A DNA stretch of 64,000 bases from an uncultured Verrucomicrobiae bacterium. Lineage in GTDB: Bacteria > Verrucomicrobiota > Verrucomicrobiia > Chthoniobacterales > JAFAMB01. Under the pieces are notes generated by a model, which was given only the letters and a program-made list of their open reading frames with translations, was not told the origin of the DNA and searched no databases. Each line of letters begins with the position of its first letter. Position 1 is the stretch's first letter. Position numbers and translations under genes: made by a program. Location of the stretch: the NCBI GenBank assembly GCA_963813025.1, contig CAWEXO010000012.1:64001-128000 (forward strand). The letters are read 5' to 3'. Shown in pieces: positions 1-64,000 of this stretch.

Positions 1-50
1 GGCGCATCAGCCATGCGGCAGCCTGACCCGACAGCGCTGACGAGAGCATT

Positions 51-315
51 TCAAATCGAGGGCTACGCAGCCTATGATCAAGTCGGTGGTCCCCAAATAG
101 TGCACGCAGCCTGTTGGGCGCAGCCAGACGCAAGTTTTCCAGGCAGTGGAACTCAATGCGCACGATCACACAGCGCTCGGGATTGTGGCAAAGCTCGACG
201 AGCTTTTTGGCATCGATGCACAGGCGCGCGAACAGGGTCTGAGCCAGAGCGATCGGCAAGTGCTGCGGCTGGAAAAAGCCCAGCCGCTGCTAGAGCAGAT
301 TAAGAGTCAGATCCA
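51..315 (+). mobile_element. IS66-family transposase (TnpC) remnant, frameshifted and truncated
   Basis: QIEGYAAYDQVGGPQIVHAACWAQ continues after a frameshift as RRKFFQAVELN...LDELFGIDAQARE. This matches the IS66 TnpC pattern QxDGYxxY...HxxCWAHxRRKF. Similarity stops near 315. Confidence 0.75.
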
Positions 316-731
316 TGCCGAGCTCACGCCTGCTTCCTGGCTGACCCAACATTAGTTGCCAGAACTACTGGAATTCGGCTCGGCGCCGACCATGTGTTAG
401 TCGGACGGGTACTCTCATCAGGATTGGAGAACGGACCTTCCCGGTCGAGAACGTCTACAACATCGCATCCGGATAGGACGTGCTGGCAATCGCCCCTTGG
501 GTATTTGACAGCGAAGCGTTGGCTCAGCCAGGCATGAAACATAGAGTCAAAATCTTTCTTTCGTCCGGCGGTCTCATCGTGACAAACAGAGGGCTAAAGT
601 CGTATATCCACGTCCCCCCGCAGCCGGAATGCTTGAATAATCTGTCCTCTTTTGCTCTGGCGGCGTTGCCAAGCAAGAGGACAAACAGGCTCGGCTTTCT
701 GACCTGGCGAAGCCCTTCGCGTTTCGGATAC

Positions 732-1178
732 TTAGTCCACTCGAGTCCAAGTGTAGTTTCGGCCAATAACCGCGACACCAATGAATCCCCGCAGTTTAAT
801 CTTGTCTGGCCCCTGCAGTTCGACAAAACAGGAGTAGGTTTTGCCACTTTTCGGGTCATAGACCGTGCCATTCTCCCAGCGAGTGGCGCTCTTCTTCGTC
901 AGGCCAGATATAAAAACAAGCCCGATGATCGGATGATTGCGTTTCCTTGGATCCGGATTGTAAATATCGCTCTTCTCTTTCCCGTCGGTCGTCTTCGGCT
1001 CGCTCAACTCCACGATCCTGGCACTGAGTTTGCCTTCACTTTCGAACATCGCAAAGGTGCCGTCTTCACCCTTCCAGAGTCCAACCGGGGATGCGGCATT
1101 AACCGCATCAACTGTGGTCGCCCCGAACCAGAAGGTGACCAGCACCAAGAGTAGATTCCGAAGTCGGGCGGCATTCAT
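732..1178 (-). CDS. DUF2147 domain secreted protein
   Basis: Signal peptide, then SPVGLW, DxxNPDP, WENGTVYDPKSGKTYSC and LRGFIG..IGRNYTWTRV, typical of DUF2147. Confidence 0.9.
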   Translation of the reverse strand: MNAARLRNLLLVLVTFWFGATTVDAVNAASPVGLWKGEDGTFAMFESEGKLSARIVELSEPKTTDGKEKSDIYNPDPRKRNHPIIGLVFISGLTKKSATRWENGTVYDPKSGKTYSCFVELQGPDKIKLRGFIGVAVIGRNYTWTRVD

Positions 1179-1675
1179 ATGTTTGTTATAGGTTCAAAAG
1201 GGAGCCGTTTCAGTTTAATGAAGATTCTATTTTGACTGTCTACGTTAAGTCATGAGTGCAGCCATCTGCCGCCCACTTAGAATCGAGCTAAAACCTAGAC
1301 CGAGTGACGCCGAAAAGTACCGGCCTTCAGAGGAGAGAAGGAAATTGCGCGAATAACGTTTTGGGGAATAATTCCCAATATTACTTTCCCACGAATCGTT
1401 GAACTTCTCCAATACCCATTTTAAAGCGTTATAATTGCTTGCGGGTATGGCAACAACGCAACATCAAAGTACTCCCAAACTCGATGAGCAGCTGGGGCCG
1501 GTGAAAGCGCGAATTAGACGTAGACTCTTGAAGCCTTTGCAGTTTTCCCGAGCAATATTAATTGCAGCAGTTGGAAAGTGGCGCAAGTTGTGGCTGAATC
1601 CGAGCGTCTGTCAAGCGAGGAATTCCTTTGGTGAAAGCTGCGATATCACAGCTGATGATTGAGTGACATTTGCGA

Positions 1676-2182
1676 ATGGCTCAAGACGTAACAACCCTGC
1701 TAAGAATAATTGAATCCGAGTCTGAAAGCCAACTCAAGGCCTATGCATCACTGGTGCTCTCGTTAGAGAAGCAGTTCATCTTTTTATTCGGCTTCATCCG
1801 GACCGAGAATGCCAATGCTTTGTTTAATGGCTTCCGCTGCCCCGATGAGAACAGGAAGGTTTTTCATTATCATTCTTTAAGCAACGCGGTCTGGGACGAT
1901 CAACAAGTGCCTCCGGTCATAACCGGCAATGTTCCCGGAAAGGGCACCCAGAAGGTCGAAGTGGGGTTAAGACCGGTTGCCGGTCGAATCGTTGGAACAC
2001 TGCTAGATGCCGAGCTCCTGGATCATATTTCCGCCAATCTTTACAAACGCGACCATGCGACCGCGGAGTGGCTCGTTGAACAAGGAGTCCCATTTTACCG
2101 GGAGATCACGCACGCAGGCGCCAAGATGCTAGTGCCTTCGCAATTTCCAGCTCTTCCGCCGGGATGGCGCGGAAACGACTGA
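1676..2182 (+). CDS. hypothetical protein (168 aa)
   Basis: Open frame with ATG, globular-looking composition, no competing gene. No family recognised. Confidence 0.55.
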   Translation: MAQDVTTLLRIIESESESQLKAYASLVLSLEKQFIFLFGFIRTENANALFNGFRCPDENRKVFHYHSLSNAVWDDQQVPPVITGNVPGKGTQKVEVGLRPVAGRIVGTLLDAELLDHISANLYKRDHATAEWLVEQGVPFYREITHAGAKMLVPSQFPALPPGWRGND

Positions 2183-2323
2183 AGACAACTAGCCGCCCTA
2201 GCAGCACAGGGTCGGCCACCGAAGCCGCTCGCTCAGACTGAAACGCTGATTAAAAGCACAAGACCTGCCCGGCATGCGGCAAATCTCAATTTATTTGCGG
2301 AACAAAATAATTACCGCTGCCTT

Positions 2324-2545
2324 TTAATCATTATTGTGCCAACGGTGCGAGCGATAATAACGCTGATCGTGGCGGTAGGTGTAACGCCGGTAGGCGTGCT
2401 CACGGTTATAATAGGGTTGCCGCTGATAGTAGCCACGGTCGGAATACCCTGAACCTAACGAAATGGTAACTTGGGCTTTCGCTTCCGTCGGAATCAAAGC
2501 GGCGAGCCCAAGGACGGCTAGGAGCAAGAGCAGATATTGTTTCCT
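2324..2545 (-). CDS. small secreted Arg/Tyr/His-rich protein; start codon unclear
   Basis: RKQYLLLLLAVLGLAALIPTEAKA signal peptide followed by a low-complexity YY/RR tail. The expected ATG reads ATA-GG, which may be a 1-nt loss. Confidence 0.55.
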   Translation of the reverse strand, partial: RKQYLLLLLAVLGLAALIPTEAKAQVTISLGSGYSDRGYYQRQPYYNREHAYRRYTYRHDQRYYRSHRWHNND

Positions 2546-2840
2546 ATAATCACTTTCTAGGCGTATTAGAAGACGCCATGACAGATGCTGCCGAGCTATT
2601 CCAAACAATCAGACAATAGTTCCTGTCATACTCAAAAACCACGGTAACGCGTTGATAAAAGTATGGGAGACACTAACCGATCGGGACGAGCTTATTATTT
2701 CAGCTTGGCGTTCGAACGTATAACAGGCACATGAACGCTAGAGCCAAATTTTGGCGTGGCGTTCGTCTTCCCGGTCTAACCAACAGTTATGACCGAAGCG
2801 CCGCTGCTACTTTAACAGGCAGAAGCTGGTGGCGATATTC

Positions 2841-3107
2841 CTAATCCAACAGGTCCCAGAGCCAACGATCCATGCTGTTCTTCGCCTCGGTACCCATCTC
2901 GCGAATCTGAAACACGTGAGGAGCATTGTGTTTGAGGAATCTCGCAGCCCAGATGAATTTAAACGACGGCGTTTCCCGCTCGTCCACAAAGGCGGGATCT
3001 CCGAGAATCAGTTTCACTGCCGCCTCCAGGCTAGGAGAATAGCAAAGTTTCCAGTCAATCTTGCCGTGCTCCCTTTCGTCAATCGTACCGAAATTTCCAT
3101 TTGGCAT
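2841..3107 (-). CDS. hypothetical protein (88 aa)
   Basis: ATG at 3107 preceded by AGGTG; plausible protein composition. Confidence 0.45.
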   Translation of the reverse strand: MPNGNFGTIDEREHGKIDWKLCYSPSLEAAVKLILGDPAFVDERETPSFKFIWAARFLKHNAPHVFQIREMGTEAKNSMDRWLWDLLD

Positions 3108-3197
3108 TAACACCTAACTATTTAAAACTACTTAAAGTCAACGCAATCCATGAGCTTCTCCAATACTCTTTTCGGATAGTTATCGGTGGTTTTGTGT

Positions 3198-3671
3198 ATG
3201 ACAAAAGCCCGGAGTACGCCCAAAGCGACAAATCCCAGGGCTGGTGACGGTGAATATGAAAATGTGATTGACTACGCTGCCCTTGAACTTGCCGAGACAG
3301 TCGCACGGACTCTAACGTTCCGTAAGATTGAGGAGCACCTGACCGCCAAAGGGGAGCCGGCGAACAATCTTTAGATACCAGCCGGTAGAATCCGGAAAGA
3401 GAAGATTTCAAAGGAGGCTGCAGAAAACGTTAAGGAGGGCATCAAGCACACCGCAGAGGACCTCGAGGAAGCGGCCTCTGACAAAATAGAAGGGTTTTCG
3501 CACGGCGGCAGAAAAACAGGCGAAAAGCTTCGGACAGCGTTCGAAGACGCGTGGTCTCAAGCGAAAGACTGGCAACACCGAGGTACCGAGCTGATCCGGG
3601 AGAACCCTGTGCAAGCGGTGGCTGTTGCGTTTGCGCTAGGTGTGGTCGTTTGGCTGTCAATTCGCAAATAA
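3198..3671 (+). pseudogene. ElaB/YqjD/DUF883-like tail-anchored protein with an in-frame TAG at 3372-3374
   Basis: The frame after the TAG (3375-3671, missing from the ORF track) reads KISKEAAENVKEGIKHTAEDLEE...IRENPVQAVAVAFALGVVVWLSIRK*, the DUF883 C-terminal motif plus TM helix. Confidence 0.65.
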
Positions 3672-3754
3672 TTTAAGCATCCGTTACCATTAAGCGCACG
3701 TACGAGCTGGAATGAATTGAAGGGGGAAGCTCAAACAGGAGTACGCAAGCGCAC

Positions 3755-3955
3755 ATGAGTAGTTCAGCCGGGAATTTCATAGCAGCGCTTGCAAGCTTTT
3801 TTATTCCCGGTTTAGGACAGCTGATCCAAGGGCGGATCATCACGGCGCTGGCCTTCTTTGTTGTTAGCGTCGGACTTTGGTTTATTTTCCTTGGTTGCCT
3901 TGGGCATATCGTCGCTTGTCTCGAGGCCGCCTTTTGGCGGCGCCGGTCCGTTTAG
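3755..3955 (+). CDS. small membrane protein (SFFIPGLGQ motif)
   Basis: 66 aa, hydrophobic, conserved-looking FFIPGLGQLIQGR motif; AGGAG upstream. Confidence 0.75.
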   Translation: MSSSAGNFIAALASFFIPGLGQLIQGRIITALAFFVVSVGLWFIFLGCLGHIVACLEAAFWRRRSV

Positions 3956-3987
3956 GCCCGGCAGCGGACGGTACCAAAGGAACCCCG

Positions 3988-6165
3988 ATGCCTAACACTC
4001 TTATCAACGTCTCCAATCGTTTGCCGGTTACCGTGGAAGAGGATCGACTCACCAAGTCTTCCGGTGGGCTCGTGGCTGCGCTGGAAGGCCTTCCCGAGGG
4101 ACAATACAAGACTAAGTGGATCGGTTGGCCGGGTGCTGCGTTTCCCGAAGAAAGCCGGCGACAGGAAATCGCGCGGAAGCTAGCCGAAGAACATGGCTGC
4201 TTCCCGGTGTTTCTCAGCGAAGAAGAAGCTACCGCATTCTACGAGGGTTTTTCCAATTCCAGCATCTGGCCATTGCTGCATTACCTGCCCAATTATCTGC
4301 GTTACGAACCTGCCTGGTGGGAACATTACCAGAACGTAAACCGGACCTTCGCTGAAAAGGTGCTCGAGACCGTGCACGAGGGCGATTTGGTCTGGGTCCA
4401 TGATTACCAACTCATGCTTCTCCCCGCGATGTTGAGAGCGGCGGCTTCCAACCTCAGAATTGGGTTTTTCTTGCACACGCCCTTTCCCGCCTACGAGATT
4501 TTCCGCTGTCATCCGCGCCGACGCGAACTGGTTGCGGGAATGCTGGGCGCGAACAGGATTGGGTTTCACGCCTTCGGGTATTTGCGGCATTTCTGCAGCA
4601 CCGTCCAACGGCTCCTGGGCATCGAAACGGAGCTCACACATATCCCGAGCGAAGGGCACATTACCGCCTTAGGCGTTTATCCGATCGGCATTAACGCGCC
4701 TAAGTTTGAGCAAACTCTCGACTCGGAAGAGTTTCACCAGCGTCGGGAGGAGTTCCGCCTGGCACACGAAGGCAAACGGCTTGTCGTTTCAGTCGAGCGC
4801 ATGGATTACACTAAAGGCATTCTGCACCGCCTTGAGGCCATCGACAATTTCCTGGCCGGATCGGACAAGATCGATGCGATCCGTTTCATCTTCGTGAGTG
4901 TACCTTCGCGCGAAGGGATCGAAGAATACCAGCATTTGGTAGAGGAAGTCGAATCGCGGGTCGGCCAGCTAAATGGCAAATACGCCACGTTGCTTAACAG
5001 TCCGATCCATTTCATCCATGGCTCGATCCCTTTTGTCGACCTGTGCGCATTGTATGCCTTAGCTGATATCGCCCTGGTGACGCCGCTGATTGATGGCATG
5101 AACCTGGTGGCCAAAGAGTTCATTGCCTGCCAGCGAGAAAACGCCGGACTACTGATTTTGAGCGAGTTTGCCGGCGCAGCCGAGGAACTCTTCAACGCCC
5201 TCCTCGTCAATCCTTATGACTCCGCGGCTGTGGCCAGGACCCTGACTGACGCCCTGGCTCTGCCCGTGGCGGAAAAGCGAAACCGTATTCTGCCGATGCG
5301 GGAGCGCGTCATGCGCTACGATGCCCGACACTGGGCGCGTTCTTTCATTGACGACCTGATGTCAGGCCCAATCAGCGATGCTCGCACGGTGGAGGCCGAC
5401 ATCAGAGATGCGCGCGAGCAAATCGGACAGGCTGTCTCGGCCGGTAAACGGATCGCTCTCTTTCTGGACTACGACGGCACGCTGCGCGAAATCGAACTTG
5501 ACCCCCGGGCGGCGACGCCGAATGCCGGCATTGAAACTTTGCTGCACCGGCTCGGCCAACAGCCGAACGTGGATGTTACCGTCATCAGCGGCCGTTCCCA
5601 GGAGGACATGGAAGCGTTTCTGGGCGGCCATACTTTCCGGCTCATCGCCGAACACGGCGCCAGCTTGCGGGGGCCGGGGAAGAAGGAGTGGAAACGATTG
5701 GATCGCAATATTAATTACGCTTGGAAGGAGGAGCTCCTGGCGATCCTGCGGCTTTACGAACAGGCAACTCCGGGCAGCACAATCGAGGAGAAACATTCTT
5801 CGATCGTTTGGCACTACCGGAAAGCCGACCAAGAATTCGGTGCTTGGAAAGCGAACCAGCTAACGGAAGAATTATCCGCGTTGACCGCCAACTACCCGAT
5901 TAAAGTGCGTTACGGCAAGAAGATTGTGGAAGTGACTGCAGCGGAAAATAATAAAGGGGCCGCCGTTGCCCGGGTGCTCGAGCAAAACGATAATTACGAC
6001 GTAGCCCTCTGTGCCGGCGATGACCTCACCGACGAGAGCATGTTTGAACTCAATAGACCGCGCTTGCTGACCATCAAGGTAGGCATCGGACCCACCCGAG
6101 CCCGCTTCAGGGTATCCGACCCCGCCACTTTCCGACAGTTTCTCGTCAGCCTGTTCGGTGACTGA
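3988..6165 (+). CDS. otsAB: bifunctional trehalose-6-phosphate synthase/phosphatase (GT20 + HAD)
   Basis: VSNRLP, SSGGL, WIGWPG, WVHDYQL, GFFLHTPFP, ERMDYTKG and DGMNLVAKE (OtsA), followed by FLDYDGTL and GDDLTDE (OtsB). Confidence 0.97.
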   Translation: MPNTLINVSNRLPVTVEEDRLTKSSGGLVAALEGLPEGQYKTKWIGWPGAAFPEESRRQEIARKLAEEHGCFPVFLSEEEATAFYEGFSNSSIWPLLHYLPNYLRYEPAWWEHYQNVNRTFAEKVLETVHEGDLVWVHDYQLMLLPAMLRAAASNLRIGFFLHTPFPAYEIFRCHPRRRELVAGMLGANRIGFHAFGYLRHFCSTVQRLLGIETELTHIPSEGHITALGVYPIGINAPKFEQTLDSEEFHQRREEFRLAHEGKRLVVSVERMDYTKGILHRLEAIDNFLAGSDKIDAIRFIFVSVPSREGIEEYQHLVEEVESRVGQLNGKYATLLNSPIHFIHGSIPFVDLCALYALADIALVTPLIDGMNLVAKEFIACQRENAGLLILSEFAGAAEELFNALLVNPYDSAAVARTLTDALALPVAEKRNRILPMRERVMRYDARHWARSFIDDLMSGPISDARTVEADIRDAREQIGQAVSAGKRIALFLDYDGTLREIELDPRAATPNAGIETLLHRLGQQPNVDVTVISGRSQEDMEAFLGGHTFRLIAEHGASLRGPGKKEWKRLDRNINYAWKEELLAILRLYEQATPGSTIEEKHSSIVWHYRKADQEFGAWKANQLTEELSALTANYPIKVRYGKKIVEVTAAENNKGAAVARVLEQNDNYDVALCAGDDLTDESMFELNRPRLLTIKVGIGPTRARFRVSDPATFRQFLVSLFGD

Positions 6166-6339
6166 AATAAGTCGGAGTGGCAAAATTTTGACAACTCATC
6201 TCTATGTTGTGCCGATAATGGCGCACAAACCGATCACTGGGCCTACTCAATCACTCCAATACGCCGTCGCAATCTCCACCGTAATCTGACGGACTAAGCG
6301 TCATTTTGCTTCGCATGAGTTGCCTGGGGGAAAGAACGC

Positions 6340-7181
6340 TCACAAATCCGAAAACTGGAACGTCGGCTTAATTGTTTGAATCGTTTCTTCAATTTCCGCG
6401 AGCGCTTCAATCAGGGTCGGGCTTAAGTGCGCTAGCTTCGGAACGGCTTGTCCCAAGGTTTCTGCCATCGAGCGCAAAAGATTTCCCGTCGTACCGAAGT
6501 CACCTACGTAAAAAATCCGGTTTCTATCCCAAGCCTTGCCTTTTGCTTCTTCGCTGGTTGGTTCGCCGAAACGTATCTGGACAAGCTGACGAATTAACTC
6601 ACTGACCAGGTAACCGTCCCGGCCGTGATACTTTCTGTCTGCTCTGCGCAGCTTCTCCATGGAATTTATTGTCCAATCCTCGTAGTAAAGCTTTGCCGCG
6701 GTGAGAATCAATCGCTGACCTTCTTCGCTGGTCGCTAACTCCTCAATTATCTTTCCGAGCAGAGACTCGTAACAGCTCTCCGCGTTCTTGAACCGAGCGC
6801 GCAAATCCGGTGACTGATCATAGCGTTTTTCAACAGTGATGACCTGGACCGCGTGAATCATTTCTTCCCGAATCGCGGATCGAATCCGCCAGCGATAGCT
6901 GTAAATCTCGCTTTGCAGCAAGTCCCAATCTGCGAGCAATGGGTAATAAAGGCGACAATATTGACGTTGCCGAGGTTGCCCACGTTGTAGCAACAAGCAA
7001 AATACGGAGGTCTTTTCGGTTTACCGTCTCGGGTTCGGACTTTGACTCGGGATATCGAGAACCCAACCCCTAAAGCGTCCAAGCGGGGCTTCGATCGCCG
7101 AATTTCTTCAACCAAAATATCCCAGGGACAAGCCACTGCGAGGTCAGAATCTGGAGTAGCCTGCCATGGTAAAGTGGTCAT
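6340..7181 (-). CDS. hypothetical protein split by an apparent frameshift near 6960-6990
   Basis: Two overlapping minus ORFs (6858-7181 and 6340-6996) look like N- and C-terminal parts of one gene. Contains EEMIHAVQ, an EExxH-like motif. Confidence 0.45.
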
Positions 7182-7239
7182 AGCTCTTTCTTGGGATTCT
7201 AACCTCGGCCTGGGCAGAGACCGTGGTCGCTGAATGCTA

Positions 7240-8369
7240 CTAGTGCCTAATTGCGTAAGTTAGTTATATGTATGGCGACTTTCCCCTGATGTACCTGGGA
7301 TTTGGTCCATTCGAAGGGAGCCGCATTGTTATTGTAGTTCTTGATGAAGGTGTCGATGGCGTTGCGCAGCTCTGCCACGCTGGTGAAGTTTGCCCCCTGG
7401 AGGGCTTGGCGGCTCAAGATACTAAACCAGATCTCAATCTGGTTGAGCCAAGAAGCGTGGGTTGGAGTGAAATGAAAATGCACATTGGGGTGAGCCTTCA
7501 ACCAGCGATCTTGCTTTGGCTTATGGGTCGCAAGGTTGTCTAAGACCACATGAATTTCTTTGTCGAGATTTCCGGCAACTACCTGGTTCATAAACTCCAG
7601 GAATTCCCGTCGGCGCTGGCGCCGGTAATGACCAGCCTGCACTTGGCCGCTGGCAATGTTGAGGGCGGCAAAGAGAGTGGAGGTGCCATGGCGCTTGTAC
7701 TCGTGGCTAAAACCCGTCAGCGCCCTGCCATTGGGCAAGCGAATCCAACCTTGGGCTCTTTCCAGGGCTTGAATGGCTGGTTTTTCATCAATGGCCAAGA
7801 TGAGCGCATTCTGGGGCGGATTGAGATAAAGACCGACAATGTCAGCGGCCTTGCGCACAAACTCCGGATCGGTGGAAATGCACCAGCTGCGGCGCCGTTC
7901 CAATTCAATGCCTTGTTGGCGCAAAATGCGCCAGACTTGATCGGAGGAAACATCGGCCAGACTCTGCGCCAGCAGTCGCCCATTCCAGCGCCCGTAGCCC
8001 GCCGGTGGATCTTCATCCAGCAGCGCCAAGACCCGCTTGACCGTCATTTGATCATACTTGGCCGGCTTTCCACTGCGTGGCGCGTCTTCCAAGCCAGCCA
8101 GGCCTTGGCGCACAAAGCGCCGCCGCCATTTACTCACCGTCACCTCGGGAATGCGCAGGCTCTTGGCAATCGCACGTCCACTCAAGCCCGCTGCCGCCTT
8201 CAAGATAATCCGACTCCTGACCTTGAGCCGGTGTTCGACCCGTTGCGCTCGACTCCAACCCTCCAAGAGCTTGCGGTTTTCCACAGAAAGTTTGATGCAA
8301 CCCATTGCCATCCATCCAACAAATCATAATTTTTCATAAATATAAAGAACTAAAGCAACTAAGTACTAG
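7240..8369 (-). mobile_element. complete IS630-family insertion sequence
   Basis: Imperfect terminal inverted repeats CTAGTGCCTAATTGCGTAAGTTAGTTATA versus reverse-complement CTAGTACTTAGTTGCTTTAGTTCTTTATA (22/29 match). ACTAGT at both ends is consistent with a TA target duplication. Confidence 0.92.
7247..8311 (-). CDS. IS630-family DDE transposase, intact
   Basis: N-terminal HTH, then DEK...YKRHGT...LDNLATHK...TPTHASWLNQIEIWF motifs. Confidence 0.96.
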   Translation of the reverse strand: MAMGCIKLSVENRKLLEGWSRAQRVEHRLKVRSRIILKAAAGLSGRAIAKSLRIPEVTVSKWRRRFVRQGLAGLEDAPRSGKPAKYDQMTVKRVLALLDEDPPAGYGRWNGRLLAQSLADVSSDQVWRILRQQGIELERRRSWCISTDPEFVRKAADIVGLYLNPPQNALILAIDEKPAIQALERAQGWIRLPNGRALTGFSHEYKRHGTSTLFAALNIASGQVQAGHYRRQRRREFLEFMNQVVAGNLDKEIHVVLDNLATHKPKQDRWLKAHPNVHFHFTPTHASWLNQIEIWFSILSRQALQGANFTSVAELRNAIDTFIKNYNNNAAPFEWTKSQVHQGKVAIHITNLRN

Positions 8370-8647
8370 TCCACAGAGATCAGTCAACGAGTTCCAGACG
8401 TCGGACTTCGTGCACAGGCCAAGAACGGAGACGGCACACTTTGTGCCAATGGGGGCGACAAGATCATCTCTCGCACCGATCGAATCCTTCGACGTTCACG
8501 GCCGCCTTTCGGCCAAGCTGGGACCAGGAAAATGGATCCGGGGAGCCTGCGTTCATTATTGATGTTTATATTTATCGTTTTCGGGGAGTGGAATGAACTT
8601 TGCTGAACTTCCAGAGGGGAGACATAAAAGATCCTTACGCGAATCAC

Positions 8648-9682
8648 ATGCTTATCAGAATCGGCTACGACATTGCGCTTCGTCTCCCTTTTCCAACTGC
8701 GGTAATTTACGTGCTCCACGTCCATCCCGCGCGCAAAGGCGACCTGGTCAGGCCCGAAGACTTCCGGATCAAGCCAGAACTGTGCGTCGAGGAATACTTT
8801 GATGGATTCGGCAACCATTGCGGACGCGTCAACTGCCCAGCAGGTGTCATACGTTTTCTCAACGACGCAATCATTCGCGACCCTGGCACACTAGATTCCT
8901 ACGCACCCGACGCGCCTCAACACGACGTTCGCGAGCTGCCGCTGGAAACCCTATCTTTTGTCTTGCCGAGCCGTTACTGCGAAGTCGACAGCGAGCTGCT
9001 TGACTTCGCCTGGCAAACCTTCGGCGCCACTCCGGCCGGATGGGCACGGGTGCAGGCGATTTGCGACTTCGTCCATGGCCATCTCCGCTTCGATTACCTG
9101 AAAGCTCGCGCCGATCGCACCGCGCTCGATGGTTTCCGCGAGCGGGTTGGCGTCTGCCGCGATTTTACCCATCTCGCGATTACCTTGTGCCGCTGCCTGA
9201 ATATCCCCGCGCGCTACGGCACGGGCTATCTGGGTGACATTGGCGTCCCTGCTGATCCCAATCCAATGGATTTCAGCGCCTGGTTTGAAGCCTATCTTGG
9301 CGGACACTGGCATACCTTCGATGCCCGGCATATCCGCCGCCGGATTGGCCGCGTCCTAATCGGAGGTGGACGCGACGCGGGCGACGTTCCTATCACCATG
9401 GCGTTCGGGCAACATCTTCTCGAAAATTTTAGCGTTGTCACCGAAAAGATTGATCCAGGTAACACCGCAAACGCGGTCGGTATTGCAACTTTGGAATCGA
9501 ATGCAGGTGTCGATTGCGAGTTAAATCCTGGATGGCGAGGGCGACGAGTCGATTTTGGGTCTACGATTTACCTGCAATCGATACTTGTTTTAACAATCAT
9601 TTGTACTTCTCCCCTGAAGAAATCACCAGGTTCACCGGGGAACCTTGCGCCACGGAGCTCCCGCTCGCCGGGTCCTGGCTAA
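8648..9682 (+). CDS. transglutaminase-like family protein
   Basis: MLIRIGYDI N-terminus; GVCRDFTHLAITLCRCLNIPARY.TGYLGD and DFSAWFEAYLGGHWHTFDARH. The family core ends near 9450 and the tail runs into the convergent PASTA gene. Confidence 0.93.
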   Translation: MLIRIGYDIALRLPFPTAVIYVLHVHPARKGDLVRPEDFRIKPELCVEEYFDGFGNHCGRVNCPAGVIRFLNDAIIRDPGTLDSYAPDAPQHDVRELPLETLSFVLPSRYCEVDSELLDFAWQTFGATPAGWARVQAICDFVHGHLRFDYLKARADRTALDGFRERVGVCRDFTHLAITLCRCLNIPARYGTGYLGDIGVPADPNPMDFSAWFEAYLGGHWHTFDARHIRRRIGRVLIGGGRDAGDVPITMAFGQHLLENFSVVTEKIDPGNTANAVGIATLESNAGVDCELNPGWRGRRVDFGSTIYLQSILVLTIICTSPLKKSPGSPGNLAPRSSRSPGPG

Positions 9683-12356
9683 TTACTTTGCCGGTAGCCA
9701 CCGTGTTACTGCTCTGCTGGGTGATGGTCCCCACCATGAGTTTCGTTTCAGTGATGGCTGTCGTCGCAGCGTCCTGAGTGAGCCCTTCCACGTTGGGCAC
9801 GGTCACCAGCTGTGGCCCTGAAGAAATCACCAGGTTTACCGGGGAACCTTGCGCCACAGAGCTGCCGCTCGTCGGCTCCTGGCTAATTACATTGCCGGTA
9901 GCCACCGTGTTACTGCTCTGCTGGGTGATGGTCCCCCCCTTGAGTTTCGCTGCCGTGATGGCTGTCGTCGCAGCGTCCCGAGGGAGCCCCTCCACGTTGG
10001 GCATGGTTACCATTTGTAGCCCTGAAGAAATCACCAGGTTCACCGGGGAACCTTGCGCCACGGAGCTCCCGCTCGCCGGGTCCTGGCTAATTACATTGCC
10101 GGTAGCCACCGTGTTACTGCTCTGCTGGGTGATGGTCCCCACCGTGAGTTTCGCTGCCGTGATGGCTGTGGTCGCGGCGGCCTGAGTTAGCCCCTCCACG
10201 TTGGGCACGGTCACCATTTGTAGCCCTGAAGAAATCACCAGGTTTACCGGGGAACCTTGCGCGACGGAGCTCCCGCTCGCCGGGTCCTGGCCAATTACAT
10301 TGCCGGTAGCCACCGTGTCACTGCTCTGCTGGGTGAGGGTCCCCACCGTGAGTTTCGCTGCCGTGATGGCGGTGGTCGCAGCGGCCTGAGGGAGCGCCTC
10401 CACGTTGGGCACGGTCATCATCTGTGGCCCTGTAGAAATCACCAGGTTCACCGGGGAACCTGGCGCCACGGAGCTCCCGGTCGTTGGGTCCTGGGTAATT
10501 ACTTTGCCGGTAGCCACCGTGTTGCTGGTCTGCTGGGTGACGGTGCCCACCATGAGTTCCGTCCCGGTGATGGCTGTGGTCGCAGCGTCCTGAGTCAACC
10601 CTTCCACGTTGGGCACGGTCACCATTTGTGGCCCTGAAGAAATCACCAGGTTCACCGGGGAACCTTGCGCCACGGAGCTCCCGCTCGCCGGCTCCTGGCT
10701 AATCGCATTGCCGGTAGCCACCGTGTTGCTGGTCTGCTCGGTGAGGGTCCCCACCGTGAGTTTCGCCCCGGCGATGGCTGTGGTCGCGGCGGCCTGAGTC
10801 AGCCCTTCCACGTTGGGCACGGTCACCATCTGTGGCCCTGAAGAAATCACCAGGTTCACCGGGGAACCTGGCGCCACGGAACTCCCGCTCGCCGGGTCCT
10901 GGCTAATTACATTGCCGGCAGCCACCGTGTTACTGCTCTGTTGGGTGACGGTGCCCACCGTGAGTTTCGCCCCGGCGATCGCTGTGGTCGCAGCGTCAGT
11001 CAGCCCCTCCACGTTGGGCACGTTCACCATCTGTGGCCCTGAAGAAATCACCAGGTTTACCGGGGAGCCTTGCGCCACGGAGCTCCCGCTCGCCGGGTCC
11101 TGGCCAATTACATTGCCGGTACCCACCGTGTTACTGCTCTGCTGGGTGAGGGTCCCCACCGTGAGTTTCGCCCCGGTGATGGTTGTGGTCGCAGCACCCT
11201 GGGTCAGCCCTTCCACGTTGGGCACGTTCACCATCTGTGGCCCTGAAGAAATCACCAGGTTTACCGGGGAACCCTGCGCCCCGGAACTCCCGCTCTCCGG
11301 GTCCTGGCTAATTACATTGCCGGTAGCCACCGTGTCACTGCTCTGCTGGGTGAGGGTCCCCACCGTGAGTTTCGCCCCGGTGATGACTGTGGTTGCAGTG
11401 TCCTGAGTCAGCCCTTCCACGTTGGGCACGTTCACCATCTGTGGCCCTGAAGAAATCACCAGGTTTACCGGGGAACCTTGCGCCACGGAGCCCCCGCTCG
11501 CCGGGTCCTGTCTAATTACATTGCCGGTAGCCACCGTGTTACTGCTCTGCTGGGTGACGGTGCCCACCGTGAGTTTCGTCCCGGTGATGGCTGTGGTTGC
11601 GGCGTCCTTTGTCAGCCCCTCCACGTTGGGCATGGTCACCATCTGTGGCCCTGAAGAAATCACCAGGTTCACCGGGGAACCTTGCGCCACGGAGCTCCCG
11701 CTCGCCGGGTCCTGGCCAATTACATTGCCGGTAGCCACCGTGTTGCTGGTCTGCTGAGTGATGGTCCCCACCATGAGTTTCGCTCCGGTGATTGCTGTGG
11801 TCGCAGCGGCCTGAGTCAGCCCTTCCACCTTGGGCATGGTCACCATCTGTGGCCCTGAAGAAATCACCAGGTTCAGCGGAGAACCTTGCGCCACGGAACT
11901 CCCGCTCGTCGGGTCCTGGCTAATTACTTTGCCGGAAGCGACCGTGTTACTGGTCTGCTGCATGACGGTCCCCACCATGAGTTTCGCTGCCGTGATGGCT
12001 GTGGTCGCAGCGGCCTGAGTCAGCCCCTCCACGTTGGGCACGGTCACCATCTGTGGCCCTGAAGAAATCACCAGGTTCACCCGGGAACCTGGCGCCACGG
12101 AACTCCCGCTCGCCGGATCCTGGCTAATTACATTGCCGGTAGCCACCGTGTTACTGGTCTGCTGGGTGATGGTCCCCACCATGAGTTTCGCCCCGGTAAT
12201 GGCTGTGGTCGCGGCGGCCTGAGTCAGCCCTTCCACGTTGGGCACGTTCACCTTGGCGCATCCGCTTACAAAAAGGAGCGCGCACGCAAGGCAGGCGCCA
12301 AGGCACCATTGCCAGGCCAACCGAATCAACCAACCCCTTCCGGCCAGGAAGATCAT
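9597..12356 (-). CDS. lipoprotein composed of 13 tandem PASTA domains
   Basis: Signal peptide ending FVSG-C (lipobox-like), then 13 copies of VPNVEGLTQxAATTAI...GxVIxQDPxSGSSVxxGSPVNLVISSGPQM. No catalytic domain. Confidence 0.92.
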   Translation of the reverse strand: MIFLAGRGWLIRLAWQWCLGACLACALLFVSGCAKVNVPNVEGLTQAAATTAITGAKLMVGTITQQTSNTVATGNVISQDPASGSSVAPGSRVNLVISSGPQMVTVPNVEGLTQAAATTAITAAKLMVGTVMQQTSNTVASGKVISQDPTSGSSVAQGSPLNLVISSGPQMVTMPKVEGLTQAAATTAITGAKLMVGTITQQTSNTVATGNVIGQDPASGSSVAQGSPVNLVISSGPQMVTMPNVEGLTKDAATTAITGTKLTVGTVTQQSSNTVATGNVIRQDPASGGSVAQGSPVNLVISSGPQMVNVPNVEGLTQDTATTVITGAKLTVGTLTQQSSDTVATGNVISQDPESGSSGAQGSPVNLVISSGPQMVNVPNVEGLTQGAATTTITGAKLTVGTLTQQSSNTVGTGNVIGQDPASGSSVAQGSPVNLVISSGPQMVNVPNVEGLTDAATTAIAGAKLTVGTVTQQSSNTVAAGNVISQDPASGSSVAPGSPVNLVISSGPQMVTVPNVEGLTQAAATTAIAGAKLTVGTLTEQTSNTVATGNAISQEPASGSSVAQGSPVNLVISSGPQMVTVPNVEGLTQDAATTAITGTELMVGTVTQQTSNTVATGKVITQDPTTGSSVAPGSPVNLVISTGPQMMTVPNVEALPQAAATTAITAAKLTVGTLTQQSSDTVATGNVIGQDPASGSSVAQGSPVNLVISSGLQMVTVPNVEGLTQAAATTAITAAKLTVGTITQQSSNTVATGNVISQDPASGSSVAQGSPVNLVISSGLQMVTMPNVEGLPRDAATTAITAAKLKGGTITQQSSNTVATGNVISQEPTSGSSVAQGSPVNLVISSGPQLVTVPNVEGLTQDAATTAITETKLMVGTITQQSSNTVATGKVISQDPASGSSVAQGSPVNLVISSGEKYK
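9606..12254. repeat. 13 x ~204-bp intragenic tandem repeat (one unit 201 bp)
   Basis: CCCTGAAGAAATCACCAGGTT, or a near match, recurs every 204 nt. Unit 7 lacks one codon. Confidence 0.97.
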
Positions 12357-12822
12357 TTAATCTCGAGACATAGCAGCGTCTTTAAGCCTTTTGAAGCTTA
12401 TTCGCCTCGTAACCTAAAATGGGTACCTTTCGTCTTTCGATCAAACTCTTTAGCTGGCGCAGCTGATCACTCGGCGATCTCTCTTCTCATTGCTGGCACC
12501 TAACACACCGTTCGCTCTCGGAGCACTGCGTGGCGTCTGGGGCTGGACACTTTTTAGCTTAGTTTACCCGGCGCCCGAAGGTTTGGTTCGAGAGCCGGGC
12601 TCCACATTGCCGGGCGCAATCCAGTCACCGAACACCGCCTCCCCGTAAATCCGCCTTCTCCACCCCAAGGCCAATGAGCGCCGGATTCGTTTAACTGACT
12701 GGCCCGCGTCGCGGATACTGGATTGGACTCTCTGGTCGCAAGCTCTCCGGGTCAGGACGAGCAGTTCAGAGATGGCGAACAGATTGCGCGCTTTCGGTAG
12801 ACGCAAAGGCAATCATCACCTT

Positions 12823-13059
12823 ATGCGCAACTTAAAACTCATCACCGCTTCAGTCTTGGCTATCTTAGTAGCAATCCTGGTCGTCCAGAACAGGGAGCCG
12901 GTAACAACGCATCTCCTGTTTGCTACGGCTGTGATGCCTCACGCCATTCTGCTTTTCATCAACGCCGCTGTCGGGTTCGCTCTTGGAGTCCTTCTCACAA
13001 TGTCGCTGAATGCATCCTCTGGCTCTTCATTATCGTCTAAGGCATCAATGAGTCTCTAG
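12823..13059 (+). CDS. LapA/DUF1049-family small membrane protein, copy 1
   Basis: MRNLKLITASVLAILVAILVVQNREPV..HLLF: two TM helices with the QN..PV motif. Confidence 0.8.
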   Translation: MRNLKLITASVLAILVAILVVQNREPVTTHLLFATAVMPHAILLFINAAVGFALGVLLTMSLNASSGSSLSSKASMSL

Positions 13060-13176
13060 CCGTCCCAATTACCTTAGCAGATGGCTTCACCGCTCGAGCT
13101 ACGAATTACCCAACAGGTAGATTTCGCAGAATAAAAGGCTTGAACAGATCGCGGTTCGAAAATTATGGTTCGGCAT

Positions 13177-13320
13177 ATGCTTTGGACTATTGCGGTCATC
13201 TTGCTGATCTTGTGGCTTCTGGGATTCTCGTTCCATATTGGCGGAGGCCTAATTCACATTATTTTGGTGATCGTTGTCATCGTGGTAATATTAAGGCTCG
13301 TCTCAGGTCGCGGCCTGTAG
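13177..13320 (+). CDS. lmo0937-family (DUF5670) 47-aa membrane protein
   Basis: Read manually: MLWTIAVILLILWLLGFSFHIGGGLIHIILVIVVIVVILRLVSGRGL*. Below the ORF-track size cutoff. Confidence 0.9.
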   Translation: MLWTIAVILLILWLLGFSFHIGGGLIHIILVIVVIVVILRLVSGRGL

Positions 13321-13862
13321 GGATCAGGTCGGTTTCAAATTTGACTAACCGAACGGGTCACGATAATGGATTGGACTGCTTGTTCGTAAGCTCTAGGGAT
13401 GGAAGTGTTCCAACTTTACAGAGTGGTCTGAATCAGGTTGGACCGATGTGCTCCTGGCGGAAGTGTTGCGAGATATTGTCAAAAGTTGGGTATGAGGAGT
13501 TGGCGCATCTGTTGGTTATAACAGGTTAGGCAGCTTGTTCTTTTGATTCTTCTCCATCGACGAATTTGGTGCCCGTCACCACTTTGGTAACGAGTTCCGC
13601 GCCGTTGGGGCCCAGTGTCTTTCTGCTTCGTTAGCAGAAGCAGCATCGCCAGACATGGGACTGGAATCCGCGCGACGCCCTTGATGAGCCAGAGCCATCC
13701 CGCTGACGCGGTCCGAACTGACAAGGTCTTCCAGCGCGAATCGCGCTGGAATGCCGACCATGGGGCTCACGCCCGCTTGATCCCCGACCTTTTGGCGCCC
13801 TTATGCGAAACCATCCGCCACATAACCTCGCCACCTCTTCACTGAACCCGCTGAATCCGCTG

Positions 13863-16064
13863 TTACTTATACTCGTGTCGTCTGAACCCGATTGTTGACA
13901 AAGGCGGCAACGTTAGGCATAGGGAATGCGAGCGTCCCTGCCAAGGAATCGGATCGGCGTGCATTCCGCCCCAATTACCGATGTTGCCGCCCCCGTAGAT
14001 CCCGCCGTCGGTATTCAAGATCTCTTCGTACCAACCCTCGCTAGGTGCTCCGACTCGGTAGGCGTATCTGGGAACCGGTGCCGCATTCACCGCGAAGAGC
14101 AAAGTGGAACCGGACTCCGCCTTACGTAGGAACGTGAGGATGCTGTTGTCGGCGTCGTGAAAATCTATCCACTCAAATCCGAGATAACTATCATCGTTCT
14201 CCGAAAAGGCAGCCTCGCTCTTGTAAAGGAAATTAAGATGCTGGACCAGCCGTCTAAGACCGTCATGCAAGGGGTTTTGGAGCAGGTGCCAATCGCTGCT
14301 TTGGTCGTGATTCCATTCTTGCCACTGGCCGATTTCGCATCCCATGAACAGCAGCTTTTTGCCGGGGTGGGCGTACATCCAGGCATAAAACATGCGGAGG
14401 TTGGCGAACTTTTGCCATGGATCGCCCGGCATTTTGTTCAGTAGCGAACCTTTACCGTGCACAACTTCGTCGTGGCTCAAGACCAGGACAAAATGTTCCT
14501 GGAAGGCATAGGCCAAAGAGAATGTGGCTTCACTTTGATGGTACCGGCGATGAATTGGTTCAAGACTCATGTACTGCAGAAAGTCGTGCATCCAACCCAT
14601 GTTCCATTTAAAACCGAATCCCAGCCCACCCAAGTAAGTCGGACGTGAGACGCCAGGCCAGGCAGTCGATTCTTCTGCAATAGTCATAATACCTGGGAAA
14701 CGTTCGTAACAAACGGCGTTAAAGTGTTTCATGAATTCGATTGCTTCGAGATTCTCCCGCCCGCCGTGAACGTTGGGCACCCATTCGCCAGCCTTCCTTG
14801 AGTAGTCGAGGTACAGCATCGACGCGACGGCATCCACTCGCAGGCCGTCGATATGGTATTTGTCGAGCCAGAAAAGGCCGTTTGCGATCAGGAAGTTACG
14901 TACTTCGTTCCGACCGAAGTTGAAGATCAGCGTGCCCCAATCGCGCTGTTCTCCCTGTCGCGGATCGGCGTGTTCGTAAAGCTGTGTTCCGTCGAATTGA
15001 GCCAACCCAAAGGCATCCTTGGGGAAATGGCCCGGAACCCAGTCGAGAATGACTCCGATGCCCTCTTGGTGGCAGCAATCGACGAAATGGCGAAACTCGT
15101 CCGGATTTCCAAAACGGCTCGTTGGCGCATAGTAACCGGTGACCTGGTAACCCCAGGAACCGTCAAACGGATGCTCGGCGACGGGTAGTAATTCGACATG
15201 GCTGTAGCCCATTTCTTTCACATAGGGGATCAGCCGATCTGCGAACTCGGTGTAACTCAAATATCGGTTGTTCTCTTCGGGGACTCTCGCCCACGACCCA
15301 AGGTGAACCTCATAGATACTGACGGGTTGATGAGGCCAGTACCGGGTCTTCCGTTCTTCTACCCATGCATCGTCATTCCATTTGAAGCGATCGAGATTGA
15401 AAACCAGGGAAGCCGTCTGAACTCCATGCTGGCCGAAGAAAGAGAAGGGATCGCTTTTCAAGACAACATTGCCAAAGCAGTTGCGGATCTCGTATTTGTA
15501 ATGAGCGCTTTCACCAACCCCCGGAACGAAAATTTCCCAGATCCCTGCTTCGATGCGTTTTCGCATCTGGTGGGTACGTCCATCCCAGCCATTAAAATCC
15601 CCAACCACGCTGACCTGTCGAGCATTGGGAGCCCAAACGGCAAAACTCACACCCGCATGTCCATTGATTTCCGTAAGATGCGCTCCGAGCTTTTCGTAGA
15701 TCTCATAGTGGTTGCCTACACAATACAGGTGAGTGTCCTGTTCACCTAAGATCGGCCCATAAGAGTAGGGATCGCTGATCTGGAAGGTCTCTCCCGACCA
15801 GGTGGTGACCTGTAGCAGGTAGTCAAAGGCCTCTGTTACGCCCTCTAGTTGGGCTTCAAACAATCCTTCCTTTGCGACGCGGGTCGCGGGGAAGCGCCGC
15901 TCGACGTGGCGACGGTCGACAATCGCGAGTTCTTTCGCATCCGGTCTAAGACTACGCACAACCCAGACTTGGTCGATCTGATGCAATCCGAGCACGCCAA
16001 ACGGGTCATTATGTTCAGCGTGCAGAAGCCGGTGGATATCGTGGGGGGGTACTGTGGTGTTCAT
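13863..16064 (-). CDS. glgB: 1,4-alpha-glucan branching enzyme
   Basis: FAVWAPNA, YEVHLGSW, SWGYQ, LDWVPGHFP, DGLRVDAVASMLY, IAEEST and SHDEVVHGKGSL motifs. Confidence 0.98.
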   Translation of the reverse strand: MNTTVPPHDIHRLLHAEHNDPFGVLGLHQIDQVWVVRSLRPDAKELAIVDRRHVERRFPATRVAKEGLFEAQLEGVTEAFDYLLQVTTWSGETFQISDPYSYGPILGEQDTHLYCVGNHYEIYEKLGAHLTEINGHAGVSFAVWAPNARQVSVVGDFNGWDGRTHQMRKRIEAGIWEIFVPGVGESAHYKYEIRNCFGNVVLKSDPFSFFGQHGVQTASLVFNLDRFKWNDDAWVEERKTRYWPHQPVSIYEVHLGSWARVPEENNRYLSYTEFADRLIPYVKEMGYSHVELLPVAEHPFDGSWGYQVTGYYAPTSRFGNPDEFRHFVDCCHQEGIGVILDWVPGHFPKDAFGLAQFDGTQLYEHADPRQGEQRDWGTLIFNFGRNEVRNFLIANGLFWLDKYHIDGLRVDAVASMLYLDYSRKAGEWVPNVHGGRENLEAIEFMKHFNAVCYERFPGIMTIAEESTAWPGVSRPTYLGGLGFGFKWNMGWMHDFLQYMSLEPIHRRYHQSEATFSLAYAFQEHFVLVLSHDEVVHGKGSLLNKMPGDPWQKFANLRMFYAWMYAHPGKKLLFMGCEIGQWQEWNHDQSSDWHLLQNPLHDGLRRLVQHLNFLYKSEAAFSENDDSYLGFEWIDFHDADNSILTFLRKAESGSTLLFAVNAAPVPRYAYRVGAPSEGWYEEILNTDGGIYGGGNIGNWGGMHADPIPWQGRSHSLCLTLPPLSTIGFRRHEYK

Positions 16065-16299
16065 ATTGATTCCTTTAAAAGGGAAGCCATCGCGGTTGAC
16101 GTGACTTCTGGAACGGGACAGGTCTGAAGTGTAGTTCTGCGGATTGGTTTTTGGTTGATAGCTAATTTGTGTTATTACAAGGTGGCGTCCAGACTTATCC
16201 ATAATCGCCCCGGAGCCGCCGTGCTGCGAGAATGCCTGGGACAGGTACGTGGGTAAGTCGCGCATTGGAGCCGAGGCGACTCCGAAGCCCAGGGTTTGT

Positions 16300-16480
16300 C
16301 TTTCGGCTGCTGGGCGGCAAATTGATCCGGGGTCAGATAGCTTAAGGCGTTATGGGGTCGTCGTTGATTGTATTCCACCCGCCCAGCCTCGATAATCACG
16401 CGGGCTTCGGCCAGCGAGGCCAAGATTTCGCCATTCAAACATTCGTCACCAAACTTATCATGGAAGCTTTCGTTCGAACA
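16300..16480 (-). mobile_element. IS3-family transposase C-terminal (integrase core) remnant
   Basis: ESFHDKFGDECLNGEILASLAEARVIIEAGRVEYNQRRPHNALSYLTP resembles the consensus ESFNGxLRDECLN...YNxxRPHSSLGYxTP. Confidence 0.85.
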
Positions 16481-16765
16481 ACTCGACGTTATGGCTAATG
16501 CCGACGAACGGTTTCTGAATTCTGGCGGTAACTGCCGACTCTGTCCTAACAAAAAAGCAACCGCAATCGTTCGAGAAAAGTATAGGAGAATCGCACGAAG
16601 GCGGGCGAGACTGTTGGCAGGTAAGCAAACGCGTTCCGGGCGCTGTCGGTGAGTGAATTTCACCGACACCGTTAGGCGCAGGAGGTAGCACGTCGCCGGT
16701 ATCCAATACGGAACTCCCAACCTTCTTCGATCTGGGGTGAGGAGAAATGAGATTAAGGATTTAGT

Positions 16766-16945
16766 ATGAGAAAAACGATTAAGAATTTCGAACCAAAATT
16801 GGCACCAGAGAAAGCATCCTGGCTCGATGTCAGGACGATTGCGCGGGTTGAAGTTACTTCTGAAGATTGGCGATATCCGATCGAATGAGCATTTGATGAA
16901 AGAGACAGGGGTGGCGGGCGGGCCGCTGAGCGGGGGCCAGCCGTT
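16766..16945 (+). pseudogene. N-terminal remnant of a conserved 'carbohydrate-binding protein'-type hypothetical
   Basis: MRKTIK...WLDVRTIARVEVTSEDWRYPIE* then a degenerate GWRA-like segment. Resembles a family I recall as WLDxxxxAxVEVTSEDxxxPIE. Confidence 0.55.
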
Positions 16946-17009
16946 GCCTCTCTCGCGAGCTGGCGTCTCGGTTAGCTTGAGTCTTGCGGACAGAGCTTTC
17001 TTTGACTTT

Positions 17010-17222
17010 ATGCGCAACTTGAAAATCATTGTCGCTTCAATCTTGGCTATCTTGGTAGCGATCATTGTGGTCCAAAACAGGGATCCGGTAGCAACGCACT
17101 TGCTCTTTGCTACGATCGTCATGCCTCACGCAGTTCTGCTTTTCATCACTGCCGTCGCTGGGTTCGCTCTTGGAGCTCTTCTCACCTTGTCACTAAACTC
17201 AAAGCGCAAGCAAATCCCCTGA
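17010..17222 (+). CDS. LapA/DUF1049-family small membrane protein, copy 2
   Basis: MRNLKIIVASILAILVAIIVVQNRDPVATHLLF; clear paralog of 12823-13059. Confidence 0.8.
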   Translation: MRNLKIIVASILAILVAIIVVQNRDPVATHLLFATIVMPHAVLLFITAVAGFALGALLTLSLNSKRKQIP

Positions 17223-17286
17223 GCCAAAGGCAAGAAAATATCATCCCGCGCCGCTCGGTACAGCAATAGTCAAAGCAGTCGAGTCC

Positions 17287-19552
17287 ATGGAAATCGCCAC
17301 GACCATCAAACAAGTAGCCTTTCTGGGGGATCATCTTCCGCGCCAGTGCGGGATCGCAACCTTCACTTCCGATATTTGCGATGCCGTTGCAGCGGAATTC
17401 CCCCAATGTCAGTGCATCGTGGGCGCGGTCAATGATCGACCCGAAGGCTACGACTATCCAGATCGGATCCGATTCGAGATCGACGAGAAGGAACTCGATT
17501 CCTATCGCCGTGCAGCCGATTTCCTCAACGTCAACAACGTGGAGATAGTCTTGGTCCAGCACGAGTTTGGCATCTACGGCGGGCCTGCCGGCAGCCATCT
17601 TCTGGCTCTTTTGCGCGACGTACGCATGCCAGTGGTAACGACGTTGCACACCGTCCTGCGCGAGCCGAATACGGATCAGCGGGCATTGATGAGGCAACTC
17701 GATGAACTCTCCAACCGGTTCATTGTGATGGCCGACCGAGGCAAAGCTTTCCTCGAGGAGATCTATGGCATAGCGCCCGAGAAGATTGACGTAATTCCGC
17801 ATGGCATACCGGACATGCCCTTCATCGATCCTAGCTTTAACAAGGATCAGTTTGGTGTAGAGGGCAAAACGGTTTTGCTAACGTTCGGGCTGTTATCACC
17901 GAACAAAGGGATCGAGCACGTCATTGAAGCCCTCCCGGCGATTCTCGAGCAGCATCCTAACGTGGTGTATATCATTCTCGGCGCAACACACCCCAACGTC
18001 ATCACGCGCGAAGGCGAGTCGTATCGGCTTAAACTGGAGCGCCTCGCGGAGGATCGTGGTGTGGCGCCTCGTGTCATCTTTTACAATCGCTTTGTTACGC
18101 TTGAGGAATTGAAAGAATTCATCGGCGCCGCCGACATCTATATCACGCCTTATCTCAGCGAATCGCAGATTACTTCCGGCACGCTGGCTTACACGTTCGG
18201 CGCCGGCAAAGCAGTCATCTCCACCCCCTATTGGCACGCGAAGGAGTTGCTTGCTAACGATCGTGGCATTCTTGTGCCATTCGCAAATGCCCAGGCAATT
18301 GCTGAGGGTGTGAAGCGATTTCTTTCCGATCCGGTCCACATGACTGCCACGCGTAAAAGAGCATGGAAACTGGGTCGTGGGATGATCTGGCCGGTCGTAG
18401 CCAAGCGGCACATGGAAAGCTTCGAACGCGCCCGGGCGAGCTTGAGCGTGCCTCCACGAAAGGCGTTCGCCAGCTCGAACGCTGGACAATCGCCCCTATG
18501 AGTTGCCGCCACTGAAGCTAGACCACCTGCTGCGAATGACTGATAACACTGGGATTTTCCAGCATGCCATCTTCAACGTACCGAACTTCGCGGAAGGCTA
18601 TTGCACAGACGATAACGCGCGTGCTTTCATCCTCACCTTGGTACTGGAGGAGACAACGAGTCTTGTGACTCAGCTGCAATTCGAACACCTGGCCAGCATT
18701 TACCTCGCGTTCTTGTGGTACGCTTTCGATCAAGAAACCTGTCGCTTTCGAAATTTCATGAGCCACCAGCGACATTGGCTGGAACGAGAGGGCTCGGAAG
18801 ACAGCCACGCGCGGGCGCTTTGGGCCGCCGGCACGGCGCTGGGCCGCTCGAAGAACGAGGGTCACCGTAATCTCTGCGCACTTTTGTTCCAACGCGGACT
18901 ACCGACTGTCGAAAACTTCACTTCACCGAGAGCATGGGCGTTCGCGCTGCTCGCCATTCAGGAATATCTGCGTGCCTTCTCCGGCGATCGAAGCGCGAAT
19001 CAGCTGCGCGAAGTTCTCACCAACCGCTTGGTCGAGCTGTTTCGCACCAATTCCTCGGATGATTGGGTGTGGTTTGAGCCTGTAGCGACTTACGATAATG
19101 CGAGACTTTCCCAGGCGATGATCCTCAGTGGCTACTGGACTTCCCGAGGTGACGTTGTGGAAATTGGATTGCGGTCGCTCCGCTGGCTGGTGGAGCAGCA
19201 AAAAGCTGAAGGCGGTCACTTCGCGCCGATTGGCAGTAATGGCTTCTGGACCTGCGGCAACGAATGCGCCCGCTTTGATCAGCAACCACTGGAAGCCTAC
19301 GCCATGATCGCCGCTTGCGTGGAAGCGTATTCGCTGACCCGCGACTCGACTTGGCACCGGTCTGCGCGTCGCTGCTTCGAATGGTTCCTCGGCCGCAACG
19401 ATCTCGGGCAGCCACTCTACGATTCCAGCACAGGTGGCTGTCGCGACGCGTTGCATCCCGATCGGGTCAATCAAAACCAAGGAGCCGAATCCGGTCTCGC
19501 TTTCCAGCTTGCGCTGGCCGAAATGACCCGAGCAGAAGCGGTGCTCGTTTGA
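17287..19552 (+). CDS. GT4 glycosyltransferase fused to a six-hairpin glycosidase-like domain; one frameshift near 18470
   Basis: PRQCGIATF, QHEFGIYGG, FGLLSPNKGIE and SGTL..A.G.GKAVISTPYWHA. The frame then shifts into RTLDNRPYELPPLKLDHLLRMTD..GIFQHA...GYCTDDNARA...FDQQPLEA...NQGAES. Confidence 0.9.
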
Positions 19553-19575
19553 GAAGCCGAAAGGTCAGGAACAAC

Positions 19576-21024
19576 TTGAAGGTCAATTCAACCGCGATCG
19601 ATTTTCGACCGAGCATCAGTCGTGTACTGAATCGACCGTTCATTCCCACCGATCCCGGTCGGGTCAGCCGGGTCATCGACCGAGTCCTTTCTTTTACCGA
19701 GGCAGAGGCGGAGGCTCAGCTAGCTAGCTTGCGCATCGAATTCGACGAGCGGCACCCAGACCTGGAAAGATCGTGGTTGCGACAGTTCGAGAAAGTAAAG
19801 GCTTATTTGTCGAATAAAGGGTCTCTTTCGGCGAGTCGACGACTCCTAATCGGCGCATTCTTCACCGGAGAATATGCCATTGAATCCGCAGCTTTGTTCA
19901 ATCCATCGATCGTTCCGCATCCGAACCAGACCGATCTCGGAGCGGAAGATCTTCGTTTCATCCTGACCCTTCGCGCCATCGGCGAGGGCCATATTTCATC
20001 GCTCGAATTTCGCAGTGGAGTCATCCGAAGGAATCACTCCATCGAGATGGACGAGACGTCGACTCTTGTAACCGCACCAGATATTGATCCTGATCCCACT
20101 TTTCCGAACAATATCTTTCTTCACAAGCTGCGCGAGAAAGGCCTGGAGAACAACTGGACTAGATCAGTGATGAACCAGCTGGGCGTTACCTTCACACGAA
20201 CCGAATTGGATGAATCGATGCAGCGCGCGGCTCACCAAACCCAACTGCATACCGAGGATGTGAAGAGCGCCATCGAATGCGTACATTGGCTCGTAGAATC
20301 GAACTACCAGGTCACCTTCAGTCCCTCAATTCCGCTCTCCCAACGCGTCCTCTTCCCATTGTCGCTCAACGAGAGCAATGGAATCGAGGACGCCCGATTT
20401 GTTCGCTTTGTCGATGAGGATCACAGCGCGACATACTACGCAACTTATACTGCCTACGACGGGCGCACAGTCCTGTCGCAGCTCATAGAAACAACCGACT
20501 TTCTTCATTTCCGCATCCGCACCCTAAATGGACCCGCGGTAAGGAACAAGGGGATGGCGCTTTTCCCGCGCCGGATCCAAGGACGCTATGCAATGCTTTC
20601 CCGCTATGATGACGAGAACCTTTACCTGGTGCTTTCAGATGATCTGTATTTCTGGAGCAATCCCGAGCTTCTGCTGCGACCGACGCGGCCGTGGGAATTC
20701 GTGAAAATAGGTAACTGTGGCTCGCCGATTGAAACTGAAGCGGGTTGGCTTCTTCTGACCCACGGCGTCGGCCCCATGCGCAAATATTGTATCAGCGCCA
20801 TGCTTTTAGATCTGCAAAGTCCTTTGAAGGTTATCGGCCGCCTCAACGAACCACTTCTGGAACCGACGGCCGACCAGAAAAACGGCTACGTACCCAACGT
20901 CGTGTACACTTGCGGGGCGTTAGTCAACGGTAATCGTTTGGTTCTGCCGTACGGCCTAAATGATACGGCAACCAAAATCGTGACGATCGAGTTAAAGGCC
21001 CTCCTAGCAGCTCTAATAAAATAG
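19576..21024 (+). CDS. GH130-family glycosidase/phosphorylase with N-terminal extension
   Basis: EYAIESAALFNPS, RAIGEGHISS, NGIEDARFV, YATYTAYDG, NKGMALFPR, GNCGSP and GYVPNVVYTCG. TTG start inferred. Confidence 0.9.
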   Translation: MKVNSTAIDFRPSISRVLNRPFIPTDPGRVSRVIDRVLSFTEAEAEAQLASLRIEFDERHPDLERSWLRQFEKVKAYLSNKGSLSASRRLLIGAFFTGEYAIESAALFNPSIVPHPNQTDLGAEDLRFILTLRAIGEGHISSLEFRSGVIRRNHSIEMDETSTLVTAPDIDPDPTFPNNIFLHKLREKGLENNWTRSVMNQLGVTFTRTELDESMQRAAHQTQLHTEDVKSAIECVHWLVESNYQVTFSPSIPLSQRVLFPLSLNESNGIEDARFVRFVDEDHSATYYATYTAYDGRTVLSQLIETTDFLHFRIRTLNGPAVRNKGMALFPRRIQGRYAMLSRYDDENLYLVLSDDLYFWSNPELLLRPTRPWEFVKIGNCGSPIETEAGWLLLTHGVGPMRKYCISAMLLDLQSPLKVIGRLNEPLLEPTADQKNGYVPNVVYTCGALVNGNRLVLPYGLNDTATKIVTIELKALLAALIK

Positions 21025-21199
21025 CGAGCACCGGGGCAAGTGGCACCTCAACTCCGAACATCGGGACGTTTCGAATTCAGCTTGGAATGGTGTGGCTTAG
21101 TAGTCCATCCCGCCCATCCCACCTGGAGCCGGTTTTTCTTTCTCGGGCAGCTCAGTCACCCATGCTTCAGTGGTGAGCAACAGAGCGGAGATTGAAGCG

Positions 21200-21650
21200 C
21201 CTGGTTAATCCGACCTTGGATATCTTTGGTAGAACCTTCGCCCTCAATGATTGTCGTGTTTTCCTTGTCGATCGTGACCCGCTTCGCCCAGCCGAGATCT
21301 TCCAGCGTGAGGTTTTCAAGCTTGATCCCAAGGTCCTCGGTAAGACAACGACCACCGGTCAGTACCGCGATGTCCTCGAGCGTCGCTTTGCGCCGGTCGC
21401 CGAAGCCGGGAGCTTTCACTGCAGCAACCTGAAGGGTGCCTCGCAGCTTGTTTACCACCAGCGTCGCGAGAGCTTCACCTTCGACATCCTCAGCAATAAC
21501 GAGTAACGGGCGCTGGCCTTAGCGATCTTTTCAAGCAGCGGAAGAACATCTTTTAAGCTGGTGATCTTCTTCTCATGGATCAGGATGTAAGCGCTCTCGA
21601 GGACAGTTTCCATGCTCTCCGCGTTGGTCACGAAGTACGGAGACAGGTAG
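21200..21650 (-). pseudogene. groEL: internal fragment of chaperonin GroEL, frameshifted
   Basis: [25 protein letters not shown]..., then [35 protein letters not shown]...DKENTTII. Both ends missing. Confidence 0.93.
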
Positions 21651-21696
21651 GGGATTGTACCGCTAACAAAGATGGGAATTCTGAAATTCGACTCAT

Positions 21697-21780
21697 CTTT
21701 TTTTTATCGTCGTTCACAACCTCGAAACCAGCATCGACAATGTTCTCGCCTGCCTGCTCGAATCCCGGATTCGAGCCGAG
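21697..21780 (-). pseudogene. dnaK: possible DnaK C-terminal tail remnant
   Basis: [18 protein letters not shown] resembles the DnaK terminal motif (D/E)xVVDA(E/D)FEEVxDxKK and lies just upstream of the groEL shard. Confidence 0.55.
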
Positions 21781-21839
21781 CCATTGGGACCAGCAAGTGC
21801 TGAGCAGGAGACCCAGCAAAGCATCTACCCGGAAATCCG

Positions 21840-22760
21840 TTAGCCGACCGAGCCCTCCATCTCGAGGTCGATTAATCTCTTCAGTTCAACGCTATATTCC
21901 ATCGGGAATTGGCTTACCAAGTCGTTCACAAATCCATTTACCGCCAGACTCATCGCCTGACCTTTGCTTAGTCCGCGCTGTTGCATATAGAAGATTTGCT
22001 CAGCGCCAATCTGACTGACCGATGCCTCATGCTGGGTAGAGTTGCCTGTGCCACGGACCGTGATGGCGGGATAAGTGTCGGTCCGGCTGGTTGAGTTGAT
22101 CAAAAGCGCATCACACTCAGTATTGTTCTTACAGCCTTTTAGGTGTTTCGGGACATGCACCAAGCCGCGATAGGTCGCGCGGCCTTTCCCTACACTGATA
22201 CTCTTGGAAACAATATTGCTGGTCGTCTCATCGGCCGCGTGGATCATTTTCGCGCCGGTATCCTGGTGCTGACCATCACCCGCCAGGGCGATGCTGATCA
22301 CCTCGCCGCGCGATTTGCGCCCTTTCAACACCACGCCCGGATACTTCATCGTCAGCCGTGATCCGATATTACAGTCGATCCACTTGATTTCGGCTTCCTC
22401 CATCGCCAATCCCCGCTTCGTGACCAGATTGAACACATTCGGCGACCAGTTCTGAACCGTTACATATTGGATCTTCGCTCCGGGCAGAGCAACCAATTCG
22501 ACCACCGCAGAGTGGAGCGTGGTCGTAGTGAATTTCGGAGCGGTACAGCCTTCCATGTACATCACCTCTGAGCCTTCGTCGGCGATGATCAACGTGCGTT
22601 CAAACTGGCCAAAATTCTCCGCGTTGATTCGGAAATACGCTTGCAACGGATGCTTTACCTTCACTCCGGGCGGAACATAGATAAAACTGCCACCGCTGAA
22701 CACAGCGCTGTTCAGGGCACTGAACTTATTATCATCGACGATTGGTATGAACATTGGCAA
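21840..22760 (-). pseudogene. sufB: Fe-S cluster assembly protein SufB, N-terminally truncated (~300 aa of a usual ~470)
   Basis: [55 protein letters not shown] and PMEYSVEL...EGSVG. No sufC or sufD adjacent. Confidence 0.88.
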
Positions 22761-23133
22761 AGTTTAACGGTCTAACTCTATACTCCTGCGAAAGCGAGTG
22801 GCCGCATAGTACGCATTGATGCGGTATGGGGAATTCGAGGTCGCGTGGGGTCCGGTAAGATCCGATATAATAAGTTTGAATCCGGTTCGAAAGATAATAT
22901 AAGGAAAGGGAAGGCTGCCGTGTACTAGCGCGACAGCCTTCATTTTTGAACACCGAATGCTTTCGCGTAACAGTCCTGTCCCCAGCTGCGAACTCGTGAC
23001 CAGAATTACCGTCTAACCCAGGGCGTCGCAGATCGGTCTGCCACGTTATCGGTTTTCTTAACTGCCGCCACAGCGACGTTCGCAACAGTTGCTGTACCTC
23101 GGTCGAGTCAGAAGACGCCCCTGACTCGCCAGC

Positions 23134-23649
23134 TCATTCCTCCTCGCTTAAAGCGACCCCGCGGCCCTTCTCGCGCGCCAGATATTCCTCCACACGCAGC
23201 AGATTGCCCTCGCCGGCACGCTGAACAACCCGCAGCAACTGTTCCATCGAAGCGACCTCCTCCAACTGCTCTTTAATAAACCACTGGAGGAAATTGTCGG
23301 TCGCGTAATCGGACTCAGCCTTTGCCATGGACACAAGCGCGTTGATCTGCGTTGTGACCCGCTCTTCCTGTTCGAGCGAAAGTTTCACCGCATCTTCAGC
23401 TACTTTGAAGTGCGCCTCTGGAGCGGACGCAGCGGGAATGTTCACGCGGGCACCGGTGTCGGTGACGAACTGGATGAAACGCAGCGCGTGCTTCTTTTCC
23501 TCCTCGGCCTGCTTGTGGAAATGGGCGGATAGCTCGAGCAGCGCTTCCGCAGCAAAATGAGCGGCGATGGCGTAATACTGCAGCATCGCGCTGAACTCAT
23601 TGCCTATCTGTTCGTTTATCGCAGCGATGATCTTTTGATTGGCAACCAT
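23134..23649 (-). CDS. non-heme ferritin-like protein
   Basis: INEQIGNEF...QAEEEKKHAL...EQEERVTTQIN...FLQWFIKEQLEE ferroxidase-type residues. Confidence 0.92.
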   Translation of the reverse strand: MVANQKIIAAINEQIGNEFSAMLQYYAIAAHFAAEALLELSAHFHKQAEEEKKHALRFIQFVTDTGARVNIPAASAPEAHFKVAEDAVKLSLEQEERVTTQINALVSMAKAESDYATDNFLQWFIKEQLEEVASMEQLLRVVQRAGEGNLLRVEEYLAREKGRGVALSEEE

Positions 23650-23799
23650 ACGAAAAAATTTCTCCCCGACGCCGGGTAATTGCAATCGGGATAAATAGGG
23701 GTGAACTCAAAACGGTCTGTTGCCAAAAGGAAAAAACCTACGCTATCGCTCAGAAAGCAGCCAACGGAACGGAGAGGATTCTTTAAGCCGTCGTTGCAG

Positions 23800-24072
23800 T
23801 CAGCAGCCCCGGTGCACTGGTGTTCGTCGCCGCCGGATATTTTTTCACGAAAATTTCCCGTACCTTCTATTCTGGACCGCGTTCATTTTCACCCGTCCGC
23901 TTGGCGCGGCGTTGGGCGATCTTCTGACCAAACCGTGGATACTGGCGGGTTCAATCTCAGCCGGATCAGCTCTTCTTTACTCATCGGGCTCTTTATCATT
24001 CTTTGCCTCGCTTTTCTTTCCCAACGAGCAGGCCGCCATCCGGGAACACCGGAGGCAGGGGCGGAGTCGTAG
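23800..24072 (+). pseudogene. C-terminal fragment of a COG4705/DUF347 membrane-anchored protein
   Basis: LLFWTAFIFTRPLGAALGDLLTKP, then after a frameshift GGFNLSRISSSLLIGLFIILCL. Confidence 0.7.
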
Positions 24073-24260
24073 GTGCTGCTATGAGCCTGGGGTAATTCGC
24101 TCAATGGCAGGAGAAATAGGAGCCGCACTGCTGTTCACCTCCCCCACTTGAGGCGAAATCAGGTTGACGACGTTCCCCTCCGGTTCAAGCTTGTACAAAG
24201 CAGAGCGTCGGGGCGCGCCCCCGTTTTCACTCGCGACCCGCGCTCGCTGGAGGTCAATTC

Positions 24261-26697
24261 ATGGATCGCAAATCGTTCTGTTCCCTGCTCTTTGCGGGCA
24301 TCGCGTCCGCTTCTCCTGTGTGGACCCTCAACGCACAGCACCTGACTGGCCATCCCACCCGTTCGGACACGGAAAACCTTGCCCAGAAGCGTTATGTCGC
24401 TGCCGGGGACCGCACCTACGTCGTCGGCACTCAGGACGGCGGTTTTCCGGGCATGGGCTTTCATATTAAAGGGCATATGAATGGGGTCTGGTCCCATCCC
24501 CTCAAACTGCTCGATTCGTATCTTTTGATTCTCGACGGCCAGCCACTCGGTCCCGCCAACAAATTTACCTCCGGCCCTGGCTTTGTCCGGCTCGATTATC
24601 CCTCGACCAATGGGCTGCAAATTACCCGAACGGAATTTGCGCCGGACGGATTACCGGTCGTCCTTATCGGCCTGGAAATTCGCAATCAAGCGAATCAAGC
24701 CAAGAATGTGCCGCTAACCTTCCAGCCGACGAGCGAGATTCTCCCGGCATATCCCTGGTCCGGCACGACACCGACCTCGGATTCGCTCGACCAAAAAGAC
24801 AACGTGCTGTTTGATCCGGTAATCTCGGCACTGAGTTTTTCTGAACCGGGAAAACCGTGGTACGCTTTGGTGGCTGGCCGCCCAACGCAAACCGGGCCAC
24901 AGGACACCGTCCGCTTCCTGGGAGCAGCTGTGACCCCTCTGCGACCTGGCAAGAAGGCGTCCGGACAGCTTAACTGGCAATTGACTATTGCGCCAGGTTC
25001 GACCGTGAAAATCTGGTTGGCGGTGGCTGGCACTCACTCGCAAAAGTGGAAGCTTACCTTGCTCTGGCTTACGGTCTGCAAAATCCCGAAGATCTGCTGA
25101 GCGCCAAGATCCAGAACCGTTTGGCGGACCGCGAGCTTTCCGAGGCCAAAATCCCTGATCCGACGGTGCAGGCCGCCTTTGAATGGGCAAAATTCAATCT
25201 TGCCGATATGCGCCGCAACGTTTTCAGGCCAAGATTCGCGACACCAGTGAGGGAACTGCTTATCTCCCACCGATTGCCAGCGTATTTCTGCTGAGCGGCT
25301 TCGGCGCTGGGTATCCGGACTATCCCTGGTTTTTGGCACGGATGGCTCCTACACAACTTTTCCTTTGGTCGCGATCGGCCAATGGGAAGCGGCCGAGGAT
25401 CATCTTCGTACGATTCGGCAAGTCTCGCGAAAGGTGAATGGCTCAACCGGCAAAGTTTTGCATGAAATCGTCACTGACGGCTCAATCTACTTCGGAACAA
25501 ATCAGCAGCCCGGGGATGCCAATGAGACACCGGAGTTCGCAACGGCAGTCGCCACGATCTGGCGATGGTCTGGAGATGACAATTTTCGAGACGAAAACTA
25601 CGAGTTCATCGTTGACGGCTTGCATTATGTCACGAGCAGCACGGCCTGGATCTGAATCAGGATGGTTGGCCCGAAGGTGCGGGTATGGTGGAAGCGCCGG
25701 GAATGGGAGCCGAGAAACTCGACGTCGCAGTATATACGATTCGGGCACTGGACGATTTGGTGGAGATGGCGAAAAGCAAAGGCGACACCGCGACACTCAG
25801 CTGGGCCAAGTCGAAAAGCGATGAACTGAAGGCGAAGTTCGACCATGATTGGTGGGATCCTGGTCAGCGACTTTTCGCGGACTCGCTCTGTTTCAACCAG
25901 GTTCTTGCCCACCGATCCCACAGCCGCCACCTGTCCACAGGCCGAAATGCAACTGGAGCAACTCTATTGGATCAACGCCACCCCGATGGAGACCAGTATA
26001 GCCCAGGAAGACCGAGCCAACGCTGCGTTTCCAAAACTGGAGAGTTCGAGTCTTCACCGGCACGACCGGCTTTTATCAGCAAGGGCAGGACATGTCGGCC
26101 GGCATCGCCGGGAGTCGGCAAGCTTCCGCGCTGAACACCTCGGTGATGGCGGTGGCGGAAGCCAATTATGGGCGAATTGATGAATCACTTCGCTACTTGA
26201 CTTTTATCGCCGCCGAGCTGAATACGGAACAACCCGGCGCGTTGCCTGAATTATTCGATAGTCCCGATTACCCTTACTTCCAGGATTTTACTTCGCGAGC
26301 GATGGTCATGCAGGCGTGGTCTTCCTACGGTGTCGCCTGGCCGATCCTCTTCGACTACCTCGGCGTACGTCCAAATATTCCGGAGGGACAAATCGCGGTG
26401 GTTCCCCAGCTGCCTTCGAGTTGGCCCGAGCTTACCGTCCGAAATATTCGGATCGGCAATTCAACGATCAATGCGCGGGCGAGCCAATCCTCGACCGAAT
26501 ACAGTGTTGAGGCGGACACTCCGGCCGGCCTTCGGCTGGTTCTGGGTTACGTACTCCCAGCCAACAGCCCGGTGAAATCGGTCACTCTGAACGGTGAGCC
26601 CGTGGCCTTCCAGATCTCGGATAGCCATCGCGGCCGGGAAGTGAAGGTGATTACGAATTCCGGCGGGCGAGCGCGTTTCGTTCTGCGGACAAATTGA
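24261..26697 (+). CDS. secreted six-hairpin glycosidase (glycogen-debranching-like), broken by ~6 frameshifts
   Basis: Signal peptide, then colinear segments GFHIKGHMNGVW, GAGYPDYPW(F)FGTDG, GKVLHEI, DGWPEGAGMVE, EQPGALPE and MVMQAWSSYG. At least three shifts are 1-nt losses in A/T homopolymers (~25045, ~25222, ~25332). Confidence 0.75.
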
Positions 26698-26763
26698 AGC
26701 TGAAGGCCGCTCAAGCTAACGCCTCGGGACTCGCAACTCGGGACTGTTACGCCGGGGACTCCT

Positions 26764-29001
26764 TCAACTCAGCAACCGGTGGACTGTCTCCCGTAAAACA
26801 CTGACTTTGTTGACGATCTGATCGATTTCCAGCGAGAGGAACGTGTTTTCCCGGACCGCTTGCAAGGTCGGGGTTACGACATCATGCTGGAACCCGCGGC
26901 TCCGCTCCTCCATCCGGGCAGCATGAAGTTGATCCACGAGGGTGCGCAAAATTCCGGGGCCGTCCTGCAGGTCGAAGCGCGCCTCGGGCGGTCTACCGGT
27001 CTCGAGAGCTTTTGCCAGACTTTCGAGCGAGGTTGTGATCGCGGTGCCCACCGCGGAAACCTCCGTTAACGGAGCGGTCTGCCTGAATTCCCGGGCATGT
27101 TCGGTCAGCAAAGAGATGGAGTTGCTCAAGCTCCTGGCGTAAAGAATGAGTGTCGTCCACTCCTCTGATGCGCGGCGAACCCGCGCCGGGTCCGACTGCA
27201 GCCGCTGCAAGGCCGCTTCCGCATTGGAGCTGGCCAGCTCGCTCGCAATGTGCAGGCGATCAATTTCCTCTAGTTCGCCGTTTCGACCAAGATATAAATC
27301 CATTACCCGGCGAAAGTAAGTAGCGTTACACCGAATTAATTGCGCCACCAGCGACGGCAATTGCGTACGCTGCCAGCTCGGGAGCACAATCCAGGCGCCG
27401 ATCAGAGCAAGGCCGGCGCCTAGCCAGGTATCCGTGATGCGCAACAGGCTCACCTCCCAATCTCCTTTATCAACCAGGTTCACGATCATCATAAACAAGG
27501 GAGTAAGGGCGAGAGTGAAGACCGCGTAATTCAGGGGACGAACGGTAAATGCAAAAAACGCGAGCAGCGCAATCAGCACCGTCTGCCAGGCCGTTGCCTG
27601 GACGGCTGCTCCCAAACCTGCTCCGATCAAACCACCGATCATGGTACCCGCTACACGTTGAATCGTCCGCGAAAAGGTACCGCCATAGTCTGGCCTCAGG
27701 ATAACTAACGCCGTGATCGGCACCCAATAGCCGCGCCCACCCGGTAGCGAATGGCCCAGCATCTGCGCCAGCACGGTGACGAGAGCCAGTCGCAAAGCGT
27801 GTCGGCAGGTCACTGAATCCAGGCTGAGATTCGCGCGAACAATTGTTACCAGATCGCGGACGACAGTCCGCCGGAGAGTCGTCTGGCCTCCCGCTTTGCC
27901 CACCGCTATCTGTTCCGGATGGCCCAGCAATTCCGCAATTCTAGTCAGCTGGCCCATTAGGACATAAGCCTGGCGAACGCACTTACCGAAGGTCAGCAGG
28001 ACTCGGTATTTGTCGGTTTCCGCGTAATGCTCCGCCCGTCGGCGTTCGAGTTCCGCCTCGAACGCCTCCGTGGCCCTTTGCAGCCCGCTTAAATCGACGG
28101 CGGACCGGCGATTAAGAATGGCCGATCCGATCGCGCGAGAGGTTGAGGCAAATTCCTCGGTTAACCGCACCAGCAAAGGCTCGAGTTCAGGCAGGTCAGC
28201 CAGGAGCGCTGAAGCGATCGACAGATAACTCAGCACCGACCGAACCGTTTGCTGGGAGTTTGTGACGGAGATTAACAGGAAACGTTCCGCTTCGCTCAGA
28301 CCATTGCGACGCGACCGCAACGTTTCCCAGAGAGTCCGGGCGTTAGCGAGATCGGCAGTGAATTGGCGCAAGGCGCTTGCCGTTAGGGTGTCAGCAGCCA
28401 CTTCCCCCTGTTGTTGCCGAAGATTCGCCGGCCGAAGTAACTCGGCAATTTTCAAGTAAAGCTGGTTGGTTGCCTCGCGGACCGGCCGATTCGGGTGAAT
28501 GGACCAGACCAGCAGGGATAACAATGTCCCCCAAAAGCCTCCCAGGAGATAGAGCAAGGCTTGCGGCAAAGCCGTCGCGGGCCGGGCAAAACCAAGGGCG
28601 ACCAGAAACGTCAAGGACGATAAAAAACTGATCTGCGCCGACGTGCCGCCAAATAACGGGGCAAACCCGGCACCCAGAATCAAGCAAAACAGGAGTGCCA
28701 AGCTTAGAACCGGATGAGAAACACTGACGCCGGCCAGAGCAACCGAACAAGCGATTAACGCGGTTGCTCCGAGCATCGCCCGAGCTTTCTGCGCGTAGGT
28801 GCCACCAACGTCGGCCAGCAGCGAGAACCAGGCACCTACGGCCACCAGCGTGCCGAAACCGATCTGGCCAACCGTTTCTCCAATCGCGATCGGCACCGTC
28901 ATCGCGACGGCGCAACGCAAGCCGGCCTCCATCGCCGGGCGCACGCGCGCAAGCTCAAACTCTTGGCGAAGCTGTTGCCGAACGGCGGAAAAAAAAGGCA
29001 T
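26764..29001 (-). CDS. FUSC / YccS-YhfK family membrane protein
   Basis: N-terminal TM block, then RHALRLA...GYWVPITALVILRPDYGGT.SR.IQRVAGTMIG and RITDT.LG. Confidence 0.92.
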   Translation of the reverse strand: MPFFSAVRQQLRQEFELARVRPAMEAGLRCAVAMTVPIAIGETVGQIGFGTLVAVGAWFSLLADVGGTYAQKARAMLGATALIACSVALAGVSVSHPVLSLALLFCLILGAGFAPLFGGTSAQISFLSSLTFLVALGFARPATALPQALLYLLGGFWGTLLSLLVWSIHPNRPVREATNQLYLKIAELLRPANLRQQQGEVAADTLTASALRQFTADLANARTLWETLRSRRNGLSEAERFLLISVTNSQQTVRSVLSYLSIASALLADLPELEPLLVRLTEEFASTSRAIGSAILNRRSAVDLSGLQRATEAFEAELERRRAEHYAETDKYRVLLTFGKCVRQAYVLMGQLTRIAELLGHPEQIAVGKAGGQTTLRRTVVRDLVTIVRANLSLDSVTCRHALRLALVTVLAQMLGHSLPGGRGYWVPITALVILRPDYGGTFSRTIQRVAGTMIGGLIGAGLGAAVQATAWQTVLIALLAFFAFTVRPLNYAVFTLALTPLFMMIVNLVDKGDWEVSLLRITDTWLGAGLALIGAWIVLPSWQRTQLPSLVAQLIRCNATYFRRVMDLYLGRNGELEEIDRLHIASELASSNAEAALQRLQSDPARVRRASEEWTTLILYARSLSNSISLLTEHAREFRQTAPLTEVSAVGTAITTSLESLAKALETGRPPEARFDLQDGPGILRTLVDQLHAARMEERSRGFQHDVVTPTLQAVRENTFLSLEIDQIVNKVSVLRETVHRLLS

Positions 29002-29008
29002 GGTGGAA

Positions 29009-29054
29009 TCTAGATCCTGACTCCTAGCTCCTAGATTCTAGATTCTAGATTCTA
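29009..29054. repeat. short tandem heptamer repeat (YCTAGAT-like, ~6.5 units)
   Basis: tctagat cctgact cctagct cctagat tctagat tctagat tcta fills the nuclease-FUSC spacer. Confidence 0.8.
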
Positions 29055-30053
29055 TCGAGTCGTGAATTGAATCCTCGACAAGATCTGGGCAAGACGAACC
29101 GCCGCCTTGCGCAGCTGCTCCGCGGCAATCGCCCGGGAGCGGCTCACGTAATCGTCCGGAAGACGGATCCAGAGTCGCGCAGACTGTTGATCGTCATTGA
29201 GCTGACCGGCCCGAAAGGTAATTCCTTCGTACGCCTGGCGGGCGGCCGCGACCGAATCCAACGCCCATTCCTCCGGCCAGTGATGATAATTGCCAACGGT
29301 TTCAGCTACTGGGGAACCCGCCAATTGCCTGCCCAAGATCCAGGCCAGCTCCGCCGGACTCTTTGTTCCACCGATCGATTCGACGACGGTCGAGTCCCAA
29401 AACGCATGCAATTCATGCTGTGGATCAAAAAACAGCTCGTTGCCTCCACGATCGCTTGGCAGACCGACGACCTGAGCCGGGTCGCTCACCAAAGCGGGAG
29501 GATGGATCTCGCTCAGGATGTAGTATCCGCTCACGCAATGAAGAGGCTGGTGAATGTCTCCGACAAAGTGGACCAGCAGCCGGAACGCCTCGGCTTGGCT
29601 GAACTCACCCGGCAGCGCAGCACGTGACTCTAAAACCCGGATACAGCGTTCGATCGTCTGGACTACGTCGTTGCTCGAAATGAATTGCGGCGCAGCCCGG
29701 TAATTTTTTGTGCCGAGTGGCAGATCGACGAAATGCCAGAGATAATTCTTGGGAAACTCTTGATTGAATTGCGCCGCTTCCGGATCTCCGGCCAGTGCTC
29801 CACGACCGCGTGCCGCCTCGCGCACATCATCCGCCCAGGTCGAGATCGCGGCGAGATCTTCCGCCCTGCTTTCGGCCAGCAGCGGAGCGATTCTGGCCTG
29901 CACGTCCGCAGAAATCAGTTCTTCGGCCAGGATGCCGATCGCCCGATGACCCTCCGGCCCCCAAGCGAGGAGAGGCTCAATGGGAACAACGCAGCAAAAC
30001 AGCGCCAAGAAACCTGCAGCCCTCCTTCGGCCCACGCCGGACGAGCGCTGCAC
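29052..30053 (-). CDS. S1/P1 nuclease, secreted
   Basis: Mature N-terminus WGPEGH; WAD, WHF, LVHFVGDIHQPLH, DRGGN and LHAFWDS zinc-binding motifs. Confidence 0.95.
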   Translation of the reverse strand: MQRSSGVGRRRAAGFLALFCCVVPIEPLLAWGPEGHRAIGILAEELISADVQARIAPLLAESRAEDLAAISTWADDVREAARGRGALAGDPEAAQFNQEFPKNYLWHFVDLPLGTKNYRAAPQFISSNDVVQTIERCIRVLESRAALPGEFSQAEAFRLLVHFVGDIHQPLHCVSGYYILSEIHPPALVSDPAQVVGLPSDRGGNELFFDPQHELHAFWDSTVVESIGGTKSPAELAWILGRQLAGSPVAETVGNYHHWPEEWALDSVAAARQAYEGITFRAGQLNDDQQSARLWIRLPDDYVSRSRAIAAEQLRKAAVRLAQILSRIQFTTR

Positions 30054-30206
30054 GTTCTTGCAGCTGAACTCTCCGGCGTAGCCGGAGAGTTTTGTCGCTT
30101 TTTTTAAAGGAGAGTTTGAAACCGTTTTGTGGGGATTCTTATGCCCTAAAACAGCGCCCGGGGTCCGTTTAACAGTCCCCCCCGAGTCCGCAGTGCGAGT
30201 GCCGTG

Positions 30207-30737
30207 TTAGCGATGAGGCTTCCGCATCTTCTTCGGTTGCGTGGGGGCAGCTTCCTTGCCGCTCACCGGGACAGGTCGAACGATCTGGCCGCTCTCTAGG
30301 ACAGCTGCATAGAGTGTCTCGGGCTGTCCTCCAATCCGCCCGGTCATACGGACGAGGTAATAGGGCACCGGCGCGGTAATGTGCTCGACCGATTCGGCCT
30401 TCACATTGGAAGCATTATAGAATCCACCCGGCTTTCCCCCAACATCGGTGAGTGAGTTCGGATAGTTGTCTCCCGAAACAGTCTTATCCTTCGCGGTACC
30501 GCCAGCCCATGCGACCGCAACCAGCGCGGCAGATCCCGGCGTCACGTTATTGTGCACCGAGTAGGGCATGTCGGGATCAGGCTTGAATTTATCCGAAGCG
30601 CCCGGCGCAGGTTCCAATGTATAAGTCTGGACTCCGCCGCTAGCGGTCCGAACCGTGTAACTTATCCCGTAAGCTGCCGTTATTAGCAGGGGGGAGATCG
30701 AAGCCAACACTAACAGGATCAATGGCTTAGCCTTCAT
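30207..30737 (-). CDS. hypothetical secreted protein (176 aa)
   Basis: Clear signal peptide MKAKPLILLVLASISPLLITAAYG. No family recognised. Confidence 0.7.
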   Translation of the reverse strand: MKAKPLILLVLASISPLLITAAYGISYTVRTASGGVQTYTLEPAPGASDKFKPDPDMPYSVHNNVTPGSAALVAVAWAGGTAKDKTVSGDNYPNSLTDVGGKPGGFYNASNVKAESVEHITAPVPYYLVRMTGRIGGQPETLYAAVLESGQIVRPVPVSGKEAAPTQPKKMRKPHR

Positions 30738-30866
30738 AACACAATCTTAGCAGCCTCGGACGAGATGCCAACGGTATTTGAACGCATCGTGTAAAAATTG
30801 ACCATCAGAGAAACTCCAAGATCTGACTTGCAGCCCGACGGCCCTGTGATCTTTCTTTCTCTCGAA

Positions 30867-33302
30867 ATGCGGCTTACCAAGCTCTCTGTTATCTTAGCCG
30901 CGCTTTGCGCGATGCCGGTTCCCCAGGGCCAAGCTGCGCCCGCCGCCGTCCCCAAGCCTTCGGCGAGCGCACCCGTCCTTGTGACGCCTTCTCCCCGACC
31001 AGCGTCTTCTCCGCGACCGGCACCCTCTCCGCGACCGGCGCCCACACCGATTGACCTCCCTGAGATTGTGGAAGAAGCTCAGTCGACCCTCGGTGCTCTT
31101 GCCCAACTTCAGAACGGCCTGAACCCGGACCCGGCGAGCGTGTCGGCTCGTGAAAACCTTTCAACGCTGACCCGCGATATCGATCGGCGAGCGACCGATC
31201 AGGCAAAACTTTCTTCCGAACAAGCCTCGATTGACGCGATCAACCGTTCGCAGGCCGCCTGGGGCGAACTTCAGGACAATCTGGCAACTCTGAATCGAGA
31301 TCTTGCCCGGCGCGCAACCACGCTTGATGCGGACCTCGCGCAATTAAACCAGTACAGCGCCGTTTGGGAGGCAACTGCGGAGGCGACCCGAAAAGCGCAG
31401 ACACCGCCCGAAGTCTTACAGCGAGTCGATTCGGTCATCGCCAAGGTGCACGAAACCAAGCAAGTGGTGGAAAATGCACGAGCCGATATCCTCGGCCTGC
31501 AAAGCCGGGTGCTGGAGCAATCTGACCGCGTTCGAGCCGCTCTGGAGACTCTCCAGCAGTTCGCGGCCGATGCGGCCAAAAGACTCTTTGTACGGGACAG
31601 TCTCCCGATCTGGAATCCGGAGTTTATTGCGCAATCCAGGTGGTCGGAAGAAAATCGGGAAAGCTTTTCGTCGGATCTGGCTTTCCTCCGGGCTTATGTG
31701 GTCGATCGGCCGGGCGCATTTCTGGTCCACGGAGCACTCTTTGTTCTACTGTTCTTTACCATGCGCTGGCTGCGCCGGCGCGTGAGTGCCTGGACCGAGC
31801 AGGAGCCGAGACTCCGGCGGGCCGCGCCGGTGTTTGATGTCCCTCTGGCAGCGGCGATCGCTCTTTCGTTTCTGTTCGTGAGCTTTATCTACCCGCAGGC
31901 ACCCCCGCCGCTCATGGCGATTTTAGGCGCGATCGGCCTTCTTCCGGTTGTCATTATCCTGCGACGGCTGCTTGAACCGGCCCTCTTTCCGGTGCTGTAC
32001 GCGTTCGTGGCCTTCTACTTTGTCGATAGGATACGCATGCTCCTCAGCCCACACCCGCTGCTGGCTCGGTCCACGCTGTTATTCGAGGCAGCCGCTGGGT
32101 GTCTCTTTATTCTGTGGGTGCTGCGCCACAGTGCTCCTCCTGGATCTCGCGAGCGTGAGACCCGAGCTTTTGCCCGCACGTTCCGCGCTGCCCTCACCGT
32201 TCTGGCTATTGGTTTTCTCACCGCGTTTCTGGCCAACGCGCTGGGTTACGTCAATTTCGCGAACTTTGTCATGACGGCCATTCTGCACTGTGCCTATGCG
32301 GCTTTTCTGCTCTATGCAGTCGTCCGAATCCTGGAAGGCTTCACAATTATCGCTTTGGAAACGCGACCCCTGGCTTTGTTCAAGGCGGTCAAACGGTACC
32401 GCGAAGTGCTCCAGCGCCGGATCGGAGCCGTGGTTCAGGCCGCAGTTTTTCTGTGGTGGCTGAGCATAGCCTTGCGCTCCTTCGCGCTGCGCGAAGCGGT
32501 CCTTCAACAGCTCGATACGGTCCTAAACGCTACCTTCTCCCTGGGATCAATCAGCATCTCGTTGGGACGAATCCTCGCCTTTGTCATCGCGATAGTCGGT
32601 TCATTTCTGATTTCCCGCTTTGTCCGTTTCATTCTGGAAGAGGATATCTATTCCCATCTCCGGCTTCCCCAAGGAGTTTCTTATGCGGTCTCGACGCTCC
32701 TGCACTACGTACTGATTGTGTTCGGATTTTTTGTCGCGCTCGGCGCGCTCGGCTTCGACCTCACGAAATTCACGATTCTCGCGGGCGCCTTCAGCGTAGG
32801 CGTGGGGTTTGGCCTGCAAAACATTATCAACAACTTTGTATCCGGCGTTATCTTGCTGTTCGAACGCCCAATTAAAGTCGGCGACGTTATCCAGGTCGAA
32901 ACCGCGATTGGCGAGGTTCAACGCATTGGCATCCGCGCGAGTATCATCCGGACAACCGAAGGATCGGAAGTCATCGTTCCTAATGGCACCTTGATTTCCG
33001 GCCAAGTCACAAACTGGACATTGTCGGGACGTGAGCGAGTTATCGAGATCCAGGTTAGCGTCGCGCGAACAAGCGATTCCGGGGTGGTCACCAACCTGCT
33101 GGTGCGTGCGGCCGCAAACCACTCCGCGATCCTGAAACAGCCTGCGCCGAAAGCCTTCGTGACCAATCTGAGCGGCGCCGCGATGACGTTTGTCCTGCGC
33201 GCCTGGACCGATCGCTATGAGAATTGGGCCCAGGTGCGCGGCGATCTGTCGATTGCGGTCAACGCGGCATTGATGCGGGAGCAGATTGCGTTAGCGGGCT
33301 AG
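30867..33302 (+). CDS. large MscS-family mechanosensitive channel (MscK-like)
   Basis: Signal peptide, Pro-rich linker, coiled coil and many TM helices, then GAFSVGVGFGLQNIINNFVSGVILLFERPIKVGD and IVPN..LI...VTNW. Confidence 0.95.
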   Translation: MRLTKLSVILAALCAMPVPQGQAAPAAVPKPSASAPVLVTPSPRPASSPRPAPSPRPAPTPIDLPEIVEEAQSTLGALAQLQNGLNPDPASVSARENLSTLTRDIDRRATDQAKLSSEQASIDAINRSQAAWGELQDNLATLNRDLARRATTLDADLAQLNQYSAVWEATAEATRKAQTPPEVLQRVDSVIAKVHETKQVVENARADILGLQSRVLEQSDRVRAALETLQQFAADAAKRLFVRDSLPIWNPEFIAQSRWSEENRESFSSDLAFLRAYVVDRPGAFLVHGALFVLLFFTMRWLRRRVSAWTEQEPRLRRAAPVFDVPLAAAIALSFLFVSFIYPQAPPPLMAILGAIGLLPVVIILRRLLEPALFPVLYAFVAFYFVDRIRMLLSPHPLLARSTLLFEAAAGCLFILWVLRHSAPPGSRERETRAFARTFRAALTVLAIGFLTAFLANALGYVNFANFVMTAILHCAYAAFLLYAVVRILEGFTIIALETRPLALFKAVKRYREVLQRRIGAVVQAAVFLWWLSIALRSFALREAVLQQLDTVLNATFSLGSISISLGRILAFVIAIVGSFLISRFVRFILEEDIYSHLRLPQGVSYAVSTLLHYVLIVFGFFVALGALGFDLTKFTILAGAFSVGVGFGLQNIINNFVSGVILLFERPIKVGDVIQVETAIGEVQRIGIRASIIRTTEGSEVIVPNGTLISGQVTNWTLSGRERVIEIQVSVARTSDSGVVTNLLVRAAANHSAILKQPAPKAFVTNLSGAAMTFVLRAWTDRYENWAQVRGDLSIAVNAALMREQIALAG

Positions 33303-33332
33303 CTTAGCTAGACATATCGCTCTGGTATTTTG

Positions 33333-35235
33333 ATAGGGGTAGGGACGCCGGATTAGCAGCGCCCCTCCCTCCGAACCGGACTGGCGGATCTCCCGCATCC
33401 GGCTCTCCAGTTGGTGGTTAACTTCTAAGAAGATCGGCAAGCCACACGATGTGCTTGTCGTAAGGAAAACAAGCCCACTGTGGAGAAGTAGGTGTTGGGC
33501 CAGAGTTGATGATCGCTTCCGCGACCGTGTCCTTCTTTGCCCATCCGTTGACGCAGGATACTGCGCAGACGGCCCCGGGTGTATTTGTCGACGGCTCCGA
33601 AGACAGGGCTTTTACTGTGCTTGAAGTACTCGAACCAGCCGCGCAGGCTTTTATTGAGATCCGCGCAGATGGCCTGCAGACTACGGCCCTCGCTGCGACG
33701 GGTCTTTTCCCGGATTGTGTCCTTCAGTTTATCCATGCTTTTCTTTCACGGCCATTTCATGTCCCGCTCAAAATGGTAACCCAGGAAGTCGAAGCCTCCG
33801 GGTTGACTGGCATCGACCAGTCGGGTTTTGTGCGGGTGCAGGATTAGACCGTTTGCTTCTACCCAATGGCGAACTTCTTCGAGGGCTCTTTGGGCTTGTT
33901 GTTGGTCGCGACACAGCACGATGAAGTCATCGGCGTAGCGTACCATTTCAAAGCTCTTTTGTGCCATTTGCCAGTCCAATCCATTCAGATAGATATTCGA
34001 TAACAATGGACTGATGACCGCTCCTTGCGGTGTGCCTTGCTCGGTCGGTTGCCATCCTTTAGCACTGTCCATGACTCCGGCCTGGAGCATCTGTTCCAAG
34101 AGTCCCAACACCCGCCCGTCCGCAATCTTTTCCTCGATGCACTGCAGCAAAGCCTTTTGCGGAATGAGGTCAAAGTAGGATTTCAAATCCGCATCGACCA
34201 CCCAGTGATAGCCGCTTCTGAGCAGCTCCTCGACTCGGCGCAGTGCGTCCTTGCATCCTTTGCCCGGTCGGAACCCATAGCTTTGCGGAGCAAAATCGCG
34301 TTCAAAGATCGGCTCAATCACTTGGAGCAGGGCTCCTTGGACGATGCGATCCCGGACCACCGGTACTCCTAGCGGCCGCTTCTCTTGACTCCCAGGCTTT
34401 GGAATCCAGACCCGTTTGACTGCTTTGGGCTGATATTGATTGGCTCGTAGTTCTTGCTCTAACTTCCTGATCGTCTGGTTTTGGTGGACTTGGACTTGGT
34501 GCACACTCTGGGAGTCGATCCCAGGGCTGCCGCCTTTGGCCACCACCTTTTCCAGCGCTCGAGTCAGATTCTTTGGACTCCAGACTTTATCAATCAACCG
34601 AAACCACTTTCCTCCTTCAATCCCCGTTTCCAGGGTTGCCAACATGCGTTCGGTCCAGGCCACTGGTTCGACCCAGGCCCACCGGGCACGGATCTCTCCC
34701 CCTTGTGGAGCCGTTGCCGGCACTACCGAGGGTTTGGGTTCCTCTGTCCTGACTTTCACGCTTCCACCTTCCTGCCTCCCTTGGCTCCACGGGCGTTACC
34801 CCGCTTCTTTGCTACTACGAAGGCTCTGTCACCTTCCGGACGCGGTTCTTCGGACTCTCTGCTGGTCATGAACGCCGCTCCTTTCCCGGATCGTGATCCC
34901 TGGTTACTGTCGCTCCAACTTCTGACCATTCTATTTCCAACCACCCCATGCACTCCGTTCTCCACGCTCACTGTCTCGTCCTAGAGCCGGTCGCTTTGTT
35001 GCCGTTTTCCCTTTCCGGGCAGCTTTCCGTTCTGGGCTTCGCCTTTCACTCGCAGGCTCGCCAGTGCATTAGGCCGAATCGAATTCACCATTGTTTTAGT
35101 TATGGACTGGTCATTCGTCTCCGGTTGCTCTCCACCCCGTCTCTCGACGACGCAGTTACCTTCGACTACGGACAGCCAGTGCTTCTGTCCGATGGGGACT
35201 TCCACCCCACTGTTGGTGCGCCCTCCCAGGCGCAC
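33333..35235 (-). mobile_element. group II intron, class C (IIC), apparently full length (~1.9 kb)
   Basis: 5' end GTGCGCCTGG at 35235. Domain V/VI GAGAGCCGGATGCGGGAGATCCGCCAGTCCGGTTCGGAGGGAGGGG...CCCTACCCCTAT ends at 33333. RT lacks an endonuclease domain, and a hairpin sits 4 nt upstream of the 5' end. Confidence 0.93.
33425..34759 (-). pseudogene. ltrA: group II intron reverse transcriptase/maturase with an in-frame TGA at 33748-33746
   Basis: KRVWIPK, RPLGVP..RDRIVQ, SYGFRPG, GTPQG.VISPLLSNIYL, VRYADD and FDFLGY. W-P-TGA-K-K-S-M continues in frame into the thumb domain (LRGWFEYF). Confidence 0.92.
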
Positions 35236-35393
35236 GAGTGCGTGCGACTTGTCGCACGCTTTCAGTCCGCCTGGAGCGCGGACTGGACCGAAAAAAGAAC
35301 CATGGAATGGAGACAGCCCGGCCGAAAAGGCCAATTTGTTGACGAACAGCGCTCCGCACCGTTTCAAAGCGGCGACAGGTCACACGCAGTCCA
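35236..35393. repeat. inverted pair of REP-like palindromes, the first interrupted by the intron
   Basis: (TTTTG|)GAGTGCGTGCGACTTGTCGCACGCTTT at 35236-35262 and an inverted copy AAAGCGGCGACAGGTCACACGCAGTCCA at 35366-35393, with 4 differences. Confidence 0.8.
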
Positions 35394-35784
35394 CCCGTTT
35401 ACTGCTCGAGCTCCCGGGCTACCAAGGATATCAAGTCTCCTGAGCGATACGGATGTCTACCGAGAGATCATCGCCCTTCTTTAACCGGGATCGGCCATGG
35501 GTGCGGATAGTAAACGTCCGTGGGCCCGAGAGGGTCGCTTCCACGATCCCCGCGCCAATCTCACTTTCCTGGAAGACGGGGCGAGCAGACTCCCAGTTGA
35601 TAACGTCCTCCTCGAGTTTCCCATCCAAGAGCCAGGTGTCCGTCGCTTTGTCCGGTTCGGATTCAGGATCTTCTTTCATCGCTTCCTCAATTTTGCCGCG
35701 AATTTTCTTCATCAACCCTTGTTCGCATAGCAAACGGACTTGGCTGTATTAGAGAAAGCAGCCTGGACTGGATCCAGCAGGCCG

Positions 35785-35908
35785 ATTTGCGGATCGGGAC
35801 CGTAGAGAACTCGAAAAACCTTTTGCGAGTGGATGAGCCGGTGCGCGCGATGAGACTTGGAGCCGGGAAAGAATCTATAGAAACAACCGCAAGTTCGGAG
35901 TCCCGCAT
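35785..35908 (-). pseudogene. possible N-terminal remnant of a tyrosine recombinase
   Basis: PSLIARTGSSTRKRFFEFSTVPIRK resembles the xRFxEFFTxxIRNxNTR N-terminus of some integrases. Similarity is then lost. Confidence 0.5.
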
Positions 35909-35909
35909 T

Positions 35910-36287
35910 TTACTGGACGAGCTTTAACCCATGAGGCAGGAAAACTTTGAAATCTTCTGTATTTGAGGTGGCTAGTCTTGCTCCCGCGACAACGGCCGTC
36001 GCAGCAATCATCGTATCTACTCTGAGATGCCGGATTCTGCCGATGCGGTTGAAGAGCCGAGCGGCTTCCGTGGCCTGGATTTCTTCGAATGCTGAAATTC
36101 CGCCGGAAAGAAAAGCACGAATCGCATTAATTTGCGGTCCGGTGACTGGACCGCAAAGAAATTCAAACCAGGCTGGAGCTGCGCAAAGCAGCTCTTCACC
36201 TGCTTGGTGCCACTGGATGAGCTGGGCAGACTCGGGTGCATCCTTGACTAGGCCGCGAACAAGGTAATTCGTATCAAGAGAGATCAT
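35910..36287 (-). CDS. vapC: PIN-domain toxin, VapC-like
   Basis: ISLDTNYLV, WFEF.CG, DTMIAATA and LATSNTEDF acidic PIN motifs. Overlaps the upstream gene by ATGA. Confidence 0.92.
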   Translation of the reverse strand: MISLDTNYLVRGLVKDAPESAQLIQWHQAGEELLCAAPAWFEFLCGPVTGPQINAIRAFLSGGISAFEEIQATEAARLFNRIGRIRHLRVDTMIAATAVVAGARLATSNTEDFKVFLPHGLKLVQ

Positions 36288-36553
36288 TTGCCTCTCCAGC
36301 GCTTTCTATCTGCGTAGACTTGAGCCAGATAGGATTCCGCTCTCTTCGGATCGAGGCCCTCTCCTGATTCTTGCAGGTGACGAAGCATAGTTACCGGATC
36401 AGATATTTGCGGTTCAGGTTGCGCTTCGGCTTGAGCGACGGCCCGCCGCACCACCTCCGCCTGGGAAACCCGCCAGCGAAGCGCGAGAAGCTTCAGGCGA
36501 CGAATCGTTTTGTCATCCAGCGCGAAGGTGGTGCGATACTTCATGGCAGCCAT
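36284..36553 (-). CDS. ribbon-helix-helix (CopG-like) antitoxin
   Basis: KYRTTFALD...LKLLA....VSQAEVVRRAV RHH pattern; coupled to the PIN gene. Start is 36553 or 36544. Confidence 0.85.
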   Translation of the reverse strand: MAAMKYRTTFALDDKTIRRLKLLALRWRVSQAEVVRRAVAQAEAQPEPQISDPVTMLRHLQESGEGLDPKRAESYLAQVYADRKRWRGK

Positions 36554-36958
36554 ACCATCACTGCATACCATCACCTTAGCGGCCTGTCGAGGCAATGTTT
36601 CAATTTCGGTGTGACCTAAGGTCGCCCTGTACTTAAATCGTAGACTACTGCACTTAATTCGTGGACTGATTTCACCCCTGAATTTCGGGTGTTGCAAAAT
36701 TCCGAAAACTTCCGCAGGTCTCAAGTTTGCTGCCCGGCAAACCAGGACGTAAGGACTCCCGAGTCTTGTCAAGGCTGTCAGTTGCGCGCATCCGATTCAT
36801 TTGGATGTCCGAGCCGCCAACGGTGTTAAGCGCCAGTCCTTTGAGGCCGCGAGCGACAGGCCGCTCGCCAGATAGAGCACGCCGGCAGCTACAAACTCGG
36901 CCGCTTGCCGATGACGTTGTAGCACGTTGTCAGCGCGGCCCTCCTCCAGACATATTGT

Positions 36959-37927
36959 TCAACGCCCGCGCGAGAGTGAGTCCATGAAATCACGTACAAG
37001 TGCCGCAATCTCGTCTGCTTTGGTATCAAGCGCGAAGTGTCCGGCGTCCAGTACGTAGACCTTCGCGTTCGGTACGTCCCTGCGGTAGCGTTCCGGCTCC
37101 GAGAGGTCGAACGAGAGGTCATACTTACCCCAGATCACCAGCAGGCGCGGCTGCTTCTCGCGCATCCATGCTTGCCACTTAGGGTAGGCATCCACGTTTG
37201 TGCGGTAGTCGTAGAAGAGATCGCTCTGAATGTCGGCCTGGCCGGGCTGGTTGAGAAAGGCAAATTCATCGGTCCAGAGATCCGGGTCATAGCGCTCCAC
37301 GTCAGGATCGTTTCCGACATGGCGCGTCCGCGTCGTCGGCAGCGACAGGAGATTTGTGCGAAGCTTGCTTTCGTTGGCAGCACGATCGACCCAAAAGGCC
37401 CGCCGTGGCTTCCAATTCGCCCCGAGGCCTTCGTTGTGCGCCACAGCGTCCTGAACGATAAGAGCCTCGATCCGGTCTGGATGGGCTAATGCCATGCGAA
37501 AACCCACGGGGCCGCCGTAATCCTGCATGTAAAGCGTGTAGCGCGAGAGCCCGAGCGCTTCAGTGAAGTGATTCATGATCTCGGCATAATGATCGAACGT
37601 GTACGCGAATTTTTTTGGGTCCGGCCAGTCGCTATGTCCGAAACCAGGGTAGTCGGGCGCGACAAGGTGATAGCGATCAGAGAGACGGACGAAGAGCGGC
37701 TCGAACATTCGTGACGAAGAAGGCAGTCCGTGGAGCAAGAGAATCGTTGGGCCATCCTTCGGCCCCGCTTCCCGATAAAAAATTGAGAGTTCGTCAACCT
37801 TCACCGTGCGATAAAAGACGTTTTGCGACATTCCTATTTTGCTCCTTTCTTGAGCTTTGAGATTACCGGTAGCAAACCCGATTGATAAGAGTAATGCCGA
37901 GTTAATCGCGATTGTTTGAAGGTCCAT
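36959..37927 (-). CDS. alpha/beta hydrolase (epoxide hydrolase / dehalogenase-like)
   Basis: LLHGLPSSS, APDYPGFGHS, QDYGG (Asp nucleophile), WGKYD and DAGHFAL. Confidence 0.93.
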   Translation of the reverse strand: MDLQTIAINSALLLSIGFATGNLKAQERSKIGMSQNVFYRTVKVDELSIFYREAGPKDGPTILLLHGLPSSSRMFEPLFVRLSDRYHLVAPDYPGFGHSDWPDPKKFAYTFDHYAEIMNHFTEALGLSRYTLYMQDYGGPVGFRMALAHPDRIEALIVQDAVAHNEGLGANWKPRRAFWVDRAANESKLRTNLLSLPTTRTRHVGNDPDVERYDPDLWTDEFAFLNQPGQADIQSDLFYDYRTNVDAYPKWQAWMREKQPRLLVIWGKYDLSFDLSEPERYRRDVPNAKVYVLDAGHFALDTKADEIAALVRDFMDSLSRGR

Positions 37928-37934
37928 GGCTCGA

Positions 37935-38063
37935 TCAGGTCGGCCGGTTCAAGGCGGCGGCAACGTCGTAGGCGACGGCTTCTTCCCGGGTCAGATCCGT
38001 CGGGCGCTCTCCCGCGACAATGGTCGCGACCTTGGCACGCGGTACGCCAGCACTCTCTGCCAA
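37935..38063 (-). pseudogene. internal fragment of a carboxymuconolactone decarboxylase-like protein
   Basis: Manual translation LAESAGVPRAKVATIVAGERPTDLTREEAVAYDVAAAL resembles the CMD/AhpD-like family. Confidence 0.55.
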
Positions 38064-38090
38064 GTGCTGCGGGGTTCCCATTTTCCGGCA

Positions 38091-38400
38091 TCAGCCGGAC
38101 ACCTCGAAGATCACTTCCAGCGCGACCGGGATACCGAGCGGAAGGCTTGCAACGCCATACACTAAGCGGCAGGGGTTCCTCTCTTTTCCGAAAAGGTCTT
38201 GTAGCAACTCCGAAGCGGCGTCGGCGACTTTCGGCTGATCGCGGACATCGCCCGAAGTGGCCACCGACTCGCCGAGCCGGACGATCCGCGTCACTTTGTC
38301 GAGCGATCCCAAGTGCTGCCTTGCGACAGCGAGGACGTTGAGCGCCGCGTGGTAGGCCGCTTTGCGCCCCATTTCCACATCGAGCTCCGCGCCGACGCGC
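38091..38400 (-). pseudogene. RidA/YjgF-family protein, N-terminus missing
   Basis: RVGAELDVEMGRKAA...LGSLDKV.RIVRL...DQPKVADAASELL...GVASLP....V.LEVIFEV. Confidence 0.8.
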
Positions 38401-38639
38401 GCTCTGGTCCGGTCATGGAACGACTTGCCCTTTTCGGTTGAATGTGGTCCCGGCGAACCCGCCGTAGTGTTCCAGCGCCTACCAAAAACCGCTCAAAACC
38501 TACTTGACCCGAGAAAAGGCGGTCGGCTGAAGGAAGGAGTTGCTGATCGAGGCGACGATCGGGCTCCCTCGCGATCGCTCTCCGCTTGCTTTTCGATCCA
38601 TTCAGGCTGTGACGAAGACGTTCCATTTCTGCGCGGGGC

Positions 38640-40262
38640 TCATTCCGCCGCGAGGTGAGCCCCTTTTTCGGCAACGGATCGCTTCATGAAGAGCACAAGG
38701 AACGCCAGTCCGACGGCGAGGACCGCGAAAATCAGAAAAGCATCAAAATAGGCCAAAGCGGAAGCTTGCTGGTCTCGTAAATTCTCCAGGGTTTGCCATG
38801 CCATCTGCTGCACCGCGACCGGATCTCGGTTTTGTTGTTGGAAGACTGGCTGCGCCTGAGCAAGGTACGAGTTTACGGCGGGGTTCAGTGGATCAAGATT
38901 CTCGTTCAAGCGCAGAGCGTGAAAGATCTCGCGCCTTTGGGTGATGGTCTGGCCCATCGACGTTCCCACGCTCCCGCCTTCATTACGTAAAAGGGCAAAA
39001 AGACCGACCGCGGCACCACGCAAGGCGCGCGGTGTATACAAATAAGCAGCAACATTCAGAGGCGCGAAAACCAGACCCAAACCCCCGACCATGACCACTC
39101 GCGGCCAAACCACGTGCCAGGCAGAAATATCCAGATTGAGTCGCGACATCCAGAAATTCCCGGCCGCCAGGATTAAGAGGCCGGTGGCAATCAGCCAGCG
39201 GGCATCTAGACCTCGACCTAACACCCTTCCCACGACCATCAGAGCGACGATCGCAAAAGCGCCGGAAGGCGAAAGGACCAGCCCGGCGTGGAAAGCATCG
39301 TAGCCGAATAGCGATTCCAACAGGCTGGGAATCAAGGTGCTGGTACCGTAAAGAACTCCGAAAGCACAGAAAATGATCACGCAGGCCACGGCGAAGTTTC
39401 GTTCCCGAAGCGGCCGAAAATTGACAATCGGACTTTCTTGACGCGTCTCCCAAAATACGAGGCTGACCGCGCCGAGCACAAAGAGAGTGGCGAGAATTTG
39501 CACACGGCCAAAGGCATCACTCAACCAATCCCATTCCTGCCCTTTGCTTAGCAGAACTTCCCAACAAACCAGGGTTAGTACGAGAAAGCTGAGCCCAACA
39601 AAGTCGAAATTGAGCGGTTTTTTTCCCAGTTCGGCCCGCTGATTACGGAGATAATCGGGGTCCTGCACCATGAGCCAACAAAGAAAGAACGCCAAAGCGC
39701 CCACGGGCAGATTGATAAAAAAGATCCATCGCCAGGAATACTCATCGGTAATCCAGCCGCCCAGGGTCGGACCGACTACTGGAGCAAGCAAAGCGGCGAC
39801 GCCAAAGAGAGTCTGGGCGGAGCCTTGTTTCTCGGTCGGAAAACTATCCAGCAGGATGGCTTGGCTGGAGGGTTGCAGACCGCCGCCGGCAAGACCTTGC
39901 AGGACCCGAAACAGGATCAACTGACCAAGGCTGGTCGCCATGCCGCAGAGCAGAGAACTTAGCGTAAAGACCGCGATGGAGAGCAGAAAATAATTGCGCC
40001 GCCCGAGATGAGCCGCTAGCCAGCCGGAGATCGGCAGGATTATCGCGTTTGCTGCGAGATAGCTGGTAACAACCCATTCGCTATCCGTAACCGCCGCCGA
40101 AAGGCCGCCCGCGATGTAGCGCAGAGCCACATTGGCGATGGTCGTGTCGAGTACTTCCATGAACGTCGGCACGACGACAGCCATCGCGATGAGCCACGGA
40201 TTGAAAACTCGCGGGCTGGCCGCCGCCAAGGATGCGGAGATGGCCGGCATTTGCGCGCTCAT
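38640..40262 (-). CDS. DHA2-family MFS efflux permease (EmrB-like)
   Basis: FMEVLDTTIANVAL, WVVTSYL, RVLQGLAGGGLQP, APVVGPTLGGWITD..SWRWIFFINLPVG. Confidence 0.96.
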   Translation of the reverse strand: MSAQMPAISASLAAASPRVFNPWLIAMAVVVPTFMEVLDTTIANVALRYIAGGLSAAVTDSEWVVTSYLAANAIILPISGWLAAHLGRRNYFLLSIAVFTLSSLLCGMATSLGQLILFRVLQGLAGGGLQPSSQAILLDSFPTEKQGSAQTLFGVAALLAPVVGPTLGGWITDEYSWRWIFFINLPVGALAFFLCWLMVQDPDYLRNQRAELGKKPLNFDFVGLSFLVLTLVCWEVLLSKGQEWDWLSDAFGRVQILATLFVLGAVSLVFWETRQESPIVNFRPLRERNFAVACVIIFCAFGVLYGTSTLIPSLLESLFGYDAFHAGLVLSPSGAFAIVALMVVGRVLGRGLDARWLIATGLLILAAGNFWMSRLNLDISAWHVVWPRVVMVGGLGLVFAPLNVAAYLYTPRALRGAAVGLFALLRNEGGSVGTSMGQTITQRREIFHALRLNENLDPLNPAVNSYLAQAQPVFQQQNRDPVAVQQMAWQTLENLRDQQASALAYFDAFLIFAVLAVGLAFLVLFMKRSVAEKGAHLAAE

Positions 40263-41788
40263 CGCACCGGAATGACGGATTCACCAGGGGGCCGGAGTTC
40301 CTGAAGGAATCGGCCGGCGTTCGGACCGGTGGGAGCAGTTCTCAGATCGACTCTCGGCGTCACCGAGAGACCCACGAAAAGCGGCAGTTTGTCTGGATCG
40401 TAATTCGTCAGGTCGATTCGGACCGGCAGCCGCTGCACCACTTTCACGAAATTTCCGGTCGCGTTCTGTGCCGGCAACAGCGCCAAGGTAGAACCGGTGC
40501 CCATCGTAAAGCCCGAGATACGACCTTCAAATAAGTGCTTACCGCCATACATATCGACTTCGAGCTCGACCCGCTGACCGATTCGTAGATTGCGGAGTTG
40601 GGTTTCCTTAAAATTTGCGTCCACCCAGATATCGCGAAGAGAGCGGATCGCCATGAGACTCTGACCGACCTGGACGTTGTTGCCGGGATTTACATTGCGA
40701 CGAGTGATCACCCCATCGATCTCCGCTAAAACGGTGCAATAACGCAGATCGAGCTTGGCTTCATCGAGGTCGCGCTGGGCTTGCAGCACATTCGTTTGCG
40801 CCTGTTTTAAGCTGGGAGCGCTTTGGATGACCGTCGCATAGATCTTATCCACATCGCCGCTCGGATCGCGTCGATAAAATTCAGCCAGCATCTCCTTCGG
40901 CGTCAGGTTATAAGAGGAAGGATAAATGCCGAGCTGGGCGGCGCTTTGCAGCAGTTGAGCCTGCGCTTCGCGAACCGAGGAGAAGGTCTGGTCGAGATCG
41001 GCCGGAACATCCGCAAAGCTGGTCCCCGGGGGCGGTTCGGCGGGAAGTCCGAGCGCAACGCGGGCCTGAAGCACATTTTCTAGTGATTGGCTAACTTGTG
41101 CTTTGGCCACATCGAGCGCTTCCTGCCTCTGATCGTATTCCTCGGCACTCACCACTTTGGTCGTGAGCAAGCGCTCGGCCCGCGCAAACTCCGCTTGAGC
41201 CAGCACCAGAGTCGCCTTGCTCTGCTGCCATGTGGCAATGTGCGCCCGGATAAGGGCGATTTGATTATCCACATCTTCAATCGCCCGCGAAAGTTTGAAC
41301 CGTTGCCCCCGCGTCTGACCAATCAAACCCCGCACCGAAGCTTGAGCCACAGCCAGATTCGCCTGCGCGCTTTCCACGAGCGCCTGTTTGATCGCCACTT
41401 GCACCTGAAAAGGCTCCGGATCTAGTTCGACCAGCACGTCGCCCTTCTTTACCCGGTAGTTGTCGTCAACAAGGACACGCGCAACCTGACCCGCCACCCG
41501 GGGAGCGACAAATGTAATATAGCTGTTTACATAAGCATCATCGGTCGAAACCGTGCCTAACGAATGTTGAATCCGGAGCATAGCCACCGCGGCAAGCAGC
41601 AGACCGATCAGTGCCAAGATCCAAAGGCGTAAACGGCGTTTTCGTCGCGGCTTCGTGACCGCGCCACTCGGCGCCGCAACTGCAACAGGCGCTGAGGTTA
41701 CGGGCGCGGCAGCTGCTGGACCAGCATCGGTAGGCGCCGTTTCGGAAATGGAACCCCCTGTTGAGGTATTGGCGGGATGAGTGTTCAT
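40259..41788 (-). CDS. HlyD-family membrane fusion protein (EmrA-like)
   Basis: STDDAYV, WVDANFKETQL and ALLPAQNATGNFVKVVQRLPVRI. ATGA overlap with the permease. Confidence 0.96.
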   Translation of the reverse strand: MNTHPANTSTGGSISETAPTDAGPAAAAPVTSAPVAVAAPSGAVTKPRRKRRLRLWILALIGLLLAAVAMLRIQHSLGTVSTDDAYVNSYITFVAPRVAGQVARVLVDDNYRVKKGDVLVELDPEPFQVQVAIKQALVESAQANLAVAQASVRGLIGQTRGQRFKLSRAIEDVDNQIALIRAHIATWQQSKATLVLAQAEFARAERLLTTKVVSAEEYDQRQEALDVAKAQVSQSLENVLQARVALGLPAEPPPGTSFADVPADLDQTFSSVREAQAQLLQSAAQLGIYPSSYNLTPKEMLAEFYRRDPSGDVDKIYATVIQSAPSLKQAQTNVLQAQRDLDEAKLDLRYCTVLAEIDGVITRRNVNPGNNVQVGQSLMAIRSLRDIWVDANFKETQLRNLRIGQRVELEVDMYGGKHLFEGRISGFTMGTGSTLALLPAQNATGNFVKVVQRLPVRIDLTNYDPDKLPLFVGLSVTPRVDLRTAPTGPNAGRFLQELRPPGESVIPVR

Positions 41789-41869
41789 GCTCAGGGCATC
41801 AATACGCCGCTTGTGACGCCAGTCTACCGAAAGTAGCACGGTCCTCTAACCAGGCTCGAGGCTCGACAA

Positions 41870-42919
41870 TCCCGGCCTGAGCAAGGTTGTGGTGACAGGA
41901 TTCACCATCGAGAACGCCAACTTCGAGGGAATCCTTGTAACGAACGCTTCGTTCGTCACCATCTGGGACAATGAGGTAATCAACAACGACCGGAGTCTCA
42001 ACATCACTACTCTCAAGTGTCCTGGCCAGCCGGCTTTTGAGACGAACGAAGACTTTGATTGCGGTGAAGGAATCCATCTCATCGGTGTTGATCACTCGAC
42101 GGTGGTTATAACACTTCAGAGAAAAACTCCGGCGGGATCCTGCTCAGCGATGAAACTAGCGCCACGCACCACAACTTAATTATAGGCAATCTGTTCCGGA
42201 ACAACCCATTTGACTGTGGAATTACGCTCGCCTCCCATTCGCCTGCACCGTCTTCAGGTCTAACTTTGCCTCCGGGGGTCTATAGCAACACAATCGCCAA
42301 GAATGAGTCGTTTCACAATGGGCTTCAAGTCCCAGGAGCCGGTGCGGGAGTTGGCCTTTTCGCACCCGGACCCGGCAATAAGGTATACGCCAATGTGGTA
42401 ATTAATAATCAACTGAAGGACAATGGCCTACCTGGCGTCGCCTTCCACAACCATGCCTCATTTCCGCCGCCCGCACCGCCTGTGAATCTCAACGACAACG
42501 TTATCGTCGGTAACCGTATTTCCGGCAACGGCGCGGACACAGATGACGCGGCGACCCCTGGCCCTACCGGGATCAACGTCTTTGGCCTCGCCTCCATTAC
42601 TGGCACGGTCATCTCGGAGAACGTGATCGATGACGAGGCTGTAGACATAGCCACCAAAACGCCCGCTCAGGTGAATGTACATCTCAACGACTTACTCGGT
42701 GAGAAGATCGGCGTGGATAACCTCGGCACCGGCACAGTCGACGCCACGGAAAACTGGTGGGGATCCCCCGGCGGCCCTGGTGTGGAAGAGGCCACGTCTG
42801 TGAGCGGACCCGGAGTCTTCTTCACGCCCTGGCTGAGATACCCGATCCGCAAGGTTAGCCTCCCAGGGGTTGACGAAAAAGGAAACCAAGGAGACGACCG
42901 ACGGAACAATGCCGAGTGA
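41870..42919 (+). pseudogene. right-handed parallel beta-helix (pectin lyase-like) protein, N-truncated, frameshift near 42110
   Basis: Asn-rich strands (VTGFTIENANFEGI, DCGEGIHL, DCGITLASH, NVIVGNRISGN, VDATENWWG). No signal peptide or start region. Confidence 0.7.
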
Positions 42920-43425
42920 TAGGCTCAGAACCTACGCAGTAAAATTGATGAGTGTATCCGGTTGACTCACCACACAGGTATGAGATCTAAGTTTCGTGCC
43001 GCCCAAGCGGCCGGCGTGAGTACAGCGATCCGATTGATTGGAGCGTCAACGAGAACTTGTTTGACCGTGTCCGCCGTAGCTTCAGCGAAGGAGGAGCCGT
43101 TTTGGAGGTGTGGCATATCCCTATGTCCGGCTCAACCGAGTCCTCGCTAAAGCTCGGATAAATTTTCGCCCTACCGGCGCAGGGCCGAAGCAACGTTGCG
43201 GGATAAACATCTTATTCGAGCCGCGCTCGCAGGGCGAGATGAACCTCCCGATTTGGCGGACACAAAAGCACTCACCAAACTTGCTTTGCTATCTCCGCCT
43301 AACCTCGCCTGCGTTAGGGTATTTTTATTGCCATTCGTATTTTTTTATTTCACAATCGGCTCACCAGCTTTTCCGCATCGGAAAAGGCGGCGATTCCAAC
43401 CACGCAAGCGGAGCGGCCTTCTTTT

Positions 43426-43893
43426 ATGAAACTAGCCATCTCGATTATTACCGCGGTCAATCTGGGGCTGACCTGCACTGTTCCAGCCGATAATTACGGA
43501 ATTTTAGTAGCAAAGGGGTATCGCTGGGTTGCTGTTCGCGGACCTTATGCATGCACTACTGAGCAAGGCGTCCAGCGAATTACCGGTCACCGCACCGATG
43601 CAACAGAATTGCAAATGATAGAGGATGGGGAAGCCTACTACCTCATCCCGGGAACGATCGTTCAGGTGGTCCAAGAGGATCCGGCTAATGGTATGTCGCT
43701 CATGCATTTGGGAGCCCTTAGTAGGCCCCTATGGACCTACAGCCGATTCCTCAGCAAGCATCCGAGCCGGGACATCTATGGAGTCATCGAGACGCCGGAG
43801 AACTCCGGCCTAACGCCGAGCGGCAGCGCCGTAATTATCCCAACGGCCTCTGATAAATCGACAGGTCGGACTCGGTCGAACGGAATTCCGTAA
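43426..43893 (+). CDS. hypothetical secreted protein (155 aa)
   Basis: ATG with a signal-like N-terminus. No family recognised. Confidence 0.65.
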   Translation: MKLAISIITAVNLGLTCTVPADNYGILVAKGYRWVAVRGPYACTTEQGVQRITGHRTDATELQMIEDGEAYYLIPGTIVQVVQEDPANGMSLMHLGALSRPLWTYSRFLSKHPSRDIYGVIETPENSGLTPSGSAVIIPTASDKSTGRTRSNGIP

Positions 43894-43944
43894 ACCGCAG
43901 AAATTGTCAGTTTTGGACCGATGACGGCGAGTCCTGGGGATTCC

Positions 43945-44099
43945 TATGTCATCGAATTACTTCTCGGCGCGATATCCTTACACCGGGCACTGCAGGCGCA
44001 ACGCTTCTTTCTTTATCTCGCGACGCTAAAGACGTTCCACCAGAAATCGCGCGCCTCTTCCGGGGCGGGCGGATGATCGACTCGTTTGATCTGGATCAC
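43945..44099 (-). pseudogene. decayed DUF488/YeaO-family gene
   Basis: GTG overlaps the stop of the DnaJ-domain gene. Reads VIQIKRVDHPPAPE, then shifted ARFLVERL*...KKEALRL and KDIAP, like MIxIKRVY...RxLVDRLWPRG...KDIAPS. Confidence 0.65.
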
Positions 44100-44812
44100 C
44101 ACCTCGAAGCGGTCGGACGAAATCGCACGGTGAGATAAAAATTTTGGATACCGAAACGATCCAGAGGCAACTGCACGAGATGGTCCGCCTGCAATCCCGC
44201 TGGATAACGTACCCTGATCGGAAATTCGCCGGTCACCGCTCCATGTCCCTCGCAGCGCGAGCACTCGTAGGGTCCAACGCTCCCGTGACCGCGGCATGTC
44301 GGGCAGACCAGTCGCACTGGAACCATAATACGAACTTCGCCCCCCGCGAACGCTTGTTGAGGCGACAACGGGACTTCCACATTCAGGCTTTCCAGCAGTT
44401 CCGCTTTCGGTCGGGTAACCACATCGAAATTGCTCCACCAGCGCTCGAACAACTCATCGAAGGAGGGGGAAAACGTTTGGAACGACCGGGACAGAGAGAT
44501 ATCAGCGAACTCGCGCTTTGGTTGAGCCGTCACCAGGGGCTCGGCTCGGCGCCTACGTGGAATGATGGTTTCCGGCGGGCGCATCGCGCCCATGCGCCGG
44601 ATCGGAATTTCTTCGGTCTCACGGTCGTAAGTTTGCCGTCGGAGCGGGTCACTGAGAACATCGTAGGCCTCTTGCAGTTCGAGGAATCGCTCAGTGTCAA
44701 AGCCCGATCGGTCAGGATGAAGTTCGAGTGCACGCCGGCGATAAGCCGATCGGATCTCCTCTGAGGTCGCTTCAGGCGCCAGTCGAAGAATCAAATAGTA
44801 GTTCTTTCTCAT
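44096..44812 (-). CDS. DnaJ-domain protein with partial zinc finger
   Basis: NYYLIL...IRSAYRRRALELHPDR J-domain with HPD; CPTCRGHG and CSRCEGHG. Confidence 0.92.
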   Translation of the reverse strand: MRKNYYLILRLAPEATSEEIRSAYRRRALELHPDRSGFDTERFLELQEAYDVLSDPLRRQTYDRETEEIPIRRMGAMRPPETIIPRRRRAEPLVTAQPKREFADISLSRSFQTFSPSFDELFERWWSNFDVVTRPKAELLESLNVEVPLSPQQAFAGGEVRIMVPVRLVCPTCRGHGSVGPYECSRCEGHGAVTGEFPIRVRYPAGLQADHLVQLPLDRFGIQNFYLTVRFRPTASRW

Positions 44813-44980
44813 AATCCACCTCCGGTTTCTCCGCGAAAGCCGCGATGGCGCTCGCGGCGATAATCTTATTTTTAGTCCTCCCCTTCAGGAAATCAATCCG
44901 TGCGCTGAGCCGCATTTCTCCCGCGCACGGCCGCCGCCTGTCACGATTGCTGCCTCGTTCATGCTGGTGGTTTTCCTTGT

Positions 44981-45325
44981 TTAATCTCGATTATCTTGTT
45001 GGCGGGAAGTCGATTTTTCGCCATCGACAACGCCTTGTTCTGAGAGGCCGGCCGCCAGACGTTTCAACGCCAGGCAGACCAACGCGGCGACGCACAGAAT
45101 CAGCAGCGACGTCCGAAGGTTGGATGCACTTGCAACCGAGATGCCGACGCCGGTGACCAGCGCCACATACGCCGCCACACAAGCGGGACATTTGGGCAGC
45201 AAGATCAGCGTGGCGCTCGGAATGATCCACCCGGCGATCTCACCGCCGCGCCGCCAGCGCGACGCGGGCTGAGGAGCGTTGTCGCGGTCCCGCGTCGCAA
45301 TCTGGCAACAGTGGCGAGTGTTCAC
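44981..45325 (-). CDS. small membrane protein with PKCPAC motif
   Basis: HCC N-terminus, LLPKCPACVAAY, two TM segments; overlaps the DUF899 stop codon. Confidence 0.75.
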   Translation of the reverse strand: MNTRHCCQIATRDRDNAPQPASRWRRGGEIAGWIIPSATLILLPKCPACVAAYVALVTGVGISVASASNLRTSLLILCVAALVCLALKRLAAGLSEQGVVDGEKSTSRQQDNRD

Positions 45326-46149
45326 GCGTGAGCCTCCGCCGATTCACAGGAGCAGGTTGCAACCGATGACGCCTCCAGCGGGGGCCAGTAGGGCTTATCC
45401 GCGTCAGCGAACTCGTTGGTTCCGTAACGATCATGGTAGCGGACCCATTCCATCGTGAATGCCAAACTGTCCTCGTCGCGGCCTTTGGGCACCAGGTCGA
45501 GGATCATGTACGTACCGAGGAGGGATTCGAGGCCGCGCCCGTAGCTGGAGTAGGTGTGGAAGACGTCGCCGCCGGCATCCTTGTAAAATACGCTGAGGCC
45601 CGGTGCTTCCGCACTAGGGAATTCCTGCATCGTGTAGTTGTAGTTCACCTTGCCCTGGGCCATTTCGTCTTTCGTGAACGAAACATGGAAATCCGCATTG
45701 AAGTCACTGCCGTAGGACGAGACCCACCTGAACCGCCAGCCCATGCGCTTCTTGAACGGCTCGATTTTGGTAAGCGGCGCCCGCGAGACCATAACCATCG
45801 TCACGTCACGTGCCGTCAGGTGCGCGAGCGCGCCATCGATATGATCGGACACAAACGAGCAACTCGGGCAACCCTCGTTCCAGTCCGGCCCGAACATGAA
45901 GTGGTAGATGACCAGTTGGCTGCGTCCGCCGAAGAGGTCGGCAAGCCTCACCCTGCCCTCTGGCGTGTCGAAGAAATAATCCTTCTCGATCTTCACCCAA
46001 GGCAAGGCGCGGCGCTCGACGGCCAATCGGTCGTGCAGTCGCGTGAGTTCTTTTTCTCTGCTGAGCAGTTCCCGGCGGGCCTTAGTCCATTCCTCGCGAG
46101 AAACGACTTTCTGGTCTCGAAGCAGCGTATTGGTTTGTGGGGCGGTCAT
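45322..46149 (-). CDS. DUF899 thioredoxin-like protein
   Basis: VSREEW..AR.ELL.REKE.TR, RR.LPWV, LF.GRSQL..YHFMFGP, GCPSCS, HTYS.YGRG and PKGRDE. Confidence 0.95.
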   Translation of the reverse strand: MTAPQTNTLLRDQKVVSREEWTKARRELLSREKELTRLHDRLAVERRALPWVKIEKDYFFDTPEGRVRLADLFGGRSQLVIYHFMFGPDWNEGCPSCSFVSDHIDGALAHLTARDVTMVMVSRAPLTKIEPFKKRMGWRFRWVSSYGSDFNADFHVSFTKDEMAQGKVNYNYTMQEFPSAEAPGLSVFYKDAGGDVFHTYSSYGRGLESLLGTYMILDLVPKGRDEDSLAFTMEWVRYHDRYGTNEFADADKPYWPPLEASSVATCSCESAEAHA

Positions 46150-46241
46150 ACTGTTTTTGTTTGTTTATTGGTTTGAGAGAATTTCAAAGGTCGGTCCCCC
46201 AGGGTTTTGATTAGGACGGGGAACCGTTTCATTTTCAGTAC

Positions 46242-46268
46242 GACGAACGACCACTGCCGATCAGGACA
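46242..46268 (-). promoter_or_regulatory. putative ECF sigma factor promoter (TGTC...CGTC type)
   Basis: Minus strand TGTCCTG-N16-CGTC about 93 nt upstream of the DUF899 start, matching the TGTCnnn-N16-CGTC layout I recall for ECF41-like promoters. Confidence 0.6.
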
Positions 46269-46491
46269 CGGGACTCCAATTCCTGACTTGTGAGACCTCG
46301 TTCGCCGTCTTTGCGCCAGCTAGGCAAACTATTCGAATGTATTGGGATCGGTGAGGCTTTTGCGCTAGTCTAGACGTGAGTTTTCCCGGTGCCCCAGAAA
46401 TCTGATGCGGTCGTGGTGGACTGCGGGCTCTGTACGTGAACCGTCACAGACACAGTCTCGCTCGCCTCCCGCCTAACGAAACTTTAACGCC

Positions 46492-47856
46492 GTGAACCTC
46501 TCTCCCGAATTTGTCTTCGCAGAAGAAGTCACAGTCGAGTATCCGACTTACGGCGTGGGCCAGCCGGAAAAGCATCCACTGTTCTTCGAGAAGCGGGTCT
46601 ACCAGGGATCAAATGGCAAAGTTTATCCCCTGCCCTTCATCGATAAGGTTTTTGATGTGCCTCAGGTTCGCCGGTATCGGGCGATCCGTTTGGAAAACCA
46701 GTTCGTCCGGGTTCTGCTTCTGCCAGAGTTCGGGGGCCGCATTCACGCGATCCAGGATAAAACCAATCAAGATTACGACATCCTTTATCATCAAAAAGTG
46801 ATCAAGCCGGCATTGGTCGGCCTGGCCGGTCCTTGGCTTTCCGGCGGAATCGAATTCAACTGGCCTCAGCATCATCGACCCGGAACGTTTATGCCGGCCG
46901 ATTGGGCCATCGAGCGTTCGGACGACGGCTCGGTAACTGTGTGGATGTCCGAGCACGACCCATTGAACCGCCTGAAAGGGATGCACGGCGTTCGGTTAAC
47001 TCCGGATTCAGCACTGGTTGAGCTGCGGGTCCGGTTGTTTAATCGAACCCCGTATTTGCAGACGTTCCCGTGGTGGGCCAACGCAGCGGTCAAGGTCCAC
47101 GAAGACTATCGGAGTTTCTTTCCACCCGACGTTCATTACGTTGCGGATCATGCCAAGAGAGCGATCACCTCATTCCCCATCGCCTCAGGTCGCTATTATG
47201 GAGTCGACTACCAACACCGACCGGGTGCGAACGATCTTAGGTCTTACCAGAGCATTCCCGTTCCCACCAGCTACATGGCGGTCGATTCCGCGTACGGATT
47301 TTTTGGCGGTTTTGACGACCGGGCAAAAGGCGGTTTCGTGCACGTGGCGGATCCGTCAATTGCACCCGGAAAGAAACAATGGACATGGGGTCATGCTGCC
47401 TTTGGTCGGGCTTGGGATCGCGAGCTCAGCGACGACGGAGTGCCTTATTTCGAATTAATGGGAGGCGTGTACACGGACAATCAACCCGACTTTAGTTACC
47501 TGCACCCCTACGAAACCAAGATCTTTTCCCAGTTTTGGTGGCCGATCCAGGGTATCGGGCCGGTGCAGAACGCAAATCGCCACGCAGCGATTCGATTTGT
47601 TCAACGCGCAGGGAGTCGTTGCGAGATCGGTTCGGTCGCGCCAAGAAAGATCCAAAACGCTTGTCTTATTATCGAGGATGCGAAAGGGCTTTGCGCGGAG
47701 CGTGCGATGGCTCTTCAGCCGGGGCACTGCTGGGAGACTGAGGTGTCAGTAGGTGCCACAACGGCTAAAGCGTGTTTCCGGGAAGTCTTGAATCTCGATC
47801 CCTCTCACTTTGAAGCCACCGCCCAGCTCAGGGCTTTGAATGTTTTAACCGCTTAA
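46492..47856 (+). pseudogene. DUF5107-domain protein, apparently internally deleted
   Basis: EKRVYQGS.GKVYP, IKPALVGLAGPW.SGGIEFNWPQHHRP, PGKKQWTWG and ELM.GVYTDNQPDF. Jumps to one terminal TPR-like segment (AKACFREVLNLDPSH); family members are usually far longer and TPR-rich. Confidence 0.75.
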
Positions 47857-47890
47857 TCTCCCCGTCGTTAACCCCCCAAGTACCAACATC

Positions 47891-48877
47891 ATGAAAAGAC
47901 TCGTTCTCATCTATTGCATCATCATCAGTGCACTCTTTGTATCCCTCCAGACAATCGCCCAAGCTGACCCGGTAAAGGTCGGATTCCTAGTGAAATTACC
48001 GGAAGAACCTTGGTTCCAAGACGAATGGCGTTTTGCTGAACAAGCCGCGAAAGAAAAGAATTTTGCCCTTGTCAAGATCGGGGCGGAAAATGGGGAGAAG
48101 GTGATGAGCGCGATCGACAACCTGGCATCCCAACAGGCGCAGGGATTCATCATCTGCGTGCCCGACGTCAAGCTAGGGCCGGCCGTCGTAGCTAAGGCAG
48201 CAGCCGATCATCTAAAACTGATGACCGTTGATGATCAACTGGTGGATGGCAAAGGTGCCCCTCTATCATCGGTGCCGCACATGGGGATTTCCGCCCATGA
48301 AATTGGCAAGCAGGTCGGCCAAGCGATTGTCGACGAAATGAAAAAGCGAGGCTGGAATATGCAAGACGTCGGCGCCATTCGAGTCACCTATGAGCAACTC
48401 CCAACAGCGCACGACCGAGTAACTGGAACGACCGAAGTGCTGCTCGCGGCGGGATTTCCCCGCGAGAATATCATCGATGCGCCCCAAGCGAGGACGGATA
48501 CGGAGAACGCGTTCAACGCCGCTAACATTGCGATGACGAAGAATCCGCGTTTTCAGAAGTGGATCGCGTTCGGACTGAATGATGAGGCCGTTCTCGGCGC
48601 GGTCCGGGCGGCGGAAGGACGCGGCTTCGGTGCGGACAAAATGATCGGGGTTGGGATCGGCGGCGCTCAATCGGCCATCGACGAGTTCAACAAACCGAAT
48701 CCGACCGGTTTTTTTGGTACTGTCTTAATCAGTCCGAAGCGCCACGGTTACGAGACGTCGATCCTAATGTACGACTGGATCACCAAGAACCAGGAACCGC
48801 CGAAACTAACCCTCACCAGCGGGAAGCTGATGAATCGCGAAAACCTGAAAGAGGTGCGCCAGGAGTTCGGACTCTGA
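47891..48877 (+). CDS. araF: L-arabinose ABC transporter substrate-binding protein
   Basis: GFLVK.PEEPWFQ.EW, C.PDVKLG, TVDDQ and ND..VLG.VRA.EG.G motifs of AraF. Confidence 0.92.
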   Translation: MKRLVLIYCIIISALFVSLQTIAQADPVKVGFLVKLPEEPWFQDEWRFAEQAAKEKNFALVKIGAENGEKVMSAIDNLASQQAQGFIICVPDVKLGPAVVAKAAADHLKLMTVDDQLVDGKGAPLSSVPHMGISAHEIGKQVGQAIVDEMKKRGWNMQDVGAIRVTYEQLPTAHDRVTGTTEVLLAAGFPRENIIDAPQARTDTENAFNAANIAMTKNPRFQKWIAFGLNDEAVLGAVRAAEGRGFGADKMIGVGIGGAQSAIDEFNKPNPTGFFGTVLISPKRHGYETSILMYDWITKNQEPPKLTLTSGKLMNRENLKEVRQEFGL

Positions 48878-48895
48878 GGCAGCGAGAGTTGCATA

Positions 48896-50391
48896 ATGAC
48901 TTCCCTGCGCCTGAACGAAATCACTAAGAGCTTCCCGGGCGTCCGTGCGCTCGACAGGGTCACGTTTTCTGCAGAACCCGGCAGCGTACACGCTTTGATT
49001 GGTGAGAACGGCGCAGGGAAGTCGACGTTGTTGAGAATTCTGGGTGGCATCTATCAACCAGACAGCGGCAGCCTCACCGTTGGCGGAACGGAGCGCCATT
49101 TTCAGTCCGCAGCAAGCTCGATCGCCGCGGGGATTGCGATCATTCATCAGGAATTAAACTATGTCCCCAACCTGACAGTCGCCGAGAATCTATTGCTCGG
49201 CCATTTGCCGCACCACTACGGCTTCTTTCGCCGGCGCGATGCGATCCGCGTTACGGGCGGACACCTTCGAAGAATGGGAGTCCATCTCAATCCGCGTGCA
49301 AAACTGAAGACGTTGTCAATCGCCGAGCGACAAATGGTCGAGATCTGCAAGGCTTTGCTCCGGGAAGCCCAGATCATCGCCTTGGATGAACCTACGAGCA
49401 GTCTTTCTCATCGCGAGACCGAAATCCTATTTCGATTAGTAAGCGACCTCCGAAAACATGGTAAGATCCTGATTTATGTATCTCATCGTCTGGATGAGAT
49501 TTTTGAATTGTGCGACGCCTGCACCGTTCTTCGAGATGGCCATACGGTCGCGACCCATCATTCGTTAGTGGGTGTCAGTCGTGCACAGTTAGTTGAAGAG
49601 ATGGTTGGCCGTAAGATTAGCGATATTTACAACTACCGGCCTCGGTCTATTGGTCCGGTCCGGCTCGAGGTCAAGGCGGTGACTGGCAAACGGGTTGCCC
49701 GTCCAGTGAGTTTCTCCGTACACGGTGGAGAGGTCGTCGGATTCTTCGGACTGGTTGGTTCCGGCCGTAGCGAGTTAATGCACCTGATCTTTGGGGCTGC
49801 TCGCCCGCGTTCCGGCTCGATTAAGATCGATGGTAAATGGATCCGCGGACACCATCCAATAGACGCGATTCGGCGCGGAGTCGCTTTTTGTCCAGAAGAC
49901 AGGAAGGAAGGCGGGATCATCCCGATTCGGTCAGTGACCGAGAACATCAACTTAACGGCTCGACAACGGGGCGGTCTCCGAGGGTTTCTTATCGATTTCA
50001 GCCGCGAGTTCAAAGTCACTGATCACTTCATTCAGCGATTAGGAATCAAGACGCCAAGCCGGCGACAGAAGATTCGCTTCCTCTCCGGCGGTAACCAGCA
50101 AAAAGTGATTTTGGCGCGTTGGCTGAATCTGCCTAACTTACGCGTCATCATCATGGATGAGCCCACTCGCGGTATCGATGTAGGGGCAAAGCATGAAATC
50201 TATAATCTTATCTATGAGCTTGCCGAGCGGGGAGGCGCGGTAGTCGTTGTCTCCAGCGAATTGCCGGAGATAATCGGCATTGCGGATCGAATGGTCGTTA
50301 TGCGAGATGGAGCGATTACCGCGGAAATTCCACGAGAAGATTTTTCGGAGCATCTTGCGCTGAGCTTGGCTTTACCTGACGAGCAGGTAGC

Positions 50392-50395
<4 letters not shown>
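48896..50395 (+). CDS. araG: L-arabinose ABC transporter ATP-binding protein
   Basis: Two ABC domains with [17 protein letters not shown] and [12 protein letters not shown]; follows araF. Confidence 0.92.
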
Positions 50396-52350
<1,955 letters not shown>

Positions 52351-52386
52351 CTGTACAGGATTTTACGTGCGCAAAGCGAAAAAGGC

Positions 52387-52438
52387 TTGACCGCAGTAAG
52401 GAGATCATGATATTCAACACCTATTGTATAAATATACA
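52387..52438 (+). promoter_or_regulatory. putative promoter and palindromic operator ahead of the transketolase remnant
   Basis: TTGACC at 52387, TGaTATTCA at 52408, and the inverted repeat TGTATA-AA-TATACA at 52425-52438. Confidence 0.5.
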
Positions 52439-52467
52439 TCCCCCAATTTCGATACAATTCCCGCTTC

Positions 52468-52584
52468 ATGCTGAACGAACGCGACCTTAAGCTCAAATCG
52501 GCGCAATACCGCAAAGCGTTGTTGCGCTTGATCAAAGCCTGTGGAGCTGGCCACACCGGGGGCGACCTCTCCTGTCTCGATATC
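52468..52584 (+). pseudogene. N-terminal 39 codons of a split transketolase subunit A
   Basis: [39 protein letters not shown] has the GH.GG.LS motif, then an abrupt junction. Confidence 0.8.
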
Positions 52585-52612
52585 CAAAAACAATGCAATC
52601 ATCCATTTAATC

Positions 52613-53125
52613 ATGAAATTCCCCTACCTTCGTTTTCTTCTGCCCGCAGCAGCCTTTGCAAGTATGGCCGGTGCGGTTTCCACCGGCAGCGCCCAGGATT
52701 CGGCAAAGCCTCCGGTCTTTTCGACAAAATGGTCTCTCAGCCCCAACAACCTTCGACGAGCTGGAACAAGTGTTCCAAGCTGAAGGAATGGGTAAGCAAA
52801 GGCTACTTTAACGATGGTTTTATCTCGCTCGATCCGAACCAGGCAGCCCTTCTATTTGCGTCGTTCATAACGACGCCAGAGGTGGCCAAGCGACACATTG
52901 CCCAGTTCGGTTCGCCAAGCGCTGTGGTGGGGGTTCTACCGCCTGCGGACGCCCGATCGAATGACACACTGACGGGTCTCACGCTCCTCTACATCGGTTT
53001 TGGGGTCCCGTTCGGCGTGTTAGTAATGCGGGGATTCTTTCGTACCGTACCGACCGCTATTATCGAGGCGGCACGCATTGACGGTGCTTCCTATCTCCGC
53101 ATTTTTTTTTGTATCGCACCTCTCG
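52613..53125 (+). pseudogene. colinear shards of a carbohydrate ABC substrate-binding protein and a permease
   Basis: Signal peptide [52 protein letters not shown]; then permease DTLTGL...[18 protein letters not shown] (EAA loop). Confidence 0.75.
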
Positions 53126-53175
53126 CTGCTTGTCAGCCTACGAACTCTTAACCTTGAAAACCGTCCACGAAAACT

Positions 53176-54072
53176 ATGGACCCACTTTTTGTTCCTGAGC
53201 CGTCCAAAAAAGTCCGAGTAATCCTCAATACCGATGCTAAGAACGAGGCTGACGATCAGTACGCCATCGTTCACACGATTCTGACGCCGCTCTTTGACCT
53301 TCACGGTATCATCCCCGCTCATTTTGGAGACCGGAGAGGACCGGGCAGCCTGCGGGCCAGCCACGAAGAGGTCCTGAAGTTACTCGATTTGATGCACCTT
53401 AGGGGCCGCATCCCGGTTCATGCCGGCGCCGAAAAAGCACTCCCGGACGAGAAGACCCCGATTCCCTCCGACGGCTCGGCTTTGATCATTCGAGAGGCCA
53501 TGAAAGACGACGCCCGCCCGCTCCACGTCGCTTTTCTGGGTCCGTTGACAGACATGGCCTCAGCCGTGCTGGAGGAGCCGGCGATCGTGGAGCGCAATGT
53601 GCGCGTCATCTGGATCGGTGGTGAGGATTGGCCCGTGGGCGGGTCGGAGTTTAACCTATCGAATGACGTTACGGCAGCAAATCTGATTTTCCGCTCAAAG
53701 TTGGAACTATGGCAAATCCCGAGCACCGTCTACAAGAGAATGGCGGTCAGTTACGCCGAACTGGTGGAAAAAGTTTACGACAAGGGACCCCTCGGCAAAT
53801 ACCTGGTCGAACAGCTCGTCGAATGGAACAAGCGATACCATTCTCACGGTGCTATCGAACACCGGTCGCTCGGAGATTCGCCCGCCGTTGGCGTAATGCT
53901 GTATCCGGAATGCGGATGGTTCGACTGGTGCCCTGCCCCGGAATTCAACGCGGAAATGAATTACGTGCATACTGGGCGAAACCGGCCCATTCGCGTTTAC
54001 CACGCCATTGATCAAAGGTTTATTCTGGAAGATTTCTTCGCTAAACTGACATGGTTCACTCGGCGGCCATGA
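53176..54072 (+). CDS. nucleoside hydrolase (IU-NH family)
   Basis: ILNTDAKNEADDQYAI, LGPLTD, WIGG, EFNL..D and LGDSP. Confidence 0.9.
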   Translation: MDPLFVPEPSKKVRVILNTDAKNEADDQYAIVHTILTPLFDLHGIIPAHFGDRRGPGSLRASHEEVLKLLDLMHLRGRIPVHAGAEKALPDEKTPIPSDGSALIIREAMKDDARPLHVAFLGPLTDMASAVLEEPAIVERNVRVIWIGGEDWPVGGSEFNLSNDVTAANLIFRSKLELWQIPSTVYKRMAVSYAELVEKVYDKGPLGKYLVEQLVEWNKRYHSHGAIEHRSLGDSPAVGVMLYPECGWFDWCPAPEFNAEMNYVHTGRNRPIRVYHAIDQRFILEDFFAKLTWFTRRP

Positions 54073-54164
54073 AGGGGCGCTTTTCCAGCAGGTCCAATGA
54101 TTTACCTTCGACCTTGGGTTTACCCGCAAAAACAGAAACTTGAGTCATAAACAGGCAGAAAGAA

Positions 54165-55592
54165 ATGGTTATGAGCGGCCAGCAAAAGACTGTGCTCGGC
54201 GTGATTGTCGGCAACCGGAATTTTTTCCCGGACAGCCTCATCAGCCAGGGACGCCAGGACATCCTTGAGGTTTTGCAGGAACAAAACATCGAGGCAGTTA
54301 TCCTGGACGAGCAAGCGACCAAACTTGGTGCAGTTGAAACTTGGGAGAGCGCTCGAAGGTGTGCAGCGCTTTTTGACGAAAACCGCCATCGAATCGATGG
54401 GATTCTTGTCGCATTACCGAATTTCGGCGACGAGAAAGGCGTCACGGAGACCATTAAACTCTCGTCGCTGCGCGTGCCTATCCTTGTTCAGGCTTACCCC
54501 GATGATCTCGGCAAGTTCGGCTTGGAACGAAGGCGCGATGCTTTCTGCGGCAAGATCTCGGTCTGCAATAATTTGTATCAGTACGGGTTTCCTTTCAGCC
54601 TGACAGAACTCCACACGGTCGCTCCGAAAACCGAGTCTTTCCGAGCAGATCTTCAACGATTTGTCGCTGTGTGTCGCGTGGTGAAACGACTCAAGAATGC
54701 GCGTCTGGGTGCTGTGGGGGCGCGCCCGAATGCATTCAATACAACACGTTACAGCGAGAAACTCCTTCAGGCATTCGGCATCAGCGTCAACACCGTTGAC
54801 CTCTCCGAGATATTTGGAAGCGCGGCTAAGATCGAAGATGGTGACAAGCGGGTGAAGGAACGTCTGGAATCAATTGGTTCTTACGTTCCGACCAGCGGGA
54901 TCCCGGCACCGTCACTGGTGAAAATGTCAAAGCTCGGGATTGTCCTCGATGATTGGATGCAGCGCTATGGTATAGACGCAACTGCGATCCAATGTTGGGA
55001 TTCACTTCAGCATAATTACGGAGTGAATGTCTGCACCCTGATGAGCATGATGAGTGAAAGCCTGCTGCCGAGCGCATGCGAAGTGGACGTGACGGGAGTG
55101 GCTTCGATGTACGCGCTGCAATTGGCCTCCGGCAAACCCAGCGCCCTGGTTGATTGGAATAACAATTATGGGAGCGACCCGAACAAGTGCGTGCTTTTTC
55201 ACTGCGGCAACTGGGCCAAAAGCTTTTTCTCGGATGTTAAGATGGCAAACGCGGAGATCCTTGCCACAACGCTGGGCACGGAAAATACTTATGGAACGGT
55301 AGCGGGTCGGACTCCAGCGGGTCCGTTTAGCTATGCACGTATCACTACGGATGATCGCCAAGGCGTGATCCGCGCCTACCTGGGAGACGGTCACTTTGTT
55401 GACGACCCGCTGGATACATTTGGCAGCCGCGCCGTTGTTGAAGTGCCACGCCTCCAGGAGCTGATGAAATATATCTGCAAGAAAGGCTTTGAACACCACG
55501 CCGCCATGAATGCCTCCCATACAGCAAAGATTCTAAGCGAGGCCTTCACAACCTATTTTGGCTGGGAGACCTACACGCACAGCGCCAGCTAA
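54165..55592 (+). CDS. L-fucose/L-arabinose isomerase family protein
   Basis: [34 protein letters not shown] and GFEHH.A. Confidence 0.88.
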
Positions 55593-55623
55593 CGCTCAAA
55601 TCGTCATAGATAGACTTCATCAA

Positions 55624-56310
55624 ATGGCTCGCCTTGTCTTAGCCGCTGCCAGAACCAGAACAGCCATCAGCGTTTTAATCGCTTGCGCAATCATCGCTTT
55701 CATCTGCCTTCGTCCGCCCTTCGTCATCAAGCCCCTGCGACCCGTTGCCAGTTCCGGACCCGGGGCTGTCACTAGTACCCCCGATAGCGCCAACGGCTTC
55801 GTCGAGCCGATCTGGAACAGTAAAGTCATTCCTACGATTCTAACCAAAGCAATCGATGCCAACGTGTTGCTCCCCGAAATTCGAGGAAACCCGGAGACTG
55901 CCGGGCAAAAGTACGGTCGACGGGAAGCAACCAACCCCTTCAACTACATGATCAAGGGATCTGGCAAAGTTACCCAGGTGAACACCGAGTCGCGAGCAGG
56001 AACGATGACAGTAGAGGTCGCCAACGGCAGCGGTCATGAAAGCATCAGTCTGCAGATCGGCCCGGTCGTTATTGGCACAGCGTTGCGAGACGCGACCGGC
56101 CTCGTGAGCTTTAATCAATTTACCAATCAAATCGACTACGCGGGTGTCTCGAAGGAAATGAATTTGCGCGCTATTAAAGACGCGCTTGCCGGCAGAGACC
56201 CGGCCAGCTTTAACGGTAAGACCATTCAGTTTTTCGGCGCCTTCACCCTCGATCCGAAGTCGACCAGCCCCATCCGGGTAACTCCAGTCAAGTTGGTCAT
56301 CGAGAGTTAG
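55624..56310 (+). CDS. DUF2291 family periplasmic protein
   Basis: N-terminal TM anchor and QIGPV..GTALRDA......F.NQIDY motif; precedes the sugar ABC ATPase. Confidence 0.85.
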   Translation: MARLVLAAARTRTAISVLIACAIIAFICLRPPFVIKPLRPVASSGPGAVTSTPDSANGFVEPIWNSKVIPTILTKAIDANVLLPEIRGNPETAGQKYGRREATNPFNYMIKGSGKVTQVNTESRAGTMTVEVANGSGHESISLQIGPVVIGTALRDATGLVSFNQFTNQIDYAGVSKEMNLRAIKDALAGRDPASFNGKTIQFFGAFTLDPKSTSPIRVTPVKLVIES

Positions 56311-56322
56311 TCAAACTGCGCC

Positions 56323-57942
56323 ATGGCCTCAGCTTCACCGTCAACTCAACACGAGATTTCGCAGAACGGCATCATCCTGACAGCCCAGGACATAACAAAA
56401 GTTTTTCCAGGCACGACGGCGCTCGACGGGGTCAACTTCAAGGTCTACCGCGGCAAAGTGAATGTTCTGGTAGGCGAGAACGGCGCCGGCAAGTCAACTC
56501 TGATGAAAATCTTAGCAGGCGTCGAACTGCCGACTTCCGGCCGTCTTCTCCTGGATGGCCATGAAGTAACATTCAGGAATACACGGGAAGCCGCCAAGGC
56601 CGGGGTCGGGATTATTTATCAGGAACTCAATCTTTTCCCAAATCTCAACATCGCTGAGAACATTTTTGCCGGGCGTGAGATTGCCAGAGTAGACGTCGTT
56701 GACCATGGTGCCCAGGAGAAGCTCGCCCGCAAGATTCTGGACCGTCTGGAGCAACCGCTAAACCCGCGGACCTTGGTTAGCGACTTGCGCATGGGACAGC
56801 AACAGATTGTCGAGATTGCCAAGGCCCTTTCTCAGAACGTCCGAGTACTAATAATGGATGAACCTACTTCGGCTCTGACCGCTGCTGAGACCGAGGCGCT
56901 CTTTCAGATTATTGTGGACCTCAAAGCGCACGGGGTCGCGATCGTTTACATCTCTCACAAGCTGGAAGAGCTCTTGAGGATCGGCGACCATATCACGGTA
57001 CTCCGCGACGGCAGGTTTGCCGCAGAAGCACAAGCGGCCGACGTCGATATCACCTGGATTATTGAAAAGATGGTGGGACGGACCGTTCGCGCGCCAAGTC
57101 GCGCACACGGTGCTGCCAAGCACAACGGCACGGAACTGCTGAAGGTCCAAGATCTGACCCTTCCTCGGGCAGGCAAAGGTTTCACTCTGAAAAATGTCTC
57201 CTTTTCCCTCCACGAAGGAGAGATTTTGGCCATCTATGGTCTGATGGGCGCCGGGCGGACAGAGCTCTTCGAATGCTTAATGGGCTTACATGCGGAGGCT
57301 ACTGGGAAGATCACTTTGACAGGCAAACCGCTGCGCCACGAGACTGTCTTCGATCGAATCGCAAACGGGATCACTCTGGTGCCCGAGGATCGACAACGGC
57401 TCGGGCTGGTCCAGCAATTGTCGGTAGCCCAAAATATTAGCCTGGCTAGCCTGAGACATTATCTTCGCTCGTTCTGGATCTCGGATCGCCAGGAGACTGC
57501 CGCTATAACCAGAATGATCAAGGAGCTGGCCATCAAGGTGCGGTCGCCGCAACAACCCATTACTTCGCTGAGCGGCGGCAACCAGCAAAAGGTCGTAGTG
57601 GCGAAAAGTTTACTAACCCATCCGAAGGTATTATTGCTGGACGAGCCGACCCGAGGAATTGATGTGGGCGCCAAAGCGGAGATTTTTCAAATTATTAATC
57701 GCTTAGCCAGCGAAGGGCTCGGGATCCTCTTTGTCTCGTCTGAGCTTCCCGAGGTGTTGGCCGTACCTGACCGCATCTTGGTGCTGTCCCGGGGCCGTGT
57801 GTCCGGCGTTTTCGGCCACGCCGAAGTCACCGAAGAGCTTCTCGTCCGGGCCTCGAGCGCTTATCGCCAGACGGACCTGGTGGGTGTCGAAGACACCGAG
57901 GTTACCCCGCGCCAGGGACACACCGCTAATCAGCTACCATGA
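56323..57942 (+). CDS. sugar ABC transporter ATP-binding protein
   Basis: [22 protein letters not shown] and [12 protein letters not shown]. Confidence 0.96.
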   Translation: MASASPSTQHEISQNGIILTAQDITKVFPGTTALDGVNFKVYRGKVNVLVGENGAGKSTLMKILAGVELPTSGRLLLDGHEVTFRNTREAAKAGVGIIYQELNLFPNLNIAENIFAGREIARVDVVDHGAQEKLARKILDRLEQPLNPRTLVSDLRMGQQQIVEIAKALSQNVRVLIMDEPTSALTAAETEALFQIIVDLKAHGVAIVYISHKLEELLRIGDHITVLRDGRFAAEAQAADVDITWIIEKMVGRTVRAPSRAHGAAKHNGTELLKVQDLTLPRAGKGFTLKNVSFSLHEGEILAIYGLMGAGRTELFECLMGLHAEATGKITLTGKPLRHETVFDRIANGITLVPEDRQRLGLVQQLSVAQNISLASLRHYLRSFWISDRQETAAITRMIKELAIKVRSPQQPITSLSGGNQQKVVVAKSLLTHPKVLLLDEPTRGIDVGAKAEIFQIINRLASEGLGILFVSSELPEVLAVPDRILVLSRGRVSGVFGHAEVTEELLVRASSAYRQTDLVGVEDTEVTPRQGHTANQLP

Positions 57943-58997
57943 CAACCGCACTTTCGTCTTCCGCAGGGTCAGCAAGCGTTTCCCAACTTAGTATCGGAGT
58001 TTTTCTCTTTCGCTTACGTGCATTTATCGCATTGCTGATTTTGATCGGCATATTCACTCTGCTTACGCCCTCTTTCTTCACCCGGGAAAACCTAATCATT
58101 CTGGTAGGTCAGACTGCCATTAACGCGATCATGGCTGTCGGTATGACCTTTGTAATCCTCACGGGAGGAATCGATCTCTCGGTCGGATCCACGGTTGGGC
58201 TGGCTGCGATGGTTTCGGGCTTGCTCATCGATCGGGGTCTGGAGCTGCCAATGCTTGGAATCGTTGTGTACTTCAACATTCCAGCCATCATCATTCTCGT
58301 CCTTGGTCTGGGTATCCTGGTCGGTGCATTCAACGGCATTCTGGTTACTCGCTTCAATGTTGCTCCGTTTATCGCGACCCTGGGGACGTTGTATGTCGCG
58401 CGCGGTCTGGCTCAACTAAGTAATGAGGGAGCGACTTTCCCCAATCTCGTTGGAAATCCCGCTCTGGGAAATACTGGGTTCCCTATCCTCGGAGCTGGCA
58501 CGATCCTTGGCATTCCGATCGTGATTTGGATCATGATCATTTTTACTGGCCTTGGCTGGTTTGTGGCGGCCAAGACTCCGTTCGGGCGCCAGGTCTATGC
58601 AGTCGGGGGAAACGAGCGAGCTGCGGAATTATCCGGTATCTACGTTCAGCGAATCAAGATGGCAGTCTATATGATTTGCGGGATGTGTGCCGCCATGACT
58701 GGTTTGGTGACCGCCTCTCAGTTAGTAGCAGCCCATCCCGCAACAGGCGAAAGCTACGAACTCAATGCGATTGCGGCTGTCGTACTGGGCGGTACCTCTC
58801 TGGCCGGTGGACGGGGTACCGTCTGGGGTACCCTGATCGGCGCTTTGGTTATCGGTGTACTAACGAATGGGCTCGTTCTTCTTGGAGTCCAAGAGTTCTG
58901 GAAGAAAGTTATTACCGGACTCGTGATTATCCTGGCCGTTGTGCTCGATCAGTTACAAGCGAGGTTACAGCAGCGGCTTGCCCTGAAACGTGGTTAA
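57939..58997 (+). CDS. sugar ABC transporter permease (RbsC-like)
   Basis: GMTFVILTGGIDLSVGS, PFIATLG and YELNAIAAVVLGGTSL.GG.G. Confidence 0.96.
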   Translation: MTTALSSSAGSASVSQLSIGVFLFRLRAFIALLILIGIFTLLTPSFFTRENLIILVGQTAINAIMAVGMTFVILTGGIDLSVGSTVGLAAMVSGLLIDRGLELPMLGIVVYFNIPAIIILVLGLGILVGAFNGILVTRFNVAPFIATLGTLYVARGLAQLSNEGATFPNLVGNPALGNTGFPILGAGTILGIPIVIWIMIIFTGLGWFVAAKTPFGRQVYAVGGNERAAELSGIYVQRIKMAVYMICGMCAAMTGLVTASQLVAAHPATGESYELNAIAAVVLGGTSLAGGRGTVWGTLIGALVIGVLTNGLVLLGVQEFWKKVITGLVIILAVVLDQLQARLQQRLALKRG

Positions 58998-59103
58998 CCG
59001 TTTGAAAAGAAGGAGGTGATACCAGACGCAAAAGAACGTTATAACTTCGCAACAATAATGGCGTAGAACTTCTTTCTACTTTCAACCCTGTAATTTTGTT
59101 TAA

Positions 59104-60144
<1,041 letters not shown>

Positions 60145-60747
60145 CTGATACATCCCCACTGAAGCTTCTTGTATGGCGCCCCTTATCGCTGCCCGTCGAT
60201 TGGGGCGTCCAACCACACAAGGATCGGCTCGAGTCCAGCCATTGCTCCCTGGTCATTTTCTTTGCGCAAGACGTCCAATCGAGGCACGATGTGGGATCCT
60301 TCTGGAACGGCCGAATCCTGATCATCGATTTTCTCGCGAAGTTCGGCAGTTTCGGAAATGTACCAATGGAACGAACTTTTAGATTAGTTGGAGAAGGTTC
60401 GACTTGGAGATTCTGAGGCAGAATTTCCACTCGCCCCGCGCAACGGTGGAAAAAATGGAAGACCACTACTATCTGCAAATCCACGGAGCATTTTGGACCG
60501 GAAATGAGGTTTCGGATTGGGACTCCGCTGAAGATGAGCTTAGCCAGATAAATGGCATCGCTAAGCTATTGCAGACGCGATGGCTTCCTTTCTGGTCACA
60601 ACCTGGAAAGAGCGGTCCACCTCTGAAACAAAATCAAAGCCAACTATCAACCATGAAGACGAGTCAGCCTCCGGCTCAAACCAGCTTACCTTAAATCCCG
60701 CATCTAGCTCCCCAAGCGCATCAGATTAAAAAGAGCCTTCCACTCTA

Positions 60748-61303
60748 ATGAGACACCTCCTGCTCCGCTCGCTCGCCGGCCTCGCGTGGCTCGGTGTTTT
60801 CACTCTGCCGCAGACTTCCGCCGCACCCAAGCCGGAACCGGACAAACCGAATTTCAGCGGCACCTGGACACTGGACCTTAAAGCATCGACTTCACTCGAA
60901 CCCCTGATGAAGCAACTCGGAGCCAGTTTCCTCGAACGAAAATACGCCGCCTCGGCTGGGCTTAAAGCCACCCTCTACCAAACCGAATACGTTCTGACGG
61001 TCGCTGCCCGCGGCCCCGGCTTCGCCTTAGATGAAATCCTTTATCTCGACGGACGCACCGAGCCAAGCAACCTAAAACTCCTCGGAGCGACTTCCATCAA
61101 GACCACAACCGCCTGGTCCAAGGAGGACAAGCAGCTCGTCGCGACTCATCAGATCAATAACGAAACAGGGGAAGGAAGGCGAACTGATCATCAAAAGGTA
61201 CCTGATAAACGAAGGGAAAAGCTTGGTGGTTGAATTCACCCTAAAACTCAACGCAGAACCAAACCAAACCTCTGCCCGCCAAATCTGGCACAAGCAAGCT
61301 TAA
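60748..61303 (+). CDS. secreted lipocalin/FABP-like hypothetical, frameshift near 61160
   Basis: Signal peptide and KPNFSGTWTLD. The other frame continues ELIIKRYLINEGKSLVVEFTL...ARQIWHKQA*. Confidence 0.6.
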
Positions 61304-61336
61304 TTAGGTGAGCCGCGTGAAGCCGGCCCAGGCCCT

Positions 61337-61966
61337 TCAGGAGATTTCAAAGCAACAGCGTGGTGCTTCTCCGTGGTGGCAGCGTTCCTTTACGGGGATG
61401 CCGATAATTTCCGAAAGAAGTGCCTCTACGATCAGACAAGCCTCCGGATGATGGGCCGTGGCGGCAGAAAGAGGGCAACCATTTCCATTAATAAATTGTT
61501 TCCCCTCGCCCTCCTGGACCGTGGCGTAACCGCCTAAAGCCTTTAGGGCACTCAATGCGATTTCAATCCGCTGGTCACGCGTTTTACCTTTAACCTGATC
61601 GATATGTTCCATCGCGGCCGCCCGACCAACCTCGCGCAAGCTCGCTTGCAATTCCTGCGAAGGTAAGCGCCTACCGATGACCCCGAGAACGTGGCGTAGG
61701 AGCGAACCGTATGCGGTTGGGAAAAGATATTCAGCTTCGCTAGTAATACCATATAGAGAGTGGGGCTTGCGAAGACCAGGCCGGGTCCCTAGCTGCTGGA
61801 CCAAACCATCGCGCTCAAGGCTCGTCAGGTGAGAGCGAATCGCGTTATCAGTTAGTTCCAATGCCTCAGCAAGTTCATTAACGGTGCGGTCCTCGCTCCG
61901 GAGCAAAGCAAGAATTTTACCACGTGTGCTGGCCAAAAGGCGCTGGCGCCATCCAGGAATCTTCAC
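61337..61966 (-). CDS. ArsR-like HTH transcriptional regulator with C-terminal Cys cluster (COG2345 / SufR-like)
   Basis: TVNELAEALELTDNAIRSHL..LERDGLV, RKP...Y, and CPL...C...C....CCF. Confidence 0.88.
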   Translation of the reverse strand: MKIPGWRQRLLASTRGKILALLRSEDRTVNELAEALELTDNAIRSHLTSLERDGLVQQLGTRPGLRKPHSLYGITSEAEYLFPTAYGSLLRHVLGVIGRRLPSQELQASLREVGRAAAMEHIDQVKGKTRDQRIEIALSALKALGGYATVQEGEGKQFINGNGCPLSAATAHHPEACLIVEALLSEIIGIPVKERCHHGEAPRCCFEIS

Positions 61967-62277
61967 AGTTGGACTATAGGCTAAAGCTCGAAATAATCAA
62001 AATATTCTCAAAAACTTATTGACTTATCTCAGTATTCGCGTTACTGGCCTTGGGTTCGTGAATTCAGTAGTCAACAACTCCTCACGCTAAAATGGCTTTT
62101 TGTTCATTGAATTGGTCACAGCGTTGGCGAACCGACTCTGCGGCATTTGAGGGACTCGCTCCTTCAGCCCGCGCCACTATACTTGGCCGGGCAAGCCTTT
62201 TTTCAGACATCGTGCTGCGCCATGCAACAAAGGCCATTAAGAGGTTTCAGAAATAACTCAATCCGAAGGAGAAAAAA

Positions 62278-62625
62278 ATGAAGAAGCTAGTAATGAGTAT
62301 TGGTGCAAGCCTGTTGCTGGTGCCTGGTTTATGGGCGGCGAAGGACACAACCTTCAGCGGCGAGATCATGGACGAAGCGTGTGCCAAGGGTGGCGGGCAC
62401 GAGTCGATGTTCAAGAAGATGGGTACCAACGATCCTAAAGCGTGTACCGAGGCATGCGTTAAGATGGGGAGCAAGTACGTACTGTTTAAGCCAGACAAAA
62501 CGTACTACCGACTGGACGACCAGAAGAAGCCCGTGCCGTTCGCCGGGCAGAAGGTGGAGGTTACAGGAAGCCTGAACAAGGCGAGCAAGACGATCCACGT
62601 CACAGACATCAAAGCAGCATCGTAG
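62278..62625 (+). CDS. small secreted OB-fold-like protein with C..H..CxxxC motif (DUF5818-like)
   Basis: Strong RBS (AAGGAGA), signal peptide, FSGEIMDEAC...H...CTEACVKMG.KYVL...GQKVEVTG. Confidence 0.75.
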   Translation: MKKLVMSIGASLLLVPGLWAAKDTTFSGEIMDEACAKGGGHESMFKKMGTNDPKACTEACVKMGSKYVLFKPDKTYYRLDDQKKPVPFAGQKVEVTGSLNKASKTIHVTDIKAAS

Positions 62626-62699
62626 ACCTGGGGAAAGGGCTGAGCGCCTAACCTGCCCTCTCTGGCTTTCTGGACGATTTTTCTGCCAGGGCTAATTGG

Positions 62700-63197
62700 A
62701 TGAAGCGCTCGATTCTTCTTGCACTTATGGCTCTTGCGCTGGCTGCAGTGGTGGTGGTCGGGGGATTGACTCAAATAAGGCTCGATGCGCTTCAGGAGCC
62801 CGGCCATCTCGAGACCGTTTTTGCGGCACAAGTAAAACACCACTTGGTCCGCCGCAACAGCCGCGAGGGTATTCCCCCGGCATCGCCGAATCTGCAATCG
62901 AGCATCGAGGAAGGGGACAAGCTCTACGGCACCGAATGCGCAATGTGTCACGGCCTCGACGGCCATACCCTCACTGACACGGGTCGTTGGATGTATCCGC
63001 GCGCTGCGGACCTTACCTCGGTGGCAGTGCAGAACTATTCCGATCGCGAATTATTCTGGATCGTCAAAAATGGAATTCGACTGAGCGGGATGCCCGGGTT
63101 TGGAAGAGTCGAATCCGACGAGCACATCTGGAACTTGGTGCACTACGTAAGGACTCTGCGCGGAGCGGTTCGCGTTTCTCCAGATTCCGACAAATAG
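62700..63197 (+). CDS. monoheme cytochrome c, membrane-anchored
   Basis: CAMCH heme motif, ELFWIVKNGIRLSGMP and IW.LV.YVR.L. Confidence 0.92.
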   Translation: MKRSILLALMALALAAVVVVGGLTQIRLDALQEPGHLETVFAAQVKHHLVRRNSREGIPPASPNLQSSIEEGDKLYGTECAMCHGLDGHTLTDTGRWMYPRAADLTSVAVQNYSDRELFWIVKNGIRLSGMPGFGRVESDEHIWNLVHYVRTLRGAVRVSPDSDK

Positions 63198-63569
63198 AAG
63201 GGGCGACTGATCGATGGCTAGATCCCACTTTTAAAGAAACCACGCTTAGCTGACACGACGCTTGCCTGGGCATTACAAACCTGAAAGGAAGCGAGAAGCC
63301 GGTCTTGATCGACGGCTCTGGCCTGTGAAGGAGGAAATCGTGTTGGTTCGCCGCGACTGATCCAACAGCTGTGCCGCTCACCGCACCGATCGGCACAAAA
63401 AGAGCCGCGAGTGACTCGACACCGCTCGCGGCTTTCAGACCATGGGATGGACTACATGCGCAAGAAATCGAGCAAAAATCCGCCCACGAACGAACGATGA
63501 TATCGCGGCCAAGAATCTTTTACGAATCCCGGGCGTACGGTTTTTCCGTTTCGGTGTGAGTCGCAGTGA

Positions 63570-63841
63570 TCTAGCCGCTTCAGGCACGATGCATAGATTG
63601 CCAGGGCGCGTAGCGGCCAGTAGTTCCGGTAGTAGTCGTACCGCAGGTAGATTACTCCTGGAAAGCCCGTGCCAGTCGGCAGCCTCTCGTCCCACGTACC
63701 GTCCGATCTCTGACGACTGAGTAAATATGCAACGCCTCGTTGGATGCTAGCGCGGTTAAGCTCCGGGAAAACGCAAAGTCCCATCAGCGCCCACGCGGTC
63801 TGCGACGCCGTGCTTTCTCCTTTTCCCTTTTCTTCAGGATC
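63570..63841 (-). pseudogene. shc: squalene-hopene cyclase C-terminal fragment
   Basis: [15 protein letters not shown]...[18 protein letters not shown]...TGTGFP..IYLRY..YR.YWPL.AL (QW repeat). The upstream part of the gene is absent. Confidence 0.9.
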
Positions 63842-64000
63842 GATGTCGCGTTGTTGAAAATACCGGCTGACAATCTGCCGGCGCTGACCTTGGCCGACAG
63901 CGACAAAGTCGAAGTCGGTGATGTCGTTCTAGCCGTCGTAAATCCGTTCGGTGTGGGCCAGACAGTAACGGTCGGTATCGTCAGCGCCAAGGACCGGGTG
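63842..64000 (+). pseudogene. HtrA/DegP serine protease internal fragment, runs off the window
   Basis: Manual translation [49 protein letters not shown]. No N-terminus; abuts the shc fragment. Confidence 0.85.

Follow-up and report, generated by a model that had tools for sequence, protein, structure and literature searches.

The window analyzed is a stretch of 64,000 nucleotides from an uncultured Verrucomicrobiae bacterium, whose genome is referred to below as G000. Positions 33333-35235 are occupied, on the minus strand, by an En-less group II intron of 1,903 nt that belongs to an 'Unclassified' lineage near class C. Read on its own strand, the intron starts with GTGCG at 35235 and ends with CCCTAT at 33333; the GUGYG start, the AY end, domains V and VI (33333-33407, minus strand, Rfam RF00029) and an ORF for a reverse transcriptase (RT)-maturase identify it as a group II intron retroelement. 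Domain V carries an AGC triad and a 5-nt GAGAU loop. EBS1 (GAGUG, intron nt 185-189; 35047-35051, minus strand) is the loop of a conserved stem and pairs with exon positions −1 to −5 (CACTC), and EBS3 (G295; 34941, minus strand) pairs with the +1 C of the 3′ exon. On the left, an intact MscS-family channel gene (30798-33302, plus strand) has its stop 30 nt before the intron. On the right lies a small convergent ORF (35431-35733, minus strand) with no Pfam match and 85% DNA conservation in the congener (G001). Farther right, a PIN-domain gene and an upstream ribbon-helix-helix gene (35910-36772) form a VapBC-like toxin-antitoxin pair.

The RT part of the intron-encoded protein, with a YADD motif, extends over 33746-34759 (minus strand, PF00078). 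The ORF is interrupted in frame by a premature TGA (33746-33748) after codon 337, which had been overlooked in the preliminary description; beyond this stop, the maturase/X domain continues in the same frame (33425-33745, minus strand, PF08388) and is not followed by an endonuclease domain. Close homologs of the protein are intact, and an intact homolog scored 381 bits against TIGR04416 (cut-off 300). By BLAST, the genome holds only one other copy of the intron (G000:C14:295321-297226), which is 97.7% identical and carries frameshifts as assembled (G000:C14:295797-297131). Both copies thus have broken RT genes in the assembly, which could represent either real decay or assembly error. An unrelated group II RT is represented by a short fragment (G000:C13:506741-506857).

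Removal of the intron rejoins TTTTG|GAGTGCGTGCGACTTGTCGCACGCTTT as a hairpin, as previously claimed, and shows that a REP foot is split at CACTC|CAAA, the junction lying 4 nt past the end of the stem on the intron strand, also as claimed. The occupied REP arm, which serves as the 5′ exon, comprises a bulge-free hairpin and the GAGT of the foot (35236-35262, plus strand). The 3′ exon, CAAA on the intron strand, is located at 33329-33332 (plus-strand coordinates), and the split GGAG foot has its first G at 33332. The inverted second REP and the additional hairpin were likewise present: the partner arm of the REPIN is found at 35366-35392 (minus strand; three mismatches to the consensus), and the hairpin at 35263-35285 (plus strand) is of the type that follows REP arms of this GGAG-footed family. 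No terminator-like site was called at the occupied hairpin, and relatives of the intron use REP-type feet, not poly-U terminators.

The REP consensus GGAGTGCGYGCGACTTGTCGCCGCTTT was matched 74 times in the host genome at up to five mismatches, with 59 matches having zero or one mismatch; because the reversed-sequence control gave none, these matches are not due to chance. Fifty of the 74 matches form 25 foot-out inverted pairs, most of them 148-163 nt long. Only nine of the 74 copies lie inside ORFs of at least 300 aa, versus a genome coverage by such ORFs of 57%. The preliminary description of the target as a dispersed, mostly intergenic REP/REPIN is thereby borne out: the repeats of this family are short palindromes present in many copies, each with a foot of four nucleotides, and they are found mostly between genes and in inverted pairs. 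At up to three mismatches, 68 copies were counted in G000 and 252 in the congener; the remaining 41 genomes of the family had none, so that the REP is present in two of the 43 genomes searched at this level. In a phylum search of 401 genomes, one REP variant occurred as single copies in two other genomes, with no RAYT match nearby. Double-footed full palindromes resembling collapsed REP pairs were observed at G000:C14:220017-220044, G000:C9 near 117939 and G000:C15 near 32736, and in the congener at G001:C5:206196 and G001:C8:86387.

The foot of a REP is the part that is read by RAYT-type transposases. The search for a RAYT accompanying the target repeat gave no candidate: in neither G000 nor G001, each approximately 80% complete, was such a gene found flanked by the GGAG-footed REP. 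Of three Y1_Tnp loci in G000, none carried it, their flanks holding other repeats; of ten in G001, none was flanked by it, a single copy being situated 1.1 kb away from one locus. In G061, one of the genomes carrying related introns, the target REP was found at two of nine RAYT-like loci, which is about chance level given its 351 copies there. RAYT-like genes of G000 were seen within arrays of a second, GTAG-footed REP (L002, G000:C5:183910-187140; L003, G000:C14:329317-332538), which has 45 copies in the genome and is used by neither intron copy. Another RAYT-like gene (L001, G000:C11:984269-987493) is bordered by a 23-nt inverted repeat, the core of which occurs eight times in the genome.

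No empty allele was found in the congener, where the orthologous gap contains neither the REPIN nor the intron; this suggests that the REPIN came into the host lineage and the intron afterwards. In three sequencing runs, the 5′ junction had no coverage and no joint skipping the whole intron was detected; one DNA run, with a small share, and no RNA run were listed as containing this DNA. In runs X2 and X3, contigs join domain V to a point near the ORF start, a hint of ORF-less relatives in soil.

The second intron copy is inserted at the same base, CACTC|CAAA, of another REPIN, and the surrounding flanks of the two copies are unrelated. This shared junction might stem from a DNA-level event, namely REP recombination or a RAYT moving the REPIN with its cargo, in which case the two sites would not be independent insertions. 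Over 27 nt, both copies indeed have the same rare bulge-free variant of the REP, and the 3′ exon CAAA is found at both. However, the flanks diverge past these 27 nt, so no REPIN spacer moved along, CAAA occurs at 18 of 60 REP sites, more often than any other context, and the two copies differ by approximately 2% throughout. In addition, two genomes with relatives of the intron each contain 14 dispersed loci, the flanks of which differ. A DNA-level origin of the second copy is accordingly regarded as most improbable.

The usual REP, represented by the family consensus, is not perfectly paired: in the arm adjoining the foot, one base is bulged out. At both occupied sites an extra base stands opposite this bulge, resulting in an 8-bp stem with a folding energy of −10.6 versus −6.6 kcal/mol. 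This bulge-free form with its TTT tail, which had escaped the preliminary description, is confined to the two intron-occupied sites: it was found at no empty site in G000, nor in 400 other genomes, including the congener with its 252 REPs. A few empty sites have bulge-free forms of other kinds: two have lost the bulged base, and some are double-footed palindromes. The extra base may reflect a preference for unbulged stems, a template switch at insertion, or conversion between the two copies extending into the REP. The shared extra base is exactly the product that a template switch would leave if the strand complementary to the intron were copied from the foot into the hairpin. As a general rule, 'insertion always perfects the hairpin' was discarded: the intron of the congener and relatives such as L153 keep their bulges, so a bulge-free hairpin does not characterize the clade.

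Relatives of the intron were gathered from 61 kin genomes, a species-genome collection and metagenomes, taking the best 80 from each of the latter two. This yielded 155 loci with at least 47% protein identity, and those with a located 5′ end were deduplicated, resulting in 87 distinct sites. The EBS1/IBS1 pairing anticipated earlier holds across this set: intron positions 185-189 are Watson-Crick complementary to exon positions −1 to −5 in 98, 89, 94, 95, and 76% of cases (n = 87), and EBS1 was assigned from this covariation. Four positions thus pair in 89-98% of sites, and the fifth, at 76%, has high mutual information; in the window intron, all 5 bp are formed. For EBS3, position 295 is complementary to exon +1 in 93% (n = 76). 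As no run of pairing was detected at exon positions −6 to −18 of the relatives' sites, the intron has no recognizable EBS2. The last 40 nt of the 5′ exons fold at a mean of −7.6 kcal/mol (n = 94), versus −3.5 upstream and −4.3 in the 3′ exons (n = 66 each).

These features agree in part with class C, and the preliminary description had presented the element as a class C (IIC) intron in which a REP takes the place of the terminator. According to the available text of Toor 2006 and of Zimmerly and Semper 2015 on class C introns (B.h.I1, GsI-IIC, E.r. IIC 7uim, and the IIC-attC introns), these share with the present intron the absence of En and EBS2, the use of EBS3, a stem-loop before IBS1, where IBS2 would be, and many intergenic sites. 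The nearest solved RTs are also of class C (7uim, 214 bits; 6ar1, 209), followed by 6me0 (160) and LtrA (135). However, class C as defined in the accessible part of Toor 2006 has a CGC triad, a domain V distal stem shortened by 2 bp, an 11-nt bulge with AGGAA, an EBS1 of 3-4 bp and no EBS2. In the window intron and its clade, the triad is AGC, as opposed to CGC in two class-C-like references. Domain V is full-length with a 5-nt loop and an unshortened distal stem, and AGGAA is absent from the first 300 nt of the intron, where a conserved AAC bulge is found instead. Three defining features are hence contradicted, and the target differs as well, being a REP foot and not a poly-U terminator or attC. 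EBS1 forms 5 bp in the window intron, the fifth position pairing less often than the other four across the 87 sites. The RT falls outside the class C clade in both of two quick trees; these were computed without bootstrap, had a single labelled reference and four BLAST neighbours to represent class C, and included no g6 member. The RT groups (100 SH-aLRT) with the intron of Paraburkholderia pBN3 and is separated from the references for classes C, D, E, F, and G. Altogether, the intron resembles class C in its way of working but does not belong to it, and the class C label could not be upheld; that we are dealing with an ordinary IIC intron is considered very unlikely.

The pBN3 intron is labelled 'Unclassified' in the available text of Miura 2022 (PMC8919778) and is the closest labelled relative, with approximately 50% aa identity to a close homolog and membership of the same 100-supported clade. 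Table 3 of that paper, as far as available, gives 'Unclassified' without a split into U1/U2/U3, and the assignment of the window intron to this group holds at the level of that label. The same source places types U1, U2, and g6 close to class C and describes them as frequently located directly downstream of predicted terminators; REPs, EBS1 length, and a missing EBS2 are not named for these types in the text available. With class E/F introns such as Ge.ur.I1 and Pe.th.I2, the accessible text of Nagy 2013 (PMC3753933) indicates a common 5-nt domain V loop and an En-less RT of approximately 440 aa. Unlike the window intron, classes E and F have their own defined EBS2-IBS2 pairing in that text, and in the RT tree the E, F-g2, and F-g3 references occupy other branches.

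Applying a loose foot rule, and with many of the 87 sites coming from two genomes, 54 of the 87 junctions split a reversed GTAG/GGAG-type foot, nine lie just after one, and 24 are in something else, some of these 24 in other repeats. Copy numbers could be counted for few metagenome sites. Where countable, the target motif is abundant in its own host, with 351 copies in G061, 347 in G062, 76 in G018, 74 in G025, 28 in G005, and 22 in G013, reversed controls giving 0-1; the AGCCCAGGG motif was rare in four of the five genomes tested (0-5 copies). The expectation that CACTC|CAAA would be common to all relatives did not survive: among the 87 sites this junction is confined to G000, and the relatives' EBS1 sequences differ and are matched to other repeats. 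In total, 26 types of EBS1/EBS3 combination were distinguished. The copy on the Paraburkholderia plasmid follows a hairpin between integrase genes and is not in a REP, and one site in G062 (L053) has no hairpin. Gammaproteobacterial members of the clade (L061, L063, L064) were seen to terminate hairpins of a GTCAT type, which are similar to the CGTC family of repeats, and at L139 and L165 the end of one intron is directly joined to the start of another, representing tandem copies, circles or assembly loops.

The strongest independent example is provided by the congener, which contains a different intron, with 56% aa identity, a branch of its own and YAND instead of YADD. Two of its 5′ junctions were located; each is at CACTCC| in a REP of the family used in G000, one base beyond the position hit there, and the EBS1 loop reads GGAGA. 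A third copy has no 5′ end. Near 699873 on G001:C1 (L300), the end of an intron copy reads CCCTACC and the adjoining bases are ACTCC, which looks like a replacement of the last five bases by a repeat of the target foot.

The contribution of the hairpin to target choice was estimated in the host genome. CACTC|C occurs at 1,836 sites, of which 60 are REPs; with a hairpin of −6 kcal/mol or stronger just upstream, 88 sites are left and 49 of these are REPs. A six-base match alone would seldom reach a REP twice, whereas six bases and a hairpin would readily do so. Such figures also fit a simpler account, in which the intron would enter any hairpin followed by a matching 6-mer, REPs being the commonest intergenic hairpins and insertions into genes being purged, with EBS1 drifting and not selected to follow feet. 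As approximately 56% of the hairpin-filtered candidate sites in G000 are REPs, two hits out of two would be obtained by chance with a probability near 0.3; sites outside repeats, or not counted as repeats, do exist among the relatives, and the available text of Toor 2006 has class C inserting after 'other inverted repeats' too. Yet EBS1 itself matches the foot in its five commonest types (56 of the 87 sites), which start with UAG, UAA, UGG, GAG or GUAG, and drift would not yield such a match. Moreover, the same foot is used by two distant introns in two congeners, their registers being offset by one base. Generic hairpin targeting with survivor bias is therefore judged unlikely, though less so than the class C and DNA-level accounts.

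What is observed is an intron from outside class C that targets hairpins and has inserted precisely; its guide code can be measured and, in different hosts, corresponds to REP feet. The explanation that we favor, and consider probable, is that an En-less intron of an unclassified lineage beside class C sits in the foot of a REP hairpin by means of a five-base EBS1 and a one-base EBS3, and likely reads the shape of the hairpin in place of a second pairing. Precursor RNA would be supplied by read-through of the convergent minus-strand gene. The intron RNA and the RT would then reverse-splice into single-stranded DNA, probably at a replication fork, at a hairpin followed by CACTC|C, the hairpin presumably being recognized by the protein, and cDNA synthesis would start from a primer supplied by the fork. 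In the test for lagging-strand bias, strand bias was weak: both copies in G000 are on the G-rich strand, and G-rich flanks were found in nine of 14 cases in G061 and seven of 14 in G062. Since more than half of the sites with a hairpin and CACTC|C in G000 are REP arms, the intron can reach these repeats without a REP-specific factor. Across the lineage, EBS1 has changed many times, the new sequence mostly matching the foot or end of a host-abundant repeat where this is countable. Because relatives in several phyla carry a guide matching the repeat foot of their own host, the lineage likely spreads by retuning its five-base guide to abundant, mostly intergenic repeats, and selection for harmless sites may contribute. 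The model is limited by there being only two copies in G000, both with broken RT genes as assembled, and it leaves the bulge-free hairpin at both occupied sites without account.

A stronger version, which we put forward tentatively and rate somewhat below an even chance, has the multi-phylum clade outside class C as a specialized parasite of REP/REPIN elements. Bacterial introns would then have a fourth kind of target in addition to homing sites, terminators, and attC; the EBS1 loop of this clade would have been repeatedly reprogrammed to follow the foot that is read by HUH transposases, often destroying that foot, and in G000 insertion would demand or create the bulge-free hairpin. The available text of Zimmerly and Semper 2015 distinguishes three target specificities for bacterial group II introns and restricts hairpin targeting, outside homing sites, to class C.

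Use of REPs as many-copy intergenic landing sites is shared with the insertion sequences IS1397, ISPpu9/10, and ISPsy8, as described in the accessible text of Tobes and Pareja 2006 (PMC1525189). Those elements are DNA transposons, whereas here an RNA guide within a retroelement reads the foot. A table row in the same source, in its available portion, lists two of nine Pseudomonas putida group II introns as REP-associated, the site, class, and mechanism being left unstated. In the GTAG/CGTC REP/REPIN families, too, according to the available text of Di Nocera 2013 (PMC3733652), the units are short hairpins between genes that carry a 4-nt foot and are frequently paired in inverted orientation; the same text reports GTAG repeats in Verrucomicrobia. 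Unlike these families, the present repeat has a GGAG foot, is found in two of 43 family genomes and had no linked RAYT in the search. Homing to a REP foot was not found described in the literature searched, which left most subscription papers outside; it is not described in the available portions of Toro 2013, Sonbol 2021, Di Nocera 2013, Waldern 2020, Leclercq 2012, an mBio 2024 paper, and a 2026 preprint.

The combination of a IIB/IIF-like catalytic core with class-C-like targeting bears on the timing of EBS2 loss or gain, and on whether a wider group inherited hairpin reading from its ancestor. It also links two mobile systems, as the retroelement uses, and often breaks, the foot of the REP. 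Finally, the 26 natural EBS1/EBS3 types constitute a ready test set for a compact integrator guided by six bases and a hairpin.
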